Positions 1 to 64,000 of a stretch of DNA of 64,000 bases are shown one piece after another. Every line of letters starts with the position of its first letter. The stretch's first letter is position 1. Where the stretch lies: sequence record PV245934.1; one strand, written 5' to 3'. The notes under the pieces are model-generated. The model was not told the DNA's origin, made no database searches, and saw nothing but the letters and a program-made list of their open reading frames with translations. The position numbers and the translations under genes are program-made. This stretch comes from Escherichia phage sutha.

Positions 1-391
1 ACCGCTTAGCAAGTAACTTAATAATCAATACTTCGGTAGAATCTTCAACCAGTTTTGCCCATTTACCATATCTTTTACCACGAGGAACTGCAGCCATCAG
101 ATAATTAAAATGAGCTTCATCACTTAAACCTGATCCAATTAAATTCATAGCATATACAGCTGGCATGCATTCAGGAAATTGTGATAATGCATTCTCAACC
201 ATGTATTTTGAATAATCTTTTTGAGCAATAGAGCATTTAGTTTTATTATTAATAGCTCCAATTATTTCAAAAAATTCATTTTCAGCTTTTTCTTTAAAAG
301 AATCAGCAGCGGATTGGACAGCTGTCCAATCTTTTGAATACCAAGCAACTTGATGCTCGTTTAATTGAATATCATCTTCAAATAAGCTCAT
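1..391 (-). CDS. 62: clamp loader small subunit gp62 (partial, 3' end runs off window start)
   Basis: Minus-strand ORF from ATG at 391 reading [22 protein letters not shown]..., matching recalled T4 gp62 N-terminus; start overlaps stop of gene 44 (ATGA coupling); not in ORF track because truncated by window edge. Confidence 0.8.
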
Positions 392-392
392 A

Positions 393-1367
393 TCACTTCC
401 ACTGCATTTCACATGCCAATTGAATGAAAAGATAAGCTAGATGCAATTCAGTATTAGCTGCAATACCATGATACTGGTTATTTTCGCCGACAATTTCGTA
501 CATACGAATAATACTTTGCGGAGTTACGCGTGTATAGATTTCTTCGGCAAGTTTACCTACGAACCACGAATAATCAGCTGCATATTTTGGTGCTAAAGCT
601 CTGAGTTGTTTAACATCTTTATTTTTGAGAGACTCAAGAACATCATCAATAGCACCACGATCGTTAGTAACCAGTGATAAAATACCAGCATCCAAAACAC
701 CTTTAGATGAATAACTATCGAGCTCGCCAATAGTTTTACGAAAATCAGGAAAATTCTTTTTAACCAAAGCCGCTACAACTTTCATATCAGCTATAGCAAT
801 TCCTTCATGCTTGCAGATTTCAGTCAATCGACGAATCATCTGCTTCATCATTTCAATTTTATCTTCATCGGTCGGTTGACCGAATGTAATAACTCGGCAG
901 CGTGACTGAAGCGGTTTAATAATACCATCAATATTGTTAGCAGTAATAATAATACTACAGTTTGAACTATAAGCTTCCATAAAGGAACGAAGATGTCGCT
1001 GAGACTCTGCTAACCCTGAACGGTCAAATTCATCAATAACGATTACTTTTTGACGACCATCAAATGAAGCTGCACTGGCAAAATTAGTCAAAGGACCGCG
1101 AACGAAATCAATTTTACAATCTGATCCATTCACAAACATCATATCAGCATTTACATCATGACACAATGCTTTTGCTACAGTTGTTTTACCTGTTCCTGGA
1201 GAAGGAGAATGAAGAATAATATGTGGAATCTTACCTTTACTTGTAATAGATTTAAAGGTTTCTTTATCAAAGGCGGGAAGAATACATTCATCGATAGTAG
1301 ATGGACGATATTTCTGTTCAAGAATGTGTTCTTTTTCATTTACAGTAATCATAATTTCCTCATTCAA
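393..1367 (-). CDS. 44: clamp loader large subunit gp44 (AAA+ ATPase)
   Basis: 324 aa; Walker A GTGKTT, SRC motif; matches T4 gp44; synteny 45-44-62. Confidence 0.95.
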
Positions 1368-1386
1368 GTTTTAGTGTAAATTATAA

Positions 1387-1400
1387 AGGGCCGAAGCCCT
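1387..1400 (-). terminator. stem-loop AGGGC-CGAA-GCCCT (UUCG tetraloop in minus-strand RNA) between genes 45 and 44
   Basis: Perfect hairpin followed by T-rich tract; same element recurs at 6697, 10336, 38568. Confidence 0.4.
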
Positions 1401-1403
1401 TTA

Positions 1404-2090
1404 TTAAAAATCGTGGGTAGAATCAGCTTCAAGAGCTACTACATAATTCGCGTGTTCACCTTCAAATTTAGCAGCGCCTTGTTTACCTTTTGCCCAGAGC
1501 AGAAGTTTATAATTTCCTGGTTGCATTTTCATATTTGCCATATTGATAATGAAATTAAATGTATTTTCACCATCATAATCACCAAGAGTCAAAGAATATT
1601 TAACACGGGTCAGAGCAGAATCTTCTACTTTATTAAAACCGTTAATTACGATTTTACCTTCTTTTACCGTGATAGCAATTGTATCAATTTGCAGACCACG
1701 AGATACACGCAACAGTTGTTGAAGGTCTTCAGCTTTAATTTCGGTAACAACAGATGCTACCGGGAATGGAATTGGTTTATTAGGAGCAACTACTGTACTC
1801 GGATCGGCTGCTGGCCAAAAAATTGTTGAACGGGCATCAGCAATTTTAATATTTCCATCTTCTGACTGGGAAATTTCTGCATCATCATTAACTAAAGACA
1901 GAATACCGAGAAAACCGTTCAAATCGTAAATTGCTACATCAAAATCAATAACGTCAGAAATATTTGCTTCCGCATAAGTTGTACCATTAACTGCGCGAGT
2001 CATAATAAATTGACCGGATTTAAGCATAATACCGGAGTTAATAGTAGCGAAATTTTTAAGCAGAGCAGTAGTATCTTTAGACAGTTTCAT
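1404..2090 (-). CDS. 45: sliding clamp gp45
   Basis: 228 aa, MKLSKDTTALLKNFATINSGIMLKSGQFIMTRAVNGTTYAEANISD... matches T4 gp45. Confidence 0.95.
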   Translation of the reverse strand: MKLSKDTTALLKNFATINSGIMLKSGQFIMTRAVNGTTYAEANISDVIDFDVAIYDLNGFLGILSLVNDDAEISQSEDGNIKIADARSTIFWPAADPSTVVAPNKPIPFPVASVVTEIKAEDLQQLLRVSRGLQIDTIAITVKEGKIVINGFNKVEDSALTRVKYSLTLGDYDGENTFNFIINMANMKMQPGNYKLLLWAKGKQGAAKFEGEHANYVVALEADSTHDF

Positions 2091-2145
2091 GTAATTTCCT
2101 TCAATTCAAATGAGATTTAATTTTATAACTAATTTAATAAAGCAA

Positions 2146-2535
2146 TTAACGATTAAAATCAGCTGCGATTGTTTCAGCAACAATTTGAGCAGCAACAATT
2201 AGACGTTCATCTGCATTACCGCAATAATCATCTTCAAGACGTTCACCGCATGAAGTCATAATAAATTTAGCACCGGCGTTTAGGGATTCTGTAGTATGTT
2301 TGCGCATTAGTTCAATCCATTTATTACTTACTTCACGATCGATAGCTTCATAATACGCATGACGAGCAGGTGCAGATTTAATTTTGTTCTGAATAACTTC
2401 CATTGCGTTATCAGAAAGAGACAAAACCCATGCTCGACGAATTTTATTTTGGTTTTGTGGATTTGATTCAGAACGCACGTGTTTTGGCTGAATATCTTTT
2501 ACGTCAACAGTATAATTCACAGTAATTTTAGTCAT
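2146..2535 (-). CDS. rpbA: RNA polymerase-binding protein RpbA-like
   Basis: 129 aa ORF immediately upstream of gene 45 as in T4; size matches T4 RpbA; sequence identity not verified. Confidence 0.6.
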
Positions 2536-2544
2536 AATACACCT

Positions 2545-2745
2545 TTAGTCATAATAATCAGTAACAGTCCAAGCTTCATTTCTATTGGACATTATTTTTG
2601 TATATTCTGCTTTAAATGCATTCCTAAGCATAGATTCAGTAACTATATGCTCTTCATTAGAAAAATTATTTCTCAGAATATATCGTTTTATTTCAGGAAT
2701 AGTTAATAGATGTTGTCCAGTTGAATATTCCATTTTTTCCTCCAT
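2545..2745 (-). CDS. hypothetical protein (66 aa)
   Basis: ORF in the 45.x position between gene 46 and rpbA. Confidence 0.45.
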   Translation of the reverse strand: MEEKMEYSTGQHLLTIPEIKRYILRNNFSNEEHIVTESMLRNAFKAEYTKIMSNRNEAWTVTDYYD

Positions 2746-2787
2746 AGAGATTATACTCTAATAAATTAAAGCATAATCTCTTATAAA

Positions 2788-4470
2788 TTAAACCATTACA
2801 GTAAATCGACCAACTTTCTTCATTTGAAGATGCTGACCATATTCTTGTGGGTCATGGTCTTTATGCGAAATTATAAAAACATTAGTATTTTTCATTGAAT
2901 TTATAATATTAGCTACACCTTTAATACCTTCGGCATCAAATGACCCATCAAACACTTCATCAAGAATTAATGTACTAATACTAACACCAGATACAATAGA
3001 AGCAATATCACGCCAAGTAAATAAAAGAGCAATATCAATTCGTGCTTTTTCACCTTCACTAAATGAAGCATAACTAAAATCTTCACGACCACGGGATTTA
3101 ATGGTCTCATTAAATTCTTCATCTAATGTAAACACATAATCCGCTTCCATTATTTTAAGATAATGGTTAATCTGCTTATTAAATAATGGAATGTACTTTT
3201 TAATAATAGCACCTTTAATACCAGAATCTTTGAGCATATCAGTCAAAATTCCTCGGTGGTATTTTTCCATTACTAAATTAGTTTTTGTCTTAACAATTTT
3301 ATCAAGTTCTTCTTGAAGCAGTGCTATTTCATCAGCATGGTCAATAAATTCAGAAGATGCTTTTTCTATAGCCGCTTTAACCTTTTTAGCTTTATCTACC
3401 GTCGTGATTAGAGATTGCTTTTTATTGCGAATATCATTTGCTAATGACTGTTGGGTTTTAATATTATCTCGGTATTCATCAACAAGAACTTTTAAATTAT
3501 CGCGATGCGTTGAAAGCTGTTCAAACGAATGCGTACATTCAGAAACTTTATCTTTAATTTTAGAAACAACTTTATCACCGGAACTTAATTGTGACAAACA
3601 GGTTGGACATAATCCACCTTCGTGATACATATTAATGACTTTATTATACGAGTCAATTTTTGATTTAATTAAAAATGCTTCTTGACCGATTTTATTAAAT
3701 GCATCAGTCGGGTCTTCATCCAAAACAATATTAACTAATCTTTCATTAGCTTCTTCTATTTCCGATTTTAGCGTTCTAGCTTCTTTTGCTAAATCATCAT
3801 ACATATTCTGCAGACGAGTAAGGTTATCACCAGTTAATTTTTTCTGGCGTTCAACGTTATCATTATATATTTTAATTTGCTGGATAATACTATCTTTTTT
3901 AACATCAAGCACTTGGTTTTGTGAATTTAATTCACGTATTAGTGCTTTATTAAGCTTATCCATTTCAGCTAATGTTCCTACCTCAAGCAGGTCTTCCACA
4001 AGCTTTCTTCGCGCAGGGGTCGACAAACCCATGAAAGGGGTATACCCTGCTGTACCAAGGACAACAATCTGCTTGAAACTGGCATATGACATTCCGATAA
4101 GCTGTTCAAATTCTGCTTGGAAATCTTTACTGCTGGCAGATTCATTAAGACGTGTACCGTTAACGGTGATTTCGAAAACGTTTGGTTTTTGTCCTCTTTT
4201 GATATAGTACTTTTTCTCATCATATTCCATCCACAGTTCAACTAAAAGCTCTTTCTTATTTGTGCTGTTTATTAATTGGCCTTTCTTTACATCACGGAAT
4301 GGCTTGCCAAAAAGCCCAAATGTGATGGCTTCTAACATAGTAGACTTACCACCACCATTTCGTCCAGTAATAAGAGTTTTTTGAACCTTATCTAATTGAA
4401 TGTCAATAGGATTTCCACCTACTGACATTATATTTTGATACCTAACTCGGTTTAGTTTAAAATTCTTCAC
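2788..4470 (-). CDS. 46: recombination endonuclease subunit gp46 (Rad50/SbcC-like ATPase)
   Basis: 560 aa; Walker A GRNGGGKST at N-terminus, central coiled coil with CPTC zinc hook, C-terminal signature/Walker B region; matches T4 gp46 length. Confidence 0.95.
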   Translation of the reverse strand: MKNFKLNRVRYQNIMSVGGNPIDIQLDKVQKTLITGRNGGGKSTMLEAITFGLFGKPFRDVKKGQLINSTNKKELLVELWMEYDEKKYYIKRGQKPNVFEITVNGTRLNESASSKDFQAEFEQLIGMSYASFKQIVVLGTAGYTPFMGLSTPARRKLVEDLLEVGTLAEMDKLNKALIRELNSQNQVLDVKKDSIIQQIKIYNDNVERQKKLTGDNLTRLQNMYDDLAKEARTLKSEIEEANERLVNIVLDEDPTDAFNKIGQEAFLIKSKIDSYNKVINMYHEGGLCPTCLSQLSSGDKVVSKIKDKVSECTHSFEQLSTHRDNLKVLVDEYRDNIKTQQSLANDIRNKKQSLITTVDKAKKVKAAIEKASSEFIDHADEIALLQEELDKIVKTKTNLVMEKYHRGILTDMLKDSGIKGAIIKKYIPLFNKQINHYLKIMEADYVFTLDEEFNETIKSRGREDFSYASFSEGEKARIDIALLFTWRDIASIVSGVSISTLILDEVFDGSFDAEGIKGVANIINSMKNTNVFIISHKDHDPQEYGQHLQMKKVGRFTVMV

Positions 4471-4730
4471 AAAAGATTCCTTTTAATGTATCTTTTAGAC
4501 CATTCTATCATATCATCATAATCTAAAAAGTATTCATCAAATTCAGCCATGCAAACAACACCTTGTGCTGCTTTTGATGTGATATAAATTATTCCAACAT
4601 ATCTAGAATCTTCTTCGGTGTAATCAATATTTGCTATGAATTCATCGTTAATGTCAAATGTCGAAAACTTCACAGTATGCATCCTTAATACAAGATACAG
4701 CCATATCTTGTAATGATTTAGGTGTGTCAT
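4467..4730 (-). CDS. hypothetical protein (46.1-like position)
   Basis: 87 aa ORF; overlaps next ORF by 77 nt so true start may be the internal Met (MHTVKF...). Confidence 0.4.
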   Translation of the reverse strand: MTHLNHYKIWLYLVLRMHTVKFSTFDINDEFIANIDYTEEDSRYVGIIYITSKAAQGVVCMAEFDEYFLDYDDMIEWSKRYIKRNLL

Positions 4731-4917
4731 TATCTAAAATGTTGAAGTTAAAAGATACAGCCCAGTCAGTGCAGACCGTAACCTTTTTAATACAATTATC
4801 TTCAACCTCTAACGGTTCAAACCAATATTCAATAATTTCTTTATGCCCAATATCATCTTTTACTTCGCATTCAAAATGCTGGCTCATCATAACATTTTTA
4901 AATTCATCAAAAGTCAT
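4654..4917 (-). CDS. hypothetical protein (46.2-like position)
   Basis: 87 aa ORF between 47 and 46, start coupled to gene 47 stop. Confidence 0.45.
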   Translation of the reverse strand: MTFDEFKNVMMSQHFECEVKDDIGHKEIIEYWFEPLEVEDNCIKKVTVCTDWAVSFNFNILDNDTPKSLQDMAVSCIKDAYCEVFDI

Positions 4918-5933
4918 TGTGTTGCCTCTACATATAACTGATTTGCATATTGAATAAGTGCTTCACGGTCAGAATCAGTGATGTCTGGAATTGCATTAAT
5001 GTATTCTTCCATCAACGTCTGAAGAGATTGAACTTCAACTTCTTCGCTATCATCTGACTCGACAGAGTTATCAATCTTTGACACAACTCGTAATGAATGC
5101 ACAACTTTTTCTAGTTCAGATTCGAACTTCGTTAGATTTTTGTCTACCTCAGTTACTATAACACGTACTGATAGATTTGTAAAATCTTTATAGTCAATTT
5201 TTCCCTTAAATGGATATTGAATTCGACGATGCCAGGTAGTGTTGTTTGGAATAAATTCCATTCGTTCTGTTTCTGTATCAAACATCCAGAACCCACGAGG
5301 GTCATTCTCGTCACCTGCAGTTAGTGTCCATGGTGTCCCAATATATCTGACGTTAGCAGCCTCAGAGATAGTATGGAAGTGACCAGACCACACCTCTTTA
5401 TAAGTCTTAAGGAAATCAGGTTCAAGACCGTGAGATTTCATTCCTTTATAAAAATAAAATCCATTCAGCTCCCAGTGACCGACACAAAAAGAAGCAGATG
5501 AAGTTTTGATGTGTTCAAGAATTTCACCAGTATTTTCTTCGCACATCCAAGGAATTAAATCAATCAAACATCCGTCAAAATCTACTGTAGTAGGCTTATC
5601 ATATACTTTAACATTAGGATATTTAGCCAAAAGCTCAGTAGAAGCATTTGGATGCATTACATTTTTATAGTGGAGATCGTGATTTCCTACAATAGTATGT
5701 AATGTGATTCCAGCGTCATCAAGCATTTGAACTATTTCACGGGCAAACTCCATAGTTTTATGCGTGATCGCTTTTCGTACATCAAAAATATCACCGTATT
5801 GAATCCATACAGTAATTCCATTTTTCTTAGAATATTCTATCGCTTGCTTAATTCCGTCAAGTTGAATACCGCGAATCCATTCATCATCAGCTTTAACGCC
5901 TAAATGCCAATCACCCAAGTTTAGTATTTTCAT
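4914..5933 (-). CDS. 47: recombination endonuclease subunit gp47 (Mre11/SbcD-like phosphoesterase)
   Basis: 339 aa; calcineurin-like phosphoesterase motifs (GDWH, GNHD, GHWE, GHFH); matches T4 gp47 length. Confidence 0.95.
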   Translation of the reverse strand: MKILNLGDWHLGVKADDEWIRGIQLDGIKQAIEYSKKNGITVWIQYGDIFDVRKAITHKTMEFAREIVQMLDDAGITLHTIVGNHDLHYKNVMHPNASTELLAKYPNVKVYDKPTTVDFDGCLIDLIPWMCEENTGEILEHIKTSSASFCVGHWELNGFYFYKGMKSHGLEPDFLKTYKEVWSGHFHTISEAANVRYIGTPWTLTAGDENDPRGFWMFDTETERMEFIPNNTTWHRRIQYPFKGKIDYKDFTNLSVRVIVTEVDKNLTKFESELEKVVHSLRVVSKIDNSVESDDSEEVEVQSLQTLMEEYINAIPDITDSDREALIQYANQLYVEATQ

Positions 5934-6534
5934 GGTGTCTTTTCCATCCTAATTTAGCTGCTTTTGAAACTAGTTCTTTAATTTTTCCTTTTGTCCATTC
6001 AGGACCAGGAGGTTCATGACATAACATTTGCTTAACTCCGTTATTATACCATTTTTTACCTTTATTATGCGATGAAGCTTTAAATTTATTTGACCTTCCT
6101 TTTACATAGCCTTCTGGAATATACGGTAAAAAGGCAGATTTTCCTGTTAATGGGTCATGTGAATGTATGTTTCCTTTACAATTATGAGAACCATATAATG
6201 GATGATTTTGTCCTTTAATATCTCTTCCAAATGAACCTTTTGGAGCAGCATATGACATATTAAAGAATAATGGATTTTTAACCGCATCATGCAAACGTTG
6301 ATAATATAACTCACATTTAATAGCTTCTTCGCGCGTATCAAATTCATCTAAAATGCATGAATCAAATAAATGTGGGTTATCTGAAAGTTCTTCATTATAA
6401 ATTTTCTTATACTTTTTAGATAAAACTGATCCATGATATCCGGCTAAATGCCTATCTAAAGATGTAGATCCAATATAAAAAGGAGGAAGTTTATCTCCAC
6501 TATATATTGTTAAATAAGTTATATATTTTTTCAT
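5911..6534 (-). CDS. GIY-YIG family endonuclease-like protein (Seg-like, candidate free-standing homing endonuclease)
   Basis: 207 aa; N-terminus YITYLTIYSGDKLPPFYIGSTSLDRH fits GIY...YIG...R motif; basic Gly/Lys-rich C-terminus (KGKKWYNNG); 3' end overlaps gene 47 start by 23 nt. Confidence 0.6.
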   Translation of the reverse strand: MKKYITYLTIYSGDKLPPFYIGSTSLDRHLAGYHGSVLSKKYKKIYNEELSDNPHLFDSCILDEFDTREEAIKCELYYQRLHDAVKNPLFFNMSYAAPKGSFGRDIKGQNHPLYGSHNCKGNIHSHDPLTGKSAFLPYIPEGYVKGRSNKFKASSHNKGKKWYNNGVKQMLCHEPPGPEWTKGKIKELVSKAAKLGWKRHHENTKLG

Positions 6535-6696
6535 ATATCAAGAACCGTCATTGAAATGCAAAATAAAATTATTGAAATAAATCCATCTGGAGTACTAAAG
6601 AACCCAATCCAACATGCTCTAGTGAATAGATAAAATGCAAGAAAAAGTATCACATATCCAAGAAATATCATTATATCAAACTCCGTATAAAGCTAA

Positions 6697-6710
6697 AGGG
6701 CCGAAGCCCT
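6697..6710 (-). terminator. UUCG-tetraloop hairpin directly downstream of a-gt stop
   Basis: AGGGCCGAAGCCCT followed by T-rich tract. Confidence 0.45.
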
Positions 6711-7913
6711 TTATTTTGTAATAATGTCAAACTGTTCTTTAAAGCAGAAGCTTGAATCTTGGTGCTGATACAAAAATTCATAAGCTTTTTCGCGTTCACG
6801 GTCATAAAGAGCTCGGTCAGATGACAGTTCTTTAATACGCTCAAATGTTGATTCCATGCCATTTTCATCAAACCAAACGATACCGCTATCATGTGAAATT
6901 AACGGAGTATTATCAACACGGAATTTTAAATTTTCACCAGTAGATTTCCAAAATACTGGAATTGTTCCGCATGCACCAAGCTCGAGATGAGTATATTCTA
7001 AAGAACGTTGTAGATATTTTTTGTCCAACTTACTCAGCTGATAACCAAATCCGGATTTACGCATACGTTCAAGCATTTCGCTATTTACATAACGGTCAAG
7101 AATTTGCGTTGGCAAATTAGGAGCAATTTTAATTTGGTCTACTTGATGAAGACGATAATACTCGTATGGAATTCCTTTTTCTTTAATAGGAATGAACGCT
7201 GGAGAACGTTCCAGACCTTCCATAATAGTACTTAGTCCTGCAGGTTTAAGATGTTTTTCATGAAAATCAAACATCTGATAAAAGCCTTTCCATGTAGTAG
7301 TACGACCAATCCAACGGTTGATATTCATGTTAATTTCAGAAACATCTTTCCAGTAGGTTGATCGAACTTTCGCAATATCCATAGGAGGCTGAAAGTTATA
7401 TACGGTCGGTGCTTCTTCAATATCATCAAACAGAGAAACAGTTTCCGGATACCATTCTTTCATCAAAACTTTATTAAAGTCACCATTATCAGAATGACTA
7501 AAAATAACATCAGCTCGACGAACAGTTTCTTCTAATCCCAAATTTCGGCGCAAAGAAAGAGAAGAATGGTCATGTTGATAAACTACAACACGAACCGAAG
7601 GTTTAATGTTATCAATAATTTTTTTATAGTTATTAATTGTGTCTTCTTCAACTGAAGTAGCAGGAACTGAATTGATAATTAGAATATCACAATCATTTAC
7701 CAGCTTAAGGGTTTTATCGTATTCTTTTGCCAATAAAACCGGAATTGAAAATGATTTATAATCATGTGCGCAATTACGAGTAAATGATTTATCTTTAGCA
7801 TAAACCAAAGTTACTTCATGACCATTTTTAATAAACCAATCACGCTGCTCAAGAGAAAATTTAGTTACACCGCAACCTTCAAGACCTCGAGCCATAAAAA
7901 TACATACTTTCAT
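6711..7913 (-). CDS. a-gt: DNA alpha-glucosyltransferase
   Basis: 400 aa, M(K/R)VCIFMARGLEGCGVTKFSLEQRDWFIKNGHEVTLVYAKDKSF... near-identical to recalled T4 alpha-gt. Confidence 0.95.
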   Translation of the reverse strand: MKVCIFMARGLEGCGVTKFSLEQRDWFIKNGHEVTLVYAKDKSFTRNCAHDYKSFSIPVLLAKEYDKTLKLVNDCDILIINSVPATSVEEDTINNYKKIIDNIKPSVRVVVYQHDHSSLSLRRNLGLEETVRRADVIFSHSDNGDFNKVLMKEWYPETVSLFDDIEEAPTVYNFQPPMDIAKVRSTYWKDVSEINMNINRWIGRTTTWKGFYQMFDFHEKHLKPAGLSTIMEGLERSPAFIPIKEKGIPYEYYRLHQVDQIKIAPNLPTQILDRYVNSEMLERMRKSGFGYQLSKLDKKYLQRSLEYTHLELGACGTIPVFWKSTGENLKFRVDNTPLISHDSGIVWFDENGMESTFERIKELSSDRALYDREREKAYEFLYQHQDSSFCFKEQFDIITK

Positions 7914-7929
7914 TTAATATCCTCATTGT

Positions 7930-7961
7930 TTTGGTTTATTTTACCAAAAATTTATAAAGCA
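7930..7961 (-). promoter_or_regulatory. possible MotA-dependent middle promoter upstream of a-gt
   Basis: Minus-strand reads TTGCTTTA (MotA-box-like) followed about 12 nt later by TAAAAT, about 25 nt upstream of a-gt ATG. Confidence 0.3.
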
Positions 7962-7979
7962 ATATAGGAGCCGAAGCTC

Positions 7980-8153
7980 CTATCCGCATAATACACCGTA
8001 CAGAGGCTCATTAGAGCTTCTAAATTTAATACGCTTATATGTTATAGTTCCTTCTGCTTTAGCTTTATCATGAGACTCTTTAAAGCGTCTCATCATTTCT
8101 ACTTTAGAGGAACGAATTTTATTATAATCTATTTCAGAAGTCTGGGTGTTCAT
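7980..8153 (-). CDS. small hypothetical protein (57 aa, below ORF-track cutoff)
   Basis: ORF MNTQTSEIDYNKIRSSKVEMMRRFKESHDKAKAEG... fills the gap between a-gt and the next ORF; stop lies in hairpin GGAGCCGAAGCTCC. Confidence 0.3.
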   Translation of the reverse strand: MNTQTSEIDYNKIRSSKVEMMRRFKESHDKAKAEGTITYKRIKFRSSNEPLYGVLCG

Positions 8154-8156
8154 CTT

Positions 8157-8363
8157 TCACAGTTGCCACCATTTTTTGACTTGATAAGAATCAACCCACA
8201 CTTTCATATTAGGGTCTGCTTTTACAATAGGAGGATTAACTTCTTTAATTGAACTATCATGGTATTCTTTTTCAGAAATTTTCACACAAAGATGACCATT
8301 CAAAGATTCAGTAAATCCTGCATTAATTTTAAGACGCTTGAATTTTACGTGTGTAAGCATCAA
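8157..8363 (-). CDS. hypothetical protein (68 aa)
   Basis: Minus-strand ORF in a-gt/55 intergenic gene block. Confidence 0.4.
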   Translation of the reverse strand: MMLTHVKFKRLKINAGFTESLNGHLCVKISEKEYHDSSIKEVNPPIVKADPNMKVWVDSYQVKKWWQL

Positions 8364-8646
8364 TCATATCCTCAATCTGTGATCTAGTAGTCTTCCAAAG
8401 AATACTAATGAGTTCATCGTTATATGGCTGTTTTAGAATATCCCGACTTTTCTTGATAGCATATTCGTATTGAGCAAAATTATTGTTTTCAGCTGCAATC
8501 TGAGCGTGTTTATAAAGACGGTTCAGTTCGCGTTTGTTTTTAGACAATAACTTATTTGCTTTTCTTTCTGCTTCAAGACGGTTCTTTTCTTCAATAGAAG
8601 AAATAAGCTTTTCCACTTCATCATTAATTTCGGGTTTATCAGTCAT
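8329..8646 (-). CDS. hypothetical protein (105 aa, charged/coiled-coil)
   Basis: Minus-strand ORF, tight packing with neighbours. Confidence 0.45.
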   Translation of the reverse strand: MTDKPEINDEVEKLISSIEEKNRLEAERKANKLLSKNKRELNRLYKHAQIAAENNNFAQYEYAIKKSRDILKQPYNDELISILWKTTRSQIEDMIDAYTRKIQAS

Positions 8647-8647
8647 A

Positions 8648-8866
8648 TTATTTCTCTAATATAAAATAAAAATCATCATCTGTTAAATGATACCGATAGT
8701 TTAATTCTACACCATTAGATTTAAAAGCGGTATCATACGGATTTTCTGGATCAATATCAATGTCAAGAGCTAAAACTTCCCTGAGATACATTTTAAGTAA
8801 ATAGGGAATAGCTTCAACTTCAGGTATTTCTTCCAAGAATCCGGAGAGGTTAATCGTTAGCCTCAT
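8648..8866 (-). CDS. hypothetical protein (72 aa)
   Basis: Minus-strand ORF immediately downstream of gene 55. Confidence 0.4.
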
Positions 8867-9413
8867 ATAAAAAATCCAAACTAGGAGAATCGTCTACAAC
8901 ACTTTTCTTTTCAGCCCCCGGTGTTCTATAGGTTGATTCTTCGTAATGCGTCATTTTATCGTAGATGTCTTGAATAAAAGTTTCATCTACTAACGCAACC
9001 ATATCGTCGTCACGACTGTCATAGACATTGTGAACGAAGTAACTATATTTCTTTGCAACTTCCTTACGTTCTTTTTTAATACGTTGGACGAATGCATTAA
9101 AACAAGCTTGAGTTATATATGCATGTGGGTTTTTATATTTCGTTTCATCAAAATTATGAAGTCCCTTAATAGAAGCTTCTATACCATCTGCAATCATTTC
9201 TTGTTTCCAAGACTGGGTGTATCCTGAAAAGTTGAAACGTTTAGATAAGCCTTCTGCAATAAGCATAATGGCTAATCCGATAGTATCATTCTGACGAACT
9301 ACTTTATTTGGGTCTTTATTATTTGCTAATTCTGTTTTCCAATCAATAATAGCTTGTAAAAGCTCTTTATTGTTTACGTAATTATATTTAGGCTTAGTTT
9401 CTGACATTTTCAC
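8850..9413 (-). CDS. 55: late-transcription sigma factor gp55
   Basis: 187 aa; size and position (between a-gt block and nrd genes) match T4 gp55. Confidence 0.9.
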
Positions 9414-9485
9414 CTCTTAGCTCAATTCATAGATCTATTATATCATAATATTTGAAGATCTATCTTAAAGCATAGAGGATATCAG

Positions 9486-9755
9486 TTATCTAAGTAAACA
9501 GTATGCTTGGAATACTTTCTCCATCATCTTTTTAAATTCATGAATATCTATATAATGACTAGTTAAATCAGCATGATATAAAAAGTCTAAAAACTTTTCA
9601 TGTGTGCTAACATATTCGCTTTCATTTAATTCAGAAACATGACTTTCCCAATATCCAACACCAGTCTTATTTGGGAAAAATGAAATTTTCATATATTGGT
9701 CAACATAGAAAATTCCATAATTTTCAATAGTAATAGAAATATTAATAAATTTCAT
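9486..9755 (-). CDS. hypothetical protein (89 aa)
   Basis: ORF in 55.x block. Confidence 0.4.
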   Translation of the reverse strand: MKFINISITIENYGIFYVDQYMKISFFPNKTGVGYWESHVSELNESEYVSTHEKFLDFLYHADLTSHYIDIHEFKKMMEKVFQAYCLLR

Positions 9756-9967
9756 ACATTCATCAACTTAGCCGCTTCAAGAGCTACATCTAACGAATCA
9801 AATTGATCGACATATTCAATCAGTTTGCCGTAATTAGCATATAACCACCATTGGCTAAATTCATACTCAAGGATAAATCCATTTCCTTCAATTTGAGTTA
9901 AACCAATGCCATTTGTATTTACTTCATATCCGGCAAGACGTAAATCGTTAATAAGAGCTTCGTTCAT
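9752..9967 (-). CDS. hypothetical protein (71 aa)
   Basis: ORF in 55.x block, start/stop coupled to neighbours. Confidence 0.4.
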   Translation of the reverse strand: MNEALINDLRLAGYEVNTNGIGLTQIEGNGFILEYEFSQWWLYANYGKLIEYVDQFDSLDVALEAAKLMNV

Positions 9968-9969
9968 AA

Positions 9970-10296
9970 TTATGCCTTAGTAATTTTCAGGTCAGCAAAT
10001 TTTTTCTTGCGTTGATTTTTCATACGACGAATAGTTTTATCGGAAATTTCATGCTTTTGATAAGCTTTAGATTCTACGCCAAAAGCTTTAACATCAAATT
10101 CTGACAAGATATATTGAACCAACAATTCACGGACAGTGTTGCGTCCAATCTTCTGATCATTCTGTTTCATCATTTGATGAAGCTCTTTTTCCCATTTATC
10201 CAAAATTTGAGGAGTTACAATATCGCCTTTTTCTAGCAAAGAAACTACTTTATCATATGCGTAAGAATTAATGACGTTTTTAATTTGAATAGTCAT
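9970..10296 (-). CDS. hypothetical protein (108 aa)
   Basis: ORF in 55.x block. Confidence 0.45.
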   Translation of the reverse strand: MTIQIKNVINSYAYDKVVSLLEKGDIVTPQILDKWEKELHQMMKQNDQKIGRNTVRELLVQYILSEFDVKAFGVESKAYQKHEISDKTIRRMKNQRKKKFADLKITKA

Positions 10297-10348
10297 ACAT
10301 TATCCTCAATTGCGTTAAAATTTTATTATCCAAAAAGGGCCGAAGCCC

Positions 10349-10549
10349 TTAGCTAAACTGTTTGGCTCCCTTCCAGCCTTCGTACATCATTGCGGCTGAT
10401 ATTAATATTGCTCCTGCGCATTTTGAATATTTGTGATTCCAAAACCAGTTCAGAAAAACTTCGTCATCAATACCTTGGGCTATCATATTTTCAAAGAACT
10501 GACGACGAGCTTCGGCAATTCGTTGCGATAATTTAGATTCAGGATTCAT
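10349..10549 (-). CDS. hypothetical protein (66 aa)
   Basis: ORF; stop codon embedded in UUCG hairpin at 10336-10351. Confidence 0.4.
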   Translation of the reverse strand: MNPESKLSQRIAEARRQFFENMIAQGIDDEVFLNWFWNHKYSKCAGAILISAAMMYEGWKGAKQFS

Positions 10550-10765
10550 TTAAATTTTCCAGTTACCGTTTTCATCAATAAATTTAATCCAGTCATTTAC
10601 TGACCACTTGGTCGTATCGCCTTTTGGAGCAACATTTAAAGTGTATAATCCTTGTTTAAAAAGCATGCGTTTGATATTCATATTTTCCTCAGCTATAACG
10701 ATAACACTCGTTTGATTTGCGCTTAGCAACTCGTTGAGAAGTATTGTAATCAAAATCATCGTCAA
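10550..10765 (-). CDS. hypothetical protein (71 aa)
   Basis: ORF in 55.x block. Confidence 0.4.
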   Translation of the reverse strand: MTMILITILLNELLSANQTSVIVIAEENMNIKRMLFKQGLYTLNVAPKGDTTKWSVNDWIKFIDENGNWKI

Positions 10766-11028
10766 TGTAAACTGATTTTTTTCAACTTTCTTACTTCACT
10801 ACGTAATTGACGATTTAGCTCATCTTTAACTTCTGAATCAATGCCTTTCATTCTACGCCATTTATCAGAGCGAAAAATGTTTTCAACCATATCTTTATGA
10901 CTTACACCATCAGGAGCTTTACGCTTTCCGAAATAGTCATAATCACGTACTTTTAAATCTTTACGACGATACGTTTTACCCATGGAGTTTAATTTCCTTA
11001 GCAACTGAACTAAATACAGCACGATCAC
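10762..11028 (-). CDS. hypothetical basic protein (88 aa)
   Basis: ORF in 55.x block. Confidence 0.4.
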   Translation of the reverse strand: MIVLYLVQLLRKLNSMGKTYRRKDLKVRDYDYFGKRKAPDGVSHKDMVENIFRSDKWRRMKGIDSEVKDELNRQLRSEVRKLKKISLH

Positions 11029-11158
11029 AAATCATCTGTTTATGTAACTTGAGTATAAGATAATAAACTTCAAAACCGTTTACATAAGTAACACGAACAA
11101 CATTACCATTAATAAAATAATATTGTCCCTTTTTAATCTCTTTATCAACCACAACCAT
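10976..11158 (-). CDS. hypothetical protein (60 aa)
   Basis: ORF with GAGGA SD, directly downstream of early promoter at 11186-11218. Confidence 0.4.
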   Translation of the reverse strand: MVVVDKEIKKGQYYFINGNVVRVTYVNGFEVYYLILKLHKQMICDRAVFSSVAKEIKLHG

Positions 11159-11185
11159 ATCAAATCCTCAAAGGCAATTCATATG

Positions 11186-11218
11186 TTAATAATACCACAG
11201 TTTGAACTTGTTGTAAAC
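11186..11218 (-). promoter_or_regulatory. T4-type early (sigma70) promoter
   Basis: Minus strand reads GTTTAC - 18 nt - TATTAT with A/T-rich upstream tract; 26-bp upstream sequence GTAAACAACTTTGTGAAATTATTTTA is repeated at 44023. Confidence 0.55.
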
Positions 11219-11288
11219 AACTTTGTGAAATTATTTTAGGGAATGATAAGAAGGGAACGATAGCTTAGAATGGTAATATACAGAATGT

Positions 11289-11301
11289 GAGAAAGAAAGG
11301 C
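11289..11301 (-). terminator. hairpin GGCCC-AGA-GGGCC downstream of nrdH
   Basis: Stem-loop followed by U-rich tract in minus-strand RNA. Confidence 0.35.
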
Positions 11302-11315
11302 CCAGAGGGCCCGTC

Positions 11316-11639
11316 TTAGTCTTCTATGATATCTCTATCATATCCAAGTGAAATGAGAGTTTCTTTGAAGTGTTTAATGTTCTTTTGTCTAGAATCATTG
11401 ATGAAAATGACTGGATAACGAATGTTAAGAGATGTGAATCCAGCACGTTTAGCAAGAGATACAATCAGTGGACGATCATACTCAATCTTACCATTATTTG
11501 TAAGAACTTTATAGAAAGTAAAAGGAGCATTGAGCTCCTTTAGAAGTTTTGTAACTGATTGACATCCAGGACAACGACCTACTTCATCTGGAATTCCATA
11601 GACTTCAATCTTATTCTTTGAGTTCGAGTTTTGTTCCAC
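11316..11639 (-). CDS. nrdH: glutaredoxin/NrdH-like redoxin
   Basis: CPGC redox motif in thioredoxin-fold context (KIEVYGIPDEVGRCPGCQS); track ORF extends to 11768 but I place start at GTG 11639 preceded by AAGGAA SD; upstream ORF 11611-11922 overlaps otherwise. Confidence 0.55.
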   Translation of the reverse strand: MEQNSNSKNKIEVYGIPDEVGRCPGCQSVTKLLKELNAPFTFYKVLTNNGKIEYDRPLIVSLAKRAGFTSLNIRYPVIFINDSRQKNIKHFKETLISLGYDRDIIED

Positions 11640-11922
11640 GAGAAATAATTCCTTGATAAGCCCAGTATGGCGGGTTAACAGAATCATCGCCAGAATTTTC
11701 TTCAGGAAAATAAACCTGGATAACAAATCCAGATGCATCAAAGGTAAAATAAACCGTAGGTAATTCACCTAACAATTCAGCACGGTTATTAATTTCTTCA
11801 AGTTCTCGTTCTCGTCCAGCCCAAAAACTAGGATTTAGACTACATTCATAGAAATAATAGTCATTACCGAACATATCAAAACCCTTCCAACTCTCTACCA
11901 CATATCGCTCAAAACTAATCAT
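11611..11922 (-). CDS. hypothetical protein (103 aa)
   Basis: Minus-strand ORF. Confidence 0.45.
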   Translation of the reverse strand: MISFERYVVESWKGFDMFGNDYYFYECSLNPSFWAGRERELEEINNRAELLGELPTVYFTFDASGFVIQVYFPEENSGDDSVNPPYWAYQGIISRGTKLELKE

Positions 11923-11924
11923 AA

Positions 11925-12140
11925 TTAGGCCTTTTTATCAAGAACAGCATTTAGTTTGTTAGTAATTTTATCCAGACGCTCATTGAACTCGCTAGAAGAT
12001 AAGCCTTTTTCTGGAGAAATTAAGCTAATCACGAAAAATATAGCAATAAAAGGAATAAGGAAAATAGCTCCAACTGCCATAAACAGAAAGAATGTTACAG
12101 TTGTAAGAAAATCAGCTAAACCTTTACGAAATTTATACAT
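11925..12140 (-). CDS. small membrane protein (71 aa, one TM helix)
   Basis: Hydrophobic stretch FLFMAVGAIFLIPFIAIFFVISLI. Confidence 0.45.
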   Translation of the reverse strand: MYKFRKGLADFLTTVTFFLFMAVGAIFLIPFIAIFFVISLISPEKGLSSSEFNERLDKITNKLNAVLDKKA

Positions 12141-12149
12141 ATTTTACCC

Positions 12150-12374
12150 TTAATTGATTAACCAAGCATTGATAAGCACTAAACTATACTGTGAATAAAA
12201 TTCTGGACCAAAATGAAAAATCATATCATTTATAGTATCCATAATGTAATTCAATTTAATCATGTTTCCACACCCCATCGGTATTTGACCAAAGTCGCTG
12301 ATTATCTGATCCTCGCCACAGCTTTTTGGTCGGAAGATTTTTCTCATACTTCCCATCAATAATAACATCAACAT
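12150..12374 (-). CDS. possible small ORF (true start probably internal, around 12242-12263)
   Basis: Track ORF overlaps nrdG 3' end by 119 nt; only the distal 30-37 codons are likely real if anything. Confidence 0.2.
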   Translation of the reverse strand: MLMLLLMGSMRKIFRPKSCGEDQIISDFGQIPMGCGNMIKLNYIMDTINDMIFHFGPEFYSQYSLVLINAWLIN

Positions 12375-12726
12375 ATTTAAGCATTTCTAGTTGTTTAATA
12401 TCTTCAAACTTATATCCTGTCCACAACCAAATGCTTTTATTGGGATAAAGATTTTTTACTGTTTGAACAATGCAATGAATAACATCTCGGTTATCAGGAT
12501 AGAGAGGGTCTCCTCCAGTTATAGTTAATCCTTCTATATAATCATTATTCAAACATTCAATTAATTGTTCTAGTGTTTCACCAGTGAATGGAACGCCATT
12601 TCTAGCATTCCATGTTGATTTATTATAACACCCTTCACATTTATGCAAACAACCTGTAACGAAAAGAACGACCCTGCATCCAGGACCATTAACAAAGCAG
12701 CAAGGGTATATTCTGTCATAATTCAT
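12256..12726 (-). CDS. nrdG: anaerobic ribonucleotide reductase activating protein NrdG (radical SAM)
   Basis: Cys cluster CxxxCxxC (GCLHKCEGC); start placed at Met-8 (MNYDRIY...), which abuts stop of upstream ORF and gives 156 aa as recalled for T4 NrdG. Confidence 0.9.
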   Translation of the reverse strand: MNYDRIYPCCFVNGPGCRVVLFVTGCLHKCEGCYNKSTWNARNGVPFTGETLEQLIECLNNDYIEGLTITGGDPLYPDNRDVIHCIVQTVKNLYPNKSIWLWTGYKFEDIKQLEMLKYVDVIIDGKYEKNLPTKKLWRGSDNQRLWSNTDGVWKHD

Positions 12727-13457
12727 AATAATATCCAATTTTTCCAAGCTTCATCAGTAGAATTACAGCGTTTTAGTATAAGATGTCTAGAAACTTTTAT
12801 GGCATTTGAGCACTTTTTAATTGAATCATATTTAATACCGTCAACTGAAACGGTTTTGCTAGTTGGAGAAATTTTTCCATACATTGGATTTTTTGAACCA
12901 ACTTGAAGTCCTTTTAAAGCTTTTGAAAGCTTTTGTCTAGATTCCAATGACATGGGAGAATTCTTTTTACCTTCAATAATTCGCTTGCGATGAAGTTCGC
13001 GTTCTTCTTCACTCAAAGAATTGTAATATTTTTTAACACCGTTTGATATAGATAATTTATCTTTCTCAGACCGCTCTCCAGCTAATTTACTTCTAACATC
13101 TTTTCGCTTCATAGCTATGCTTACGGCTTTATTTAAATTTGCTTGATGCTCTGGCGTACGTTTATATTTCTTTAAAGCACGTGAAATAGCTATTTTAGTT
13201 TCTTCTGTTCTCTTTTTACCTTTATTTGCTAAACTATTTTTGCGGCGATGTTCAAGTGTCTGTTCATAGGCAGTTCCACCTTTTCCACCAGGTTTAATAT
13301 TATATGTATTTTCTTTTAGACAATACTCTTCGGTTACAAGTTCAGCTTCTTTATCATACATTTGTTTTTCATTATCAAAAACATGTAAAATTTCTTTATT
13401 AAAATTTTTTCTACCATGTTTTAATAAAGCGGCACGAATCAATGTTCCTGACCCCAT
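12723..13457 (-). CDS. GIY-YIG homing-endonuclease-like protein, distal portion (linker repeats plus C-terminal DNA-binding domain)
   Basis: 244 aa; GSGTLIRAALLKHGRKNF...EIL resembles second half of I-TevI catalytic domain; Lys/Gly-rich repeat linker; C-terminus VDGIKYDSIKKCSNAIKVSRHLILKRC...WKNW resembles I-TevI HTH tail. Confidence 0.65.
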   Translation of the reverse strand: MGSGTLIRAALLKHGRKNFNKEILHVFDNEKQMYDKEAELVTEEYCLKENTYNIKPGGKGGTAYEQTLEHRRKNSLANKGKKRTEETKIAISRALKKYKRTPEHQANLNKAVSIAMKRKDVRSKLAGERSEKDKLSISNGVKKYYNSLSEEERELHRKRIIEGKKNSPMSLESRQKLSKALKGLQVGSKNPMYGKISPTSKTVSVDGIKYDSIKKCSNAIKVSRHLILKRCNSTDEAWKNWILL

Positions 13458-13464
13458 ATAACCG

Positions 13465-13557
13465 TCATTTATTTATGTTATCGGTGCTATGCGCACCGAT
13501 ATATTCCTTTGAATTAATTATATTTGTTATTTTATAAATTATATAATACCTATGCAT
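13465..13557 (-). pseudogene. N-terminal GIY-YIG motif fragment in a different frame from the downstream ORF (frameshifted or split homing endonuclease gene)
   Basis: Short ORF MHRYYIIYKITNIINSKEYIGAHSTDNINK ending in TGA; ATG overlaps nrdD stop (CATGCATAG); main ORF starts 8 nt later in +1 frame. Confidence 0.5.
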
Positions 13558-15367
13558 GTTTTACTCGTTTTACCATTTCTTTCATTTTACCTAAATTCCA
13601 TGGAACAACGCTAGGAGTTCCAAGATATCCGCATGTTCTTCTTATTGTATTCATCTTTTTAGGATCAGTTTCTCCACAAATAGAACAAACAAATCCGTTT
13701 TCAGTAGGAGTCATTTCATGGGTACTTCCACACGTAAAACATTTATCTACTGGCATATTAACACCAAAATAATCTAAATGTTGTGCAGCATAATCCCATA
13801 CAGCCTCAAGACCTTTTAGGTTATTTTTCATATCAGGAAGTTCAACATAAGAAATGTGACCACCTGTCGCAATGAAATGATACGGTGCTTCGCGAGAAAT
13901 CTTTTCAAACGGAGTAATATTTTCTTCTACTGAAACGTGGAAACTATTAGTGTACCAGCCTTTATCGGTAACATCTTTTACACTTCCATATTTTTCGGTA
14001 TCAAGTTTACAGAAGCGATAACACAGGTTTTCAGCAGGAGTAGAATACAAGCTAAAAGCAAATCCGGTTCTTTCAGTCCACTGTTTAAGACGAGCATTCA
14101 TTTTAGTCAAAATTTCTTGCCCAATATCACGACCGACAAGAATATTCAATTCGTGAATACCGATGTATCCCAGGGATACTGAACTTCTACCGTTTTTAAA
14201 TAACTCAATTATATCATCATCGGGTTTAAGACGAACCCCGAATGCACCTTCTTGGTAAAGAATAGGAGCAACAGTAGCTTTAACTCCTTTTAATGAACTA
14301 ATTCTACACATCAATGCTTCAAAACATAAATCCATTCGCTCATTGAACAATTCGGCAAATTTCTGTTCATTGAATTGTGTTCCAATATAAGAATCTAACG
14401 CAATGCGAGGAAGATTCAGTGTTACAACGCCAAGATTATTACGTCCATCAAGAATTTCATTACCAGTCGAATCTTTCCATACGCTCAAGAAACTACGGCA
14501 ACCCATTGGAGAAACAGGAATAGATGAACCTGTGATAGCTTTATTGTTCTTAGCCGAAATGATGTCAGGATACATTCTTTTGCTTGCGCATTCTAAAGCA
14601 AGCTGCTTAATATCATAGTTCGGATCGTCTTTATAAAGATTAACACCTTCTTCAACAAACATAACAAGTTTAGGGAAAATAGGAGTTATCCCATCACGAC
14701 CAAGGCCTTTAATACGATTTTTCAGAATTGCTTTCTGAATCATTCGTTCAGTCCAGTCAGTTCCCGTACCAAATGTAATTGTTACAAAAGGCGTTTGTCC
14801 GTTTGAACTAAAGAGAGTATTTACTTCATATTCATAAGCTTGGAATGCATCGTATACATCTTTTTCTGTTTTAGATTGGGCATAATTCAACGCATCAGCG
14901 ATTTGCCATTTTTCTGCGTCCTCAATATGTTTTGCATAGGTGCGTTTAACATAAGGAGAAAGGACTTTATCTACATTCGCAAAAGTCGTTCCACCGTATT
15001 GATGGGAAGCAACCTGTGCAGTAATTTGTGCCATAATTGCAGTAGCAACACCGATTGATTTAGGAGTTTCAATCTGTGCATTACCGAGCTTAAATCCGTT
15101 CTCAAGCATTCCTTTTAAATCTACTAAACAGCAATTAGTAAATGGAAGAGCAGGGGAATAATCAATATCATGGAAATGAATAATTCCGCTTTCATGCGCT
15201 TTCATAATAAAAGACGGGACCATATTTTTGGCAATGTGTTTAGACACAATACCAGCCATAAGGTCCCGTTGAGTTGGAAAAACACGAGAATCTTTATTAG
15301 CATTCTCGTTTAAAAGGTCTTTATTAGTTTTATGAATCAATCCTTCAATTTCTTTTTCAATTGTCAT
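13550..15367 (-). CDS. nrdD: anaerobic ribonucleoside-triphosphate reductase NrdD (uninterrupted)
   Basis: 605 aa continuous ORF; C-terminal glycyl-radical motif RRTCGYLG and Zn-ribbon CxxC...CxxC; no intron. Confidence 0.95.
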   Translation of the reverse strand: MTIEKEIEGLIHKTNKDLLNENANKDSRVFPTQRDLMAGIVSKHIAKNMVPSFIMKAHESGIIHFHDIDYSPALPFTNCCLVDLKGMLENGFKLGNAQIETPKSIGVATAIMAQITAQVASHQYGGTTFANVDKVLSPYVKRTYAKHIEDAEKWQIADALNYAQSKTEKDVYDAFQAYEYEVNTLFSSNGQTPFVTITFGTGTDWTERMIQKAILKNRIKGLGRDGITPIFPKLVMFVEEGVNLYKDDPNYDIKQLALECASKRMYPDIISAKNNKAITGSSIPVSPMGCRSFLSVWKDSTGNEILDGRNNLGVVTLNLPRIALDSYIGTQFNEQKFAELFNERMDLCFEALMCRISSLKGVKATVAPILYQEGAFGVRLKPDDDIIELFKNGRSSVSLGYIGIHELNILVGRDIGQEILTKMNARLKQWTERTGFAFSLYSTPAENLCYRFCKLDTEKYGSVKDVTDKGWYTNSFHVSVEENITPFEKISREAPYHFIATGGHISYVELPDMKNNLKGLEAVWDYAAQHLDYFGVNMPVDKCFTCGSTHEMTPTENGFVCSICGETDPKKMNTIRRTCGYLGTPSVVPWNLGKMKEMVKRVKHA

Positions 15368-15837
15368 TTTAAACTCTTTCTAAGCTGCTTCTTAAATGAA
15401 GTTATTAATTGTGTTTTGGTGTCAGATTCATTATATTCAAATCCTCTTTGAAGCATCTCAGCCATCATTTCCTCTTTTCCTAAACGAGAAAATTCCTTTG
15501 ATTTATCTCCAACAAAGTTAGGGTGAATATTATTTTGGGTGTAATCGGATTTTAAATAAGTAAGTAAATTTTCTAACCATTCAAGATAATCAACACCTTG
15601 CCCCTTTAAGCCAGAACGATTAAATTTATGTTTCATTTGACCTTCTGCAGCATTGCAGAGATTACATAGCAACCCACGTACCTTTCCTGCTTTTGGTCCA
15701 TTTAATTCATGGTCATGGTCAAGGTGATTAGCTTGAACATCAGGATTTAGTTCTCGTTGGCAAATTAAGCATTTACCGCTTTGTGCATCATAAAATTTCT
15801 GTTTTTCTTCTTTGTATAATTTGCCAGTCAATAACAT
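15364..15837 (-). CDS. 49: endonuclease VII (Holliday junction resolvase) gp49
   Basis: 157 aa; HNH-like motif with CxxC...HLDHDH...CNLCN; position upstream of nrdD as in T4. Confidence 0.9.
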   Translation of the reverse strand: MLLTGKLYKEEKQKFYDAQSGKCLICQRELNPDVQANHLDHDHELNGPKAGKVRGLLCNLCNAAEGQMKHKFNRSGLKGQGVDYLEWLENLLTYLKSDYTQNNIHPNFVGDKSKEFSRLGKEEMMAEMLQRGFEYNESDTKTQLITSFKKQLRKSLK

Positions 15838-15885
15838 AATAAACCCTTACCTTAAATAGATAAGGGTATTTATTATTTTCAAGTA

Positions 15886-16350
15886 TTAAAATGCTCGTTC
15901 AGAAAAAGAAATTTGAGTTTCAAGCCATTCAATATATTCTGCTGCAGCTTGCATCAAATTTCCTTCATAGCCATCGTTATTTTCTTGTGCAGCTAATTTA
16001 GCTAATGCATATGAAATACGTTCACCCTGAAAAGCGGCTTTAGGTTTATGAATAGCTTGATCAACTCGTTCTACAACTTCTTCAATTTCGCCATTTTCTA
16101 CTGATTCAGTATTCCACAAGCACCAATACGTAATTGGCTTATCATAGATGTTAATAATCTTTCCATCAGAAAGTTCAATTTCAATAATTCCAGTATCAGG
16201 TTCTATATCATCTTCACATTCTTTTGCAAGTTCACGAACTTTAAAGACAGTACCTGCACTAAGTTCCGGCCAGTAATTACACAGCCCTTTATCAGCACGA
16301 TTAATTCTAAACCACTTATCTACTGTAATCATGTCCCATCTCCATATCAA
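15886..16350 (-). CDS. hypothetical protein (154 aa; occupies position of T4 pin)
   Basis: Synteny only; sequence identity to Pin not verified. Confidence 0.4.
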   Translation of the reverse strand: MIWRWDMITVDKWFRINRADKGLCNYWPELSAGTVFKVRELAKECEDDIEPDTGIIEIELSDGKIINIYDKPITYWCLWNTESVENGEIEEVVERVDQAIHKPKAAFQGERISYALAKLAAQENNDGYEGNLMQAAAEYIEWLETQISFSERAF

Positions 16351-16455
16351 TTATGTCATTTATTGTAGGTTCATTATATACTGTTTCTTCATCAGTGTAA
16401 ACCGGTTCTTCCGGTTCTGGCTCTACTGTTTCCCATCTAGCCGCCCACCAAGGTT

Positions 16456-16776
16456 TTATAGCGTAATCCATTCTCGTATTGTCTGAGTTACTACACGTTC
16501 ACGGGGCTCGACTAGTTCAACAGTCGGAACTGCATAATACCAGTCAGAATGGTAAGAACCTGAGCGAGATTCATTTACAGACACATGAACGTTATGTTTT
16601 GGACTAAAATAAACGCACTGCCGATACTGGCATTTGCCATCTTGTACCCAATCTTCTATTTCGACAGGTTTAAGATAATCCGAAAAATCGAAATCATAAT
16701 TTTCTGAAAATGCATCATGGTCTTCGATGATTTCACTCAGAACTGCATCAACATCTAATTTATTTTCAATATTCAT
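16456..16776 (-). CDS. hypothetical protein (106 aa)
   Basis: ORF in 49.x block. Confidence 0.4.
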   Translation of the reverse strand: MNIENKLDVDAVLSEIIEDHDAFSENYDFDFSDYLKPVEIEDWVQDGKCQYRQCVYFSPKHNVHVSVNESRSGSYHSDWYYAVPTVELVEPRERVVTQTIREWITL

Positions 16777-16786
16777 TTTTCACCAA

Positions 16787-16996
16787 TTAATTTCGCAATT
16801 TATTAAGTTCTTCATAATCAATCCAGGATTCTAGTCCTGATGGCAAATCAGATTCAATTTCCCAAAGAAGTTCTTCAATTTTCTGAAGACGATCTAATTC
16901 TTCAGCAGGAATAGTAACCATTGACGGAGTTCTTGATACACTAATATCGTAAATCATATTTATCCCAGTTTGACCATACAATCGCCGTATTTCCAT
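16787..16996 (-). CDS. hypothetical protein (69 aa)
   Basis: ORF in 49.x block. Confidence 0.4.
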   Translation of the reverse strand: MEIRRLYGQTGINMIYDISVSRTPSMVTIPAEELDRLQKIEELLWEIESDLPSGLESWIDYEELNKLRN

Positions 16997-17175
16997 TTAG
17001 AAATAGACTTTTCACCATTAGAATAGTAAACTTCGAGTTTAGCACGATTATTTTTAATTTGAATAACCTTTGCTGTCATCAAAGTTCCATACCCGTAATA
17101 AACTGCAACCTCATCACCTACATATACCGCGCTTCCGCGGTAGTCATGGATATAATCAGTTCCTTCGAGCATCAT
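16960..17175 (-). CDS. hypothetical protein (71 aa)
   Basis: ORF upstream-coupled to nrdC. Confidence 0.4.
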   Translation of the reverse strand: MMLEGTDYIHDYRGSAVYVGDEVAVYYGYGTLMTAKVIQIKNNRAKLEVYYSNGEKSISKWKYGDCMVKLG

Positions 17176-17435
17176 TTAAAGTATTCCCGCAATTGGTCAA
17201 ATCCACCAATATGACTTCCATCAGGAGCAAATACTTGTGGCATTGTCAACCCAATTTGAGTATCACGACCTAGTTTCGCCAGAAGCTCAGCGATTTTCTC
17301 ATCATCAAAAACACCTTTTTCCGGCATAATGTTGATAAATTCAAACGGCTGTTTCTTCACAGTCAAGAGACGTTTTGCATTATCGCAATATACGCATTTG
17401 TGGATGTTGCTATCATAACCATATACTTTAAACAT
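17172..17435 (-). CDS. nrdC: thioredoxin/glutaredoxin NrdC
   Basis: 87 aa, MFKVYGYDSNIHKCVYCDNAKRLL... matches recalled T4 NrdC nearly exactly; CVYC active site. Confidence 0.95.
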   Translation of the reverse strand: MFKVYGYDSNIHKCVYCDNAKRLLTVKKQPFEFINIMPEKGVFDDEKIAELLAKLGRDTQIGLTMPQVFAPDGSHIGGFDQLREYFK

Positions 17436-17436
17436 A

Positions 17437-17679
17437 TTATTCCTTAATTCCTAGTACTTGTTTAAAAGTCTCGTCGTAATCAAGACTTTGACCTGTTTGT
17501 TCTTTATGTTTGTATATAATATCACTTACTTCTGATAGCATATTTTTATATGAACGAGTTAAAGCAGATTTAAGTACGCTGTATCTATCAGGAAATTTAC
17601 CGTGTTCATTATAATACGCTATTGCTAATTCACGGACTGCCTTTTCAGCAATCTCCATATATTCTTTACGCTTTGTCAT
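17437..17679 (-). CDS. hypothetical protein (80 aa)
   Basis: ORF in nrdC.x block. Confidence 0.45.
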
Positions 17680-17984
17680 TTTTTTTCTCGGTTAAATCGG
17701 TGTTTGCAATGACGGCATTTATAACGAAGATTACTAGTCTGCCAATGAACTAATTGAACCTGTTCAGTACCGCATTCAGGACAATTAGGAACGTTTTTAG
17801 AAGCCCTTTCGCGGCGTTCAACCATAGCCATAATGGCATCCCAAGCAGGAGGTTTAAAGTCTAGATCGTCACAACCATGAATCTTTCCACGCATTTCTAA
17901 ATCGTCTTCTTCACCAGCCATAATAATTTTAATTAGACTGGAATTACTTGAAGCTGCAATATCTTCTAATAGACGCTTTTTCAT
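17676..17984 (-). CDS. zinc-ribbon protein (102 aa)
   Basis: CPECG...CRHCKH four-Cys motif. Confidence 0.45.
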
Positions 17985-18892
17985 TTCAATACCTCAATAG
18001 CATTACGTAAACCATTTGCTTTTGCATTAAGAGCTTTTAACAATTTAGTGTGTTCGGCAATCTGAGCTTCAACTTCAACTAGTCGAGATTTGAGGTATTC
18101 ACGTTCTTCACTCAGATTATCAACCTTTTCTGCTTTAGGTTCTTTTACAACTTGCTTATATGTATTAGGGTTCTTCAGTTTAATTAGAATGCGTGAACTG
18201 TATAACATTGAACCATTATCTTCGGTTTCATCATACATTTCCACCATCGTGCAGAGTTTATAAGACAACGAACGAATAGTTTTGTTATGCTTATTAATTT
18301 CTCTAGCTGTCATGGTGCCGAGATTACGTGAGTAATAATAAGGAACCTGGATATTAATTAATACTGATGAACCACCTGGCTTGTGTGTTACTTCATCAGC
18401 AATAACCCAATCCTTAACATGAACTGTATTTGTACGGTCATCGCCTGCGGTAAATAGTTTGCGAGCATGCTTAAAAAGCATATTCACTTGGTCATTGAAT
18501 TGACAAGCAAATTTATCAGCAAATTTAGTTTCAGGAATGGTAGATAACCAATCAGCCAAATGGGTCTTTTTAACATCGTTAACAATAGTAAATTCAACCA
18601 AATCAGTTATAGATGTCTCAGATTTAATAAAGCTCGGCTTCATAAAGTTTTTAATGTTATCACGAGCTATCACAGAAGATAGTAATCGGGAACGTTTGAA
18701 CCACTCTAGCAAAGAACCAAGAGAATGTGAATACGCGTTTTGTGTATCTTTACAAATATGGTTTTCCCATCCAATATAGTCTAAAAAATCACGAAGAATA
18801 TTATTGATTACTGCTCTGTGTCCTATCTGATAATTACGATGTTTAGTAATAAGACTATCAAAATAATCAATATAATGTTTACGAGTTTTCAT
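17981..18892 (-). CDS. hypothetical protein with C-terminal coiled coil (tandem family member 1)
   Basis: 303 aa; N-terminus MKTRKHY...; last about 45 aa heptad-rich ([42 protein letters not shown]). Confidence 0.5.
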   Translation of the reverse strand: MKTRKHYIDYFDSLITKHRNYQIGHRAVINNILRDFLDYIGWENHICKDTQNAYSHSLGSLLEWFKRSRLLSSVIARDNIKNFMKPSFIKSETSITDLVEFTIVNDVKKTHLADWLSTIPETKFADKFACQFNDQVNMLFKHARKLFTAGDDRTNTVHVKDWVIADEVTHKPGGSSVLINIQVPYYYSRNLGTMTAREINKHNKTIRSLSYKLCTMVEMYDETEDNGSMLYSSRILIKLKNPNTYKQVVKEPKAEKVDNLSEEREYLKSRLVEVEAQIAEHTKLLKALNAKANGLRNAIEVLK

Positions 18893-18944
18893 GTTCTTCT
18901 CACTTGGTTAATGATTTATGCTCCGAACCATCCTTGGCTTTAAA

Positions 18945-19946
18945 TTACTTAATTAACTGTAAAGCTTGTTCCAAACGATCAAGGCGATTAACAGATTCTT
19001 CCCAAATCCTTTTAGCCTTCTCATATTCTTTCTGCGCTTTATTAGAAATTTCTAGAACTTCTTTATAAGCTTTTTCTAGTGCAATAACTTCTGGACGAAT
19101 TTCTATCGGTTCAGGCGAATCATCAAGATTATCCATTAGTTCCTCAAGTGTAGTTTCTTCTTTAGGAGTATTCACAATTTCATCACATTTTTGTTGGTAA
19201 ATTTCTTTATCAGTCGGTGAATAAGCACATTTCACTTCACGAAGACTAACTACAATTTTGTATCCTTCCCAACCACACGTATTTTTAAAAGGATAAGTAT
19301 GAATATTTTCTACCGTTTCCATACAAAGTAATGCAGTCTCTAATTGCCAAGTTATATCACTAGCAATTGAGAAAAATTTATTAATGTTCTTTTGATTAGT
19401 TTCTGGTGTAAAAAATCTGTAATTAATAAAAATAGCTACTTTGTTTTTATCAAGCTCATATTCTTCTGCTATAATCATATCATCAGCTAATGGATGAATT
19501 TGACGATAACCGCCATAGCATAATTTAGAAGCTGATTTTAGAATTTGCTTCGTAAAACTCCTAAATTCACTAACCCAACGACGAGTAAAAATATTCTCAG
19601 GGTCTTCTTTATTATTGAGATGATAAGAATTAACATCACCGAACCAATTATATCCTACTACATCTTTAGTTCGTTTAATTTCTTTCCCAAATTTACCAAG
19701 AATATCTCTGTTGACTAAGTATGAAAGAAGACGAGACCCTTTAAAGGTTTTCTTAATGTCATCTTTATCTGTACGACTAGAAATTTCACGAACTTCATGA
19801 ATAAATTTGCCAGAAGAAACAATGCTTACATCAATATTATTGAGCCATTGATTGATAATAGAAAGAACACTATTCTGACTAGACATAGGTTTAACTTTAT
19901 CATCAATAACACTGTTGAATGATTTGATATATTCGTTACGAGTCAT
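18945..19946 (-). CDS. hypothetical protein with C-terminal coiled coil (family member 2)
   Basis: Start moved to Met-18 (MTRNEYIKSF, GAGGAG SD) because early promoter -10 lies inside the longer track ORF; shares motif F-x-KQIL-x-SAS-x-L with member 3. Confidence 0.5.
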   Translation of the reverse strand: MTRNEYIKSFNSVIDDKVKPMSSQNSVLSIINQWLNNIDVSIVSSGKFIHEVREISSRTDKDDIKKTFKGSRLLSYLVNRDILGKFGKEIKRTKDVVGYNWFGDVNSYHLNNKEDPENIFTRRWVSEFRSFTKQILKSASKLCYGGYRQIHPLADDMIIAEEYELDKNKVAIFINYRFFTPETNQKNINKFFSIASDITWQLETALLCMETVENIHTYPFKNTCGWEGYKIVVSLREVKCAYSPTDKEIYQQKCDEIVNTPKEETTLEELMDNLDDSPEPIEIRPEVIALEKAYKEVLEISNKAQKEYEKAKRIWEESVNRLDRLEQALQLIK

Positions 19947-19974
19947 ATTAATCTCCTCAGTAGAAAGTAAGAAC

Positions 19975-20004
19975 ATTATACCACATCCTTGTGGCAAAGT
20001 AAAC
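19975..20004 (-). promoter_or_regulatory. T4-type early promoter
   Basis: Minus strand GTTTAC - 18 nt - TATAAT, then GAGGAG SD and ATG at 19946. Confidence 0.55.
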
Positions 20005-21032
20005 TAGTTCAGTGCATTTAGTGCATTGTTCAGTTTAGAACGTTGCTTCGTAAGATTTTTGACTTTTTCTTGAGCTTTTTCTAGTATCTTTTCAGCTTCT
20101 AGCACTTCATTAGTTGCTTTAACGAGTTCATCATCTACTGCCTTGATAGACTTCTCAATCGCATCCGCGTGCCATTTTTCAACAGGTTTAAGACTCGGAT
20201 TTTCAACAGGAAGAAAATTCACTTTATTGAATTTCCATGCATCATTATTACCTGAACTATACATCCAAAATTTAGGATCGTTTGATGAGTAATTGGATAA
20301 ATTTAAATTTAAGTTATCTTGCACTTCTTGCTTTTTCTCTTGCGGGACTTCGTCCTTTCTCAAAAAATCGTATTTAAATGAAACGATCATATCAAGTTCA
20401 TACGTTGTTGTGTCTAATTTAAATCGTTCAAAACGAGGTAAAATCTTAGATTGAACAGCAGCAACAACATCCATATACTTAAATGCTTCTGTCAACTGCG
20501 ATTTAAGGCATTCGCAAATTGAAAGAGAATTTTTTGTATTAGGTTTAAAGCTAATTCGTGCAGTTCTATTATTTTCTTTTAATGGTCTTACTTCCATCTG
20601 AAGAGTATAACCATCAAATTTCAGATTCTTTAAGTTAATATCAGAACCTTTTAACCGACTCGCAGTTGATAAAATTTGCTTTAATTGTCTACGGAACAGA
20701 GCAATAAATCTCCATTCAATACGATAATGATTTGGATTGAAAAATCCAGATGATAAATCGACCTTACTTTGACCAACGCCTTGAACAAATAGAGGATTTT
20801 TATAATCAATAGTTTTACAGAAATCGGTGAGCTGCTCACGGGCCGTCATTTGTGTAATATACCCTGCTTTACTAAAATTACGCACCCATTCACTGCTATT
20901 CGTATACTTAAAGTGATGAATAACACGATTAACTTTATCAGGGTCTAAATTATTTTCACACAAAAATGTCATAGCATCACGAGTATAGCTGGCATTACGA
21001 ACCATATCTTCAATTTGAGAACGAGTTTTCAT
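20004..21032 (-). CDS. hypothetical protein with C-terminal coiled coil (family member 3)
   Basis: 342 aa; MKTRSQ... N-terminus like member 1; central motif shared with member 2. Confidence 0.5.
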   Translation of the reverse strand: MKTRSQIEDMVRNASYTRDAMTFLCENNLDPDKVNRVIHHFKYTNSSEWVRNFSKAGYITQMTAREQLTDFCKTIDYKNPLFVQGVGQSKVDLSSGFFNPNHYRIEWRFIALFRRQLKQILSTASRLKGSDINLKNLKFDGYTLQMEVRPLKENNRTARISFKPNTKNSLSICECLKSQLTEAFKYMDVVAAVQSKILPRFERFKLDTTTYELDMIVSFKYDFLRKDEVPQEKKQEVQDNLNLNLSNYSSNDPKFWMYSSGNNDAWKFNKVNFLPVENPSLKPVEKWHADAIEKSIKAVDDELVKATNEVLEAEKILEKAQEKVKNLTKQRSKLNNALNALN

Positions 21033-21040
21033 GGTATTCC

Positions 21041-21949
21041 TTAAGATTTAAGTAAATCAACAATTTTAATTAACTTTTCACGCTCAGATTTAGCTTTACT
21101 ACTCAGTCCAGATAGTCTGAAAATTTCATCATCATATTGTTGAATAGAAATATTCAGCTCTTCAATCTGCTTATTAAAATAATCAATTTGTTCAGAATGT
21201 TTTTCGTTACTACGAACTGGTACAGGTTTTGCAGGCAATGTAGTTGAACTGGATTCATCCGGGCGATAAATTAAAATACAACTTGAACCAATAGGGCATT
21301 TTGCACCAGATGAATATTCTAATGTTCCAGCTTCTTTTAAAACTTCAAAAGCTAAACAGAGATGATGCCCCATATTAACATAATCTGTAGAGTGAGCTCT
21401 GATGTAATAATCATCTCCACGAGTACTAAATTTAAAGCATTTAAGGTCTTCTGTATTATTGGTCTTAAAAATCATTTGTTTATCTAGACCTTTAGCTAAT
21501 CGAGCACCTAATGCTAATAATCGTCGTTGATTTTCCCACAAATCTGCGATCATTTGGTCAAATGATAATTTCGGCATTAGTCGACCATAAAGGTCATATC
21601 CTTTATTATAATTGCGAAGGATTTCACTCGCATTAATACGAGACAACGCTCCAATTTTATTAAGGGCTTTCATAATGCGATTAGATAAAAGCATTCCAGA
21701 CCCGTTTGTTCGTTGTAAATGTTTTTCTAATCCAAATCCAATATCAACTTTAAACTTATCTAAAATTTCGGCGTGAACATCTTTATCAATAACATTTAAA
21801 TTTAGTACTGGGTTAAATTTATGAAAAAATTTATCTGACTCGTCGTGTTGAAGTACAGTCCATTCATTTGATTTTTTATTAACTAAAGATTTAATTACTG
21901 CATTGACATTATTAATTGCTACTGACATATTTTCCTCACTCAATTTCAA
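21041..21949 (-). CDS. hypothetical protein with C-terminal coiled coil (family member 4)
   Basis: 302 aa; heptad-rich C-terminus; membership in family is by architecture only. Confidence 0.45.
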   Translation of the reverse strand: MKLSEENMSVAINNVNAVIKSLVNKKSNEWTVLQHDESDKFFHKFNPVLNLNVIDKDVHAEILDKFKVDIGFGLEKHLQRTNGSGMLLSNRIMKALNKIGALSRINASEILRNYNKGYDLYGRLMPKLSFDQMIADLWENQRRLLALGARLAKGLDKQMIFKTNNTEDLKCFKFSTRGDDYYIRAHSTDYVNMGHHLCLAFEVLKEAGTLEYSSGAKCPIGSSCILIYRPDESSSTTLPAKPVPVRSNEKHSEQIDYFNKQIEELNISIQQYDDEIFRLSGLSSKAKSEREKLIKIVDLLKS

Positions 21950-22343
21950 TTTTACTAAATATACAGAATAAGATGGAACAGACTATATAAGCACCACACA
22001 CAGATTGAACTAATACCATTCCAAAGAACCAAACAATATTATCAAACAGTGTCTGTTTTACGTCGAAAGGACGTAAACTTACAGTAATATTATCACCTTT
22101 TTCTATTGAAGAATACATCTCTGGGGAAATATATTCACTAAATCTATAACCGTCTTTGAGTTCATATACGGCAATAAACGATAAACTAGACCCTTTTCCT
22201 TGTGTTCCTGTAATGGTATTAACTACAGTAACATCATAATCTTTATAATGCATATAATCATTAATAGCATAATAACCGTATGCAACTACTACGCATAAAC
22301 AACATATCAATAAATTCAATCTTTTAATTATCAACTGTTTCAT
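21936..22343 (-). CDS. membrane protein (135 aa, N- and C-terminal TM helices)
   Basis: Hydrophobic segments LLICCLCVVVAYGYYAI and IVWFFGMVLVQSVCGAYIVCSILFCIF. Confidence 0.45.
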   Translation of the reverse strand: MKQLIIKRLNLLICCLCVVVAYGYYAINDYMHYKDYDVTVVNTITGTQGKGSSLSFIAVYELKDGYRFSEYISPEMYSSIEKGDNITVSLRPFDVKQTLFDNIVWFFGMVLVQSVCGAYIVCSILFCIFSKIEIE

Positions 22344-22398
22344 AATAATCTCAATTAAAAGGGCTTAGAACCATTATACCATCCTTGGTATAAAGCGG

Positions 22399-22926
22399 TT
22401 ATGCGAGTACCGTCTTTAACCGTTCTTCAAACTTCCGAAGAGTATTTTGGCGTTCAGCTCTTTGCTTTTTGTAAGTTTCAATACGCTCTGAAATGAGAGT
22501 GTATCGTTCATTTACTGATTCTTTCATAAAATCAGGAATTTCACGAGAAGCTTTAATCTCATCAAATTTATCAATAACAGCTTGCTCTTCAGCAATTAAG
22601 TTATCATACATCAAAATATCTTTCTTGATGAACTCAATATCTTCTTGAGTTACACGAGATAATTTAGATGCTTTATCCTTTTTGTACTGTTCGTTAGTAT
22701 CACGAGACCAGTGTAATGTACGATTTTTATTCGTATTCTTGTAAATTTCTACAATACCAATCTCATCAATAATAACGATCCAATTCCAACGGGATTTGTA
22801 AATTTGTCCTCCATCAACAGTGATTTCACCTCCGATTGAGATGTCATTAAAGAACTTGCTTTGTGCTTCAGATTTAAATTTACCATCGTTGTAATTTACC
22901 AAGTTGAAAATATCTTTAGCGTTCAT
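22399..22926 (-). CDS. hypothetical protein (175 aa)
   Basis: ORF with GGAGG SD directly downstream of early promoter. Confidence 0.5.
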   Translation of the reverse strand: MNAKDIFNLVNYNDGKFKSEAQSKFFNDISIGGEITVDGGQIYKSRWNWIVIIDEIGIVEIYKNTNKNRTLHWSRDTNEQYKKDKASKLSRVTQEDIEFIKKDILMYDNLIAEEQAVIDKFDEIKASREIPDFMKESVNERYTLISERIETYKKQRAERQNTLRKFEERLKTVLA

Positions 22927-22954
22927 TTTCTGTTCCTCCGTAGTTGATAGTTGT

Positions 22955-22984
22955 ATAGTACCACAGAGGAACAGTCTTGTAAAC
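22955..22984 (-). promoter_or_regulatory. T4-type early promoter
   Basis: GTTTAC - 18 nt - TACTAT on minus strand. Confidence 0.55.
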
Positions 22985-22986
22985 CA

Positions 22987-23301
22987 CTAAAAGAAACTTC
23001 TTTCACAATTTTTTCCACTGAACCAAGCGCTCACTGCTTTCTTAGTCTCAGGAGCAGTGTTATCCATAAACCATTCAAAGGCAGCCTTTTTATGATTCTG
23101 GAGGGCTTCTCGGGCTTTAATCTGCTCACGGTCTATTAACACTAACATATGAGCCTTTCTTGTCACCAGGGGCTTCTTATGATTTTTTGAATATTCCCAA
23201 TCATTTGTCCATCGCATCGTTGTTGCGAACTGAAATACTGCTTCTTTAATTTTAGTTTCGTAAATTTCACGAGCCTTTGAGTATAACATCATTACCTCCA
23301 T
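22987..23301 (-). CDS. hypothetical protein (104 aa)
   Basis: Minus-strand ORF. Confidence 0.45.
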   Translation of the reverse strand: MEVMMLYSKAREIYETKIKEAVFQFATTMRWTNDWEYSKNHKKPLVTRKAHMLVLIDREQIKAREALQNHKKAAFEWFMDNTAPETKKAVSAWFSGKNCERSFF

Positions 23302-23391
23302 TTACCAGTTTAATTCTAGTCATCTTTTTAACGGCAGTCCATATAATCTATTTCTGAACTGCCTTTTTGTCTTAGAAGGCCTCTTATGAAT

Positions 23392-24372
23392 TTATTTCAG
23401 AAGAGTAACCTCAGCGATTTCTTGCCAACCGTTTTTGTCGGTCATAATAAAGTCAGCAAGATACAGAGCAGTACGCAGTGAAACATTGCGTAAACGATTA
23501 ACATTGACTTTCATCCATGATAATGCTTTATAAGTTTCTTCATCAGAAAGACCGCGCTTTTGCATCATGTCGGTTGAAAGAATAACATCTTCAACCCTGA
23601 CCATAATTTCTTCATTAGTGTGAACACCCAAATCCAAATAAACTGAGCGGGACACTAATGCTTGTAAATGTGGAGCAAGTTTAGTACCACGGTCTAATTC
23701 GCGGTCAATGTCAACGTTTGTGATAAAAACAATCGTTCCTTTAAATTCAAACTCACGCTCAATGCCTTTTTCTTCTAAGTAAGAAGATGCGGTGCTCCAG
23801 CAGACTTTACGGGTCTCTCCAGTGTCCAGAGCAGCTTTCAGAAGATTAAGAATGTCCATATCAGAGAAAACATCCACATCATCAATCAAAAGGACAGAAT
23901 TCTCTTCACGATTATTCCAAAGCTGTTCATAAAGACCGATACCAGAGATTTTACCATTAATGCTTTTATATTCAATGTATCCATTATCATTTGCTTTATT
24001 CAAAGCTTTATCTAAAGAATACGTTTTACCAATACCCGCCGCACCAGAGATAATCAATGAACGAATATTTCCGTTAATAATACCATTCGTCATCATTCCC
24101 ATAACATTAAATCTTTTATTAATGCGGGTTTTCATATCTTCATATGATTCTTTAACTTCTTCAACTTTTACACCATCATATGAAATATCTGATTTGTAAA
24201 CCCAAACACCGCGACGTTTACCGTCAATTTCAACAAAAACTTTACCATCTCCTTGTGCATCTACCGGAGCATTATCTGGGAACCATTCGCCTAAGAGCTC
24301 AAAAGTTCCAGAGATTTCTTTACCGAAGTAGATACCCTTATTGATAGTTACAGTTTTCATTTTATTCTCCAA
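23392..24372 (-). CDS. P-loop NTPase (AAA-like ATPase)
   Basis: 326 aa; Walker A GAAGIGKT, Walker B VLLIDDVD. Confidence 0.65.
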   Translation of the reverse strand: MENKMKTVTINKGIYFGKEISGTFELLGEWFPDNAPVDAQGDGKVFVEIDGKRRGVWVYKSDISYDGVKVEEVKESYEDMKTRINKRFNVMGMMTNGIINGNIRSLIISGAAGIGKTYSLDKALNKANDNGYIEYKSINGKISGIGLYEQLWNNREENSVLLIDDVDVFSDMDILNLLKAALDTGETRKVCWSTASSYLEEKGIEREFEFKGTIVFITNVDIDRELDRGTKLAPHLQALVSRSVYLDLGVHTNEEIMVRVEDVILSTDMMQKRGLSDEETYKALSWMKVNVNRLRNVSLRTALYLADFIMTDKNGWQEIAEVTLLK

Positions 24373-24396
24373 TTTTACATTTGTTTTGATAGGGTA

Positions 24397-24426
24397 ATAG
24401 TATCACACTACTACCCTGCTGTAAAC
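24397..24426 (-). promoter_or_regulatory. T4-type early promoter embedded in palindrome (PeSL-like cassette)
   Basis: GTTTAC - 18 nt - TACTAT; -10 flanked by inverted repeat AGGGTA...TACCCT. Confidence 0.55.
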
Positions 24427-24429
24427 AAT

Positions 24430-24693
24430 TTATTTTAATGTTTGCCAAATTTTTACTGCTTCGCGACGAGATACTTCTACGGCGCCAAGTTCTATAGCTT
24501 TTTGGCGTCGCCGAGCGTGTAAGTCATAATGTTTAATGCGTTTATCTTGAAACCAAGAACGTTTCATTCCTATTGCTTCTGCCATTTCGTGAAGCTCTTC
24601 AATATCTCCATCAGTGAACATATGACAATTTTTAGTTGGATGACCGCGAAGTTTCCATCCATGATTCATTAAAACATCTACGTAAACTGTCAT
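24430..24693 (-). CDS. hypothetical basic protein (87 aa)
   Basis: ORF; start overlaps stop of an upstream 49-aa ORF (about 24690-24839) in ATGA fashion. Confidence 0.45.
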   Translation of the reverse strand: MTVYVDVLMNHGWKLRGHPTKNCHMFTDGDIEELHEMAEAIGMKRSWFQDKRIKHYDLHARRRQKAIELGAVEVSRREAVKIWQTLK

Positions 24694-24875
24694 TGATTCT
24701 TCTCCAAATAAGTTTCGATAATTTTCTGGGCGAGATAAACCGCGTTATCTTCAGTTGCGTCTTCTAAGAAACTTTCAAAACACTCTGAAATTTCTTCTGT
24801 ATCAATCAACTTTTTTACTTCAATTGGTGTAATTTTCATTTTGTTTTCCGTTTAAGTGTTTGTTTTGATAGTTGT

Positions 24876-24905
24876 ATAGTACCATAAAGCTTTATGCTTG
24901 TAAAC
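24876..24905 (-). promoter_or_regulatory. T4-type early promoter
   Basis: GTTTAC - 18 nt - TACTAT on minus strand. Confidence 0.55.
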
Positions 24906-24937
24906 CATTTTGTGAAAAAATTTTGAAATAAAAAAAA

Positions 24938-24953
24938 GGAGCCCGAAGGCTCC
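24938..24953 (-). terminator. rho-independent terminator (UUCG tetraloop) downstream of nucleotidyltransferase gene
   Basis: GGAGCC-CGAA-GGCTCC followed by U8 in minus-strand RNA. Confidence 0.6.
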
Positions 24954-24956
24954 CTA

Positions 24957-25970
24957 TCATTTATAATAACTTCGGTGGTTTTCAAGATAAACCCTCTCAA
25001 GGAAGTCATCCCAGAAACCCATGTCTACTTTTTGCTGCATACCGTTCTTAGAAGCTTCAATGGATGCTGCTTCTACTTGATCGACCACATCTTCCAAAAA
25101 CTCTTGAACAGTTTTAAATGGATGCTTACCCAGCTTCACGTCGAGAATAAATGGAGCATCTTGGAGTGGATAAACCAAGTCACCAGTTTTGTAAATTTCC
25201 AATAGTTGAAGTCCACCACGGCAGGCATGGCTCAGAGCTTTCCAGTCAATGCCTTCGTTGGCTTCGGCCTTACGAGCACGTTCACCGTATTCAGCATCTA
25301 ATTTGTTCAGTGACTGCTTAAGCTCAATAAGAGAAAGCGTTGTCTGATATTTACGACCCAACACAGTGTAGAACGTTTGCGGGCCTGTTTTCTCATGATT
25401 ATGGAACACCCATTCACAGAATTCGTTTTCTGGAAGACGATGCTTAATATCTTCAACTTTAGTACGACGCTGCTTAATGGAACCGTCTTCTTGGTAATCA
25501 ACCCATTGCTCAGGGATTTGATTAACTACTTTCAATACATCGCGTAATGCAGCCAAACGAGAACCCTTGACACCGTATTTAGAAGCTTGCTTGCGGACAT
25601 ATCCTAAATAGGATTTCATGTTAGTCGTATAAAAACGAGAACGGTTGTCTTGAATAAACTTCCACACATCAGGCAAATCAGATTTAACCACTAGCTCAGG
25701 TGGAGTGTGGAGCATATCCAATGCTACAGTTTCACCATCTGCTGCTAATTTAAAGAAATATTTAAGACTGTATAGTTCATGGTCAATATCATCTTTAGTG
25801 TTTTTAGATGATGTGTTGTTAGTGTTTTTACTCATATGCTCTTTAACATTTCCGATAAGAATATCGCGAGCAGGAGGAACAAAGATTTCTTTAAAATCTA
25901 CATCAGATTCTGGAGTAGAAGTTCCATAAAGATGACTACCAAAATAGCTTTTCATTACTGTTTTCATCAT
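24957..25970 (-). CDS. predicted nucleotidyltransferase (Pol-beta-like fold)
   Basis: 337 aa; N-terminal motif FGSHLYGTSTPESDVDF = hG[GS]-x10-DxD, the minimal NTase signature. Confidence 0.55.
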   Translation of the reverse strand: MMKTVMKSYFGSHLYGTSTPESDVDFKEIFVPPARDILIGNVKEHMSKNTNNTSSKNTKDDIDHELYSLKYFFKLAADGETVALDMLHTPPELVVKSDLPDVWKFIQDNRSRFYTTNMKSYLGYVRKQASKYGVKGSRLAALRDVLKVVNQIPEQWVDYQEDGSIKQRRTKVEDIKHRLPENEFCEWVFHNHEKTGPQTFYTVLGRKYQTTLSLIELKQSLNKLDAEYGERARKAEANEGIDWKALSHACRGGLQLLEIYKTGDLVYPLQDAPFILDVKLGKHPFKTVQEFLEDVVDQVEAASIEASKNGMQQKVDMGFWDDFLERVYLENHRSYYK

Positions 25971-26437
25971 TCAGCCTTATATTCAATAACAGGACATACT
26001 TTAGCTTTACGCGCTTTTAAAAATTCGACGATAATAGACTTCTTGGGTTGAATAGGAGGTAAACCTTTATACGCCCTATCAATATTTTCTACATGTAAAG
26101 CATAATCCTTTTTCCATTTATAATCTTTATAATCTTTATATTTTTCATGCAGTTGTGCAGGAATAACAAATGAACCAATAATAAGTAAAACAAGCAAAAT
26201 AGCAAGTATAAATGCTGATGGAATAAGAGTCCATAAACTACCAAAAATAAGCCATTTCTGCATGATTTCTGCGCAGATGATAGTTAGACCTGCTAGTATA
26301 GTACATCCGAAAAAAGAAACGAAAAATGTAGGAATAACAATAGACCAAAAATACGCGCACAGTGTCTTAGGTCGTTTCCATTCATCATTAAACATTTTGA
26401 ATAATTTATAGTGCCAAGAGCTTTCATTAATAATCAT
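25967..26437 (-). CDS. integral membrane protein (156 aa, about 4 TM helices)
   Basis: Multiple long hydrophobic segments; start coupled to NTase gene. Confidence 0.5.
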   Translation of the reverse strand: MIINESSWHYKLFKMFNDEWKRPKTLCAYFWSIVIPTFFVSFFGCTILAGLTIICAEIMQKWLIFGSLWTLIPSAFILAILLVLLIIGSFVIPAQLHEKYKDYKDYKWKKDYALHVENIDRAYKGLPPIQPKKSIIVEFLKARKAKVCPVIEYKAE

Positions 26438-26439
26438 AA

Positions 26440-26961
26440 TTATCCTTTCATTGAAGGTGTAACAGTTGTTAAATACTTAATCATAGCTTCAGCTTCTGAT
26501 TTTGATAATGAAATTTCTCCATTGTTTTGACGAATAGAAATAAAATCCGGATGACGGTCACCACCAGCTTTTAAAACACACATATAAGTATCAGTTTCAT
26601 CTTCAATATCTGAAATGATTGAAGCAGTTCCACATGAATGTGGTTTTTGATAAATCAATGCAGCTTTTCTTCCACCGTTTGACTGCTCATAGGCTTTTAA
26701 TACATCAAGCAAATCAGTTCTTTTATCAATAGCTAAGATGTTGTTTTCATCTTCAATGTTAAATCCTTCGGATACTTCATAAAGTGTCACCCATAAATCG
26801 CCAATATCAATGACAGCATTCACCTTTCCATGATTTTCAAGAGCATTACAAATTTTCTTGATTTCGTCATAACTCATTTTAATAATATCATCTCCTTGAA
26901 TAAGGAAGATGTCATTTTTAAATTTAACACGAATTAAACCACTTTCACTTGAAATAAACAT
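26440..26961 (-). CDS. hypothetical protein (173 aa), paralog of 26968-27522
   Basis: C-terminus SKSEAEAMIKYLTTVTPSMKG aligns with KDEAIALKTYLDSVIPTMISK of neighbour. Confidence 0.5.
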   Translation of the reverse strand: MFISSESGLIRVKFKNDIFLIQGDDIIKMSYDEIKKICNALENHGKVNAVIDIGDLWVTLYEVSEGFNIEDENNILAIDKRTDLLDVLKAYEQSNGGRKAALIYQKPHSCGTASIISDIEDETDTYMCVLKAGGDRHPDFISIRQNNGEISLSKSEAEAMIKYLTTVTPSMKG

Positions 26962-26967
26962 ATTTCC

Positions 26968-27522
26968 TCACTTTGAAATCATAGTTGGAATGACAGAATC
27001 AAGATAAGTCTTTAGCGCAATAGCTTCGTCTTTGGTAAATGTGACAATATGCGATCGAAAATCATCAATTTGGCGAATAGTTAAGACATCTCCCTCTTCA
27101 TAGCATTTTGATACATTTAAAAGAGTTTCATCATTCTGATTGCAAGCGTTAGTAATAATAGCATTGCAATTTTTAAGCCATTTTAAACTACGTTTTCTTT
27201 CATTAGAATAATAAAAATATTTAATCTTAGCTATAAAACTATCCCAATGGATAACTGATAAGCATATTGACTCGCTTTCAATATTAAATCCTGGGCATGA
27301 AGAATAAAAATGAATTTTATGCTCATCATTAATGCTTACAATTTTATCAGTATAAGGATTTTCAATTTGGGTTAAATGAATGATTTCACTAGGCGTAAAA
27401 TATAGCATATCGTCTTCTTGTGTCAAACGATACATATTATTTACTTTTTCTATAGCCAATTCACCAAAAAGTGAACTAACTTCTAATACTAATCGTTTCA
27501 TATTAATCCTTTTTATTGGCAC
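26968..27522 (-). CDS. hypothetical protein (184 aa), paralog of 26440-26961
   Basis: Shared C-terminal motif with adjacent ORF. Confidence 0.5.
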   Translation of the reverse strand: MPIKRINMKRLVLEVSSLFGELAIEKVNNMYRLTQEDDMLYFTPSEIIHLTQIENPYTDKIVSINDEHKIHFYSSCPGFNIESESICLSVIHWDSFIAKIKYFYYSNERKRSLKWLKNCNAIITNACNQNDETLLNVSKCYEEGDVLTIRQIDDFRSHIVTFTKDEAIALKTYLDSVIPTMISK

Positions 27523-27781
27523 GAATTTGTTCTAAAATTTTAGAGTATTCCTTTGTATCAGATTTACGTACAATCGATACACAATAAGGCATACTGTCGG
27601 TGTCTTTTATAAAGCGTTCCAAATGACACTCTAATAAAATTTCTGGATTATAAATCGTGTACATCAAATTACCTGTTGCTCCACGATATTGACAGATTTC
27701 TACTGATTGAACACCATTCCATAATTTTGTTAAGACCAAATCACCTACTTCTAATTTAGGAAAGCCCATGTTATTCACCAA
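27503..27781 (-). CDS. hypothetical protein (92 aa)
   Basis: Minus-strand ORF. Confidence 0.4.
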   Translation of the reverse strand: MVNNMGFPKLEVGDLVLTKLWNGVQSVEICQYRGATGNLMYTIYNPEILLECHLERFIKDTDSMPYCVSIVRKSDTKEYSKILEQIRANKKD

Positions 27782-27956
27782 TTAAAGTTTCAATATAAGA
27801 ATCAAGATTTACTTTAGCTTCTTCCATAAGAGTTTTGTATTTAATCTTGTTAGCATGTCCGGAGAAAGCTGATTCATCAATAATTGTTGATGTATGAACA
27901 GCTTTACTATACGTCTCAATTAATTCTCTTAATTTAAAAGCCTGCTCACTTGTCAT
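27771..27956 (-). CDS. hypothetical protein (61 aa)
   Basis: Minus-strand ORF. Confidence 0.4.
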   Translation of the reverse strand: MTSEQAFKLRELIETYSKAVHTSTIIDESAFSGHANKIKYKTLMEEAKVNLDSYIETLIGE

Positions 27957-28088
27957 TACATACTCCTCTGAATCATATCAATAATGTTGTTCACCAGATT
28001 ATAAGTAAACAAAGGATAATTATATTGAATCATCACATACACAACAAACAAAATTTTCATTCTCTTCTCCTTGGCAGTTGACAAGATT

Positions 28089-28118
28089 ACTATACCATAA
28101 CCTTGTCAACTTGTAAAC
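28089..28118 (-). promoter_or_regulatory. T4-type early promoter within inverted repeat TTGACAAG...CTTGTCAA
   Basis: GTTTAC - 18 nt - TATAGT; -10 sits inside 8-bp inverted repeat. Confidence 0.5.
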
Positions 28119-28283
28119 CGTTAAATGACGTTTTCAATAAAATTCTGGAGTTTTGTGTGAGCATCAACCATGATTTTCATTTCTTCTTTTGCGAAAGCTG
28201 TACCTCTTTCCCGAGCAGAATACTCATAGTCAGAAACTGCATTAGCATATTCTTCAATTAGCTTCATTAAAAACATCTGCTTT

Positions 28284-28478
28284 TCAGTTTTCATTATTCC
28301 ACCTAATCATTTCAAGATATTGAACTAACTTAGCTTTAGATTTATCCAAATCCTTTTTAGCTGCTGCTATACCTTCGTATGAATATCCTTCACAATGCTC
28401 AACTGCCAATTGGTATGAATCTATTTCAACATCACGTACTAATTTAATGATTTTTTCAAACTGTTCGCGTGTCAGCAT
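28284..28478 (-). CDS. hypothetical protein (64 aa)
   Basis: Minus-strand ORF. Confidence 0.4.
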   Translation of the reverse strand: MLTREQFEKIIKLVRDVEIDSYQLAVEHCEGYSYEGIAAAKKDLDKSKAKLVQYLEMIRWNNEN

Positions 28479-28480
28479 AC

Positions 28481-28720
28481 TTAAACTCTCGTATTGTGAT
28501 CGATAATTTCATCAAGAAACATATCTAACGCTTCTAAAGCATTATCAACTTTAGCTTCAAGTTCTTCAGCGCCTTTATTTGCAATGCCTGTCGAAAACCA
28601 AGCAAAGTCACTAAGTTCCTCGTCTGCTTTGCGAATTAAAGCTACCAATTCTTTAATTTTATCTGCTTGTTCGATACTAATCATTATTCCACCACATATG
28701 AAAGAGAGAATATTGCACAC
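28481..28720 (-). CDS. hypothetical protein (79 aa)
   Basis: Minus-strand ORF. Confidence 0.4.
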
Positions 28721-28872
28721 GCCATATGAGTTGCAGCTTCATCACACATATCATAACGTTTCTTAAGAAGTTCTACAAGTTCTTCACTGGTAACTTCATC
28801 CATGTCGACGAAAAAATCACCATTAATGATGACGTAGATATTTCCTTCTTGATTAAGTGCTTCAATTTTCAT
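28684..28872 (-). CDS. hypothetical protein (62 aa; start moved to internal Met)
   Basis: Early promoter -10 at 28901-28906 lies inside the longer track ORF; GAGGAG SD precedes ATG at 28872. Confidence 0.4.
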
Positions 28873-28900
28873 GATGTTCTCCTCTTTATCTGATAGTTGT

Positions 28901-28930
28901 ATAGTATCACAGCTCAAATGGAAAGTAAAC
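28901..28930 (-). promoter_or_regulatory. T4-type early promoter
   Basis: GTTTAC - 18 nt - TACTAT. Confidence 0.55.
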
Positions 28931-28946
28931 CGGTAAAATGAAAAAA

Positions 28947-28962
28947 GTCTCCCGAAGGAGAC
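28947..28962 (-). terminator. rho-independent terminator (UUCG tetraloop) downstream of rI.-1-like gene
   Basis: GTCTCC-CGAA-GGAGAC followed by U6 in minus-strand RNA. Confidence 0.55.
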
Positions 28963-28967
28963 TAATG

Positions 28968-29354
28968 TTATTCGAGGGAAAGAAGATATTTACTTTGATA
29001 AAACATTCCAGTAATATCATCTATCGTACTTTGAATGGCTGGAGGCATTTCTTTGTAAATGCTGTTAGATTGGTCTAGTATGCGATCAATCATTTTAATT
29101 GTGTCGGTAGGAAGTTTACTGGCATCTGGAATAGAAGGTGTGTATTTTCTACCAGAATACCCCAAATATTGCTCACCAAATTTATCAATCAAATCTGGCA
29201 ACTCAGAGAAAATAAAATCGTATGCTTTGTGTCTAGCATAACTTTTAGTTTCAAAATGCGCAGAATGAAAATAAGCTTGTGCAGCCATTAATAAACCTAA
29301 GTATTCATCTGCCTTTGAAGGTTTTCCACTTTGTGAAAAGTCGCTGAATTTCAT
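28968..29354 (-). CDS. hypothetical protein (128 aa, rI.-1 position)
   Basis: Synteny: immediately downstream of rI. Confidence 0.5.
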
Positions 29355-29644
29355 TCAGTCTCCAATTTAATGTTCATAATTCTAGCGTATGATTGTGCCA
29401 TCTCCGCGCCTCGCTCTATACATTCAAAATCGGAAGAGCACGGGTCATTTTTATAGGTCGTTCGCATAAAACTATAGAACTGTTCAGATGATTCTACGCT
29501 TTTATTTTCAAAAAGCATATAAACGTGTCTAATACCAGATTCCATAAATTTATCAAAATGAGGATCGACATTCGCTTCAATCGGTGGAGATAAAGCAAAC
29601 GCTAATCCTAGCATGGCAAATAGTGCCGTTGCTTTTAAGGCCAT
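29351..29644 (-). CDS. rI: lysis inhibition regulator RI
   Basis: 97 aa, MALKATALFAMLGLAFALSPPIEANVDPHFDKFMESGIRHVYMLFENK... near-identical to recalled T4 RI. Confidence 0.95.
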   Translation of the reverse strand: MALKATALFAMLGLAFALSPPIEANVDPHFDKFMESGIRHVYMLFENKSVESSEQFYSFMRTTYKNDPCSSDFECIERGAEMAQSYARIMNIKLETE

Positions 29645-29656
29645 AAAGGCCTCCTA

Positions 29657-29869
29657 TCATTTTTGTCCTGTATTTACTTTGTGCCGGTGCACGGCCTTAA
29701 CTTTATCAAGGTATTTTTCAAAATTTCGCAATCTAGTATAGTCTGCCGGAGATTGGTTGAGTGATACTTCTCGACGCAAAGCTGAAATGATATTTCCAAC
29801 TTCCCTACGAATTTCATCTAATTGAAGAACAGTAAGATTGCGAAGTTGCTTTTCAGTTAATTGTAGCAT
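29657..29869 (-). CDS. hypothetical protein (70 aa, rI.1 position)
   Basis: Synteny between tk and rI. Confidence 0.45.
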
Positions 29870-29911
29870 ATATACCCCTTTAGTTAGATAAACCTATTTA
29901 TAACTTTTGCA

Positions 29912-30493
29912 TTAACCGAGCTTTTTAGTTAATTCATTCCAATGTTTTCTACACAAAGAAACATAAATTTCATCACCAATACAGATTTGATCACCTTCTT
30001 TAACTGGTGTTCCATCTTCCATTAATCGAGCCGTCATAATCGTTTTTTTACCGCAATGACAAACTGCCTTTAGTTCAATAAGTTTATCTGCAATCGCCAA
30101 AAGTTCTTTAGAACCTTCAAATAATTTTCCGGCGAAATCAGTCCTTAGACCATAAGCCATAACAGGAACATTATATGTATCAACAATTCGACTTAATTGA
30201 TGCACCTGTTCAGTTTTTAAAAACTGGGCTTCATCTACAAATACACAATGAATATCTTTTTGTGCTTCAGCCCATTTATAGAACTCAAAAATATCCATAT
30301 CATCCGTAATAATATTCGCTTCCTGCTTAATTCCAATGCGAGAAACGACTTCACAGACAGAATCGCGAGTATCAATAGCAGGTTTAAGAACTAATACACC
30401 CATTCCGCGTTCTTTATAATTATGCGCAGCAGTCAAAAGAGAAGCAGATTTTCCAGCATTCATTGCTGCATAAGTAAAAATTAAACTCGCCAT
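29912..30493 (-). CDS. tk: thymidine kinase
   Basis: 193 aa; P-loop GKSAS, Zn-ribbon CHCG...C; matches T4 Tk. Confidence 0.95.
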   Translation of the reverse strand: MASLIFTYAAMNAGKSASLLTAAHNYKERGMGVLVLKPAIDTRDSVCEVVSRIGIKQEANIITDDMDIFEFYKWAEAQKDIHCVFVDEAQFLKTEQVHQLSRIVDTYNVPVMAYGLRTDFAGKLFEGSKELLAIADKLIELKAVCHCGKKTIMTARLMEDGTPVKEGDQICIGDEIYVSLCRKHWNELTKKLG

Positions 30494-30502
30494 ATCACCT
30501 TC

Positions 30503-30709
30503 TTAAAGCGTATTCACATAAGCTATTAATTCGTTTTCTTTCTTATCAAACCGGTCAGCAAATTCTTCTTGCTGTTCGGGAGATAGCGGGCCGTATTCAT
30601 CATAAAAGGTGTTTGCTTCTGTATGCTCATCTAGAAGTTCATGGATAAGCTCAAACAATTTATCTTTTTGTTCTTTACTCAGACTCATAACCATGTAACC
30701 TTTAAGCAA
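30503..30709 (-). CDS. hypothetical acidic protein (68 aa)
   Basis: ORF in tk.x block. Confidence 0.4.
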   Translation of the reverse strand: MLKGYMVMSLSKEQKDKLFELIHELLDEHTEANTFYDEYGPLSPEQQEEFADRFDKKENELIAYVNTL

Positions 30710-30897
30710 TATTCTTCTACATGTTGTTTACGACCTTTCCTATCAATAAAGGTATATTCAACGAATGTTCCAATATAGTCTTTATCTACATCATGAGGAC
30801 TATTAATTGGGCATTTAGTACGGCAAATGCGTTCCCATTGACGAATAATTTCTGCTTTGTTTTTAGGATCAAACGGATGCGGGTAATGTGCTTTCAT
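30685..30897 (-). CDS. hypothetical protein (70 aa)
   Basis: ORF in tk.x block. Confidence 0.4.
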   Translation of the reverse strand: MKAHYPHPFDPKNKAEIIRQWERICRTKCPINSPHDVDKDYIGTFVEYTFIDRKGRKQHVEEYCLKVTWL

Positions 30898-31348
30898 AAT
30901 CCACCACTATTAAATCAATATCAGGAGTAAACATGTCGATTAATTTAGAAACCTTATCCCAATCACCGCCAGCAATACCGCAACCTATGCGTGGAATGTA
31001 AATTACTGGTTTAAACAAAAGGGTCTCTGCCTGTAGATTTAATTCTATCATGCAGTTTACTAAAGCACCATAATCAAGATTAGGACCCGGTTCGTATTGC
31101 GTATACAGGTTATAGCATATACCAAATCCCGTAGGACTATGTTTAAAAACAATAGACATATCGCCTAATTTATCGCGAGAACCGTACTCGGTAGTAGTTT
31201 TATCTATTTCTAAAATTTTAGGATAGGCCCTCGCTAATTGACCCGCTACACCTGAACCCATAGTATGAAAGCAGTTGCACCCGTGCGCAATAATATTACC
31301 TTGAAGAAATAGGGCGACAATATCGCCCTTGATATATTTTACAATCAT
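30869..31348 (-). CDS. macro-domain protein (ADP-ribose binding/processing family)
   Basis: 159 aa; motifs GDIV...IAHGCNC...MGSGVAGQLA typical of macro domains. Confidence 0.6.
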   Translation of the reverse strand: MIVKYIKGDIVALFLQGNIIAHGCNCFHTMGSGVAGQLARAYPKILEIDKTTTEYGSRDKLGDMSIVFKHSPTGFGICYNLYTQYEPGPNLDYGALVNCMIELNLQAETLLFKPVIYIPRIGCGIAGGDWDKVSKLIDMFTPDIDLIVVDYESTLPASV

Positions 31349-31686
31349 CTAGTACTCAATCCTCGATTATAAGAATCTACCAAACGGTCAACCATTGAAT
31401 GACAAGCGGCTTTATCTTTCTCCTCCGCAACTGAACATTCTAAGGTATTCCACTTTTTAGCATATCGTTTTAATAAAGTATCGTTCTTGTATCTGCTTGA
31501 TTTATCTCTTTCTCCGTCTTTATATGCATATATTAATTTCTGCGCAAATTCAGCTTGGCATGCTTTATTTTTCCCACAATAATCCGCGGCAGTACGGTTT
31601 ACATACTCTCTAATTTCAGTATATGATGTATTTGCTAACGCAGAAAATGAAATTAATCCTATACATAAAACCAAAATTTTAGTCAT
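31345..31686 (-). CDS. small secreted protein with signal peptide (occupies T4 vs position)
   Basis: N-terminal signal-peptide-like MTKILVLCIGLISFSALA; four Cys. Confidence 0.45.
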   Translation of the reverse strand: MTKILVLCIGLISFSALANTSYTEIREYVNRTAADYCGKNKACQAEFAQKLIYAYKDGERDKSSRYKNDTLLKRYAKKWNTLECSVAEEKDKAACHSMVDRLVDSYNRGLSTR

Positions 31687-32224
31687 TTACTATTTCCAAA
31701 AGTTTATTATTTTTAAGGTAGTTAGCCTTTTCTAGGACTTCAGAAGCATATTTAGAACCTGCTTTAACATTCCATCCCGAATTATAAGAGGATATCGCCT
31801 TTCTTATATCGCCCTTATGTATATTTAACCAATAAGAAAGTTCAATGTACGCCCAGGAAGCTGAATTGGACCGTTTATTCAACATTCTTTTTATTTCGGC
31901 ATCGGTCATATTATAACCAAGTTCCTTAACTCTTGCTCGCATAGTTGGCAAATAATTTTGGAACATTCCATAGGCATGATGTTTTGGTTTAGATTTTAAA
32001 TTAACTCCGGCAGAGCTTTCTTGCCATAAAATAGCAGCCATTATATGACCTAATCCGCTCTTGTGGATATTTTTATGTGTTTTATATTTTCCATCCTTAG
32101 AAAATTGTTCCCCGAATTGATACGCGTAACGCATGTTATCGAGTTGGACATTACTGAAAGTATGCTCGGAGCTATGTGCCATCATTGAAATGGCCAATAG
32201 ACCAGCGAGTAGTGCTTTTCTCAT
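31679..32224 (-). CDS. periplasmic lytic transglycosylase-like protein (SLT family)
   Basis: Signal peptide; motifs WQESS, YGMFQ, SYNSGW resemble SLT catalytic motifs. Confidence 0.6.
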   Translation of the reverse strand: MRKALLAGLLAISMMAHSSEHTFSNVQLDNMRYAYQFGEQFSKDGKYKTHKNIHKSGLGHIMAAILWQESSAGVNLKSKPKHHAYGMFQNYLPTMRARVKELGYNMTDAEIKRMLNKRSNSASWAYIELSYWLNIHKGDIRKAISSYNSGWNVKAGSKYASEVLEKANYLKNNKLLEIVND

Positions 32225-32231
32225 GCTTACC

Positions 32232-32693
32232 TCATTGAGTTTTAATTACTGCTTTAGAAGCCTTTCCCGGTAAACGACGACTATTGATAATTGCCATCCT
32301 GCACTGAAGTGACGGGTCTTTGAACTTCGCATTAGGTTTACAAACTGTAAATCCAAGCCAAAGATTTCCATCTGTGATTTCTAAACGTCCAGGACGATAT
32401 TCAACCCCATCAATAAAATCCTCGTCAATGTCAGGACGCGGAGGCATACTCAGGAATTCATTAACTTCTAAAACATGGTCTTTTATTTTGTGGAATAATT
32501 CAAAAACATATGTCTCATCAATCTCCCGTTGAATTGCACGATCAAGAAGATGCTGAGAATATTTTAGATGAAACGATGAGACCCCTGCTGCTTTTGATGC
32601 CTCACGAATCTCATTGTTAATTTGACGAAACTCCGACTCAAAGTGACGACGGAGCTTATTTCGACGGATAAAAACTTCTGTGTTGATAGTCAT
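32232..32693 (-). CDS. regB: endoribonuclease RegB
   Basis: 153 aa; size, position and recalled sequence match T4 RegB; own early promoter directly upstream. Confidence 0.85.
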   Translation of the reverse strand: MTINTEVFIRRNKLRRHFESEFRQINNEIREASKAAGVSSFHLKYSQHLLDRAIQREIDETYVFELFHKIKDHVLEVNEFLSMPPRPDIDEDFIDGVEYRPGRLEITDGNLWLGFTVCKPNAKFKDPSLQCRMAIINSRRLPGKASKAVIKTQ

Positions 32694-32720
32694 GTTATTC
32701 TCCTCTTAACTGATAGAAAA

Positions 32721-32750
32721 ATTATACCACAGTCAAGAGGAAAAGTAAAC
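32721..32750 (-). promoter_or_regulatory. T4-type early promoter of regB
   Basis: GTTTAC - 18 nt - TATAAT - GAGGAG - ATG(regB). Confidence 0.6.
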
Positions 32751-32752
32751 AG

Positions 32753-33073
32753 TTATTCTTTAAATCTAATCAATTTATTCATAGACTTTGTAACTTCTGC
32801 ACGAACCTCATGTAGATTTTTGAGCTGTTCAAGACGTTGCTCATAGTAAGCAATTTCATCTTCTTCGAGACAGTCCTGCGAATCTTCTTTAAGATAACGT
32901 GCATAGTCCTGGAAAGCTTTACGGACTACTTCCTGGAAGTCATCAAGACTTTGAATTTTCTTAGGAGCAACAGATACACGACGAGGGGCAGTATAATACT
33001 CATAACCAAACCCTGCGCTTAATTGAGCCATTAATATTTTTCCTCTGGTTGGAACACAGCACGACAAGCCCAC
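32753..33073 (-). CDS. hypothetical protein (106 aa, vs.3 position)
   Basis: Synteny. Confidence 0.4.
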
Positions 33074-33297
33074 ATACTGGCTTCTTTGAGTTTCGTTTTA
33101 GCAATAGTTAACTGATCAAGACTTTCAGCATAATTCTTCGCGAATTCACAGTCTTCACAATTATCTAGTGCTTCCCAGAATTCATCATATAAAGCATCAA
33201 AGATAAGTCCTAAACGAACTTCAGCATCTTTGATAGCATTCACTTTACCGATTTTCTCTTCAGTATGTGGATTATAACCCTTAATATCTTCAATCAT
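33031..33297 (-). CDS. hypothetical protein (88 aa, vs.4 position; possible Acb2-like)
   Basis: Position matches T4 vs.4, which I recall encodes the anti-CBASS sponge Acb2; sequence identity not verified. Confidence 0.35.
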
Positions 33298-33511
33298 ATT
33301 TTACTTCCTCACCAGTACCCAAATCATATTCAACTAAACGAATAGGTTCATGAATGCCATATCCCTGAACAGAAATTTCTGTCGTAGGATAAATTCCACT
33401 AATATCACCCATGTTCCATGCTTCATTAAATTGCTGTTCGCCTGAATTACTAAACCACTCGGCGAAAGCATTTAGCACATCTTTAGAACCTTCAATAATT
33501 ATCTTTGCCAT
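33290..33511 (-). CDS. hypothetical protein (73 aa)
   Basis: Synteny (vs.5 position). Confidence 0.4.
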   Translation of the reverse strand: MAKIIIEGSKDVLNAFAEWFSNSGEQQFNEAWNMGDISGIYPTTEISVQGYGIHEPIRLVEYDLGTGEEVKYD

Positions 33512-33885
33512 TACAGACTCTCAGTAAAGGTACGAGCGATAACGTCGCGCTGCTGTTCCGGAGTCAGAGAGTTAAAGCGAACTGCATAACCGGATACACG
33601 GATGGTCAGCTGCGGATATTTTTCCGGATGCTTAACTGCATCTTCCAGAGTTTCACGACGCAGAACATTAACGTTCAAGTGTTGACCACCTTCAATTTTA
33701 ACTGTAGGTTGTGTTTCAATTTCAATTTCACGGGCATGCAAACCGTAGAAAATTTCTGGGTCTACAAAAGAGTCCTCTTTAAAGGTTTTAGAGACAATAA
33801 TTCGTGCTTGAATACCGTCTTCAAAATAAATAGTACCTTTATGCGTGCCTTCAAGAATTTGATATGCTTTCATATAACCTCTCAA
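33511..33885 (-). CDS. autonomous glycyl radical cofactor (GrcA/YfiD-like)
   Basis: 124 aa; C-terminal about 60 aa (...[59 protein letters not shown]) matches recalled E. coli GrcA with RVSGY glycyl-radical signature. Confidence 0.85.
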
Positions 33886-34262
33886 TTAGAAAATAAATTT
33901 ATCCAAGATTGCTCTTTAATTAAAAATGGCTCAGAATCATATGCCATTAAACTTTGGGTGATTAGTCCTTTAAAAGGTCCATCAATAAATTCCATGGTAA
34001 AATATGGAATTTTATTCATTAATCTTGCATTAGGAGCAGTGCACAAAACTCTGCATCCTTTGAATACGCCTTTTTGTAATTTGTATTGCTTAGGATAAAA
34101 TTCGCTCAAGACGTTGTTATTTGCCAAAATTTCAAAATGATTCACCAATTTATTTTTAATAGTTTTTGGCGAAAAATAAAGATATTCGAAAAGTTGCGTA
34201 TCTGTCATCATTGCATTCCGATTACGAAAAACTGTGGACGAGTAATACCACCAGTACAGCAT
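33882..34262 (-). CDS. hypothetical protein (126 aa)
   Basis: Synteny (vs.7 position). Confidence 0.4.
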
Positions 34263-34798
34263 TTACTATTGCAGCAGTGTTGCACAGTTTCAATATGAAT
34301 ATCGTAAATTTTATCCATATCAGGAGATTTAACAGGCTCATCGATTATATACAAAATTCGAGAAAGCGATAAACCTCTGAACTTGCTACCTCTATTACCA
34401 ACAAAACTACGGACAGAATCAGTAAATAAGCGGAATCGAATATCATCATTAGAATAACGCGAAAATTCTTTTTTAATGCGGCCCGCAGAAATTTTAGCGT
34501 AAGCTGAAGTATTAGAAAGAACAATAACTGTTCCACCGTCATATAACCAATTAGCGGCAAAATTAGTTACTGCAGTTGATTTACCGGATTGACGTCCACC
34601 ATCTAAACGAAGTGTACAATATTCTTTAAATAAATGCGACGAATCAGGTACATAAAATCCACTATTACAAATTTCTTCTACTCTAGCATCAGAATGGTGT
34701 GTAAAAGCATTCATCAGGGATAGATAAGGACCAGTTAAAAATGTTCTCATTTTATTCTCTCTAAATTTGGGCCATTCCATGGCGCATGAATTGTCCAT
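34208..34798 (-). CDS. small P-loop NTPase-like protein (196 aa)
   Basis: Walker A GGRQSGKST and Walker B-like LYIIDE; occupies the slot where T4 has vs.8/denV. Confidence 0.45.
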   Translation of the reverse strand: MDNSCAMEWPKFRENKMRTFLTGPYLSLMNAFTHHSDARVEEICNSGFYVPDSSHLFKEYCTLRLDGGRQSGKSTAVTNFAANWLYDGGTVIVLSNTSAYAKISAGRIKKEFSRYSNDDIRFRLFTDSVRSFVGNRGSKFRGLSLSRILYIIDEPVKSPDMDKIYDIHIETVQHCCNSKCCTGGITRPQFFVIGMQ

Positions 34799-34891
34799 TT
34801 CTGTATTTACCCATTACCGCACTTGGGCTCGACCTTATTACAGGTTGGCGGGAATCCCTCACAGAATCATGAGGTCCAGGTTGTTCCCATA

Positions 34892-35365
34892 TTATTTGAA
34901 TGATTTGACGTACTGAATAGAACCTTTACTATTCACGAAAGCGATTTTACCATTCTTATTATACATGGTAGCAGTACGCTGATAGCCATAAGTTTGCTTA
35001 CCAGATTGATAACCAACTAATGCGAAATTATCTTCGCCCATTTTATTCTGTTTAGCGCGAATACGTTCATGACCGTGTGCCATAAGAACCTTAGCATCGC
35101 CAGTTGCAATGGATCTACGAGTTTTTTCATCTTCAACTGTATTAACAAAGTCGTCAAATGAATCAAATTTAGCGTGAGATTTATTATACAGTTTTCCATC
35201 TACTGCATAATTGTATCCTTGTACATCCATCTCAACTTCTGTACCATCATCCAATACAGCAGTGATTTTCTGTCCTTTTTTAAATTTCAAAAGATCAGTA
35301 AAAGATTCAGCAATAATTTGAGAATTAATAGCTGCTTCAGTAATAAATTCTTGATATGTTTTCAT
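34892..35365 (-). CDS. internal-protein-like (capsid-targeting-sequence bearing) protein
   Basis: 157 aa; N-terminus MKTYQEFITEA matches T4 IP capsid targeting sequence with L/I-x-E protease site. Confidence 0.6.
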   Translation of the reverse strand: MKTYQEFITEAAINSQIIAESFTDLLKFKKGQKITAVLDDGTEVEMDVQGYNYAVDGKLYNKSHAKFDSFDDFVNTVEDEKTRRSIATGDAKVLMAHGHERIRAKQNKMGEDNFALVGYQSGKQTYGYQRTATMYNKNGKIAFVNSKGSIQYVKSFK

Positions 35366-35380
35366 GTGTATCCTTTAATT

Positions 35381-35698
35381 TTATTCTTTAGGGAAGTTTT
35401 TAGAATATGCATCATAAAGCTTATTTCCAATACGGCGGAAAACTTTAGCCGCAAAACGATTTTCTGGGTTTTTAATCATGATTTGCATCATATAAGTACC
35501 CGCGTCAGAAAGAGCTTCTTCATAGTACCCGTTAATTTCTTTAAGAGTCCTACGTTTACCACCAGGACCATCAACAGTGATTTTCCATTTACCCGTAGAA
35601 GTGCGACTTGGCGGCTCAATTTGTTCAATCCAGATATAACCACCTTCTACACGTTGTCCTGCAGCAGATTCTGCAATAAATTCTTTATAGGTTTTCAT
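35381..35698 (-). CDS. internal-protein-like (CTS-bearing) protein
   Basis: 105 aa; N-terminus MKTYKEFIAES; adjacent to lysozyme e as ipIII/ipII are in T4. Confidence 0.6.
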   Translation of the reverse strand: MKTYKEFIAESAAGQRVEGGYIWIEQIEPPSRTSTGKWKITVDGPGGKRRTLKEINGYYEEALSDAGTYMMQIMIKNPENRFAAKVFRRIGNKLYDAYSKNFPKE

Positions 35699-35733
35699 GT
35701 GTTTCCTTTAAATATTTTAATTAGTAATTGTGA

Positions 35734-35765
35734 ATATACTATCACAGTTTTAGGAGAAAGTAAAC
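35734..35765 (-). promoter_or_regulatory. T4-type early promoter
   Basis: GTTTAC - 18 nt - TAGTAT upstream of IP-like gene. Confidence 0.5.
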
Positions 35766-35769
35766 AACT

Positions 35770-36300
<531 letters not shown>

Positions 36301-36756
36301 TTAAAAGAGGCTGTTCATTATTCGGTAAAGTGAAGGACCCATCACATATTGCCACTGGGTACGAGGAATAAGAGCAAAAGCGTCCATCTCTGGAATCATA
36401 ACGCCATCTTTATTTTCAAAATAAGACTCACAATGGCAATTTCTAAACATCTCATGCTCTACTGGAATCGTATAATAAAACAACTGTAAGTCTTTATTAC
36501 TAGAATATTTAAATACACCTAGGTCTTCTAGAAGGTCTGGATTATAATTGCTAAAGCCAGTCTCTTCTAAGCATTCTCTTTTTGCAGCTTCCAGTGCATT
36601 CAAATCAAAACTTTCTACGCGGCCCTTTGGAATATCCCAGCGATGTGCTATCATTCCGGGCTTACGAGAACCAGTAACTCGTCCCATAAATAAATCTTTA
36701 TCTTCTGTCATAAAGATAATACCAGCTGATAGTGTTTTCATTTTAATTTCCTGCAT
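36301..36756 (-). CDS. nudE: Nudix hydrolase NudE (e.1)
   Basis: 151 aa; Nudix box GRVESFDLNALEAAKRECLEETG. Confidence 0.85.
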   Translation of the reverse strand: MQEIKMKTLSAGIIFMTEDKDLFMGRVTGSRKPGMIAHRWDIPKGRVESFDLNALEAAKRECLEETGFSNYNPDLLEDLGVFKYSSNKDLQLFYYTIPVEHEMFRNCHCESYFENKDGVMIPEMDAFALIPRTQWQYVMGPSLYRIMNSLF

Positions 36757-37226
36757 TCAGTGATAAAGTTATTTAAATTTTGAGTATATTTCTTTTCATC
36801 AAAAATCTTTTGCTGCCTACGTAACCGCCATGGCATTTCAATGAACACGCACCATATTCCTGATAGTACTGCTGCTGTAAAAATATTAACAAGTATAATT
36901 AAAAGAATCCAATCTTCCGTTCTGCCTACTGGACTTTCTCCAAAGAAGCAAAATACAAATGATGTCACAGGAAAACTAATGATATACCACAGAATAACCT
37001 TCTTATCTGTGAACCAATCAGCGTTCGTTAATTTAGCGCGACCATTATAAATACACACGAATTTATCATCTGTTGCAGTAGATGGCTTAACTGGTTGATA
37101 TCCCATTCTAAACTCCCTAATTAATCGTTTCTTTGTATCTTCAGAACAGCCGCTCCAGTCAACTCTATCGACTGAAATGCCATCGTCCCCATCATCTAAA
37201 TCATACCAGCGAGTTTTTAAAATCAT
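36738..37226 (-). CDS. membrane protein (162 aa)
   Basis: TM segments VILWYIISFPVTSFVFCFF and ILLIILVNIFTAAVLSGIWCVFI. Confidence 0.45.
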   Translation of the reverse strand: MILKTRWYDLDDGDDGISVDRVDWSGCSEDTKKRLIREFRMGYQPVKPSTATDDKFVCIYNGRAKLTNADWFTDKKVILWYIISFPVTSFVFCFFGESPVGRTEDWILLIILVNIFTAAVLSGIWCVFIEMPWRLRRQQKIFDEKKYTQNLNNFITECRKLK

Positions 37227-37597
37227 TTGATTTTCCTACAATCATTCACGAATTCTTTCATTGATTCATTTTCAATATAAGACATGTAGTTATTATATTC
37301 TTTTAATTGTATTTTGTAATCCTTTTTTCTTTGCCAATTTATTTTAAAATTATCATAATGAAAATATAAAATAATACTAAAGAATGAAAATAATGAAATC
37401 GCTATAGTATAATGAAGTTCACTCCAAACTTCTATTATATCTACTATACCGCTGACGTTACTGCGGATGTTTAAAATAATACAGTCAATCGTTAATCCAA
37501 TAAGACTACCAGCAAGAGCTGCAGCCAACGCCACAGCAAAAATTAAAAATGACTCAGAAAAAGAATATTTGACTTTATTTAGTTTTGGCTTTTGCAT
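37223..37597 (-). CDS. membrane protein (124 aa)
   Basis: TM segments FLIFAVALAAALAGSLIGLTI and IAISLFSFFSIILYF. Confidence 0.45.
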   Translation of the reverse strand: MQKPKLNKVKYSFSESFLIFAVALAAALAGSLIGLTIDCIILNIRSNVSGIVDIIEVWSELHYTIAISLFSFFSIILYFHYDNFKINWQRKKDYKIQLKEYNNYMSYIENESMKEFVNDCRKIK

Positions 37598-37992
37598 CGT
37601 GATTCCTTAACAAATTTCATAATTTCATTAAATTCATACATATTTAGTTTAAGCTGGTGTTCCTTTTTAATCTTTTTACACTGAGCTTTCCATTCACGTA
37701 CACGTTTACGATAATGCCTTCCTTGATACCAATATCCTACCCAATTTACAGGTACCAATAAAAATGGAACTACTAATGGAAGAATTAATACTAACAAAAA
37801 TATTACGCCAGATTCAATATCAGTCATAAAGTCTATAACCATTCCAACAATCAATAGAATTACAAATGATATAGCTGTCACAGGACCTATTAATACATCA
37901 GTAGGAATTAGCTGACGCTTTAGTTCATACTTCACAGGTTTACTTGGAAGGTATAGTGATGGCTTTGACATATTCTCTACATTCCTTAACAA
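37579..37992 (-). CDS. membrane protein (137 aa)
   Basis: Two TM segments (VTAISFVILLIVGMVIDF, VIFLLVLILPLVVPFLLVPV). Confidence 0.45.
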   Translation of the reverse strand: MLRNVENMSKPSLYLPSKPVKYELKRQLIPTDVLIGPVTAISFVILLIVGMVIDFMTDIESGVIFLLVLILPLVVPFLLVPVNWVGYWYQGRHYRKRVREWKAQCKKIKKEHQLKLNMYEFNEIMKFVKESRCKSQN

Positions 37993-38548
37993 ATTTTTCT
38001 AATAATAAATCGCTTTCAAAATTAGGATTTTCCACGAATTTATCAAAAAGATCATCAACGATAGTTAAGATATTCTTTTTACTAAGAATACGCTTATTTT
38101 CATATTTTGTTTCAGAGTCAACTATAAGAGTAAAGAAATATTTCTTTCCCTGAAATTTTACCGTAGTATCAATATAGAACAAATTTGACTTTTGTAAATT
38201 ACGTTTAAACCATGCGTCACTTAAACTATAAACGCCAAGATAATCATAATCGTCATTTAAATAACAAACTGTCCATTCAGGAGAAATGAAATCAGTAAAT
38301 TCAACATCAAAATCACACGTCAATGAATGAATTGATTCAATACTTTTAATGAGTATTCCAGGACGTATTAAAGACTTTTTACCTCTACAAAATCTTCCAG
38401 AAAGACTTTCATCAGTTTCATATGAAGACCCCCAATAGTAATTACGTCCTTCTGCCATACGTTTAAGAGCATTTAATAATTGATCTGGAACATCAACCTG
38501 TCTTTGGAACTCTTCAAACATTGAATTGAAATCACTTTGCATTTTCAT
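37940..38548 (-). CDS. hypothetical protein (202 aa)
   Basis: Minus-strand ORF in e.x block. Confidence 0.45.
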   Translation of the reverse strand: MKMQSDFNSMFEEFQRQVDVPDQLLNALKRMAEGRNYYWGSSYETDESLSGRFCRGKKSLIRPGILIKSIESIHSLTCDFDVEFTDFISPEWTVCYLNDDYDYLGVYSLSDAWFKRNLQKSNLFYIDTTVKFQGKKYFFTLIVDSETKYENKRILSKKNILTIVDDLFDKFVENPNFESDLLLEKFVKECREYVKAITIPSK

Positions 38549-38567
38549 TCCTATTTACTCCAAGTAA

Positions 38568-38583
38568 TAGGGGCCGAAGCCCC
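38568..38583 (-). terminator. UUCG-tetraloop hairpin downstream of 38590-39183
   Basis: AGGGGCCGAAGCCCCT. Confidence 0.4.
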
Positions 38584-38589
38584 TTATCA

Positions 38590-39183
38590 TTATTTCAGAG
38601 AATTAATGTATTCCTGAACATCGGCAGAGGTAGTTTCAACCCCGGAAATATTACCATTAAAGGTTTCAACTCGAGCAAGGGTATCTTCAATATCAACCTT
38701 AGTCAGTGCTGCAATTTCAACTACATCATCGGCAGTACTAATTCCAAGGGCATTTGCCGCACGAGTTTCACGGATATATTCCAATTTAACTGCAAGTTCT
38801 TGACGAGCATCATCTAACTCAACTACTTTCTTGGCGATTTCAATTCGCATTTCAGCATAACCATCAGCTTTAGTAGTCAACTGCTCAGCTGTTCGACGAT
38901 ATAGTAAACCGAGCTTAGCATGCATTGTTACATCTTGACCTTCGGAAAGAAGTTTGCGAATTTCACGCTCTTTTGATTCGGCTTGTCGATTCTTTTCGAT
39001 AACAAGTTCACGAATACGTTTTTCTTCATTAATAGATTTAACAGAAGCAGTTTTTAGGTCTTTAATTTTATCAAGAAGTTTTGCTGCTGCAGCAGTATAC
39101 TGTTCTTCAACAGATAGATTTTTAGCCATAGCAGAACCAAGTTTAGTGCGAATAAACTCAACAATTTTCTTCAGTGTGTTCAT
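38590..39183 (-). CDS. coiled-coil protein, possibly PspA/IM30-like
   Basis: 197 aa, all-helical heptad-rich; loose resemblance to PspA; adjacent to three small membrane proteins. Confidence 0.35.
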
Positions 39184-39226
39184 AGTATTTCCTTAGGTTG
39201 ATTAAAAATTAAAATCTGTGGAAGAA

Positions 39227-39757
39227 TTATATCATGCTATTTAAGAGATGTAAACTATTTTTAATTTTACAAATTCGTTCAGCTTCTTCAACAGCGGCGG
39301 CGATAATGCTTTTAGCTATAGGAGTACTAATACTAGTAGCTTTTACACTTAACACGATTTCTTTATCTTTACCAGGCCAACCCCACGATTTTTCACCGTG
39401 AGTGCCTTTAATTACAGCAGACACCTCAAGTGAGCATCCATTATCATATGTTTTTACATTGACAACCCAAGGTTCACTTTTCTCAATCGGTTTCTCAATC
39501 GGTTTATCCCAGTAAATATTAAGAATACGTGGGACATCAAATTTGGCAGGACAAATCTTAACTGTAAGACCTTCGCTTTCTAGCCAATTAATAAGAGGGC
39601 GTTCATACAGGAGACGATGTGGGCTTGGGATTCGACAAGCCTTATGTCCGTTGCTTGCGGCTTCACTAAGCTGTTCTAATACCTGCTTTTGCATTATTGA
39701 TAAGATACCATCAAAAGATTTTTCGGAAGTTTCATTCAGTTCGGTATAAAGAGACAT
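39227..39757 (-). CDS. hypothetical protein (176 aa)
   Basis: Minus-strand ORF. Confidence 0.45.
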   Translation of the reverse strand: MSLYTELNETSEKSFDGILSIMQKQVLEQLSEAASNGHKACRIPSPHRLLYERPLINWLESEGLTVKICPAKFDVPRILNIYWDKPIEKPIEKSEPWVVNVKTYDNGCSLEVSAVIKGTHGEKSWGWPGKDKEIVLSVKATSISTPIAKSIIAAAVEEAERICKIKNSLHLLNSMI

Positions 39758-39812
39758 AACAGTTTCCTCAAATTATAGGCTCATAATATCTCAATCATGA
39801 GCCTATGTAAAC

Positions 39813-40076
39813 TTATTTCATATTATTAAAATATTCTTCTGCGATTTCGTCGTTATCATGGTAAACTTTAGAAGACAGTTTAACATAACCTTCAGCAGTG
39901 AACATGTTAATCACAACCTTTACAGTATACCACTGACCATCTTCATTACCCATTACTGCGTAAGTTTCAAACATCGGATGATCAGGACCGATAACTTTAA
40001 TATCATTCACTGTACGACCGAAATCTTCTGAAACGCATTTCATAAAGAAGTTGAACAGTTCGCCGTAATTATCCAT
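39813..40076 (-). CDS. hypothetical protein (87 aa; start moved to internal Met)
   Basis: Early promoter -10 at 40121-40126 lies inside the longer track ORF; GGAG SD precedes ATG at 40076. Confidence 0.4.
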   Translation of the reverse strand: MDNYGELFNFFMKCVSEDFGRTVNDIKVIGPDHPMFETYAVMGNEDGQWYTVKVVINMFTAEGYVKLSSKVYHDNDEIAEEYFNNMK

Positions 40077-40120
40077 TTCATTCTCCAAGTTGTTTTTCTG
40101 TATCAGTAGTTGATAGTTGT

Positions 40121-40150
40121 ATAGTACCATGGAAGAACGGGGATGTAAAC
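40121..40150 (-). promoter_or_regulatory. T4-type early promoter
   Basis: GTTTAC - 18 nt - TACTAT. Confidence 0.55.
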
Positions 40151-40288
40151 CGTTTTGTGAAAAAATTTTTTAAAAAGTTTTAGGGAATTCTAGGGCAGGG
40201 ATGGGCAATTAAAGGATAGGATAATATATTATAAAGGGTATAAACTAAATGATGCCTAGAGAGGTCCAGAAAGGCCTAGATATCAAAA

Positions 40289-40317
40289 AGCCCCAACCTT
40301 TCGGTCGGGGCTAAAAT
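40289..40317 (-). terminator. GNRA-loop hairpin terminator; copy 1 of 29-bp direct repeat
   Basis: AAAAAGCCCCAACCTTTCGGTCGGGGCTA; in minus-strand RNA forms AGCCCCGACC-GAAA-GGUUGGGGCU followed by U5; identical copy at 40840-40868. Confidence 0.6.
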
Positions 40318-40318
40318 G

Positions 40319-40792
40319 TTATTTGATTTGTTTAGCAGACCAAATGCGGTCTTTAATAATTTTTTGGATGTCTTCAACATACTCTAGGTCATGAGCATGT
40401 GGGTTGTCTTTGAAACTATAAGCACGGGCTAACTTTTGGCCTTCGGTTTTGATTACTAAAAGCTCTTTAAGGATAGCTTCATATTTAGCGATAATTCCTT
40501 TAACAATATTTTTTTCTTGTGCAGCTTTAGGATCTGCTTTAGGAGCAGGTTTACCGGAAGGTTTTTCGAAAGCCGCACCAGTAGCAACCAGGCTTTTCCA
40601 GGCGGTGGTAACATAGTTACCCACAAAGCCTTCAGCTCTCATATCGTCGTAGAACTTGTACCGGGATTCATCAGAAGCATCTTTATAAGAATATTTACCA
40701 GCTTTAATAGCAGCAGTTGCTACAGCGCGAACATCTGAAGCGGATGCTTCATTTAACGCCACTTCATTTAAAAATTGAGCATATGATTTCAT
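40319..40792 (-). CDS. CTS-bearing internal-protein-like protein
   Basis: 157 aa; N-terminus MKSYAQFLNEVALNE resembles IP capsid targeting sequence with two L-N-E protease sites; preceded by late promoter. Confidence 0.5.
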   Translation of the reverse strand: MKSYAQFLNEVALNEASASDVRAVATAAIKAGKYSYKDASDESRYKFYDDMRAEGFVGNYVTTAWKSLVATGAAFEKPSGKPAPKADPKAAQEKNIVKGIIAKYEAILKELLVIKTEGQKLARAYSFKDNPHAHDLEYVEDIQKIIKDRIWSAKQIK

Positions 40793-40831
40793 CTTATTTC
40801 CTGTTTTAATTCGTGATTTAATATACTACTA

Positions 40832-40839
40832 TATTTATA
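40832..40839 (-). promoter_or_regulatory. late promoter (TATAAATA) for CTS-bearing gene
   Basis: Minus-strand TATAAATA about 40 nt upstream of ATG at 40792. Confidence 0.5.
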
Positions 40840-40868
40840 CCAAAAAGCCCCAACCTTTCGGTCGGGGC
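40840..40868 (-). repeat. copy 2 of 29-bp hairpin direct repeat (terminator-like)
   Basis: Identical to 40289-40317. Confidence 0.6.
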
Positions 40869-40869
40869 T

Positions 40870-41150
40870 AAGCCTTGCGGCAACCTTGTCGGGGTTCCAC
40901 CTGCTAAGGCAAGTGTTTGTACGAAACGCCGGGATTCGAACCCGGTTATTAAGCAGTTGACGCTACTCAATATTTTTAAAAGGCCATATCTCGACCATAT
41001 CCGAACGTTCCGTCAAAAACGCTACTCGGCTTACGGCAAAGATATTTCCTCGAATCGATAATTCGGTGCGCCGTTTCAGCTGTGATAGTAAAGAACCAGA
41101 ACACAGTAAAACTGTGGGAGGAACTATACTCCAGGGAACATCAGTCCGAC
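40870..41150 (-). ncRNA. putative small stable RNA locus (T4 species 1/2-like), boundaries approximate
   Basis: Non-coding 280 bp downstream of tRNA cluster with tRNA-like T-arm (GGGTTCGAATCCCGG) and paired ends CGAAACG/CGTTTCG about 140 nt apart. Confidence 0.4.
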
Positions 41151-41153
41151 GAC

Positions 41154-41708
41154 TTACCGGTAGCGACCCGGTTTCTCATTTGGTATTTCAAATTGTGTAG
41201 ATTTAGTATCTAATTTTTTAACTATGGAACTTATGTCATGAAAGAAAAACCATTCACTATTTATATGGTCCTGATTATAAATGCTGTGCATATATTTTTC
41301 AAGTTCTACTGCATCCTGGGAATATCTAAATGATACTATTTTAAAACTTTTAAACGGTGAAAATGTATTTGCTGTTATAACTCTAACATCAGGTTCTATA
41401 CTTCTTCCTATTTTATAATAATTAGGATTTGTAGTATCTACCATTATGTATACGAAAGCCTGTCGATAGCTTTTTTCTATATCAAATTCATCTTTAAATT
41501 TCAAAAGATTTAGGGCGGCAGTCCTACAAAATACTTTCCATTTTGACAAGCGTTTGGCTTTAGTCATAGAAAAGAATTTTTTCTTATCTGTTATTTTAAG
41601 AAAAGCAACATTTTCAATTAGTTCTTGTGTTATTTCAAAATTACCATGGTATATTAATCCAGCTTTTATAGCCAAATTAATTTGGTCCCAGTCTACATCA
41701 CTTCTCAT
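41154..41708 (-). CDS. T5orf172/GIY-YIG-like domain protein
   Basis: 184 aa; C-terminal half has AFVYIMVDTTNPNYYKIGRSIEPDVRV... resembling T5orf172 (KIG-x-S/T) motif; sits between tRNA-Arg and stable RNA locus. Confidence 0.5.
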   Translation of the reverse strand: MRSDVDWDQINLAIKAGLIYHGNFEITQELIENVAFLKITDKKKFFSMTKAKRLSKWKVFCRTAALNLLKFKDEFDIEKSYRQAFVYIMVDTTNPNYYKIGRSIEPDVRVITANTFSPFKSFKIVSFRYSQDAVELEKYMHSIYNQDHINSEWFFFHDISSIVKKLDTKSTQFEIPNEKPGRYR

Positions 41709-41729
41709 AATATTATTCTCTCAATAATT

Positions 41730-41806
41730 TGGCCAGGGTGAAAGGATTCTAACCTTTAACCTGCGGTTTAGAGGACCGCTACTCTATACAATTGAGTTAC
41801 ACCCCG
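41730..41806 (-). tRNA. tRNA-Arg (anticodon UCU)
   Basis: Cloverleaf folded by hand: acceptor CGGGGTG/CACCCTG, anticodon loop CCTCTAA, T-arm AAAGG-TTAGAAT-CCTTT, CCA encoded. Confidence 0.8.
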
Positions 41807-41912
41807 TAATTAGTTCACAGCAATACCTACTCCAACAATCAAGATGTCTTCACACGAAATTAAGAGAAGAGTGATCAGTTCAACCCCTATAACCGCGTCA
41901 AGTAGATATTAA

Positions 41913-41928
41913 TGTGACAATTGTCACA
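41913..41928. promoter_or_regulatory. perfect 16-bp palindrome TGTGACAATTGTCACA (CRP-consensus-like TGTGA-N6-TCACA)
   Basis: Read directly between tRNA-Asn and tRNA-Arg; flanks AA...AA extend consensus. Confidence 0.35.
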
Positions 41929-41932
41929 AATT

Positions 41933-42007
41933 TGGCGGACGTGATAGGATTCGAACCTATAACCAATCGCTTAACAGGCGATCGCTCTGCCATTGAGCTA
42001 CACATCC
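41933..42007 (-). tRNA. tRNA-Asn (anticodon GUU)
   Basis: Acceptor GGATGTG/CACGTCC, D-arm GCTC-AATGGCA-GAGC, anticodon loop CTGTTAA, T-loop TTCGAAT, CCA encoded. Confidence 0.8.
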
Positions 42008-42011
42008 AAAT

Positions 42012-42098
42012 TGGTGGGGAGTGGTGGAGTCGAACCACCCGAGTCGCAATGACAATGGATTTACAGTCCACACCGCTACCTCTACGGGATAACTCCCC
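42012..42098 (-). tRNA. tRNA-Tyr (anticodon GUA)
   Basis: 87 nt with long variable arm; acceptor GGGGAGT/ACTCCCC, anticodon loop CTGTAAA, T-arm GGTGG-TTCGACT-CCACC, CCA encoded. Confidence 0.8.
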
Positions 42099-42107
42099 TA
42101 ATTAATT

Positions 42108-42184
42108 TGGTGACCCAGACCAGATTTGAACTGATAACCTTTCCCTTATGAGGGGACTGCTGCTAACCATTGAGCTACAGGGCC
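42108..42184 (-). tRNA. tRNA-Ile (anticodon CAU)
   Basis: Anticodon loop CTCATAA, T-loop TTCAAAT, CCA encoded; CAU assigned to Ile by analogy with T4 cluster (could be Met). Confidence 0.7.
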
Positions 42185-42185
42185 T

Positions 42186-42261
42186 TGGTGCTGATTGACG
42201 GAATCGAACCGCCGACGTCCTCATTACAAGTGAGGTGCTCTACCTACTGAGCTAAATCAGC
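42186..42261 (-). tRNA. tRNA-Thr (anticodon UGU)
   Basis: Acceptor GCTGATT/AATCAGC, anticodon loop CTTGTAA, CCA encoded. Confidence 0.85.
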
Positions 42262-42266
42262 AAAAC

Positions 42267-42356
42267 TGGCGGAGGCGATAGGATTTGAACCTATGAGTCG
42301 CCGGAGCGACTGCCGGTTTTCAAGACCGGTGCATTAAACCACTCTGCCACGCCTCC
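42267..42356 (-). tRNA. tRNA-Ser (anticodon UGA)
   Basis: 90 nt class II tRNA with long variable arm; anticodon loop CTTGAAA; CCA encoded. Confidence 0.85.
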
Positions 42357-42358
42357 AG

Positions 42359-42432
42359 TCTCCGCGGCAGGATTTGAACCTGCGACATTCTGCTCCCAAA
42401 GCAGACGCTCTACCAAACTGAGCTACACGGAG
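42359..42432 (-). tRNA. tRNA-Pro (anticodon UGG)
   Basis: Acceptor CTCCGTG/CGCGGAG, anticodon loop TTTGGGA, CCA not encoded. Confidence 0.8.
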
Positions 42433-42442
42433 TAAATTAAAT

Positions 42443-42516
<74 letters not shown>

Positions 42517-42521
42517 AAATT

Positions 42522-42608
42522 TGGTGCGAGAAGTGGGACTCGAACCCACAAGGAAATCATTCCGCAGCATTTTAAGTGCTGTGCCTTTACCAATTTGACC
42601 ATTCTCGC
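42522..42608 (-). tRNA. tRNA-Leu (anticodon UAA)
   Basis: 87 nt class II; anticodon loop CTTAAAA; CCA encoded. Confidence 0.85.
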
Positions 42609-42609
42609 G

Positions 42610-42682
42610 CTGGGAATAAAGGACTCGAACCTTTGCATCTAGCAGTCAAAGTGCTATGCCTTACCAACTTGGCTAATTCCCA
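42610..42682 (-). tRNA. tRNA-Gln (anticodon UUG)
   Basis: Acceptor TGGGAAT/ATTCCCA, anticodon loop CTTTGAC, CCA not encoded; first gene of cluster as in T4. Confidence 0.85.
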
Positions 42683-42779
42683 ATTATTAACAAAGGCTCT
42701 CAAGCAAGAACCCTTGATGATAGAGGGTATTAATCAGTGCGATATGAGTTAATAATAACAAATAATTCTTAAAGCATAT

Positions 42780-43073
42780 TTACCATTTATGATAATACAT
42801 GTTTACGATGCATTCAAGACCCAAAGGATTCTTGAAAATATCATATTCAAGAGGACCTTTTTCTGTTTCAATAAAGAAATCAAAGTTAACTGTGTTAAAT
42901 TTACGGTCTTCCTTAACTAATTTAACCTGAGAAGATGAACGGTCAATATAAACCTTTTCAACTTCAAAGTATGTTAAAATGCCATAATCATCAATCAAGG
43001 CTTTAGCCGCGTCTTGATCATATTTATATCCATTTTCAATGGATGATACTTTCGCGTAAAGAATCATTATCAA
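42780..43073 (-). CDS. hypothetical protein (97 aa)
   Basis: Minus-strand ORF. Confidence 0.45.
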   Translation of the reverse strand: MIMILYAKVSSIENGYKYDQDAAKALIDDYGILTYFEVEKVYIDRSSSQVKLVKEDRKFNTVNFDFFIETEKGPLEYDIFKNPLGLECIVNMYYHKW

Positions 43074-43450
43074 CCTTCATCAACAATAGTATGCGTATTG
43101 GCATTTACAATTTGCCACCAATCAAAGCGATTAGAACCATACATCAGTTTGTTTTCATTTTCTTTGATAATATCACGGAGTTCATCTTCAGTGGCGGCTT
43201 TCGCGATTAAATCAGCATATCCACCACGAGGATAATAATTATCACCTGCAAAAAGTAAAAAGTTTGGTTTAATGTTATTGAACTCTTCAAGAGTAATAAC
43301 TTTTCCTGACGGTTGAACAATCTCTACATATTTATATCCCAATTTTTGAGCAGCATCTACTGCTTCAAGCAAAGTATCATGAGCCCATCCAATTTGACAA
43401 CCTGGCTTTTCAGATGGATTAGCCTGATAATCCGCATACACTTTGTACAT
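43070..43450 (-). CDS. hypothetical protein (start placed at Met-14, 126 aa)
   Basis: ORF; AGGTGA SD before MYKVYADY...; longer track start would overlap upstream ORF. Confidence 0.45.
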   Translation of the reverse strand: MYKVYADYQANPSEKPGCQIGWAHDTLLEAVDAAQKLGYKYVEIVQPSGKVITLEEFNNIKPNFLLFAGDNYYPRGGYADLIAKAATEDELRDIIKENENKLMYGSNRFDWWQIVNANTHTIVDEG

Positions 43451-43451
43451 T

Positions 43452-43637
43452 CTATTCACCTTTAGAAATTTTATCCATAACGATAGCAATTAAACCAATT
43501 AAAAATGCTACTACAAGTGAAAACACATTTTCTGCTGTAGTTAATAATCCGCATATAAATCCAACAAACATTGAAAAACTAAAAGCGGAAGCAGAAATTG
43601 CAATAGCAACATTTCGAATTAATTCACAACGTTTCAT
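43452..43637 (-). CDS. small membrane protein (61 aa)
   Basis: Two hydrophobic segments; GAGGAG SD; directly downstream of early promoter. Confidence 0.45.
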   Translation of the reverse strand: MKRCELIRNVAIAISASAFSFSMFVGFICGLLTTAENVFSLVVAFLIGLIAIVMDKISKGE

Positions 43638-43665
43638 TTTATTCTCCTCAGTAGTTGATAGGGTA

Positions 43666-43695
43666 ATAATATCACTACCCTATCTAAAAGTAAAC
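43666..43695 (-). promoter_or_regulatory. T4-type early promoter embedded in palindrome (PeSL-like)
   Basis: GTTTAC - 18 nt - TATTAT; -10 flanked by ATAGGGTA...TACCCTAT. Confidence 0.55.
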
Positions 43696-43968
43696 TCATT
43701 TTAAATAAATTGCGTATTTTTTATAGCCACCAGGCTCGTGTCGAAGACCCTTATCATTAGCAAAACGCTCAATGTTGTTAATTTGATTCTGGTCAAGTTC
43801 AGAGATGTCAAACACGAAATAGTTACGTTTGTTACCAACTGTTACATAGTCAGTTAAATCAATACCATATAGGTAATTGATGTTATCAATCATAGTCTTG
43901 ACAGCTTTGCTAATTTTTACTTCTTCATTAAGAGCAGATTCAACGATAAACTCTTTAAATGTTTTCAT
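43696..43968 (-). CDS. internal protein I-like (CTS-bearing) protein
   Basis: 90 aa; N-terminus MKTFKEFIVESALNE; position upstream of 57B as T4 ipI. Confidence 0.6.
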   Translation of the reverse strand: MKTFKEFIVESALNEEVKISKAVKTMIDNINYLYGIDLTDYVTVGNKRNYFVFDISELDQNQINNIERFANDKGLRHEPGGYKKYAIYLK

Positions 43969-43998
43969 TTTATTTTCCTAATTAATTTTGATGAGGTA

Positions 43999-44028
43999 AT
44001 AGTATCACTACCTCATCAGTATGTAAAC
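43999..44028 (-). promoter_or_regulatory. T4-type early promoter embedded in 9-bp inverted repeat (PeSL-like)
   Basis: GTTTAC - 18 nt - TACTAT; -10 flanked by GATGAGGTA...TACCTCATC. Confidence 0.55.
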
Positions 44029-44040
44029 AACTTTGTGAAA

Positions 44041-44737
<697 letters not shown>

Positions 44738-44738
<1 letters not shown>

Positions 44739-45451
44739 TATAGTACCTTTAGTGTATTTTTAATTTTAGAAAAAAGTTCTTCAAGAGAACCATCGTTTGT
44801 AATTACTAAATCGCCATCACGAATTGGCAATCCAGCTTCTGTAATATGTGTATCATTGGATTTTTGACCAGGACGAACTACATGAATTACTGTAGCACCC
44901 ATCGCCCTAGCCGCATCCATTTCATGATCTTGACGAGTATCAGGAACGATATAGTAATCATAGCCTGAGTTAAATTTATCAAGATAATCTAAAGCAAATA
45001 ATTTTACCCAATACATGCGGTCGAAGTTATTAACAATCAAATCCGTACCTAGGGCTTGCATCAGACGACGGACTGACCATTGATCTTCAATATTATTTAT
45101 AACGTCAGCAATCTTGTTAAATGCTACGAAATTAACTGCGTCATCAAAAACAAACACACCTTTAATTGGGCTTTTACTATTAAGATAGCAAAATGCTTGT
45201 TCCATAATCGTAATTACTTCTAATTTAGTCAGATTTAAATTAGTTTCACGATCATAGTCAATTCCTTCAAACTCTTTACGAGTTAAGCAAGGATAGTCAG
45301 TGTTTGCTGCAAATACACCCCATGCATAAGCCAATGCATCCTTAATAGGACCAGCAAGTTGATATTTAACTGCAGAATAATTATTCATAATAAAATCTGC
45401 AGTAGTATCTTTTCCACTACGCTTTACACCACTTAAAAAGATTAATTTCAT
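44738..45451 (-). CDS. 1: deoxynucleoside monophosphate kinase (gene 1)
   Basis: 237 aa; P-loop GVKRSGKDT; synteny 57A-1-3-2-4. Confidence 0.9.
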
Positions 45452-45500
45452 ATGTTTCTCCTCAAATTTAGTTAAGATTATAACACATGAAACTGAAGCA

Positions 45501-46031
45501 TTAAACTTTTGCTATAATTTTTCCATCTTTTTCTACTTGAAAATACGTATAAGGAATCGTTGCTGTGCATACTAAGGCTGGGTCTGAATCTTCTGTGTAG
45601 CTAAATTCTACTTCAGACAGGTCAGAAACCCAGGGCTTATAAAAATTTATTGACATCACGATTTCAGTTTTACTATTATCTAAAATGTAAAGCGTAATGT
45701 ATTCAGGACCTGTTTTTTGGGCAGTATTTTCGCCTGTAAGATAGTTACTAGTTCCTAGCATCCATTCATACATTCCTATCCATGACTTAAGCTCTTCATC
45801 AACTATAAATCTCACGATGAGTGGGTCGTACTCAAATGTAACACCTGGACGTTGTGCTCGGCCTAGTCCAAACGGCCCAGTCACGGTATCAGTAACAGGT
45901 ATCCTAATTCCTGGAATAGGAACTGACTGAGCATTTAAAGTAAAAGCAGATGTAGTATTACTATGCGGTATTGATACTACAAAGTTAGTTGTATTTGCTT
46001 GGTTAAAAATTTGTTGCAATGCTTGCGACAT
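45501..46031 (-). CDS. 3: tail completion / sheath stabilizer gp3
   Basis: Track ORF is 203 aa; start placed at Met-28 (MSQALQQIF...) giving 176 aa as recalled for T4 gp3. Confidence 0.75.
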   Translation of the reverse strand: MSQALQQIFNQANTTNFVVSIPHSNTTSAFTLNAQSVPIPGIRIPVTDTVTGPFGLGRAQRPGVTFEYDPLIVRFIVDEELKSWIGMYEWMLGTSNYLTGENTAQKTGPEYITLYILDNSKTEIVMSINFYKPWVSDLSEVEFSYTEDSDPALVCTATIPYTYFQVEKDGKIIAKV

Positions 46032-46137
46032 ATATTCCTCATAATGCTTCATAAATGTTGGTGGTATAATGGGTCTAAGTCCCTTCCATTCAATTCCAAT
46101 TAGAACAAACAATAGAAAAGAATGGAAGATAATAGAA

Positions 46138-46962
46138 TTAGATATTTGACCAGACTTTGTTTGCAGAGAAACGTTTTCCTTTTGAAACGAACTGCTGAAG
46201 TGGCATTAACACAACGTTCGCCCAGTCTTTCGGGGCGATTTCAACAAGGCTACCCATAATATTACCAGGTATATATGCCTTAATCATTTGGTCTGCACCC
46301 CTAAATCCTTTCACTTGACTCCAATCAATTTTTAATTTCGTTTTATTAGTAATAGTAGGTGTATTCGAATATTGCTTTAAAAGCTCTTCTAGAAATTGCT
46401 GACGAGCTTTAGGTGGAATATAGTGCAAGTTCAATCCGTACATTAAATTATGTTTACCTAAACCGAGGTAAATTATCAAAGGAAATTTATCCCAGTAAGG
46501 AAGAGTTTCTTTGTGTTTAGCATCGTAAGCAAAAGCATATATTCGTCCCGGCTGCGGGCGAACAACTTTATGTCCTTTTACCTGCTTAATAGTTTCAGCA
46601 AACCACTTTCTGGTTTTATTATTAATTGCTGCACCTTCATTACGAATTTTATCGCGCAATGTTTGTCTGAATGAATTTATCATAAGCAGTTGTCTTTCTT
46701 GCTTATTGAGTTTATTCATTGGTTTTGATTCAAGCTTTTGAATCTTTTCAGCCGTTTTAATTCCTGAAGCATATTTTGACATTGCCGAAGTAAACGTAGA
46801 GTATTTGATTCCTCTTTCTTCAGCAAATTGCTTTCCTGTCATTCCTTTTGCTTTGGCCTTTCTGTATTCAAGACCTATTTGAATCCATTTCTTTTCGTTT
46901 AATGATTGCTTAACCTTTGGAACTTGGGGAGTGCTTTCATTAATTATTTGAAAAATAGCCAT
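46138..46962 (-). CDS. 2: DNA end protector protein gp2
   Basis: 274 aa; size and synteny match T4 gp2. Confidence 0.85.
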
Positions 46963-47414
46963 TATGCCCCCTTAAAGCCAAGAGCTCTTAATCCATCTTC
47001 TGTTAGAATTCTAAATTTTATTCCACGCTTTTCAGCTAAAGCTTGAGCTGCTTTCCATTTGTCAGTATTAACGGAATATGTATAAATTTCATTCATAAAT
47101 CTTTTCTTCGCTGCAGTTGTTAGATGTGCTGGTTTAACTGGTGGTTGTGTTTCTTTTTTAGGTTTTATTTCAATAAAAAATTCTTGCCCAGAAGAATCTT
47201 TCATCCAAATATCCATGAAGTATCTACGTTTTTTCCCTTCTGCATTACAAAAATAAGGAATTACTGCTGTTTCACTACCCCATGCAATAATTTCTGGATT
47301 TTTATCTAACCATTCAAAAAAGAATTTTTCCCAATTTGATCTATACGTAATTTTTTTAGGGTCACCTCTATATTTTGATATATTTTTAGGAACCCATTTT
47401 CCAGAATATGCCAT
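46962..47414 (-). CDS. 4: head completion protein gp4
   Basis: 150 aa; size and synteny; start coupled to gene 2. Confidence 0.85.
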
Positions 47415-47425
47415 TGGATTCTCCT

Positions 47426-47433
47426 TATAAATA
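47426..47433 (+). promoter_or_regulatory. late promoter TATAAATA for gene 53
   Basis: Exact TATAAATA 29 nt upstream of gp53 ATG; GGAGGG SD follows. Confidence 0.7.
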
Positions 47434-47440
47434 GATAATA

Positions 47441-47448
47441 TATTTATA
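47441..47448 (-). promoter_or_regulatory. late promoter TATAAATA for gene 4 (divergent)
   Basis: Exact TATAAATA on minus strand 27 nt upstream of gp4 ATG. Confidence 0.65.
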
Positions 47449-47461
47449 AACAGGAGGGCCC

Positions 47462-48052
47462 ATGCTCTTTACATTTTTTGATCCGATTGAATATGCGGCC
47501 AAAACAGTGAATAAAAACGCGCCGACTATTCCTATGACAGATATTTTTAGAAACTATAAAGACTATTTTAAACGCGCTCTTGCGGGATACCGCTTACGTA
47601 CTTATTATATCAAAGGTTCACCACGCCCGGAAGAATTAGCAAATGCTATATATGGAAATCCGCAGTTGTATTGGGTTTTATTGATGTGTAATGATAATTA
47701 TGATCCGTATTATGGATGGATTACTTCGCAAGAAGCTGCTTATCAAGCATCTATACAAAAATACAAAAACGTAGGTGGAGACCAAATAGTATATCATGTG
47801 AATGAGAACGGTGAAAAATTCTATAATTTAATATCATACGATGATAATCCATATGTTTGGTATGACAAAGGCGATAAAGCTAGAAAATATCCTCAATATG
47901 AAGGAGCACTTGCTGCGGTCGATACGTATGAAGCTGCTGTTCTTGAAAATGAAAAACTTCGTCAAATAAAAATAATAGCAAAATCAGACATCAATTCATT
48001 TATGAACGACCTTATACGTATAATGGAGAAATCTTATGGAAATGATAAGTAA
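47462..48052 (+). CDS. 53: baseplate wedge protein gp53
   Basis: 196 aa; matches T4 gp53 length and synteny. Confidence 0.9.
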   Translation: MLFTFFDPIEYAAKTVNKNAPTIPMTDIFRNYKDYFKRALAGYRLRTYYIKGSPRPEELANAIYGNPQLYWVLLMCNDNYDPYYGWITSQEAAYQASIQKYKNVGGDQIVYHVNENGEKFYNLISYDDNPYVWYDKGDKARKYPQYEGALAAVDTYEAAVLENEKLRQIKIIAKSDINSFMNDLIRIMEKSYGNDK

Positions 48053-49808
48053 TAACCTCAATTGGTTTGTTGGTGTTGTTGAAGATAGAATGGACCCATT
48101 AAAATTAGGTCGTGTTCGTGTTCGTGTAGTTGGTCTGCATCCACCTCAAAGAGCGCAAGGCGACGTAATGGGTATTCCAACCGATAAATTACCATGGATG
48201 TCAGTTATTCAACCTATAACTTCTGCAGCAATGTCTGGAATTGGAGGCTCCGTTACTGGTCCGGTAGAAGGAACTAGAGTTTATGGTCATTTTTTAGACA
48301 AATGGAAAACTAACGGAATTGTCCTTGGCACATATGGCGGAATAGTTCGCGAAAAGCCTAATAGGCTTGAAGGATTTTCTGACCCAACTGGACAGTATCC
48401 TAGACGTCTAGGAAATGATACTAACGTATTAAACCAAGGCGGAGAAGTAGGATATGATTCGTCTTCTAATATTATCCAAGATAGCAATCTAGACACTGCG
48501 ATAAATCCCGATGATAGACCACTATCAGAAATTCCAACTGATGATAATCCAAATATGTCAATGGCTGAAATGCTTCGCCGTGATGAAGGATTAAGACTAA
48601 AAGTTTATTGGGATACTGAAGGATATCCGACAATTGGTATTGGTCATCTTATCATGAAGCAGCCAGTTCGTGATATGACTCAAATTAATAAAGTTTTATC
48701 AAAACAAGTTGGTCGTGAAATTACCGGAAATCCAGGTTCTATTACAATGGAAGAGGCGACAGCTTTATTTGAACGCGATTTGGCTGATATGCAACGTGAC
48801 ATTAAATCACATTCTAAAGTTGGCCCAGTTTGGCAGGCAGTTAATCGTTCTCGTCAAATGGCATTAGAAAACATGGCATTTCAGATGGGTGTTGGTGGTG
48901 TAGCTAAATTTAACACATTGTTAACTGCTATGTTAGCAGGAGATTGGGAAAAAGCATATAAAGCTGGTCGTGATTCATTGTGGTATCAACAAACAAAAGG
49001 ACGTGCATCCCGTGTTACTATGATTATTCTTACGGGAAATTTGGAATCATATGGTGTTGAAGTGAAAACCCCAGCTAGGTCTCTATCAGCAATGGCGGCT
49101 ACTGTAGCTAAATCTTCTGACCCTGCTGACCCTCCTATTCCAAATGACTCGAGAATTTTATTCAAAGAACCAGTTTCTTCATATAAAGGCGAATATCCTT
49201 ATGTGCATACAATGGAAACTGAAAGCGGACATATTCAGGAATTTGATGATACCCCTGGGCAAGAACGATACAGATTAGTTCATCCGACAGGAACTTATGA
49301 AGAAGTATCACCATCAGGAAGAAGAACAAGAAAAACTGTCGATAATTTGTATGATATAACAAATGCTGATGGTAATTTTTTGGTAGCCGGCGATAAAAAG
49401 ACTAACGTCGGTGGATCAGAAATTTATTACAACATGGATAATCGTCTCCACCAAATAGATGGAAGCAATACAATATTTGTGCGTGGCGATGAAACGAAAA
49501 CTGTTGAAGGTAATGGAACTATCCTAGTTAAAGGTAATGTTAAAGTAGTTATTCAAGGAACAGCAGATATAACTGTTGAACAGGAAGCATACATAACTGT
49601 TGAAAAAGACACGACTGTTAATGTTAACCAAAACGCAGACATAAGTGTTAAAAATAAAGCAACTGTTAATGCTGAAAATATGGATGTCAACGTTGAGCAA
49701 GATTTAAATTTTTCAGCGACAAATATTAATTTAAGTGCATCTAATACTGTTCATATGGATGGCGGGGTTCTTTCTAAAGTATCAGGTGGAAACGTACAGG
49801 TTGGTTAA
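48036..49808 (+). CDS. 5: baseplate central spike / tail lysozyme gp5
   Basis: 590 aa; N-terminal OB domain, central lysozyme domain homologous to gpe (DEGLRLKVYWDTEGYPTIGIGHL), C-terminal beta-helix repeats. Confidence 0.95.
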   Translation: MEMISNNLNWFVGVVEDRMDPLKLGRVRVRVVGLHPPQRAQGDVMGIPTDKLPWMSVIQPITSAAMSGIGGSVTGPVEGTRVYGHFLDKWKTNGIVLGTYGGIVREKPNRLEGFSDPTGQYPRRLGNDTNVLNQGGEVGYDSSSNIIQDSNLDTAINPDDRPLSEIPTDDNPNMSMAEMLRRDEGLRLKVYWDTEGYPTIGIGHLIMKQPVRDMTQINKVLSKQVGREITGNPGSITMEEATALFERDLADMQRDIKSHSKVGPVWQAVNRSRQMALENMAFQMGVGGVAKFNTLLTAMLAGDWEKAYKAGRDSLWYQQTKGRASRVTMIILTGNLESYGVEVKTPARSLSAMAATVAKSSDPADPPIPNDSRILFKEPVSSYKGEYPYVHTMETESGHIQEFDDTPGQERYRLVHPTGTYEEVSPSGRRTRKTVDNLYDITNADGNFLVAGDKKTNVGGSEIYYNMDNRLHQIDGSNTIFVRGDETKTVEGNGTILVKGNVKVVIQGTADITVEQEAYITVEKDTTVNVNQNADISVKNKATVNAENMDVNVEQDLNFSATNINLSASNTVHMDGGVLSKVSGGNVQVG

Positions 49809-49809
49809 T

Positions 49810-51846
49810 ATGAATTATAACGAAATTGTTGATGAATTAGTTGATACCATACAATCAGCTTGTTCAATTATTCCCGAAGGTTATTATAGACGAGTTAAAT
49901 GGGAATTATACAATCCCAATAAAGAAATGATTCAACCCGATAATGGGGTTGAATGGGACACTGAAATTATTAAATTAGATACCCATCTTTACACCGAAAA
50001 TCCATTTGGTCATTCTTCTGATACATTTACTGAATCATCTGATGGAGAAACCCAAACTGGTGTTTTTTGTCATAAAATCGGCGTGTATTTTCCAACTCAA
50101 ACTGCGTTAGAAGATTACGTTGAACAAATTGGTGCAACTTTACTTCCAGGTAATACTTGGTATGGTGCTGATTTATCGAAACGTGAATTTTTTAAAACTG
50201 AAATTGAATATGATATGTATCGCATTGAAAATCGCGGAGGTACATGGCATCATACGGGTCCTAGAATAGATGCTAGGACAATGATCGGTGTTAACAATGA
50301 CTATACAATGTATGTTAACTTTAACGGTTTAGGAGATTATCGAAGAGCATATTTAAAATATTATGAAGATAAACCATGCACATATGTCGGTTTAACACTA
50401 AATTTAAATATAGATACATCAATTCCCGGTATTCCTTATTCACCTCCATCAATTATTGGAGAGCTTCCACTTAATGCAATTTCATGCGTTAATTTTACTG
50501 CCCAATTTCCATACAATGGCTTAACAACTGCAATTATTGAGGCTTGGAACACCTCAAGAGATTCATTTAAACTATATTGGGATATGTTGCCTGGTATGCC
50601 GGCAATTAGCGGAAGTGATTTTGAAAAATATTTTAATTCGGCATATACACATTTATCTGTAGCAATGGAAGAGCTTGGAAATTCGGCAATTGCCATGTGT
50701 CAATATGTTCAGCAACAAGCCTTTATGGTTTTTAAAAATTCTGTTTCACAAGTTCTAAATATTGTCGGTGGCGGATGGGATTTATTAAAAAGTTTTTTAC
50801 CTAAAATAACAATAATGGGCATATCTATTGATATTGAAGATTTATGTACATCAACAGATGGTGTTCAAAAATTGAAGGAAACCTTTGAAAATTTTAATCT
50901 GGAAGATACTATTAGTTCAATTTATTCTGCAATGGGTTCTGCATATGACTATTCTATAGAACGCGTTAAAATGTATTCGCGGGATTTAGTTGATGCAATA
51001 ACAGATTTATATGATTGGGCCTGGTCAAAATTAATGATGGCCGGTGTCGCTTTATCAAAATTATGTGTTGATTTAGCACAAATCTGGAGCATGCCACCAA
51101 TTATTCCAAATCCAGTGTGGTCTGTTATCACTTTAGTGAAGGAAATGATGAAACAAATTCCTCCATTAGATATGATTATGTCAGGTAATTTTCCTGGATT
51201 TACTGCTTCTGATGTATATCAGATGGTTATGTCTATCGTATCTGAAAAAATTAAACAAGTTTATAATGAAATAGAATCATTAAAAACCCAAGCATTGGAT
51301 GTATGGAATGAAATTAAACTAAAAACACAGGAATATAAAAAGCAAACGATTGAATTTAAACAATATTTATCAGGAATGGCTGAAAAGGTTGAAGATGAAA
51401 TAACTATAGCAAAAAAGAAAGCGTTACAAGAAGCTGAATCCGCTTTAAATGTTTTAAAGGATAAATATAACAGTATTAAAGACTTGATAAAAAATAAACA
51501 GATTTCTGTGTCTGATGTATTAGATTTAGCTTTGACTGAATTTCGAAAAATTCCATTAATTTCACAAATGGAATCATTATTATCTTTAGCTGGAGCATCT
51601 ATCGATGATATAATGAAAGTATATGAAAATAGCGTTACTAAAGCAAAATCATTATATCACGAATTCACCGATGGCGCTCGGTCAATGAAAGATCTATGCA
51701 AATCATTATACAATCAAATTTCGACTTTATGTTTGAGTAAGGTTGTGCAATGGATTAATAAAATGCTTGGAATATTTGGATTAAGTATTACATTTCCAAC
51801 AGTATCAATATGCATTCCATGCTTAAAAACTCCTATGAGGAATTAA
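49810..51846 (+). CDS. large hypothetical protein (678 aa) between spike gp5 and gp6
   Basis: Start placed at ATG 49810 (MNYNEIVDEL), 1 nt after gp5 stop; helical/coiled-coil C-terminal half and hydrophobic, Cys-containing tail (LGIFGLSITFPTVSICIPCLK); no motif I recognise. Confidence 0.6.
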   Translation: MNYNEIVDELVDTIQSACSIIPEGYYRRVKWELYNPNKEMIQPDNGVEWDTEIIKLDTHLYTENPFGHSSDTFTESSDGETQTGVFCHKIGVYFPTQTALEDYVEQIGATLLPGNTWYGADLSKREFFKTEIEYDMYRIENRGGTWHHTGPRIDARTMIGVNNDYTMYVNFNGLGDYRRAYLKYYEDKPCTYVGLTLNLNIDTSIPGIPYSPPSIIGELPLNAISCVNFTAQFPYNGLTTAIIEAWNTSRDSFKLYWDMLPGMPAISGSDFEKYFNSAYTHLSVAMEELGNSAIAMCQYVQQQAFMVFKNSVSQVLNIVGGGWDLLKSFLPKITIMGISIDIEDLCTSTDGVQKLKETFENFNLEDTISSIYSAMGSAYDYSIERVKMYSRDLVDAITDLYDWAWSKLMMAGVALSKLCVDLAQIWSMPPIIPNPVWSVITLVKEMMKQIPPLDMIMSGNFPGFTASDVYQMVMSIVSEKIKQVYNEIESLKTQALDVWNEIKLKTQEYKKQTIEFKQYLSGMAEKVEDEITIAKKKALQEAESALNVLKDKYNSIKDLIKNKQISVSDVLDLALTEFRKIPLISQMESLLSLAGASIDDIMKVYENSVTKAKSLYHEFTDGARSMKDLCKSLYNQISTLCLSKVVQWINKMLGIFGLSITFPTVSICIPCLKTPMRN

Positions 51847-51847
51847 A

Positions 51848-53827
51848 ATGACAACTCCTGTAAATTATCAATTAACAAGAACAGCAAATGCTATTCCCGA
51901 GATATTCGTCGGGGGTACATTTGCTGAAATAAAACAAAACCTCATTGAATGGCTTAATGGTCAAAATGAATTTTTGGATTATGATTTTGAAGGCTCAAGA
52001 TTAAACGTTCTGTGCGACCTTTTGGCTTATAATACATTATACATTCAGCAGTTTGGTAATGCTGCCGTATATGAAAGCTTTATGCGTACTGCTAACTTAC
52101 GTAGTTCAGTAGTTCAAGCGGCACAAGATAATGGATATTTACCTACTTCAAAATCAGCTGCTCAAACTGAAATTATGCTAACTTGTACAGATGCATTGAA
52201 TAGAAATTACATTACTATTCCTCGCGGTACTCGCTTTTTAGCATATGCAAAAGATACTTCTGTTAATCCATATAACTTCGTTTCTACTGAAGACGTTATT
52301 GCTATTCGTGATAAAAATAACCAATATTTTCCGCGTTTAAAATTAGCCCAGGGGCGTATAGTAAGAACTGAAATCATTTATGATAAATTAACACCTATTA
52401 TCATTTATGACAAAAATATAGATAGAAACCAAGTTAAACTATATGTTGATGGAGCAGAATGGATTAACTGGACAAGAAAGTCAATGGTTCATGCTGGTTC
52501 TACATCAACAATTTACTACATGCGTGAAACTATTGATGGAAATACTGAGTTTTATTTTGGTGAAGGCGAGATTTCTGTTAATGCGGCAGAAGGAGCATTG
52601 ACTGCTAATTATATTGGAGGTCTTAAACCTACCCAGAACTCTACGATTGTTATTGAGTACATCAGTACTAACGGTGCAGATGCGAATGGTGCAGTCGGAT
52701 TTTCATACGCAGATACATTAACAAATATAACTGTCATCAACATTAATGAAAATCCAAACGATGACCCAGATTTTGTTGGGGCAGATGGCGGCGGCGATCC
52801 AGAAGATATTGAGCGTATTCGCGAATTGGGTACTATTAAACGCGAAACCCAGCAACGCTGCGTAACTGCGACTGACTATGATACATTCGTTTCAGAGAGA
52901 TTTGGTTCTATTATTCAAGCAGTTCAGACTTTCACTGATTCTACTAAACCTGGTTATGCATTTATTGCTGCTAAACCTAAATCAGGGTTGTATTTAACTA
53001 CTGTACAACGCGAAGATATTAAAAATTATCTCAAAGACTATAATTTAGCTCCTATTACGCCATCAATTATTTCTCCTAATTATCTTTTTATTAAGACTAA
53101 TTTAAAAGTCACATATGCTTTAAATAAGCTACAAGAATCCGAACAGTGGCTCGAAGGTCAAATAATTGATAAAATTGATCGTTATTATACCGAAGACGTA
53201 GAAATTTTTAACTCATCTTTCGCTAAATCTAAGATGTTGACATATGTAGATGATGCAGATCATTCTATCATTGGTTCATCAGCGACAATTCAAATTGTTC
53301 GTGAAGTACAAAACTTCTATAAAACGCCTGAAGCAGGTATTAAATACAATAATCAAATAAAAGATCGTTCTATGGAATCTAATACGTTTTCATTTAATTC
53401 TGGACGAAAGGTTGTAAATCCTGATACTGGTTTAGAAGAAGATGTATTATATGACGTTCGCATAGTATCAACAGACCGAGATTCTAAAGGAATTGGTAAA
53501 GTTATTATTGGTCCATTTGCTTCTGGCGATGTTACAGAAAATGAAAACATTCAGCCGTATACAGGCAACGATTTTAACAAATTAGCAAATTCTGATGGAC
53601 GCGACAAATACTATGTTATCGGTGAAATAAATTATCCAGCTGATGTGATTTATTGGAATATCGCTAAAATTAATTTAACATCTGAAAAATTTGAAGTTCA
53701 GACTATTGAATTATATTCTGACCCAACCGATGATGTTATCTTTACTCGCGATGGTTCACTGATTGTATTTGAAAATGACTTACGTCCACAATACTTAACT
53801 ATCGATTTGGAGCCTATATCACAATGA
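51848..53827 (+). CDS. 6: baseplate wedge protein gp6
   Basis: 659 aa, MTTPVNYQLTRTANAIPEIFVGGTFAEIKQNLIEWLNGQNEF... matches T4 gp6. Confidence 0.95.
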   Translation: MTTPVNYQLTRTANAIPEIFVGGTFAEIKQNLIEWLNGQNEFLDYDFEGSRLNVLCDLLAYNTLYIQQFGNAAVYESFMRTANLRSSVVQAAQDNGYLPTSKSAAQTEIMLTCTDALNRNYITIPRGTRFLAYAKDTSVNPYNFVSTEDVIAIRDKNNQYFPRLKLAQGRIVRTEIIYDKLTPIIIYDKNIDRNQVKLYVDGAEWINWTRKSMVHAGSTSTIYYMRETIDGNTEFYFGEGEISVNAAEGALTANYIGGLKPTQNSTIVIEYISTNGADANGAVGFSYADTLTNITVININENPNDDPDFVGADGGGDPEDIERIRELGTIKRETQQRCVTATDYDTFVSERFGSIIQAVQTFTDSTKPGYAFIAAKPKSGLYLTTVQREDIKNYLKDYNLAPITPSIISPNYLFIKTNLKVTYALNKLQESEQWLEGQIIDKIDRYYTEDVEIFNSSFAKSKMLTYVDDADHSIIGSSATIQIVREVQNFYKTPEAGIKYNNQIKDRSMESNTFSFNSGRKVVNPDTGLEEDVLYDVRIVSTDRDSKGIGKVIIGPFASGDVTENENIQPYTGNDFNKLANSDGRDKYYVIGEINYPADVIYWNIAKINLTSEKFEVQTIELYSDPTDDVIFTRDGSLIVFENDLRPQYLTIDLEPISQ

Positions 53828-56800
53828 CAGTAAAAGCACCTTCAGTCACTAGTCTCAGAATTTCCAAGTTATCCGCAAATCAGGTGCAAGTACGCTGGGA
53901 TGACGTTGGTGCTAATTTCTACTATTTTGTAGAAATCGCTGAGACAAAAACAAACTCGGGGGAAAATCTCCCGAGTAATCAATACAGATGGATTAACTTA
54001 GGATATACTGCAAATAACAGCTTCTTTTTTGATGATGCTGACCCATTGACATCATACGTTATTAGAGTAGCTACAGCTGCACAAGATTTTGAACAGTCTG
54101 ATTGGATTTATACCGAAGAGTTTGAAACTTTTGCTACAAATGCTTATACATTTCAAAACATGATTGAAATGCAATTAGCTAATAAATTCATTCAGGAAAA
54201 ATTTACTCTTAATAATTCTGATTATGTCAATTTTAATAATGACACTATAATGGCTGCATTAATGAATGAATCATTTCAGTTCAGCCCATCATATGTTGAC
54301 GTTTCATCAATAAGCAATTTTATTATTGGTGAAAATGAGTATCATGAAATACAAGGTTCTATTCAGCAAGTATGTAAGGATATTAACCGAGTTTATTTGA
54401 TGGAATCGGAAGGGATTTTATACCTTTTTGAGCGTTATCAACCTGTAGTTAAAGTATCCAATGATAAAGGACAAACTTGGAAAGCTGTAAAGCTCTTCAA
54501 TGACCGCGTAGGATATCCTTTATCTAAGACAGTATATTACCAATCTGCGAACACAACATACGTTCTAGGATACGACAAGATTTTCTATGGCCGCAAATCG
54601 ACTGATGTTAGATGGTCAGCTGATGATGTCAGATTTAGTTCTCAGGATATAACATTCGCTAAACTTGGCGACCAATTACATTTAGGATTTGATGTAGAAA
54701 TTTTTGCTACTTACGCGACTTTACCGGCGAATGTATACCGTATTGCAGAAGCTATTACTTGCACCGATGATTACATTTACGTTGTCGCCAGAGACAAAGT
54801 TAGATACATAAAAACTAGTAATGCACCTATAGATTCTGATCCATTATCTCCGACATATTCGGAAAGACTTTTTGAACCTGATACAATGACTATAACCGGA
54901 AATCCTAAAGCAGTATGCTATAAAATGGATTCTGTCGGTGATAAAGTTTTTGCTCTTATTATTGGTGAAGTTGAAACACTAAATGCTAATCCTAGAACAT
55001 CAAAAATAATTGATTCTGCTGATAAAGGAATATATGTTTTAAATCATGACACAAAAACATGGAAAAGAGTTTTTGGCAACACTGAAGAAGAAAGAAGACG
55101 TATTCAACCAGGGTATGCGAATATGTCAACTGATGGTAAATTAGTTTCTCTATCATCGAGTAATTTTAAATTTTTAAGTGATAATGTTGTTAATGACCCT
55201 GAAACTGCAGCAAAATATCAGTTAATCGGTGCCGTTAAATATGAATTTCCTCGTGAATGGCTAGCTGATAAGCATTATCATATGATGGCATTTATAGCAG
55301 ATGAAAAGTCTGATTGGGAAACTTTTACTCCTCAGCCGATGAAATACTACGCTGAACCATTCTTTAACTGGTCTAAAAAATCTAACACACGTTGTTGGAT
55401 AAACAACTCTGATAGGGTTGTAGTAGTTTATGCTGATTTAAAATATACTAAAGTTATAGAAAACATTCCTGAAACATCACCAGATAGATTAGTTCATGAA
55501 TACTGGGACGATGGCGATTGTACTATAGTAATGCCAAATGTTAAATTCACTGGATTTAAAAAATATGCATCTGGGATGCTTTTCTATAAAGCCTCTGGTG
55601 AAATAATTTCTTACTATGATTTTAACTATCGTGTTAGAGACACTGTCGAAATTATTTGGAAGCCAACTGAAGTATTTTTAAAAGCATTTTTACAAAACCA
55701 AGAGCATGAAACTCCTTGGTCGCCTGAAGAAGAGCGTGGATTAGCTGACCCTGATTTAAGACCGTTGATTGGCACAATGATGCCTGATTCTTATTTGTTA
55801 CAGGATTCGAATTTTGAGGCATTTTGCGAAGCATATATTCAATATCTTTCTGATGGATATGGAACTCAGTATAACAATTTACGAAATTTAATTCGTAACA
55901 AATATCCACGAGAAGAGCATGCATGGGAATATTTGTGGTCAGAGATATATAAAAGAAACATTTATTTAAATGCTGATAAACGTGATGCTGTTGCGAGATT
56001 CTTTGAATCACGTAGCTATGATTTTTATTCTACTAAAGGAATTGAAGCATCATACAAGTTTCTTTTTAAAGTTCTTTATAATGAAGAAGTTGAAATTGAA
56101 ATCGAATCTGGGGCTGGTACTGAATATGACATAATCGTTCAATCTGATTCTTTGACTGAAGATTTAGTAGGACAAACGATTTATACAGCTACAGGAAGAT
56201 GTAATGTTACTTATATAGAAAGAAGCTATTCTAATGGTAAATTGCAATGGACCGTAACTATTCATAATCTTTTAGGAAGATTAATTGCTGGTCAAGAAGT
56301 TAAAGCAGAAAGACTCCCTAGTTTTGAAGGCGAAATTATTCGCGGGGTTAAAGGGAAGGATTTGCTTCAAAACAATATAGACTATATTAATAGAAGTAGA
56401 TCATACTATGTAATGAAAATTAAATCCAATTTGCCTTCTTCCCGCTGGAAATCTGACGTTATTCGTTTTGTTCATCCAGTAGGATTTGGATTTATAGCAA
56501 TTACTCTTTTAACAATGTTTATTAATGTTGGTTTAACTCTTAAACATACAGAGACTATAATTAATAAATACAAAAACTATAAATGGGATTCTGGATTGCC
56601 TACTGAATATGCTGATAGAGTAGCTAAATTAACTCCAGCTGGTGAAATTGAACATGATCCAGTAACAGGCGAAGCAATTTATGAGCCTGGCCCAATGGCT
56701 GGCGTAGAATATCCTCTTCCTGATGACTATAATGCTGAAAATAACAATTCAATATTTCAAGGTCAATTGCCATCTGAACGACGTAAATTAATGAGTCCTC

Positions 56801-56922
56801 TATTTGATGCATCTGGAACAACATTTGCACAATTTAGAGATTTAGTTAATAAACGTCTAAAAGATAATATAGGAAATCCAAGAGACCCTGAAAATCCAAC
56901 ACAGGTTAAAATAGATGAATGA
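53824..56922 (+). CDS. 7: baseplate wedge protein gp7
   Basis: 1032 aa; size and synteny match T4 gp7. Confidence 0.95.
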   Translation: MTVKAPSVTSLRISKLSANQVQVRWDDVGANFYYFVEIAETKTNSGENLPSNQYRWINLGYTANNSFFFDDADPLTSYVIRVATAAQDFEQSDWIYTEEFETFATNAYTFQNMIEMQLANKFIQEKFTLNNSDYVNFNNDTIMAALMNESFQFSPSYVDVSSISNFIIGENEYHEIQGSIQQVCKDINRVYLMESEGILYLFERYQPVVKVSNDKGQTWKAVKLFNDRVGYPLSKTVYYQSANTTYVLGYDKIFYGRKSTDVRWSADDVRFSSQDITFAKLGDQLHLGFDVEIFATYATLPANVYRIAEAITCTDDYIYVVARDKVRYIKTSNAPIDSDPLSPTYSERLFEPDTMTITGNPKAVCYKMDSVGDKVFALIIGEVETLNANPRTSKIIDSADKGIYVLNHDTKTWKRVFGNTEEERRRIQPGYANMSTDGKLVSLSSSNFKFLSDNVVNDPETAAKYQLIGAVKYEFPREWLADKHYHMMAFIADEKSDWETFTPQPMKYYAEPFFNWSKKSNTRCWINNSDRVVVVYADLKYTKVIENIPETSPDRLVHEYWDDGDCTIVMPNVKFTGFKKYASGMLFYKASGEIISYYDFNYRVRDTVEIIWKPTEVFLKAFLQNQEHETPWSPEEERGLADPDLRPLIGTMMPDSYLLQDSNFEAFCEAYIQYLSDGYGTQYNNLRNLIRNKYPREEHAWEYLWSEIYKRNIYLNADKRDAVARFFESRSYDFYSTKGIEASYKFLFKVLYNEEVEIEIESGAGTEYDIIVQSDSLTEDLVGQTIYTATGRCNVTYIERSYSNGKLQWTVTIHNLLGRLIAGQEVKAERLPSFEGEIIRGVKGKDLLQNNIDYINRSRSYYVMKIKSNLPSSRWKSDVIRFVHPVGFGFIAITLLTMFINVGLTLKHTETIINKYKNYKWDSGLPTEYADRVAKLTPAGEIEHDPVTGEAIYEPGPMAGVEYPLPDDYNAENNNSIFQGQLPSERRKLMSPLFDASGTTFAQFRDLVNKRLKDNIGNPRDPENPTQVKIDE

Positions 56923-57919
56923 TTCAAGTGTTATCTATCGTGCGATAGTTACTTCAAAATTTAGAACAGAAAAAATGTTGAATTTTTATAATTCAATTGG
57001 AAGTGGTCCGGATAAAAACACTATCTTTATCACATTTGGAAGATCAGAACCATGGTCATCAAATGAAAATGAGGTGGGATTTGCCCCACCTTATCCCACC
57101 GATTCTGTATTAGGTGTAACTGACATGTGGACTCATATGATGGGAACTGTAAAGGTTCTTCCATCTATGCTCGATGCAGTTATTCCTCGTAGAGATTGGG
57201 GAGATACTAGATATCCGGATCCATACACATTTAGAATTAACGATATTGTAGTATGTAACTCAGCTCCTTACAATGCTACCGAATCAGGCGCAGGCTGGTT
57301 AGTATATCGCTGTTTAGATGTTCCTGACACAGGAATGTGTTCAATTGAGTCTTTAACTAATAAGGATGAATGCCTTAAGTTAGGTGGAAAATGGACTCCT
57401 TCTGCTAGGTCAATGACTCCTCCTGAAGGTCGAGGAGACGCGGAAGGAACAATCGAACCTGGAGACGGGTATGTATGGGAATATCTTTTTGAGATTCCGC
57501 CTGATGTATCTATAAATAGATGTACGAATGAATATATCGTGGTTCCTTGGCCGGAAGAATTAAAAGAAGACCCGACTAGATGGGGGTATGAAGATAACCT
57601 CACTTGGCAACAAGATGATTTTGGATTAATTTACCGTGTTAAGGCAAATACTATCCGTTTTAAAGCATATTTAGATTCAGTTTATTTTCCTGAAGCTGCA
57701 CTGCCGGGAAATAAAGGATTTAGGCAAATATCAATAATCACGAATCCTCTTGAAGCTAAAGCTCATCCAAATGACCCAAACGTTAAAGCTGAAAAGGATT
57801 ATTATGATCCGGAAGATTTAATGAGGCATTCGGGCGAAATGATTTATATGGAAAATAGGCCACCTATTATCATGGCAATGGATCAAACAGAAGAAATCAA
57901 TATTCTGTTTACATTTTAA
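56915..57919 (+). CDS. 8: baseplate wedge protein gp8
   Basis: 334 aa; size and synteny match T4 gp8. Confidence 0.95.
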   Translation: MNDSSVIYRAIVTSKFRTEKMLNFYNSIGSGPDKNTIFITFGRSEPWSSNENEVGFAPPYPTDSVLGVTDMWTHMMGTVKVLPSMLDAVIPRRDWGDTRYPDPYTFRINDIVVCNSAPYNATESGAGWLVYRCLDVPDTGMCSIESLTNKDECLKLGGKWTPSARSMTPPEGRGDAEGTIEPGDGYVWEYLFEIPPDVSINRCTNEYIVVPWPEELKEDPTRWGYEDNLTWQQDDFGLIYRVKANTIRFKAYLDSVYFPEAALPGNKGFRQISIITNPLEAKAHPNDPNVKAEKDYYDPEDLMRHSGEMIYMENRPPIIMAMDQTEEINILFTF

Positions 57920-57924
57920 CTTAA

Positions 57925-57949
57925 GGGAGCCCATGGGCTCCCTTTTTCT
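57925..57949 (+). terminator. rho-independent terminator after gene 8
   Basis: GGGAGCC-CATG-GGCTCCC followed by T5. Confidence 0.6.
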
Positions 57950-57950
57950 T

Positions 57951-57958
57951 TATAAATA
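57951..57958 (+). promoter_or_regulatory. late promoter TATAAATA for gene 9
   Basis: Exact TATAAATA about 25 nt upstream of gp9 ATG. Confidence 0.7.
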
Positions 57959-57982
57959 CTATAAACTCATAAGGAAACCGCT

Positions 57983-58849
57983 ATGTTCATTCAAGAACCA
58001 AAGAAATTGATTGATACCGGCGAAATTGGTAACGCTTCTACTGGTGATATCTTATTCGACGGTGGTAATAAAATTAATAGTGATTTTAACGCAATTTATA
58101 ATGCGTTTGGCGATCAACGTAAAATGGCAGTAGCAAATGGAACTGGAGCAGATGGCCAAATTATCCATGCTACTGGATATTATCAAAAACACTCTATTGC
58201 AGAGTACGCAACTCCAGTAAAAGTTGGCACTAGGCACGATATTGATACTTCTACTGTAGGTGTTAAAGTTATCATTGAAAGAGGCGAACTTGGCGACTGT
58301 GTTGAATTTATTAACTCAAATGGATCAATATCAGTTACTAATCCTTTAACAATTCAAGCCATTGATTCAATTAAAGGTGTTTCAGGTAATTTAGTAGTAA
58401 CTAGGCCATATAGTAAAGTAACTTTACGTTGTATTTCATCTGATAATTCTACATCGGTTTGGAATTATTCTATTGAAAGCATGTTTGGACAAAAGGAATC
58501 ACCAGCTGAAGGTACATGGAATATTTCTACATCTGGATCAGTTGATATTCCACTATTTCATCGTACTGAATACAATATGGCTAAATTGTTAGTTACGTGC
58601 CAATCAGTAGATGGAAGAAAAATTAAAACAGCAGAAATAAATATTCTTGTGGATACTGTTAATTCAGAGGTCATTTCTTCTGAATATGCTGTCATGCGAG
58701 TTGGGAATGAAACCGAAGAAGACGAAATCGCTAATATTGCATTTAGTATTAAAGAAAATTATGTAACGGCGACTATAAGTTCTTCAACTGTCGGTATGAG
58801 AGCAGCAGTTAAAGTTATCGCTACGCAGAAAATCGGGGTGGCTCAATAA
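57983..58849 (+). CDS. 9: baseplate protein gp9 (long tail fiber socket)
   Basis: 288 aa; size and synteny match T4 gp9. Confidence 0.95.
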   Translation: MFIQEPKKLIDTGEIGNASTGDILFDGGNKINSDFNAIYNAFGDQRKMAVANGTGADGQIIHATGYYQKHSIAEYATPVKVGTRHDIDTSTVGVKVIIERGELGDCVEFINSNGSISVTNPLTIQAIDSIKGVSGNLVVTRPYSKVTLRCISSDNSTSVWNYSIESMFGQKESPAEGTWNISTSGSVDIPLFHRTEYNMAKLLVTCQSVDGRKIKTAEINILVDTVNSEVISSEYAVMRVGNETEEDEIANIAFSIKENYVTATISSSTVGMRAAVKVIATQKIGVAQ

Positions 58850-60657
58850 TGAAACAAAATATTAATATCGGTAATGTTGTAGATGATGGTACCGGTGACT
58901 ACCTGCGTAAAGGTGGTATAAAAATAAATGAAAACTTTGATGAGCTTTATTATGAACTCGGTGATGGTGATGTTCCATATTCAGCCGGTGCCTGGAAAAC
59001 TTATAATGCTTCATCAGGACAAACATTAACAGCAGAATGGGGAAAATCATACGCTATTAATACCTCTTCTGGAAGAGTGACTATAAATCTTCCAAAAGGA
59101 ACTGTCAATGATTACAACAAGGTAATTAGAGCTAGAGACGTATTTGCTACATGGAACGTTAACCCAGTTACATTAGTAGCTGCTTCTGGTGATACGATTA
59201 AAGGGTCTGCAGTACCAGTTGAAATTAATGTTCAATTCAGTGATTTGGAATTAGTGTATTGCGCTCCAGGACGTTGGGAATATGTCAAAAATAAGCAAAT
59301 TGACAAAATTACCAGTTCAGACATTAGTAATGTAGCTCGTAAAGAATTTTTAGTCGAAGTCCAAGGACAAACAGACTTTTTAGATGTTTTCCGTGGAACT
59401 AGCTATAATGTAAATAACATCAGAGTAAAACATCGCGGTAACGAATTGTATTACGGTGATGTGTTTAGCGAAAACAGCGATTTTGGCTCTCCGGGTGAAA
59501 ATGAAGGAGAGCTAGTTCCTCTTGATGGATTTAATATTCGATTAAGACAGCCTTGTAATATTGGTGACACTGTTCAAATTGAAACATTTATGGATGGTGT
59601 ATCGCAGTGGAGAAGTTCATATACAAGACGTCAAATTAGATTGTTAGATTCAAAATTAACGTCAAAAACTTCTTTAGAAGGAAGCATTTACGTTACTGAT
59701 TTATCAACAATGAAATCAATTCCATTTTCTGCTTTTGGATTAATTCCAGGAGAACCTATTAATCCTAACTCTCTTGAGGTTCGTTTTAACGGGATTTTAC
59801 AGGAATTGGCTGGCACAGTTGGAATGCCATTATTTCATTGCGTTGGTGCCGATTCAGACGATGAAGTAGAATGCTCTGTTTTAGGTGGAACTTGGGAACA
59901 ATCTCATACCGATTATTCAGTTGAAACTGATGAAAATGGCATACCAGAAATTTTACATTTCGATAGAGTATTTGAGCATGGCGACATTATCAATATCACC
60001 TGGTTTAATAATGATTTAGGCACATTATTAACAAAAGATGAGATTATTGATGAAACTGATAATCTCTATGTATCGCAAGGACCAGGAGTAGATATTTCCG
60101 GTGATGTAAATTTAACAGACTTCGATAAAATTGGTTGGCCAAATGTAGAAGCAGTTCAATCTTATCAACGCGAATTTAACGCTGTTTCAAATATCTTTGA
60201 TACGATTTATCCTATTGGAACTATATATGAAAACGCTGTTAATCCAAATAACCCTGTTACATATATGGGATTCGGCTCATGGAAATTATTTGGGCAAGGA
60301 AAAGTTTTAGTTGGATGGAATGAAGATATTTCGGACCCTAACTTTGCTCTAAATAACAACGATTTAGATTCGGGTGGAAATCCTTCACATACTGCGGGCG
60401 GAACAGGTGGTTCTACTTCTGTTACATTGGAAAATGCTAATCTTCCTGCAACTGAAACAGATGAAGAAGTTCTAATAGTTGATGAAAATGGATCAGTCAT
60501 TGTTGGTGGGTGTCAATACGATCCAGATGAATCCGGTCCAATTTACACTAAATACCGTGAAGCTAAAGCATCTACTAACTCTACTCACACTCCGCCAACA
60601 TCAATAACTAACATTCAACCATATATTACAGTTTATCGTTGGATAAGGATTGCATAA
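58849..60657 (+). CDS. 10: baseplate wedge / short-tail-fibre attachment protein gp10
   Basis: 602 aa; size and synteny match T4 gp10. Confidence 0.95.
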
Positions 60658-61316
60658 TGAGTTTACTTAATAATAAAGCGGGAGTTATTTCCCGCTTAGC
60701 CGATTTTCTTGGTTTTAGACCTAAAACTGGCGACATCGATGTAATGAATCGTCAATCAGTTGGGTCAGTGACAATTTCTCAATTAGCGAAAGGATTTTAT
60801 GAACCAAACGTAGAATCAGCTATTAATGATGTTCATAATTTTTCTATAAAAGACGTTGGTACAATTATTACTAATAAAACTGGTGTTTCTCCTGAGGGTG
60901 TTTCTCAAACTGATTATTGGGCATTTTCAGGAACTGTGACAGATGATTCGCTTCCTCCTGGTTCTCCTGTTACTGTATTAGTATTCGGTCTTCCAGTTTC
61001 AGCAACAACCGGAATGACAGCTATTGAGTTTGTCGCCAAAGTTCGTGTTGCCTTGCAAGAAGCTATTGCGTCATTTACTGCTATCAATTCATATAAAGAC
61101 CATCCAACCGATGGTAGTAAATTAGAAGTTACTTATTTAGATAATCAAAAACATGTATTAAGCACATATTCTACATATGGAATAACTATTTCCCAAGAAA
61201 TTATTTCCGAATCTAAGCCTGGATATGGCACATGGAATTTGCTTGGTGCACAAACTGTAACTTTAGATAATCAGCAAACTCCAATAGTACTTTATCATTT
61301 TGAGAGAACAGCATGA
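60657..61316 (+). CDS. 11: baseplate wedge protein gp11
   Basis: Start placed at MSLLNNKAG (ATG overlapping gp10 stop, TAATG), giving 219 aa as in T4. Confidence 0.9.
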
Positions 61317-62896
61317 GTAATAATACATATCAACACGTTTCTAATGAATCTCGCTATGTAAAATTTGATCCAACTGGCACAAATTTTCCGGCAGAGATTA
61401 CTGATGTTCAGGCTGCTATAGCAGCCATTTCTCCTGCTGGTGTAAATGGAGTTCCTGATGCATCATCAACAACAAAAGGAATTTTATTTCTTGCCACTGA
61501 ACAGGAAGTTATCGACGGAACTGATAATACCAAAGCAGTTACACCAGCAACGTTGGCAACAAGATTATCTTATCCAAACGCAACTGAAACTGTTTACGGA
61601 TTAACAAGATATTCAACCAATGATGAAGCGATTGCCGGAGTTAATAATGAATCTTCTATAACTCCTGCTAAATTTACTGTTGCCCTTAATAATGCCTTTG
61701 AAACTCGTGTTTCAACTGAATCAAAGAATGGAGTTATTAAAATTTCATCTCTACCGCAAGCATTAGCTGGCGCAGATGATACTACTGCAATGACTCCATT
61801 AAAAACGCAGCAGTTAGCTATTAAACTAATTGCGCAAATCGCTCCTTCTGAATCCACAGCTACCGAATCGGCCCAAGGTGTTGTTCAATTAGCGACAGTA
61901 GCTCAAGTTCGTCAAGGAACTTTAAGAGAAGGCTATGCAATTTCTCCTTATACGTTCATGAATTCTACTGCTACTGAAGAATATAAAGGCGTAATTAAAT
62001 TAGGAACACAATCAGAAGTTAACTCGAATAATGCTTCTGTTGCGGTTACTGGTGCAACTCTTAATGGTCGTGGTTCTACAACGTCAATGAGAGGCGTAGT
62101 TAAATTAACTACAACTGCCGGCTCACAGAGTGGAGGCGATGCTTCATCAGCATTAGCTTGGAATGCTGATGTTATCCACCAAAGAGGTGGTCAAACGATT
62201 AATGGAACACTTCGCATTAATAATACGCTTACAATAGCTTCAGGTGGAGCAAATATTACCGGAACAGTTAACATGACCGGTGGTTATATTCAAGGTAAGC
62301 GTGTTGTAACACAGAATGAAATAGATAGAACTATTCCTGTTGGAGCTATTATGATGTGGGCGGCAGATAGTCTTCCTAGTGATGCTTGGCGCTTCTGTCA
62401 TGGCGGAACTGTTTCAGCATCAGATTGTCCGTTATATGCTTCTAGAATTGGAACAAGATACGGCGGAAGCTCATCAAATCCTGGATTACCTGATATGCGT
62501 GGCCTTTTTGTTCGCGGCTCTGGTCGCGGCTCTCACTTAACAAATCCAAATGTTAATGGTAATGACCAATTTGGTAAGCCTAGATTAGGTGTAGGTTGTA
62601 CTGGTGGATATGTTGGCGAAGTGCAAAAACAGCAGATGTCTTATCATAAACACGCTGGCGGATTTGGTGAATGGGATGATTCTGGAGCATTCGGTAATAC
62701 CCGTAGATCAAATTTTGTTGGTACACGTAAAGGACTTGACTGGGATAACCGTTCATACTTCACCAATGATGGATATGAAATTGACCCAGCATCACAACGA
62801 AATTCTAGATACACACTAAATCGTCCTGAATTAATTGGAAATGAAACACGTCCATGGAACATTTCTTTAAACTACATAATTAAGGTAAAAGAATGA
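61313..62896 (+). CDS. 12: short tail fibre protein gp12
   Basis: 527 aa; size and synteny match T4 gp12. Confidence 0.95.
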
Positions 62897-64000
62897 CAGA
62901 TATTGTACTGAATGACTTACCATTCGTTGACGGCCCTCCTGCAGAGGGCCAGAGCCGCATTTCCTGGATTAAAAACGGCGAAGAAATATTAGGAGCTGAC
63001 ACACAATATGGAAGTGAAGGCTCAATGAATAGACCTACAGTTTCTGTACTAAGAAATGTTGAAGTTCTTGATAAAAACATTGGAATACTTAAAACATCTT
63101 TAGAAACCGCAAATAGTGATATTAAAACAATTCAGGGCATCTTAGATGTATCTGGTGATATTGAAGCTTTGGCCCAAATAAGTATCAATAAAAAGGATAT
63201 TTCTGACCTTAAAACGCTAACCAGTGAACATACAGAAATATTAAATGGAACTAATAGTACAGTTGACAGCATTCTTGCTGATATTGGTCCATTTAACTCC
63301 GAGGCTAACTCTGTATACAGAACGATCAGAAATGATTTACTGTGGATAAAGCGTGAACTTGGACAATACACAGGCCAAGATATTAATGGTCTTCCTGTTG
63401 TAGGAAATCCTAGCACAGGAATGAAGCATCGCATTATTAATAATACTGATGTCATCACTTCACAGGGAATACGTTTAAGCGAATTAGAAACAAAATTTAT
63501 TGAATCTGATGTAGGTTCTTTAACTATTGAAGTTGGTAATCTTCGCGAAGAGCTTGGACCTAAACCACCGTCATTTTCACAAAATATCTACAGTCGTTTA
63601 AATGAAATTGACACTAAACAGACAACAGTTGAGTCTGACATTAGTGCTATTAAGACCTCAATAGGATATCCAGGAAATAATTCGATTATCACGAGTGTTA
63701 ATACAAACACTGATAATATTGCATCTATTAATTTAGAGCTAAATCAAAGTGGAGGTATTAAACAGCGTTTAACCGTTATTGAAACTTCTATTGGTTCAGA
63801 TGATATTCCTTCGAGTATTAAAGGCCAAATCAAAGATAATACAACTTCAATCGAAGCTCTAAATGGAATCGTCGGTGAAAACACTTCATCTGGTTTAAGA
63901 GCGAATGTTTCGTGGTTAAACCAAATTGTTGGAACTGATTCTAGCGGTGGACAACCTTCTCCTCCTGGGTCTCTTTTAAACCGAGTTTCTACAATTGAAA
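62893..64000 (+). CDS. wac: fibritin (whisker) Wac, partial (3' end beyond window)
   Basis: [71 protein letters not shown]... matches T4 fibritin; ATG overlaps gp12 stop (ATGA). Confidence 0.9.
   Translation, partial: MTDIVLNDLPFVDGPPAEGQSRISWIKNGEEILGADTQYGSEGSMNRPTVSVLRNVEVLDKNIGILKTSLETANSDIKTIQGILDVSGDIEALAQISINKKDISDLKTLTSEHTEILNGTNSTVDSILADIGPFNSEANSVYRTIRNDLLWIKRELGQYTGQDINGLPVVGNPSTGMKHRIINNTDVITSQGIRLSELETKFIESDVGSLTIEVGNLREELGPKPPSFSQNIYSRLNEIDTKQTTVESDISAIKTSIGYPGNNSIITSVNTNTDNIASINLELNQSGGIKQRLTVIETSIGSDDIPSSIKGQIKDNTTSIEALNGIVGENTSSGLRANVSWLNQIVGTDSSGGQPSPPGSLLNRVSTIE

Follow-up and report, generated by a model that had tools for sequence, protein, structure and literature searches.

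The window analysed here, the whole stretch of 64,000 nucleotides from Escherichia phage sutha (PV245934.1), was a Tequatrovirus (T4-like) segment, and its tRNA region shared 94-96% identity with those of Escherichia phages UFV-AREG1, REP2/3 and LF82-9. Ten tRNA genes were found on the minus strand at 41730-42682. Downstream of the last of them, the ORF listing contained an ORF of 184 aa with an ATG start codon, followed by two stable-RNA homologues and a terminator. The features of the locus, given in the direction of transcription, were as follows:

41807..41932, minus strand: spacer of 126 nt between tRNA-Asn and tRNA-Arg', the part up to about 41910 belonging to a near-identical cassette
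41730..41806, minus strand: tRNA-Arg(UCU), designated tRNA-Arg' (ARAGORN, and Rfam at 59.3 bits)
41709..41729, minus strand: leader of 21 nt from the CCA end of tRNA-Arg' to the ATG, with a Shine-Dalgarno-like GAGAG
41154..41708, minus strand: T5orf172/MUG113 nuclease-like gene with two domains, 184 aa (ORF listing, Pfam/PHROG, dN/dS)
41469..41708, minus strand: N-terminal helical domain, aa 1-80, with helices at 7-15, 28-37, 42-47 and 50-73 (AlphaFold2 model)
41199..41459, minus strand: C-terminal T5orf172 / GIY-YIG-like nuclease domain, aa 84-170 (Pfam, AlphaFold2 model)
41154..41180, minus strand: locus-specific C-terminal tail, N177-R184 and stop codon, formed from the first rnaD bases
41065..41179, minus strand: rnaD (species 2 stable RNA) homologue, mapped from the T4 annotation
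40920..41058, minus strand: rnaC (species 1 stable RNA) homologue, mapped from the T4 annotation
40846..40869, minus strand: strong intrinsic terminator, formed by a G+C-rich stem of 10 bp with a T run after it, at the end of the tRNA/stable-RNA transcription unit

The original prediction, made from the sequence of the window, had placed the ORF between tRNA-Arg and the stable RNA. It did adjoin both, but its 3'-terminal 26 nt, comprising most of the 8-codon tail and the stop codon, overlapped the rnaD homologue at its 5' end, so it did not simply lie between them. The last eight codons encoded NEKPGRYR, and positions 41154-41186 were 100% identical to the T4 junction of the tRNA-Arg end and rnaD. 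Homologues at other sites, as well as the PHROG profile, aligned to aa 1-176 only. The ATACCA preceding rnaD was considered as a remnant of the 3' end of T4 tRNA-Arg and rejected; it represented Ile-Pro codons, which formed part of a C-terminal F-x-(I/L)-P motif kept in homologues elsewhere. The hexamer CCAAAT was repeated at both junctions, amounting to at most 6 nt of microhomology. The same 126-nt spacer was found in ph0021, there upstream of tRNA-His. No second copy of the 184-aa gene was found within the 64-kb window. No promoter is claimed, because sigma-70-like sites in the promoter scan were no commoner than in shuffled sequence (8 versus 7.9).

Profile searches were adopted to classify the 184-aa protein, in which the motif FVYIMVDTTNPNYYKIGRS occupied aa 85-103. 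The prediction of a T5orf172-type ORF was borne out, with both MUG113 (PF13455; 36.0 bits, cut-off 22.3, E 1e-8) and T5orf172 (PF10544; 28.2 bits, cut-off 20, E 2.9e-6) above their curated Pfam cut-offs within aa 85-155, and the GIY-YIG family PF01541 itself was sub-threshold (13.1 bits versus a cut-off of 22.6). The homologues of KpV477, K36 and T5 also scored above the T5orf172/MUG113 family cut-offs. Over aa 1-176 the protein matched PHROG 5032, a group of unknown function, at E 2e-58, and weaker PHROG matches were to groups annotated as endonuclease or homing endonuclease. The NCBIfam search of the protein returned no family, and a sequence search with the family profile against every PDB chain returned nothing even at E 10. 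When the family profile was run against 1.84 billion representatives, 2,824 proteins were obtained at E<1e-3 and just 29 at E<1e-10.

An AlphaFold2 model built from 13 sequences (pLDDT 89.8, pTM 0.85) comprised an N-terminal domain of four helices (aa 7-73) and a C-terminal domain of beta-beta-alpha-beta-alpha topology (aa 84-169). The modelled C-terminal domain matched the GIY-YIG domains of SLX1, PD-T4-3 and I-TevI, and is therefore predicted to have the GIY-YIG alpha/beta fold. Foldseek against viral models gave full-length matches with TM 0.65-0.72 in Aeromonas phage 44RR2.8t and T5-like phages. In the N-terminal domain, the motif W..CRTAALNLLKFK was invariant among close relatives, and distant relatives kept it as (R/K)xxA(A/G)LNLLKxK. 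The N-terminal 80 aa had neither a Pfam match nor a confident fold match, and this helical domain is presumed to be the target-recognition module.

Conservation was evaluated in 35 full-length relatives of 20-56% identity. Y87, K99, G101, R109, P118, E137 and E152 were invariant, and G84 and W153 were kept in at least 90% of the same relatives. These positions appear to match the GIY / YIG / Arg / Glu core. By its position in the motif and without a significant alignment, E137 would be the equivalent of I-TevI E75 and Odn E180; an hhalign comparison of the family profile with the catalytic domain of I-TevI (an approximate sequence) aligned the GIY/YIG/Arg region as expected, with a probability of 3.5%, which was not significant, and it carries no weight here. 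The dN/dS values were 0.12-0.14 against the VR7, ESCO10, AV110 and ESh27 homologues. The gene is intact and under purifying selection, and is not a chance ORF.

The junction upstream of rnaD was found in at least four states among relatives. It was empty in T4 and RB32, in which the CCA end of tRNA-Arg was followed by 1-2 nt and then rnaD. VR20 carried an unrelated ORF of 79 aa between tRNA-Arg and rnaD, and ph0021 and most Tequatroviruses carried an unrelated ORF of 116 aa in the order tRNA-His, tRNA-Arg, ORF. The sutha window and a minority of others had the order tRNA-Arg', 184-aa gene, rnaD. The 79-aa ORF was considered as a truncated remnant of the 184-aa gene, which was unsupported (BLASTP E 0.053), and the 116-aa ORF as its relative, which was rejected since the two were unalignable and the shorter ORF had no Pfam match. 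The gene is not common to all T-even genomes: it was absent at this site from T4, RB32, ph0021 and VR20, and more widely from about 98% of related T4-like records, carriers amounting to about 2%. Among 979 phage records matching the region, the cassette was covered in just 10, and at least 80% of the ORF was present at the nucleotide level in 25. About 15 deposited T4-like genomes already contain the gene, annotated as a 'hypothetical protein'.

Sliding identity was used to compare the locus with its closest carriers. The cassette at 41200-41910 was 98-100% identical to those of UFV-AREG1 and teqskov (sliding identity 97-100% up to about 41912), versus 82-86% in rnaD and 76-82% in tRNA-Asn beside it, and the three phages differed in rnaD allele and in tRNA number and content. 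Compared to VR7 (Gaprivervirus), only 40842-41807 aligned, at 92% identity, with flanks of 69-81% identity or unalignable, and a similar pattern was exhibited by ESCO10 (Dhakavirus). A cassette that is near-identical amid divergent flanks, together with the VR7 and ESCO10 pattern, shows that the tRNA-Arg' and gene unit has spread recently into different backgrounds and across genera. Judged from these alignments, the locus combines two marks of a homing gene, namely presence or absence at the same site and a cassette that is more conserved than its surroundings and has passed between lineages.

The tRNA-Arg' was atypical. It shared 56% identity with the tRNA-Arg of T4 and 65% with that of ph0021, its anticodon loop was unusual in having C33, its T-loop was atypical, and its T-arm read GGTTAGAATCC, compared with the SegB motif GGTTCRANTCC. 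All 15 records at least 95% identical to tRNA-Arg' contained the ORF, a strict linkage of this divergent allele to the gene. The upstream tRNA was tRNA-Arg' in the window, VR7, ESCO10 and AV110, another allele of tRNA-Arg(UCU) in KpV477, X20 and PS2, and tRNA-Met in ESh27. The idea that one tRNA-Arg travels with the gene across all T4-like genera was rejected by the last four phages, the tRNA-Arg of KpV477, X20 and PS2 being just about 52-55% identical to tRNA-Arg' and ESh27 having tRNA-Met instead.

The genomic context of the family was evaluated in 29 loci, 17 from phage records and 12 metagenomic, which were partly interrelated and formed a sample rather than a full census. The gene abutted a tRNA in 27 of the 29 (17/17 phage-record and 10/12 metagenomic loci), with its start 4-23 nt past a CCA end, its stop codon between -33 and +9 nt relative to the following tRNA, or both, and at least 10 distinct tRNA pairs surrounded family genes. 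In all T4-like homologues the ATG lay 15-23 nt past the tRNA CCA end, and the leader AAATTnATGAGnATAAnATT, with its Shine-Dalgarno-like GAG(A/G), was kept irrespective of the upstream tRNA. In KpV477 and X20, the stop codon of the gene fell inside the following tRNA-Thr. The same inter-tRNA placement was found in T5-like and Aeromonas T4-like relatives of 27-41% identity, whose gene orders were:

T5 (ORF065): Cys, gene, Asn
SSP1: Tyr, gene, Glu
Riker: Tyr, gene, Asn
KKP_3711: Asn, gene, Asp
44RR2.8t.2 and phiAS4: Tyr, gene, Lys
Eps7: gene, Lys
K36 and Gostya9: gene, Arg(UCU)

Among the 12 metagenomic members, which were more distant, a tRNA started within -33 to +8 nt of the stop codon in 10 and ended 4-21 nt upstream of the start in seven; the exceptions were one locus with adequate flanks and no tRNA and one contig too short to judge. 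At the site where SSP1 has Tyr, gene and Glu, T5 had tRNA-Tyr and tRNA-Glu separated by 6 nt. The tRNA-Tyr and tRNA-Glu of SSP1 were strongly divergent from those of T5, and the DNA immediately upstream was identical, which is the same pattern as that of tRNA-Arg' in the window. Decayed copies were also detected, frameshifted in phiAS4 and truncated in Eps7, such stages of decay being as expected in a homing cycle. Scans of IMG/VR for further loci gave near-identical copies of known isolates only. In the open-access papers and bioRxiv preprints searched, no description of the inter-tRNA habit of the T5orf172 family was found.

Based on the above, the 184-aa gene is best explained, with moderate confidence, as a homing-endonuclease gene that is free-standing, belongs to the T5orf172 branch within the GIY-YIG superfamily and dwells in inter-tRNA spacers. 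Its sporadic distribution, the conservation of the cassette above that of its flanks and the cross-genus transfer support the predicted mobile-nuclease-like insertion; nuclease activity and homing themselves are inferred. The layout suggests that the gene would share the transcript of the tRNA operon, with translation from the minimal 21-nt leader at the tRNA-Arg' CCA end. As the 3' end of the gene extends into rnaD (in relatives, into a tRNA), the message would be truncated when the precursor is processed, which would keep expression of the nuclease low. This overlap, and the fact that transcript processing is a known brake on the T4 homing endonucleases segB and segG (PMC2988022), make such truncation plausible. 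During co-infection with a relative lacking the gene, the protein would cut or nick that genome in or beside a tRNA gene of the cluster, with the target recognised by the N-terminal helical domain and cutting performed by the C-terminal domain through the Tyr87 / Lys99-x-Gly101 / Arg109 / Glu137 / Glu152 core. Recombinational repair would then use the carrier genome as template, copying the gene with its flanks, and the divergent flanking tRNA allele may be a co-converted form of the target that resists cleavage. Inter-tRNA spacers would suit a homing element because tRNAs are excised from the transcript whatever lies between them, and the placement suggests a 'safe harbour' logic comparable to that of intron-borne endonucleases. 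The 27 of 29 inter-tRNA loci lead to the hypothesis that the target of the nuclease lies within tRNA genes.

The closest functional precedent in the same cluster is SegB of T4, which homes there and recognises the tRNA T-arm motif (PMC2330249). Like the 184-aa gene, segB is a free-standing nuclease gene that is missing from close relatives, the two proteins have a nuclease fold superfamily in common, and the 184-aa gene would be expected to travel along with the tRNA genes beside it. The suggestion that the insertion occupies the same hotspot as segB was right with respect to the cluster and not with respect to the junction, segB being located in the Ile/Arg interval and the 184-aa gene at tRNA-Arg/rnaD. 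As to type, SegA-G have an N-terminal PF01541 domain and a C-terminal DNA-binding region, whereas the 184-aa protein has the reversed order with PF01541 sub-threshold and is not of the Seg type. Beyond superfamily motifs, SegB had no sequence similarity to the 184-aa protein. Cleavage and homing have been demonstrated for SegB (PMC2330249), whereas for the 184-aa protein they are proposed.

Within the T5orf172 family, Odn of ICP1 is the only biochemically characterised nuclease, a proven DNA endonuclease killed by mutation of the equivalent Glu (PMC8263062), and T5orf172 proteins of ICP1 and T5-like phages have been proposed as homing endonucleases by Barth et al. (PMC10448857). The 184-aa protein resembles them in the same C-terminal Pfam nuclease domain with an N-terminal targeting module, presumed for the 184-aa protein (PMC10448857, PMC8263062), in sporadic distribution and in position at a recombination boundary. 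Differently, the ICP1-type proteins mostly have CapR/DUF723/DUF4397 zinc-finger or RepA_N modules, and the 184-aa protein has neither; in the alignment of close relatives its N-terminal region contained one conserved Cys only (C61), and no CxxC...CxC pattern of a zinc finger was present. The survey of Barth et al. dealt with the neighbourhoods of essential genes, did not mention tRNA adjacency and stated that T4 has no T5orf172 genes (PMC10448857). T5 ORF065 and its T5-like homologues belong to the same two-domain family and are likewise placed between tRNA genes, differing in phage family and in flanking tRNAs. The T5-like homologues are annotated as 'hypothetical', 'T5orf172 domain' or, in some BASEL phages, 'putative homing endonuclease', and no experimental characterisation of ORF065-type homologues was found in the open-access literature and bioRxiv. 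The PADLOC models PD-Lambda-1 and PDC-S57 had the nuclease domain in common with the 184-aa protein (E 1.6e-5 to 5e-4), the match being confined to that domain, with about 75-90 residues aligned to models of 212-496 positions. They represent larger bacterial proteins with other modules, whereas the 184-aa gene lies in the tRNA operon of a lytic phage.

A domesticated nuclease is a minority possibility, in which breaks in the tRNA cluster promote duplication, exchange or amplification of tRNAs against tRNA-cleaving defences, or exclude rivals, with mobility as a by-product. SegB offers a parallel, as it drives tRNA-Tyr amplification to escape Septu and its homologues are enriched beside tRNAs (PMC13096335). 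The strong purifying selection on the gene, the tight and repeated association with tRNA genes in two phage families, and the linkage to a tRNA-Arg' with an unusual C33 anticodon loop are consistent with such a function. However, carriage by just about 2% of related T4-like records would be low for a generally useful function, and no amplified tRNA segments were present among the loci examined. Domestication also overlaps with homing and does not exclude it.

The 184-aa gene may alternatively be passive cargo, one of several interchangeable small ORFs that general recombination shuffles within a recombination-prone tRNA cluster and that have a role unrelated to their own spread. The junction also hosts the unrelated 79-aa (VR20) and 116-aa (ph0021) ORFs, neither with a nuclease signature, and in Mosigvirus the 116-aa ORF stood directly behind the 184-aa gene, so these modules recombine freely. 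Passive shuffling is nevertheless improbable, as it leaves unexplained both the conservation of the catalytic core and the inter-tRNA position of 27 of 29 loci, which span unrelated families of phages and 10 or more tRNA contexts. As for RNA, a role directed at it is disfavoured by the DNA endonuclease activity of those GIY-YIG and T5orf172 enzymes that have been characterised. An RNA-directed or non-cutting function, either in processing of the tRNA/stable-RNA precursor or as a nuclease attacking a host tRNA-Arg for which the linked, atypical tRNA-Arg' substitutes, would fit a gene embedded in the tRNA precursor transcript and overlapping rnaD, the tRNA-Arg(UCU) linkage in most T4-like carriers and some T5-like relatives, and the UniProt domain name 'T5 Orf172 DNA-binding domain', but it is very improbable given that the neighbouring tRNA is not always Arg (also Met, Tyr, Cys, Asn, Gln and Gly), that the catalytic residues are retained and that the T5orf172 enzyme Odn is a DNA endonuclease (PMC8263062).

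Returning to the homing-endonuclease reading, the gene itself would not be very surprising to a specialist. The T5orf172 domain family is already known, and the parts worth follow-up are the placement between tRNAs throughout the family and the atypical tRNA-Arg' linked to the gene. For annotation, 'putative T5orf172-type homing endonuclease' is a suitable label for the 'hypothetical proteins' of this family in T4-like phages. The unusual linked tRNA-Arg' may also bear on phage tRNAs as counter-defence. A broader proposal, which is speculative and rather unlikely, is that the two-domain T5orf172 proteins are nucleases dedicated to targeting tRNA genes, a family driving the turnover of tRNA clusters in T4-like, T5-like and uncultured phages; its cassettes would carry flanking tRNA alleles, some of them selected for resistance to host anticodon nucleases or to rival homing endonucleases such as SegB, and would act as a mobile anti-defence tRNA module whose expression is throttled by tRNA processing of its own message. 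One such allele would be the linked tRNA-Arg(UCU) with its C33 and atypical T-loop. If the homing explanation is true, at least two nuclease families unrelated to each other, of the Seg type and the T5orf172 type, would compete for T-even tRNA clusters at different junctions, and this contest would help explain the variable tRNA content among otherwise near-identical phages.

Around the T5orf172-type nuclease-like gene of the tRNA and stable-RNA cluster, the following features were located in the window, together with a 116-aa ORF in three compared phage loci:

41807-41932, minus strand: 126-nt spacer from tRNA-Asn to tRNA-Arg'
41730-41806, minus strand: tRNA-Arg', the tRNA-Arg(UCU) linked to the T5orf172 gene
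41176-41186 and 41724-41733: the two insertion junctions
41274-41302, minus strand: closest match to a sigma-70 promoter in the region, inside the 184-aa T5orf172 ORF
about 41085-41150: central part of the homologue of rnaD (T4 species 2 stable RNA)
40315-40836: block absent from T4, containing a 157-aa ORF (40319-40792, minus strand)
about 40282-40314 and 40837-40872: terminator-hairpin repeats around the 157-aa ORF
L008 (ESh27) 1443-1787, L013 (AV110) 2143-2487 and L002 (ph0021 type) 1879-2229: 116-aa ORF

U at tRNA position 33 is near-universal. In tRNA-Arg' of the window this position was occupied by C (anticodon loop CCUCUAA), as it was in the tRNA-Arg(UCU) of VR7, ESCO10 and AV110, and U33 was found in related alleles lacking the T5orf172 gene (VR20, RB32). 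Throughout the lineage, the T-loop was UUAGAAU with A at position 56, and the D-loop lacked GG. The T-arm DNA GGTTAGAATCC departed from GGTTCRANTCC, the recognition motif of SegB (PMC2330249). ARAGORN placed a tRNA-Arg(UCU) immediately 5' of the T5orf172 gene in VR7 (L007 2375-2451) and AV110 (L013 3047-3123), in whose GenBank records it was left unannotated.

Even among carriers of the cassette, which comprises the T5orf172 gene, tRNA-Arg' and the near-identical flank, tRNA content differed. In teqskov (L011 4577-5276) the cassette was the same as that of the window, but the phage lacked tRNA-Thr, Ile(CAU), Tyr and Asn, and there tRNA-Ser was followed by about 208 nt and then by tRNA-Arg'. 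The 126-nt spacer upstream of tRNA-Arg', in which no tRNA was predicted and no Rfam family was matched, was kept in ph0021, where it lay 5' of tRNA-His.

The hexamer CCAAAT was present at both insertion junctions (…GGCCAAATTATT… and …TACCAAATGAGA…) and in single copy at the empty T4 site. This repeat may represent microhomology through which the segment first inserted; alternatively, it could simply be the usual CCA plus AAU trailer of T-even tRNAs. The promoter-like site within the ORF (TTGAAA-17-TATAAT, 11/12 match) was directed toward rnaD and rnaC, the homologue of T4 species 1 stable RNA. The total of sigma-70-like sites in the region was not above that of shuffled sequence, so this match may have arisen by chance in A+T-rich DNA.

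The central part of rnaD existed as two clearly distinct alleles with both ends conserved, the window/ph0021 type versus the T4/UFV-AREG1/RB32 type, and the nuclease cassette occurred beside both types. The terminator hairpin AGCCCCGACCGAAAGGTTGGGGCTTTTT occurred twice, in almost the same form, once on each side of the 157-aa ORF; the RB32 annotation records an imperfect direct repeat of 34 bp as flanking. The whole block was lacking in T4, whose similarity to the window ended at 40314 and restarted at 40837. This block looks like another small insertion beside the stable-RNA genes. The 116-aa ORF filled the junction in ph0021-type Tequatroviruses, and lay directly 3' of the T5orf172 gene in the Mosigviruses ESh27 and AV110; the small ORFs of this hotspot thus combine as modules.

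Follow-up and report, generated by a model that had tools for sequence, protein, structure and literature searches.

The 16-bp palindrome TGTGACAATTGTCACA of Escherichia phage sutha is probably one end of a conserved, folded spacer RNA in which it takes part in two alternative pairings, and the long helix at the base of this RNA probably serves as a processing and folding signal within the tRNA precursor. The palindrome lies at positions 41913-41928 of the 64,000-nucleotide stretch of DNA that was analysed (hereafter the window), which belongs to a Tequatrovirus, i.e. a T4-like phage. The spacer is apparently an undescribed structured RNA, common to several genera of T4-like phages and to a few Vequintavirinae; nothing relevant to an RNA between tRNA-Asn and tRNA-His was found in the literature searched.

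The palindrome in its tRNA operon

ARAGORN detected ten tRNA genes in the window, all on the minus strand and transcribed in the order Gln, Leu, Gly, Pro, Ser, Thr, Met, Tyr, Asn, Arg. The preliminary description had placed the palindrome in a 126-bp gap between tRNA-Asn and tRNA-Arg, and such a gap is indeed delimited by ARAGORN, at 41807-41932. At the RNA level, the palindrome starts 4 nt past the encoded CCA of tRNA-Asn. Compared to T4, the window has additional tRNAs (Met, Tyr and Asn) and is devoid of segB and tRNA-Ile. In most Tequatroviruses endowed with tRNA-Asn, the usual order is Asn, a 114-nt spacer, tRNA-His and tRNA-Arg. The 76-nt tRNA-His is missing from the window and from about ten relatives, 236Ecol005PP, REP2 and teqskov among them. 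An alignment with phage wV7 revealed that tRNA-His was deleted in the window, with its first four bases, GTGA, kept. Table 1 lists the features of the region.

Table 1. Position in the window of the genes and RNA elements discussed in the text
Feature	Position	Strand	Basis or remark
DNA alpha-glucosyltransferase gene	6711-7913		Pfam AGT, 778 bits
Operon terminator	40846-40869		Terminator scan
rnaC homologue	40920-41058		Same operon as spacer
rnaD-like region	41065-41179		Same operon as spacer
Gene with T5orf172/MUG113 domain	41154-41708
tRNA-Arg(UCU)	41730-41806	-	ARAGORN; Rfam tRNA; next tRNA after the spacer here
Conserved spacer RNA, predicted structure; normally tRNA-His leader	41810-41930	-	Covariance model R1, 127.4 bits, E 8.5e-24
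Basal helix, 3' strand GAGUAGGUAUUGCUGUGAA	41814-41832	-	Carries the tRNA-His relic
UGUGA relic	41815-41819	-	U-1 G1 U2 G3 A4 of the deleted tRNA-His; wV7 alignment
P3, 4-bp hairpin with 7-nt loop UCUUGAU	41834-41848	-	2 of 4 pairs with compensatory changes
P2, long internal hairpin, apex variable	41852-41898	-	ACGCG/CGUGU and GGG/CUC pairs kept, some compensatory change
Basal helix, 5' strand GUCACAUUAAUAUCUACUU	41900-41918	-	17/19 paired in the window; compensatory changes at several pairs
Arm B, palindrome 3' arm, RNA GUCACA	41913-41918	-	Outermost part of the basal helix 5' strand
Local-hairpin loop AAUU	41919-41922	-	Sole freely varying part of the palindrome in Tequatroviruses: AACU, AGUU, AAUU
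Arm A, palindrome 5' arm, RNA UGUGAC	41923-41928	-	Second copy of tRNA-His U-1 to C5
tRNA-Asn(GUU), encoded CCA	41933-42007	-	ARAGORN; Rfam tRNA, 74.1 bits

The palindrome itself is present as first reported, and its claimed identity with the core TGTGA-N6-TCACA of E. coli CRP sites is exact. This pattern occurs once in the window, for 0.05 occurrences expected, and at least one match was obtained in 5 of 100 shuffled sequences. A search of the rest of the genome had been proposed as a check; run on the whole window, it returned TGTGACAATTGTCACA as the single match, with up to 3 mismatches allowed. The flanks, described as A-rich, proved to be AT-rich (ttaa / aatt) and not simply A-rich. A perfect 16-bp palindrome is not in itself unusual in this window of 35% G+C, which contains seven of them, compared to ∼2.1 expected under a first-order Markov model. 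Several of the others resemble terminator hairpins.

Alleles of the palindrome centre were counted in the 197 phage records matching a 52-nt stretch around it. The version with an imperfect centre, AACT, was the most common (TGTGACAACTGTCACA, exact in 174 records), AGTT was a minor allele in other Tequatrovirus records, and the perfect centre AATT was a minority allele, seen only in the window and in vB_VIPECOOM03. Since AACT is the majority form and both AGTT and AATT are minor, the perfect palindromy appears to be an accident of the sequence of a hairpin loop.

A conserved structured RNA in the spacer

Used as a blastn query, the 126-nt spacer retrieved 355 phage records, with tRNA-His annotated at the 3′ edge in nearly all of them. 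Identity was 95-99% among Tequatroviruses, and 74-88% for Karamvirus, Klebsiella phages and Gelderlandvirus. A Melville-type query retrieved 387 phage records, and a covariance model recognised divergent copies in Serratia phage X20 (Winklervirus), Pectobacterium phage PM2 (Mosugukvirus) and Enterobacter phage myPSH1140. In most T4-like phages having the spacer RNA, tRNA-His follows it immediately on the 3′ side; Karamvirus, Klebsiella phages and Gelderlandvirus have tRNA-Gln, and not Asn, as its upstream neighbour. In Vequintavirinae, four records (W70, A7_1 and two others) have the spacer RNA between two other tRNAs. It is absent from T4 itself. Five true copies were found in IMG/VR, a scan of metagenomes gave phage-like copies plus chance matches and nothing else, and within the window the covariance model R1 finds only the copy reported in Table 1.

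Several identities were tried for this spacer and rejected. Neither ARAGORN nor the Rfam tRNA model detected a tRNA or pseudo-tRNA inside it. A scan with Rfam 15, up to an E value of 1, gave no family match inside 41807-41932. Homology to the non-tRNA RNAs of T4 was also discarded, as a blastn-short comparison with T4 rnaC and rnaD produced chance words only, and so was a bacterial origin, the exact-pattern scan of 185,579 genomes having yielded a single chance match.

The consensus predicted by RNAalifold from 16 distinct sequences consists of a long basal helix, an internal arm, P2, and the 4-bp hairpin P3. The whole window spacer folds at -30.7 kcal/mol (z = -2.25), and its core, 41814-41918, at -30.5 kcal/mol (z = -2.94). 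In the MAFFT alignment of the 16 sequences, 96.7% of the cells were paired and 9 of the 30 pairs had changed on both sides; none of 500 shuffles reached the covariation score, and controls in which the alignment was slid were 41-50% paired. Comparable values were obtained with 23 distinct sequences aligned to R1 (96.2% of cells paired, 12 of 30 pairs changed on both sides, 0/500 shuffles reaching the score, 40-53% paired in slid controls), in an alignment that leans toward R1, having been fitted to it. The compensatory changes of P3 are AU/GC/UA at one pair and AU/CG at another, and its loop reads UCAUGAU in other genera, so that the consensus UCWUGAU is conserved. G.U pairs were found in 123 cells, at 14 pairs, versus 4 cells with A.C, at 2 pairs. 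This asymmetry argues for an RNA read in the direction of the tRNAs, and not for a DNA inverted repeat. We conclude from the covariation that the spacer encodes a conserved structured RNA of ∼105 nt on the tRNA strand.

The same asymmetry bears on the possibility of a function at the DNA level. It is hardly credible that the palindrome is the DNA target of a dimeric phage protein or of a homing endonuclease, or else an inverted repeat or cruciform belonging to a mobile element. Admittedly, homing endonucleases have a hotspot in the tRNA region, with SegB cutting inside tRNA-Asn, a gene with a T5orf172/MUG113 domain is present in the window, and the element is also found in Vequintavirinae. However, the excess of G.U over A.C denotes selection on one RNA strand rather than duplex symmetry, the centre of the palindrome varies, and one of its arms is absent outside Tequatrovirus. 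We found no evidence in favour of the site for a dimeric phage protein that the preliminary description had suggested. A DNA inverted repeat, or mobile-element terminal repeats with a variable interior, is ruled out by the G.U versus A.C asymmetry. A SegB homing site at the palindrome is ruled out as well, the published 27-bp site being located wholly within the tRNA-Asn gene, in the T-arm (PMC2330249).

Not all parts of the RNA are equally maintained. The apex of P2 has been swapped for unrelated hairpins in several lineages, and in Morganella phage MP1 little is left beyond the basal helix. Given this replacement of P2 and the reduction seen in MP1, the basal helix stands out among the sequences compared as the most conserved unit of the spacer RNA. 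An extra insert of ∼105 nt in VPA32 and Melville folds no better than shuffled sequences (z = -0.15).

These observations also weigh on the possibility that the spacer is excised as a stable small RNA acting in trans, like rnaC and rnaD, with the palindrome hairpin as its 5′ protective stem-loop, a possibility that we regard as unlikely. The homologues of these two RNAs (40920-41179) are in the same operon, the paired ends and the compact fold of the spacer core would resist exonucleases, the P3 loop is conserved, and the element has outlasted tRNA-His in the window lineage and in Salmonella phage SEA1. Yet P2 swapping and the MP1 reduction point to the helix, and not to a trans-acting surface, as the part that matters; the sequence is unlike rnaC and rnaD, and we know of no target.

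Two alternative partners for the palindrome 3′ arm

In the RNAalifold consensus, arm B of the palindrome is paired with tRNA-His, at the 5′ end of the tRNA. The sequence that it faces there, UGUGAC or UGUGGC, is made of U-1 plus nucleotides 1-5 of the tRNA. The basal helix is fully paired (19/19) in every genome having both the GUCACA strand and tRNA-His, and it has 18 of 19 pairs in genomes where GUCACA is replaced by the CCA end of the tRNA-Gln lying upstream. In the window, which is without tRNA-His, 17 of the 19 pairs are formed, leaving two mismatches.

The pair at position 4 exists in three states. In wV7, the leader GUCAC faces GUGAC of tRNA-His and the pair is U-A. In most Tequatroviruses, the same leader faces GUGGC, giving U.G, and in KarlGJung and L14 a GCCAC leader facing GUGGC gives C-G. 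A neighbouring pair is U-A in Tequatrovirus and C-G in Karamvirus. The change to GCCACA in KarlGJung and L14 has opposite effects on the two pairings: it improves the long-range one, U.G with G4 of tRNA-His becoming C-G, whereas it introduces an A x C mismatch in the local hairpin; in the DNA, it converts the TCACA half-site into CCACA. All phage tRNA-His genes inspected have a U, and not a G, at position -1, with C73 kept.

The other partner of GUCACA is arm A, a second copy of UGUGAC sitting 4 nt upstream. Every Tequatrovirus sequence examined had it, and none of the sampled members of Karamvirus, Gelderlandvirus (Melville), Klebsiella phages, Winklervirus, Mosugukvirus and Vequintavirinae did. 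Conservation in related phages, which the preliminary description had taken as a test of the palindrome, was found for the 3′ arm, kept across five genera, but not for the 5′ arm outside Tequatrovirus. The CRP-like palindrome results from GUCACA having two alternative partners. As far as sequence comparison goes, it is the acceptor stem of tRNA-His (G1 U2 G3 A4 C5), and not a DNA-binding protein, that sets the letters TGTGA/TCACA.

The local hairpin formed by the two arms displays no covariation, its arms being invariant in Tequatrovirus except in KarlGJung and L14; apart from these two genomes, variation is restricted to the loop. The conservation of arm A probably says little about selection, because the 52-nt stretch is identical in 174 of the 197 records. 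The local hairpin is, in this sample, an alternative pairing limited to Tequatrovirus. SEA1, which is also without tRNA-His, has its own version on the same strand, GUGACG-GAUUAU-CGUCAC, with another loop length and another spacing, and this one is not CRP-like. The guess of an RNA processing hairpin made in the preliminary description was therefore correct in pointing to a feature of the RNA, but the conserved unit is the 19-bp long-range helix, to which the palindrome contributes its 3′ arm only.

Predicted folding energies

The two pairings were compared with nearest-neighbour energies. For the window spacer, folding with the local hairpin or with the long-range helix is predicted to give the same energy (-30.7 versus -30.6 kcal/mol), and the respective pairing probabilities are 0.28 and about 0.7 (0.54-0.72 for the long-range pairs involving arm B). 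The local hairpin is thereby predicted to be a minority state at equilibrium. For the wV7 precursor, the leader is predicted to pair with nucleotides -1 to 5 of tRNA-His with a probability of about 0.95, in competition with the acceptor stem. The conformation combining the tRNA-His cloverleaf and the hairpin would be 2.6 kcal/mol above the minimum when arm A is present, and the enforced cloverleaf 4.7 kcal/mol above it when A residues stand in for arm A. The modelled gain brought by arm A would then be small, about 2 kcal/mol, in a model whose energies fit tRNAs poorly.

An alternative is that the hairpin is a neutral relic. The 3′ arm would then owe its function to the basal helix, the 5′ arm would be a fortuitous short duplication or inversion, or what remains of a tRNA-His acceptor minihelix, and the local hairpin and the palindrome would have no function of their own. 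Several facts are consistent with this: the non-Tequatrovirus genera sampled retain the element without arm A, the hairpin is a predicted minority conformer, KarlGJung and L14 tolerate a mismatch in it, and the uniformity of the region makes conservation uninformative. Two others argue against it, namely the restriction of Tequatrovirus variation to the loop, two genomes excepted, and the differently built hairpin of SEA1, on the same strand, which hints that sequestering or capping of this strand recurs. We hold the relic to be rather unlikely.

Improbable CRP binding and termination at the palindrome

The preliminary description had considered a host CRP site. Binding of CRP-cAMP to the palindrome as DNA, with regulation of transcription in or near the tRNA cluster, is very unlikely. 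What speaks for it is the perfect core, with its low expectation by chance, the retention of both half-sites in about 195 of the 197 Tequatrovirus records, and a weak -10-like hexamer, TATAGG (41891-41886, minus strand), located at class II distance. However, this hexamer scores 4/6, is without the -7 T, falls inside P2 and is not conserved. The promoter scan gave no sigma-70-like site on the tRNA strand near the palindrome, the one match there (9/12) being antisense and overlapping it, and no promoter is found with the spacing of CRP sites (near -41.5 or -61.5, or overlapping). The palindrome is embedded in a tRNA operon that is transcribed without interruption, and a tRNA ends 4 nt away from it. 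Moreover, the two half-sites are not maintained together in related genomes: the 5′ one is missing from all non-Tequatrovirus genera sampled, and the 3′ one is kept for RNA pairing, its change to CCACA in KarlGJung and L14 improving the RNA helix.

The chemistry of the DNA is a further argument. In T-even DNA, cytosines are glucosyl-hydroxymethylated, and the added group lies in the major groove, through which CRP recognises the TCACA half-site. The window encodes an alpha-glucosyltransferase, so that glucosyl-hydroxymethylation is expected at the six cytosines of the palindrome duplex. The literature searched revealed no role of CRP at this locus. We consider this false lead worth recording, as a perfect TGTGA-N6-TCACA in a phage genome invites over-interpretation.

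An intrinsic terminator or attenuator acting after tRNA-Asn has a next to negligible probability. The hairpin does stand directly 3′ of a tRNA gene, and other 16-bp palindromes of the window are terminator-like, but it has 6 bp only, 3 of them G-C, its tail UUAAUAU is not a U-tract, and it is not listed by the terminator scan. In addition, tRNA-His, tRNA-Arg, rnaD and rnaC are all downstream, and the real terminator of the operon is found further on (Table 1). More generally, neither a promoter nor a terminator reading of the palindrome was retained, no supporting site being present in the scan.

Discussion

From the comparison of sequences, we infer that the spacer has a role in processing and folding, possibly as an RNase III stem. 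The basal helix would be a signal acting in cis in the polycistronic tRNA precursor. It would connect the upstream tRNA, on its 3′ side, with tRNA-His, on its 5′ side. RNase P could act, and the acceptor stem of tRNA-His could form, only once this helix had been cut or melted. With about two turns of AU-rich, perfect dsRNA, it would make a plausible substrate for RNase III: the expected substrate is about two turns of uninterrupted dsRNA, a length reached by the 19-bp helix, albeit with 17 of 19 pairs in the window. RNase III has been reported to take part in the maturation of T4 tRNAs (review PMC4810235, citing McClain 1979, Gurevitz and Apirion 1983), which makes it the obvious candidate for cutting the basal helix.

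The local hairpin would be the first of the two pairings to form during transcription. It could later hold GUCACA while the 5′ end of tRNA-His is taken up by the tRNA fold, so that the folded tRNA-His would be favoured, and it could also cap the 5′ end of an excised spacer RNA. In the window, a role of the spacer related to tRNA-His cannot operate, because tRNA-His is missing and the basal helix is 17/19 paired. The switch is probably vestigial in this genome.

A more specialised version of this proposal, which we judge quite unlikely, is that the leader helix is a device dedicated to the maturation of tRNA-His, the palindrome hairpin of Tequatroviruses being an anti-sequestrator, i.e. a small RNA switch. 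The helix would sequester U-1 to C5 of tRNA-His, and a cut of the RNase III type, or an opening at the proper time, would set an unusual 5′ end for this tRNA, for example by keeping an extra 5′ nucleotide instead of G-1, or would gate the supply of tRNA-His. Nothing relevant to phage tRNA-His deprived of G-1 was found in the literature searched.

The processing and folding signal that we favour can be compared to several known systems. RNase III processing stems are found in the rRNA operons of E. coli. As in such stems of polycistronic stable-RNA precursors, a long perfect helix of ∼19-20 bp is built from flanking sequences, and it covaries across genera. Unlike in the rRNA operons, the helix described here encloses a spacer and not a mature RNA, and the downstream tRNA contributes its first five nucleotides to one strand. 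Like T4 rnaC (species 1) and rnaD (species 2), the spacer is a structured non-tRNA RNA, measures about 100-140 nt and belongs to the tRNA operon that encodes them, where it would be co-transcribed with tRNAs, but it has no sequence similarity to them, is positioned upstream, and not downstream, of tRNA-His or tRNA-Arg, and is absent from T4. To our knowledge, rnaC and rnaD are still without an assigned function. The competing helices of attenuators and riboswitches offer another parallel, as GUCACA has two mutually exclusive partners of nearly equal predicted energies; here, however, there is no known ligand or signal, and the upstream partner is Tequatrovirus-wide, with a separate version in SEA1. 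Finally, the likeness to E. coli CRP sites stops at the exact core: the palindrome has no partner promoter, its 5′ half-site is found in one genus only, and its letters follow the tRNA-His acceptor stem.

The spacer would thus add a third non-tRNA RNA to the tRNA operons of T-even phages, besides rnaC and rnaD, and one that is physically coupled to tRNA-His, as the 19-bp helix includes the tRNA's own 5′ end. It offers a testable handle on the cutting and folding of phage polycistronic tRNA precursors. Natural variants of the helix are available in two phages of the BASEL collection, KarlGJung (GCCACA) and Paracelsus (GUCACA).

Mosaicism and gene content of the tRNA locus

The lineage of the window has lost tRNA-His by a clean deletion, with the first four bases of the gene remaining (window 41814-41820, compared with 1429-1504 of phage sequence L001). 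The tRNA-Asn/spacer/tRNA-Arg locus is mosaic. Its tRNA-Asn allele is of the wV7 type, and the 3′ end of the spacer together with tRNA-Arg is of the 236Ecol005PP type. Across these three genomes (window, wV7 and 236Ecol005PP) the spacer is nearly invariant, and the tRNA-Asn of 236Ecol005PP has over twelve differing positions.

Between tRNA-Arg and rnaD lies an ORF with a T5orf172/MUG113 domain, which shares ∼25 nt with the start of the rnaD homologue (see table). It is restricted to ∼10 relatives, which also lack tRNA-His and carry the same tRNA-Arg allele. This ORF is possibly a mobile, nuclease-like gene that came in with the rearrangement. Compared to T4 rnaD, the matching ends of the neighbouring rnaD-like region are 41 nt and 22 nt long, and its centre is divergent.

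Coordinates of features in the window and in comparison phage sequences (L numbers)
Feature	Location	Strand	Remarks
DNA alpha-glucosyltransferase gene	window 6711-7913	minus	Pfam AGT, 778 bits
Anaerobic ribonucleotide reductase NrdD	window 13550-15367		
rnaC homologue	window 40920-41058	minus	98.6% identity to T4 rnaC
rnaD-like region	window 41065-41179	minus	T4 rnaD match at two ends only
184-aa ORF, T5orf172/MUG113 (GIY-YIG-like) domain	window 41154-41708	minus	domain match
P3 loop	window 41838-41844	minus	also L006, L008, L017
P2 apical loop	window 41871-41879	minus	also L006, L008, L017
∼105-nt insert	L005 288-392		also L006, L043
Phage tRNA-His with position −1	L001 1429-1505; L004 503-576; L044-L047 position 160/161		

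The element in other phages

Only four Vequintavirinae records have the element, Escherichia phage W70 (L009 580-701) among them. These copies, with 85-88% identity, are flanked by two other tRNAs, the downstream one being tRNA-Gln. As elsewhere, pairing is possible between the upstream tRNA, at its CCA end, and the first nucleotides of the downstream one (CUCCAAA/UUUGGGG). The presence of the element there suggests that it moved horizontally from one phage family to another. Salmonella phage SEA1, which has no tRNA-His, carries a shortened P3 loop and a local hairpin that is built differently, on the same leader strand (GUGACG-GAUUAU-CGUCAC, L041 289-310). Some Karamvirus and Gelderlandvirus genomes have an extra insert between tRNA-Gln and the element, which folds no better than shuffled sequence (z = −0.15).

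Read by eye, the P2 apical loop is complementary to the P3 loop in both versions of P2: the window type has AUCA and UGAU, the Melville type UCAUGA in both loops. P2 and P3 might make a kissing (loop-loop) contact.

Position −1 of phage tRNA-His

G−1 is the main identity element for E. coli HisRS. All phage tRNA-His genes examined (from Tequatrovirus, Karamvirus, Gelderlandvirus, Klebsiella phages, Mydovirus KB57, Morganella MP1, a mycobacteriophage and Aeromonas LAh_6) have T, not G, at this position and keep C73; none of them, therefore, encodes G−1. A literature search on phage tRNA-His without G−1 found no paper. Since U−1 is the leader base preferred by RNase P, normal 5′ cleavage at +1 is expected for the phage tRNA-His.

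Other features of the window

Perfect 16-bp palindromes number 7 in the window, with about 2 expected. Besides the CRP-like one, they lie at 314, 30211, 38132, 48398, 57926 and 61411. Those at 314, 57926 and 61411 are likely terminators, because they are G+C-rich and followed by T-runs. The positions of the alpha-glucosyltransferase and NrdD genes agree with the standard T-even gene order.

Follow-up and report, generated by a model that had tools for sequence, protein, structure and literature searches.

The window analysed here is a stretch of 64,000 nucleotides from Escherichia phage sutha (sequence record PV245934.1) that carries a 678-amino-acid ORF between the genes for the spike protein gp5 and the baseplate wedge subunit gp6 (Table 1). 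The ORF product has an identical (100%) counterpart in Escherichia phage PD112, which is annotated there as a "hypothetical protein". A single base separates the TAA stop codon of gp5 (positions 49806-49808) from the ATG of the ORF at 49810, and the TAA stop codon of the ORF (51844-51846) is likewise followed after one base by the gp6 ATG at 51848. This arrangement confirms the coordinates and the tight coupling reported in a first-pass annotation of this DNA, which had been made from the letters alone. The longest ORF that can be called mechanically begins at a GTG codon at 49735 and would encode 703 amino acids. We assign the start to the ATG at 49810 because the N-terminal sequence Met-Asn-Tyr is retained across the protein family, with M1 and Y3 present in at least 90% of 61 aligned sequences.

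Table 1. Features of the spike gene region of phage sutha (positions in the 64,000-nucleotide window)
Feature	Coordinates	Strand	Remarks
T4-type late promoter motif, TATAAATA, 5' of gene 53	47426..47433	+	Assigned by position
gp5 residues 1-502: OB and lysozyme domains and first part of the beta-helix, T4-type	48036..49541	+	
gp5 residues 503-590 and stop: exchanged beta-helix terminus and tip platform, ending LSKVSGGNVQVG	49542..49808	+	
678-aa ORF, putative large spike-tip protein, RB43 orf205w / PHROG 5296 family	49810..51846	+	76.9 kDa, pI 4.9
N-terminal alpha/beta region, aa 1-283	49810..50658	+	
Helical C-terminal part, aa 284-678	50659..51843	+	AF2 secondary structure
Long helical hairpin, aa 466-566 (466-520 and 529-566)	51205..51507	+	AF2
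Conserved hydrophobic C-terminal tail, aa 653-673, LGIFGLSITFPTVSICIPC	51766..51828	+	Family motif S-x-C-x-P
gp6 baseplate wedge subunit, T4-type	51848..53827	+	Pfam gp6 domains

The ORF is co-transcribed with gp5 as part of the late baseplate operon, and is probably also translationally coupled to it. The T4-type late promoter motif located upstream of gene 53 is the likely promoter for the gene series 53-5-ORF-6-7, and the next such motif on the plus strand occurs at 57511. Because the number of these motifs across the window is not above chance, the promoter call at 47426 rests on its position in the intergenic region between genes 4 and 53, as in T4. Terminator-like matches between 47300 and 54000 are no more common than in shuffled sequences, and none is located between the genes of the operon. 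The GC content of the ORF is 0.32 compared to 0.35 for the window, with similar GC3 values, and thus there is no anomaly in base composition.

Both flanks of the ORF are of T4 type. Residues 1-502 of gp5 match T4 gp5 at 497 of 502 positions (99.0%), and the DNA is ~96% identical to that of T4 up to approximately position 49542. From there on, the last 88 residues of gp5 are unrelated to the 73-residue tail of the T4 protein. They instead correspond to the gp5 end of Bp7, and this tail is the part of the region most conserved between the two phages (79 of 88 residues identical, 90%), compared to 63% for the remainder of gp5, 73% for the ORF product, and 70% for gp6. The left junction of this cassette is visible in the alignment inside the gp5 beta-helix, and the right junction coincides with the ribosome-binding site and start codon of gp6, from which point the DNA is ~97% identical to T4. 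Overall, the surroundings of the cassette are 96-99% identical to T4. Pfam recognizes the Gp5_OB, Phage_lysozyme, and Gp5_C domains in gp5, whose total length is 590 amino acids compared to 575 in T4, in agreement with the first-pass annotation.

In this phage, the T4 segment consisting of the last 73 amino acids of gp5 together with 5.1, segC, 5.3, and 5.4 is replaced by the 88-residue gp5 tail and the ORF, which entered the T4-genus genome as a single recombination block. The occurrence of this replacement in a phage of the T4 genus (Tequatrovirus) is a new point of our analysis. PD112/SG1-type phages are natural chimeras that possess essentially a T4 virion with an alternative tip module, and this narrows the determinant that selects the tip type to the final ~88 residues of gp5. 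When the ORF is compared with its Bp7 counterpart, the divergence profile exhibits no sharp internal break. Because this divergence follows the conservation pattern of the family, we do not infer an internal mosaic structure for the ORF.

The genes found between 5 and 6 in T4 are 5.1, segC, 5.3, and 5.4, the last of which encodes a PAAR protein, and T4 repEA and repEB are short antisense genes inside gene 5. The first-pass annotation correctly placed small ORFs numbered 5.1 to 5.4 at this site, but its suggestion that repEA and repEB might also reside there does not hold. Co-linear antisense ORFs at the repEA/repEB position are still present in gene 5 of the phage studied here. The ORF product has no homology to T4 gp5.1, gp5.3, gp5.4, RepEA, or RepEB, and the positions of the latter two genes differ from that of the ORF. 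Moreover, no full-length homology to any T4 non-structural protein, such as the RepEB relationship that the first-pass annotation had allowed for, emerged from the comparison.

Searches for the missing T4 genes by tblastn yielded no match in the 64-kb window to gp5.4 (best E 2.4) or gp5.1 (best E 0.71), and gp5.3 gave a match only at an unrelated locus (12905-12789). The earlier observation that no small PAAR-like ORF lies between genes 5 and 6 is consistent with this outcome. The gp5.4 and gp5.1 queries were also negative across another ~100 kb of the PD112 genome (1-98.9 kb; best E 0.89). T4 gp5.4 served as the sole PAAR query, and a highly diverged PAAR gene at another genomic site might be missed in this way. 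The other ~5 kb of the PD112 genome is filled by annotated genes for DNA polymerase, gp13-15, and the small terminase. The ORF product itself is not a PAAR repeat protein (PF05488), as it has no Pfam match and no similarity to gp5.4, and does not adopt a small conical beta-structure fold.

By sequence comparison, the ORF is a full-length ortholog of RB43 orf205w. The RB43 protein (AAX78727) shares 42% identity over 99% of the query, and residues 1-673 of the ORF product align with positions 1-684 of the 685-position profile phrog_5296 (E = 0). There are homologs in 215 phage records, 213 of which are full-length, and an alignment of 61 family members ranging from 664 to 764 amino acids contains 41 invariant columns. 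A profile search of 1.84 billion protein representatives revealed no relatives beyond this compact T4-like family. Pfam and NCBIfam include no significant family for the ORF, which agrees with the initial impression that it has no recognizable motif, and a sequence-profile search of the PDB returned only coiled-coil noise (best E 0.011).

The next-best profile matches beyond the family are to tape measures, and some GenBank records label homologs of the ORF as 'tail length tape measure protein'. These matches to tape-measure families are weak (E = 1e-8 to 1e-4; ~1e-5 for PHROG), and the long amphipathic helices of the ORF product are indeed a feature that it shares with phage tape-measure proteins. 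However, the matches involve only generic, apolipoprotein-like amphipathic helices that in genuine tape measures lie outside the defining PF10145 and PF20155 domains, and Pfam detects no tape-measure domain in the ORF. In addition, the same genome carries a separate gp29 gene at its canonical position that is annotated as 'baseplate hub subunit and tail length'. For these reasons we reject the tape-measure annotation as an artefact of helical composition, and consider a function as a tail tape-measure protein to be effectively excluded.

The family occurs directly 3' of gp5 with conserved length in at least six lineages, comprising five named genera and the unclassified Cronobacter phage S13. 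The downstream gene is more variable. In S13, the family gene follows gp5 and the downstream neighbour is not gp6, while in a metagenomic contig a gp25-like gene is located between the family gene and gp6. These gene orders indicate that the family gene is linked to gp5 and not to gp6.

This linkage extends to the sequence of gp5 itself. Among 14 phages that we scored for covariation between the gp5 end and the type of tip, all nine gp5 proteins linked to the ORF family terminate with the motif [ST]G[GA][NT]V[QSV]VG, whereas none of the five PAAR-linked gp5 proteins carries it. The gp5 protein of sutha ends with SGGNVQVG, and the motif holds for tip proteins with as little as 29% identity. Such strict covariation is difficult to reconcile with the ORF being non-structural cargo, such as a moron or a host-takeover or defence-related gene, that happens to sit in the hyperplastic interval separating gene 5 from gene 6. 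Cargo of this type could be anticipated given that the same interval is occupied in T4 by small ORFans and by segC, a mobile homing endonuclease, and that the family has no annotated function. The 1-nt spacing on both sides within a late operon, the length and post-gp5 position that are conserved across lineages, and the confinement of the family to T4-like phages in the search noted above argue against this explanation, which we regard as very unlikely.

Genes for fibre and spike chaperones typically lie immediately downstream of the client gene, and the chaperones vary in concert with the C-terminus of the client. The placement of the ORF and its covariation with the gp5 end match this typical pattern, and co-transfer with the gp5 end is equally expected of a dedicated folding chaperone. 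The ORF product might accordingly assist gp5 proteins with a GGNVQVG-type end to trimerize or become capped during hub assembly, and then be absent from the mature virion. In the literature we found no virion proteomics for the ORF family, and nothing usable on the virion proteomes of KP15/KP27 or VR7/SP18/JS98/RB43. The table of virion proteins for the related Morganella phage MP1 lists nothing between gp141 and gp147, a gap that apparently includes gp5 itself. We nevertheless consider a chaperone function improbable. T4 gp5 beta-helix fragments fold and trimerize by themselves in E. coli, and a 77-kDa protein with a rigid, confidently predicted architecture would be unusual for such chaperones. 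Furthermore, particles of RB43, whose genome has no PAAR gene, show visibly larger tip density (PMC12407873), and without the ORF product the spike would lack any tip protein.

Structurally, an alignment-based AF2 model of the monomer is confident (pLDDT 87.8, pTM 0.80). Residues 1-200 form a compact domain without a known fold relative, in which Cys18 and Cys190 are invariant. Downstream of the alpha/beta region, the model contains helices at residues 285-319, 389-426, 466-520, 529-566, and 622-655, followed by a strand at 664-673. This corresponds to the long helical C-terminal half that had been predicted from the sequence. A Foldseek search of the PDB produced no hits (best E 0.13, TM <0.2), and there are no solved structural relatives for the whole AF2 model or for the N-terminal domain alone.

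Conservation is distributed unevenly over this structure. The most conserved stretches are residues 381-470 and 621-660, whereas the hairpin varies most within the family (entropy 2.3-2.6 at 481-560) and has the lowest identity to Bp7 within the ORF (0.57-0.70). Its two helices would each measure roughly 80 Å or less if straight, and the hairpin probably forms a distal projection and loop. At the other end of the chain, the Cys-containing hydrophobic tail described in the first-pass annotation is evident, with a Kyte-Doolittle score over 19 residues of 1.76 at positions 653-671. The family median for this score is 1.87, with 45 of 61 sequences scoring at least 1.6. Cys668 occurs in 58 of 61 family members, and the strand within the tail is predicted to be buried with a pLDDT of ~93.

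The idea that this family represents a large non-PAAR tip is already in the literature, where the tip role is a proposal. Specifically, Mattenberger et al. (bioRxiv 2025; PMC12407873) suggested that orf205w encodes a large, non-PAAR tip for the spike of RB43, which lacks gene 5.4 and carries orf205w at the 5.1-5.4 locus. A 17.7 Å cryo-EM map of RB43 exhibits a larger tip density into which the orf205w model fits, although the authors grade this density as 'possibly encoded by' orf205w, and co-expression of orf205w with a gp5 beta-helix fragment failed in their hands (PMC12407873).

We propose that the ORF product is a structural protein of 77 kDa that forms a cap at the blunt C-terminus of the beta-helix of trimeric gp5, replacing T4 gp5.4 and possibly gp5.1, and we assign this interpretation a probability of about 0.7. 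The orthology with orf205w, the co-transfer with the gp5 end, and the covariation of the motif all support the original suggestion of a factor that is associated with the spike or ejected, and a role as substitute for the missing PAAR protein. In such an assembly, one copy of the ORF product would bind to the three-fold platform of gp5. Contact with gp5 may be made by the conserved end of a three-helix core within this single chain (approximately residues 285-319, 389-426, and 622-655), as in an AlphaFold3 model for the homolog of Klebsiella phage Helios. The N-terminal alpha/beta domain and the ~80 Å variable hairpin would then serve as the body and the distal point. When the sheath contracts, the tip assembly would be the foremost virion component driven into the outer membrane. 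If the T4 and P2 spikes are a guide, its release into the periplasm along with the gp5 beta-helix would follow.

Any further membrane action by the amphipathic helices and the hydrophobic tail is speculation. One possibility, which we deem unlikely, is that the product is a spike-borne, membrane-active ejected protein that refolds after penetration, inserts its amphipathic helices and hydrophobic tail into a host membrane, and helps to build a conduit for DNA, with a role beyond sharpening the spike. Such refolding and insertion would resemble the behaviour of alpha-helical pore-forming toxins and type III translocators. Put in terms of an effector, a doubtful but specific version would have a protein of new fold that is delivered by the spike, released and refolded once across the outer membrane, and whose tail and helices act on the inner membrane or on periplasmic factors and thereby nucleate the conduit. 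If true, the tip module would be an exchangeable cassette for adaptation to the host envelope in T4-like phages, and the last strands of gp5 would constitute a universal adaptor.

The way in which contractile-tail phages cross the envelope, once the spike has reached the outer membrane, is still debated, and the function of spike-tip proteins has been probed only recently, with T4 gp5.4. The capping protein proposed here would be a second, unrelated putative tip type, about eight-fold larger, that is carried by hundreds of phages of Klebsiella, Enterobacter, Cronobacter, Citrobacter, and Proteus that are candidates for therapy. This result also corrects the labels 'hypothetical protein', 'tape measure', and 'SbcC-like' that have been attached to family members. 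Because PD112/SG1-type phages are natural chimeras, they permit a clean, nearly isogenic comparison of tip types by using T4 genetics.

The closest known system is RB43 orf205w. Both genes are positioned right after gp5 in genomes without 5.4, and the partner gp5 of RB43 ends with TGGTVQVG. The two proteins also share an N-terminal alpha/beta part of ~220-280 residues with the rest being helical, as judged from our AF2 model and the published description. They differ in genomic setting, which is a Tequatrovirus here and a Pseudotevenvirus for RB43. The models differ in confidence as well, with a pLDDT of 88 for the ORF product compared to an RB43 model that its authors call low-confidence (PMC12407873).

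Helios belongs to a more distant Straboviridae lineage, and its gp203 is a member of the same family encoded at the same locus. The AlphaFold3 model of a gp202 trimer with gp203 places a hydrophobic contact at the last gp5 strand, and gp203 possesses a single-chain triple-helix core (Phe287-Ile327, Glu398-Trp440, and Lys631-Ile670) as well as a distal loop (Viruses 2026; PMC13611949). The three core helices of the ORF product are the counterparts of these segments, and the tip role is putative for both proteins. The Helios authors also drew a parallel to phage P1 (PMC13611949), in which a UpfB tripod is mounted on the PAAR protein UpfC. Like that tripod, the ORF product would provide the end of a myophage spike with an alpha-helical extension and a distal loop. 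In P1, however, the PAAR protein is kept and three copies of a separate helical protein are used, whereas we propose a single chain and no PAAR protein.

Finally, T4 gp5.4 (PDB 4KU0) occupies the same genomic slot and has the same proposed job, in which a single protein caps the last beta-strands of the gp5 trimer. The T4 protein is dispensable for assembly, and is required for fitness and for infecting mutants with deep-rough LPS. With 678 amino acids compared to 97, the ORF product resembles gp5.4 in neither sequence nor fold. The last beta-strand of T4 gp5 is the element that binds gp5.4, and the partner gp5 proteins differ at precisely this end, which reads GSRIDIG for gp5.4 and GGNVQVG for the ORF product.

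The open reading frame (ORF) between the gp5 and gp6 genes encodes a protein of 678 amino acids, as described in the first-pass annotation, and the tight coupling claimed on both sides is evident from the single base that separates it from the gp5 stop codon and from the gp6 start codon. The mechanical ORF extends further upstream to a GTG codon, and the internal ATG is supported as the start, since the resulting M-N-Y N-terminus is conserved in a 61-sequence family alignment. The flanking genes gp53, gp5 (Gp5_OB, lysozyme, and Gp5_C repeats), and gp6 are all unambiguously identified with Pfam. A T4-type late-promoter motif resides upstream of gene 53, and no other plus-strand copy is found between 47426 and 57511. 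Furthermore, terminator-like matches in 47300-54000 are not commoner than in shuffled sequences, and none is located between the operon genes. These features place the ORF in a late 53-5-ORF-6-7 transcription unit. The promoter motif is one of a back-to-back pair, and Proteus phage Pm5461 carries a comparable annotated promoter pair ahead of its gene 53.

Features of the gp5-gp6 region and of related sites in the window
Feature	Position	Strand	Remark
T4 gp5.3 (56 aa) tblastn match	12789-12905	-	E = 3e-8; 41% over 39 residues
Second lysozyme-domain gene	35782-36264	-	44% identical to gp5 lysozyme domain over 166 residues
T4-type late-promoter motif TATAAATA	47426-47433	+	Gene 4/53 intergenic region
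Late-promoter motif TATAAATA	47441-47448	-	Back-to-back with the plus-strand motif in the same 47-bp gap, gene 4 (-)/gene 53 (+)
ORF co-linear with T4 repEB	48058-48195	-	Antisense, inside gene 5
ORF co-linear with T4 repEA	49162-49362	-	Antisense, inside gene 5
T4 oriE-homologous position	about 49432
Left junction	~49542		Inside gp5 beta-helix
GTG of mechanical ORF	49735	+
gp5 TAA	49806-49808
678-aa ORF	49810-51846	+	ATG 49810; TAA 51844-51846
Cys18 codon	49861-49863
Cys190 codon	50377-50379
Cys226 codon	50485-50487
Cys668 codon	51811-51813
gp6 ATG	51848

Neither Pfam nor NCBIfam returns a recognised family for the protein, in keeping with the earlier remark that it has no recognisable motif. 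PHROG 5296 (‘unknown function’) matches it end to end (E = 0), and by every testable criterion the protein belongs with this family and its RB43 member, orf205w. It does not qualify as a PAAR (small spike-tip), tape-measure, T4 5.x, or RepE protein. Homologs carry mutually conflicting labels (‘tail length tape measure protein’, ‘baseplate hub structural protein’, ‘SbcC-like subunit of palindrome specific endonuclease’), and none of these is experimentally supported. The tape-measure label is rejected, as the genome has gp29; the similarities are weak (E = 1e-8 to 1e-4) and involve apolipoprotein-like helical regions outside the defining domains.

Among 50,697 phage records searched with tblastn, 215 were matched, 213 of them at full length. 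Nine E. coli and Salmonella phage records (including SG1, PD112, G8, JEP6, F26, and BYEP01) show 99.3-99.7% identity, and the three examined for classification, SG1 and PD112 among them, are filed under Tequatrovirus. The PD112 protein (YP_010073093) is 100% identical. Identity then declines to 72% (Bp7, WG01, SP18), 60% (KM16), ~55% (Proteus and Providencia phages), ~46% (Cronobacter S13), ~42% (RB43, Lw1, Miller), and ~41% (KP15-type Klebsiella phages). When 1.84 billion cluster representatives were searched exhaustively with a profile, only eight full-length and five shorter partial matches emerged, which indicates that the family does not extend beyond T4-like phages.

Residues 1-502 of the window gp5 differ from those of T4 at five positions (99.0% identical), and the DNA is ~96% identical to T4 up to the left junction. 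The stretch that follows has no relationship to T4 as far as the gp6 ribosome-binding site, and ~97% identity resumes at the gp6 start and continues onward. Between genes 5 and 6, T4 carries 5.1, segC, 5.3, and 5.4, the last encoding its PAAR protein. Thus, a T4 segment comprising a 73-residue gp5 tail, 5.1, segC, 5.3, and 5.4 has been replaced by an 88-residue gp5 tail and the 678-aa ORF. The T4 layout given earlier was correct for gp5 length (575 aa versus 590 aa here) but not for repEA and repEB, which are antisense ORFs inside gene 5 and have co-linear counterparts in the window. Identity to Bp7 is 90% for the new gp5 tail, 63% for the rest of gp5, 73% for the tip protein, and 70% for gp6. 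Because the last gp5 beta-strand is the gp5.4-binding element in T4 (Buth et al. 2015), a swap at this junction leaves the tip protein matched to the surface on which it presumably docks. The module occurs in nine records of T4-genus phages, versus ~700 records whose gp5.4 shares 90% identity or more with the T4 protein. The oriE-homologous position is only ~110 bp upstream of the left junction, and no segC homing endonuclease is present in the window segment. Speculatively, origin- or endonuclease-initiated recombination could have promoted the swap.

The reported lack of a PAAR-like ORF holds beyond the locus: T4 gp5.4 and gp5.1 queries (tblastn) have no match in the window or in a further ~100 kb of PD112, whose last ~5 kb is fully taken up by other annotated genes. 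With this gp5.4 query, 1422 other phage records yield relatives, the most distant at ~26% identity. T4-like phages of Klebsiella, Yersinia, and Acinetobacter have a minimal gp5-5.1-5.4-gp6 arrangement without segC or 5.3, indicating that 5.1 and 5.4 move as a pair, in line with a published proposal that makes 5.1 part of the tip complex. The T4 gp5.3 match lies at a great distance from gene 5 and probably represents a small DNA-binding module common to homing-endonuclease-type genes. The PD112 counterpart of the second lysozyme-domain gene is annotated as the soluble lysozyme (gene e).

The gp5 terminus covaries with the type of tip protein. The sequence [ST]G[GA][NT]V[QSV]VG closes every one of the nine gp5 proteins encoded just before a family member (window, Bp7, KM16, Pm5461, S13, RB43, KP15, and two metagenomic contigs) and none of five PAAR-linked ones. 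GSRI[DN][ILV]G instead ends gp5 of T4, a Klebsiella phage, Yersinia phiR1-RT, and an Aeromonas phage, and the Acinetobacter phage end is different again. The two metagenomic contigs contribute some of the family's most divergent tip proteins (P0065, 29% identical; P0066, profile match E = 1.9e-135). In Cronobacter S13 (L011, 808-4955), the tip gene follows gp5, with minus-strand small ORFs rather than gp6 downstream, and one metagenomic contig has a gp25-like gene between the tip gene and gp6. The tip gene is therefore linked to gp5, not gp6. A ‘tail protein’ gene precedes the S13 pair, which is intact within a rearranged baseplate cluster. That the ORF is unrelated cargo is unlikely given its place in a late operon, just 1 nt from either neighbour, and a position after gp5 that is conserved in at least six lineages. 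On a JGI metagenome contig (L020, 219-3624), the gene for P0066 (743 aa) is preceded by that of a short gp5 (389 aa) whose only match on record is Gp5_OB, with no lysozyme-domain match, and which ends ...FTGGTVVVG. This spike may be lysozyme-less with the same tip adaptor.

AlphaFold2, supplied with the 61-sequence alignment, gives a confident monomer model (pLDDT 87.8, pTM 0.80) in which an alpha/beta part (1 to ~283) precedes long helices (285-319, 389-426, 622-655), a hairpin (466-520/529-566), and a C-terminal strand (664-673). The predicted helices agree with the helical C-terminal half noted previously. Variability is highest in the hairpin (466-566), and the most conserved residues lie in 101-140, 381-470, and 621-660. 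Fold comparisons of the model found no solved structure, PAAR proteins included, that resembles its overall architecture or N-terminal domain. The hydrophobic Cys-containing tail proved to be a family-wide feature (Kyte-Doolittle 19-residue median 1.87), with Cys668 of an S-x-C-x-P motif present in 58 of 61 sequences. Two further cysteines, Cys18 and Cys190, are invariant, and a third, Cys226, is found in 58/61 members. These conserved cysteines may serve in disulfides or as metal ligands; Zn or Fe is found in other spike tips.

RB43, RB16, and Lw1 lack gene 5.4, and orf205w (~690 residues; 1-220 mixed alpha/beta, remainder helical) sits at the 5.1-5.4 locus (Mattenberger et al., bioRxiv 2025/2026, PMC12407873). 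In the same study, 17.7 Å cryo-EM of the RB43 baseplate revealed that the spike tip is occupied by a larger protein, ‘possibly encoded by’ orf205w, whose AlphaFold model can be fitted into the density; an attempt to co-express it with a fragment of the gp5 beta-helix did not succeed. Together with operon membership and the loss of PAAR, the orthology to orf205w and the joint transfer and covariation with the gp5 terminus support the earlier proposal of a spike-associated factor. In the best-supported reading, one copy of the 77-kDa protein would cap the gp5 trimer in place of gp5.4 and become the leading point of the tail upon sheath contraction. A dedicated folding chaperone acting on the variant gp5 beta-helix end would likewise be expected to be co-transferred and to covary with it, but the enlarged RB43 tip density, the ability of T4 gp5 beta fragments to fold unaided, and the lack of any other tip protein argue against it. 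For the cap, the models and low-resolution data of others suggest the spike location and stoichiometry, a three-helix core docked on the three-fold gp5 platform, and the hairpin as a distal projection. One might speculate that the hydrophobic tail and amphipathic helices insert into membrane, or that the protein contacts a periplasmic or inner-membrane factor. A spike-delivered, membrane-active effector on an exchangeable envelope-adaptation cassette is improbable.

The orf205w/PHROG 5296 family is already covered in the literature, with a putative role. New are the tip gene as a discrete module in T4-genus phages, the junction within the gp5 beta-helix, the GG[NT]VQVG adaptor motif, and a confident monomer model without fold relatives. 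These points would not surprise a specialist familiar with the 2025 preprint, whose hypothesis gains independent genetic support and a nearly isogenic natural test system. A 2026 paper on Klebsiella grimontii phages uses AlphaFold3 to place the homolog Helios gp203 on a gp5 trimer. In that model the homolog makes a hydrophobic contact with the last strand of gp5, builds a triple-helix core from a single chain, and has a distal loop; the authors state that the function lacks experimental proof (PMC13611949). That reported core coincides with predicted helices 285-319, 389-426, and 622-655 of the window protein.
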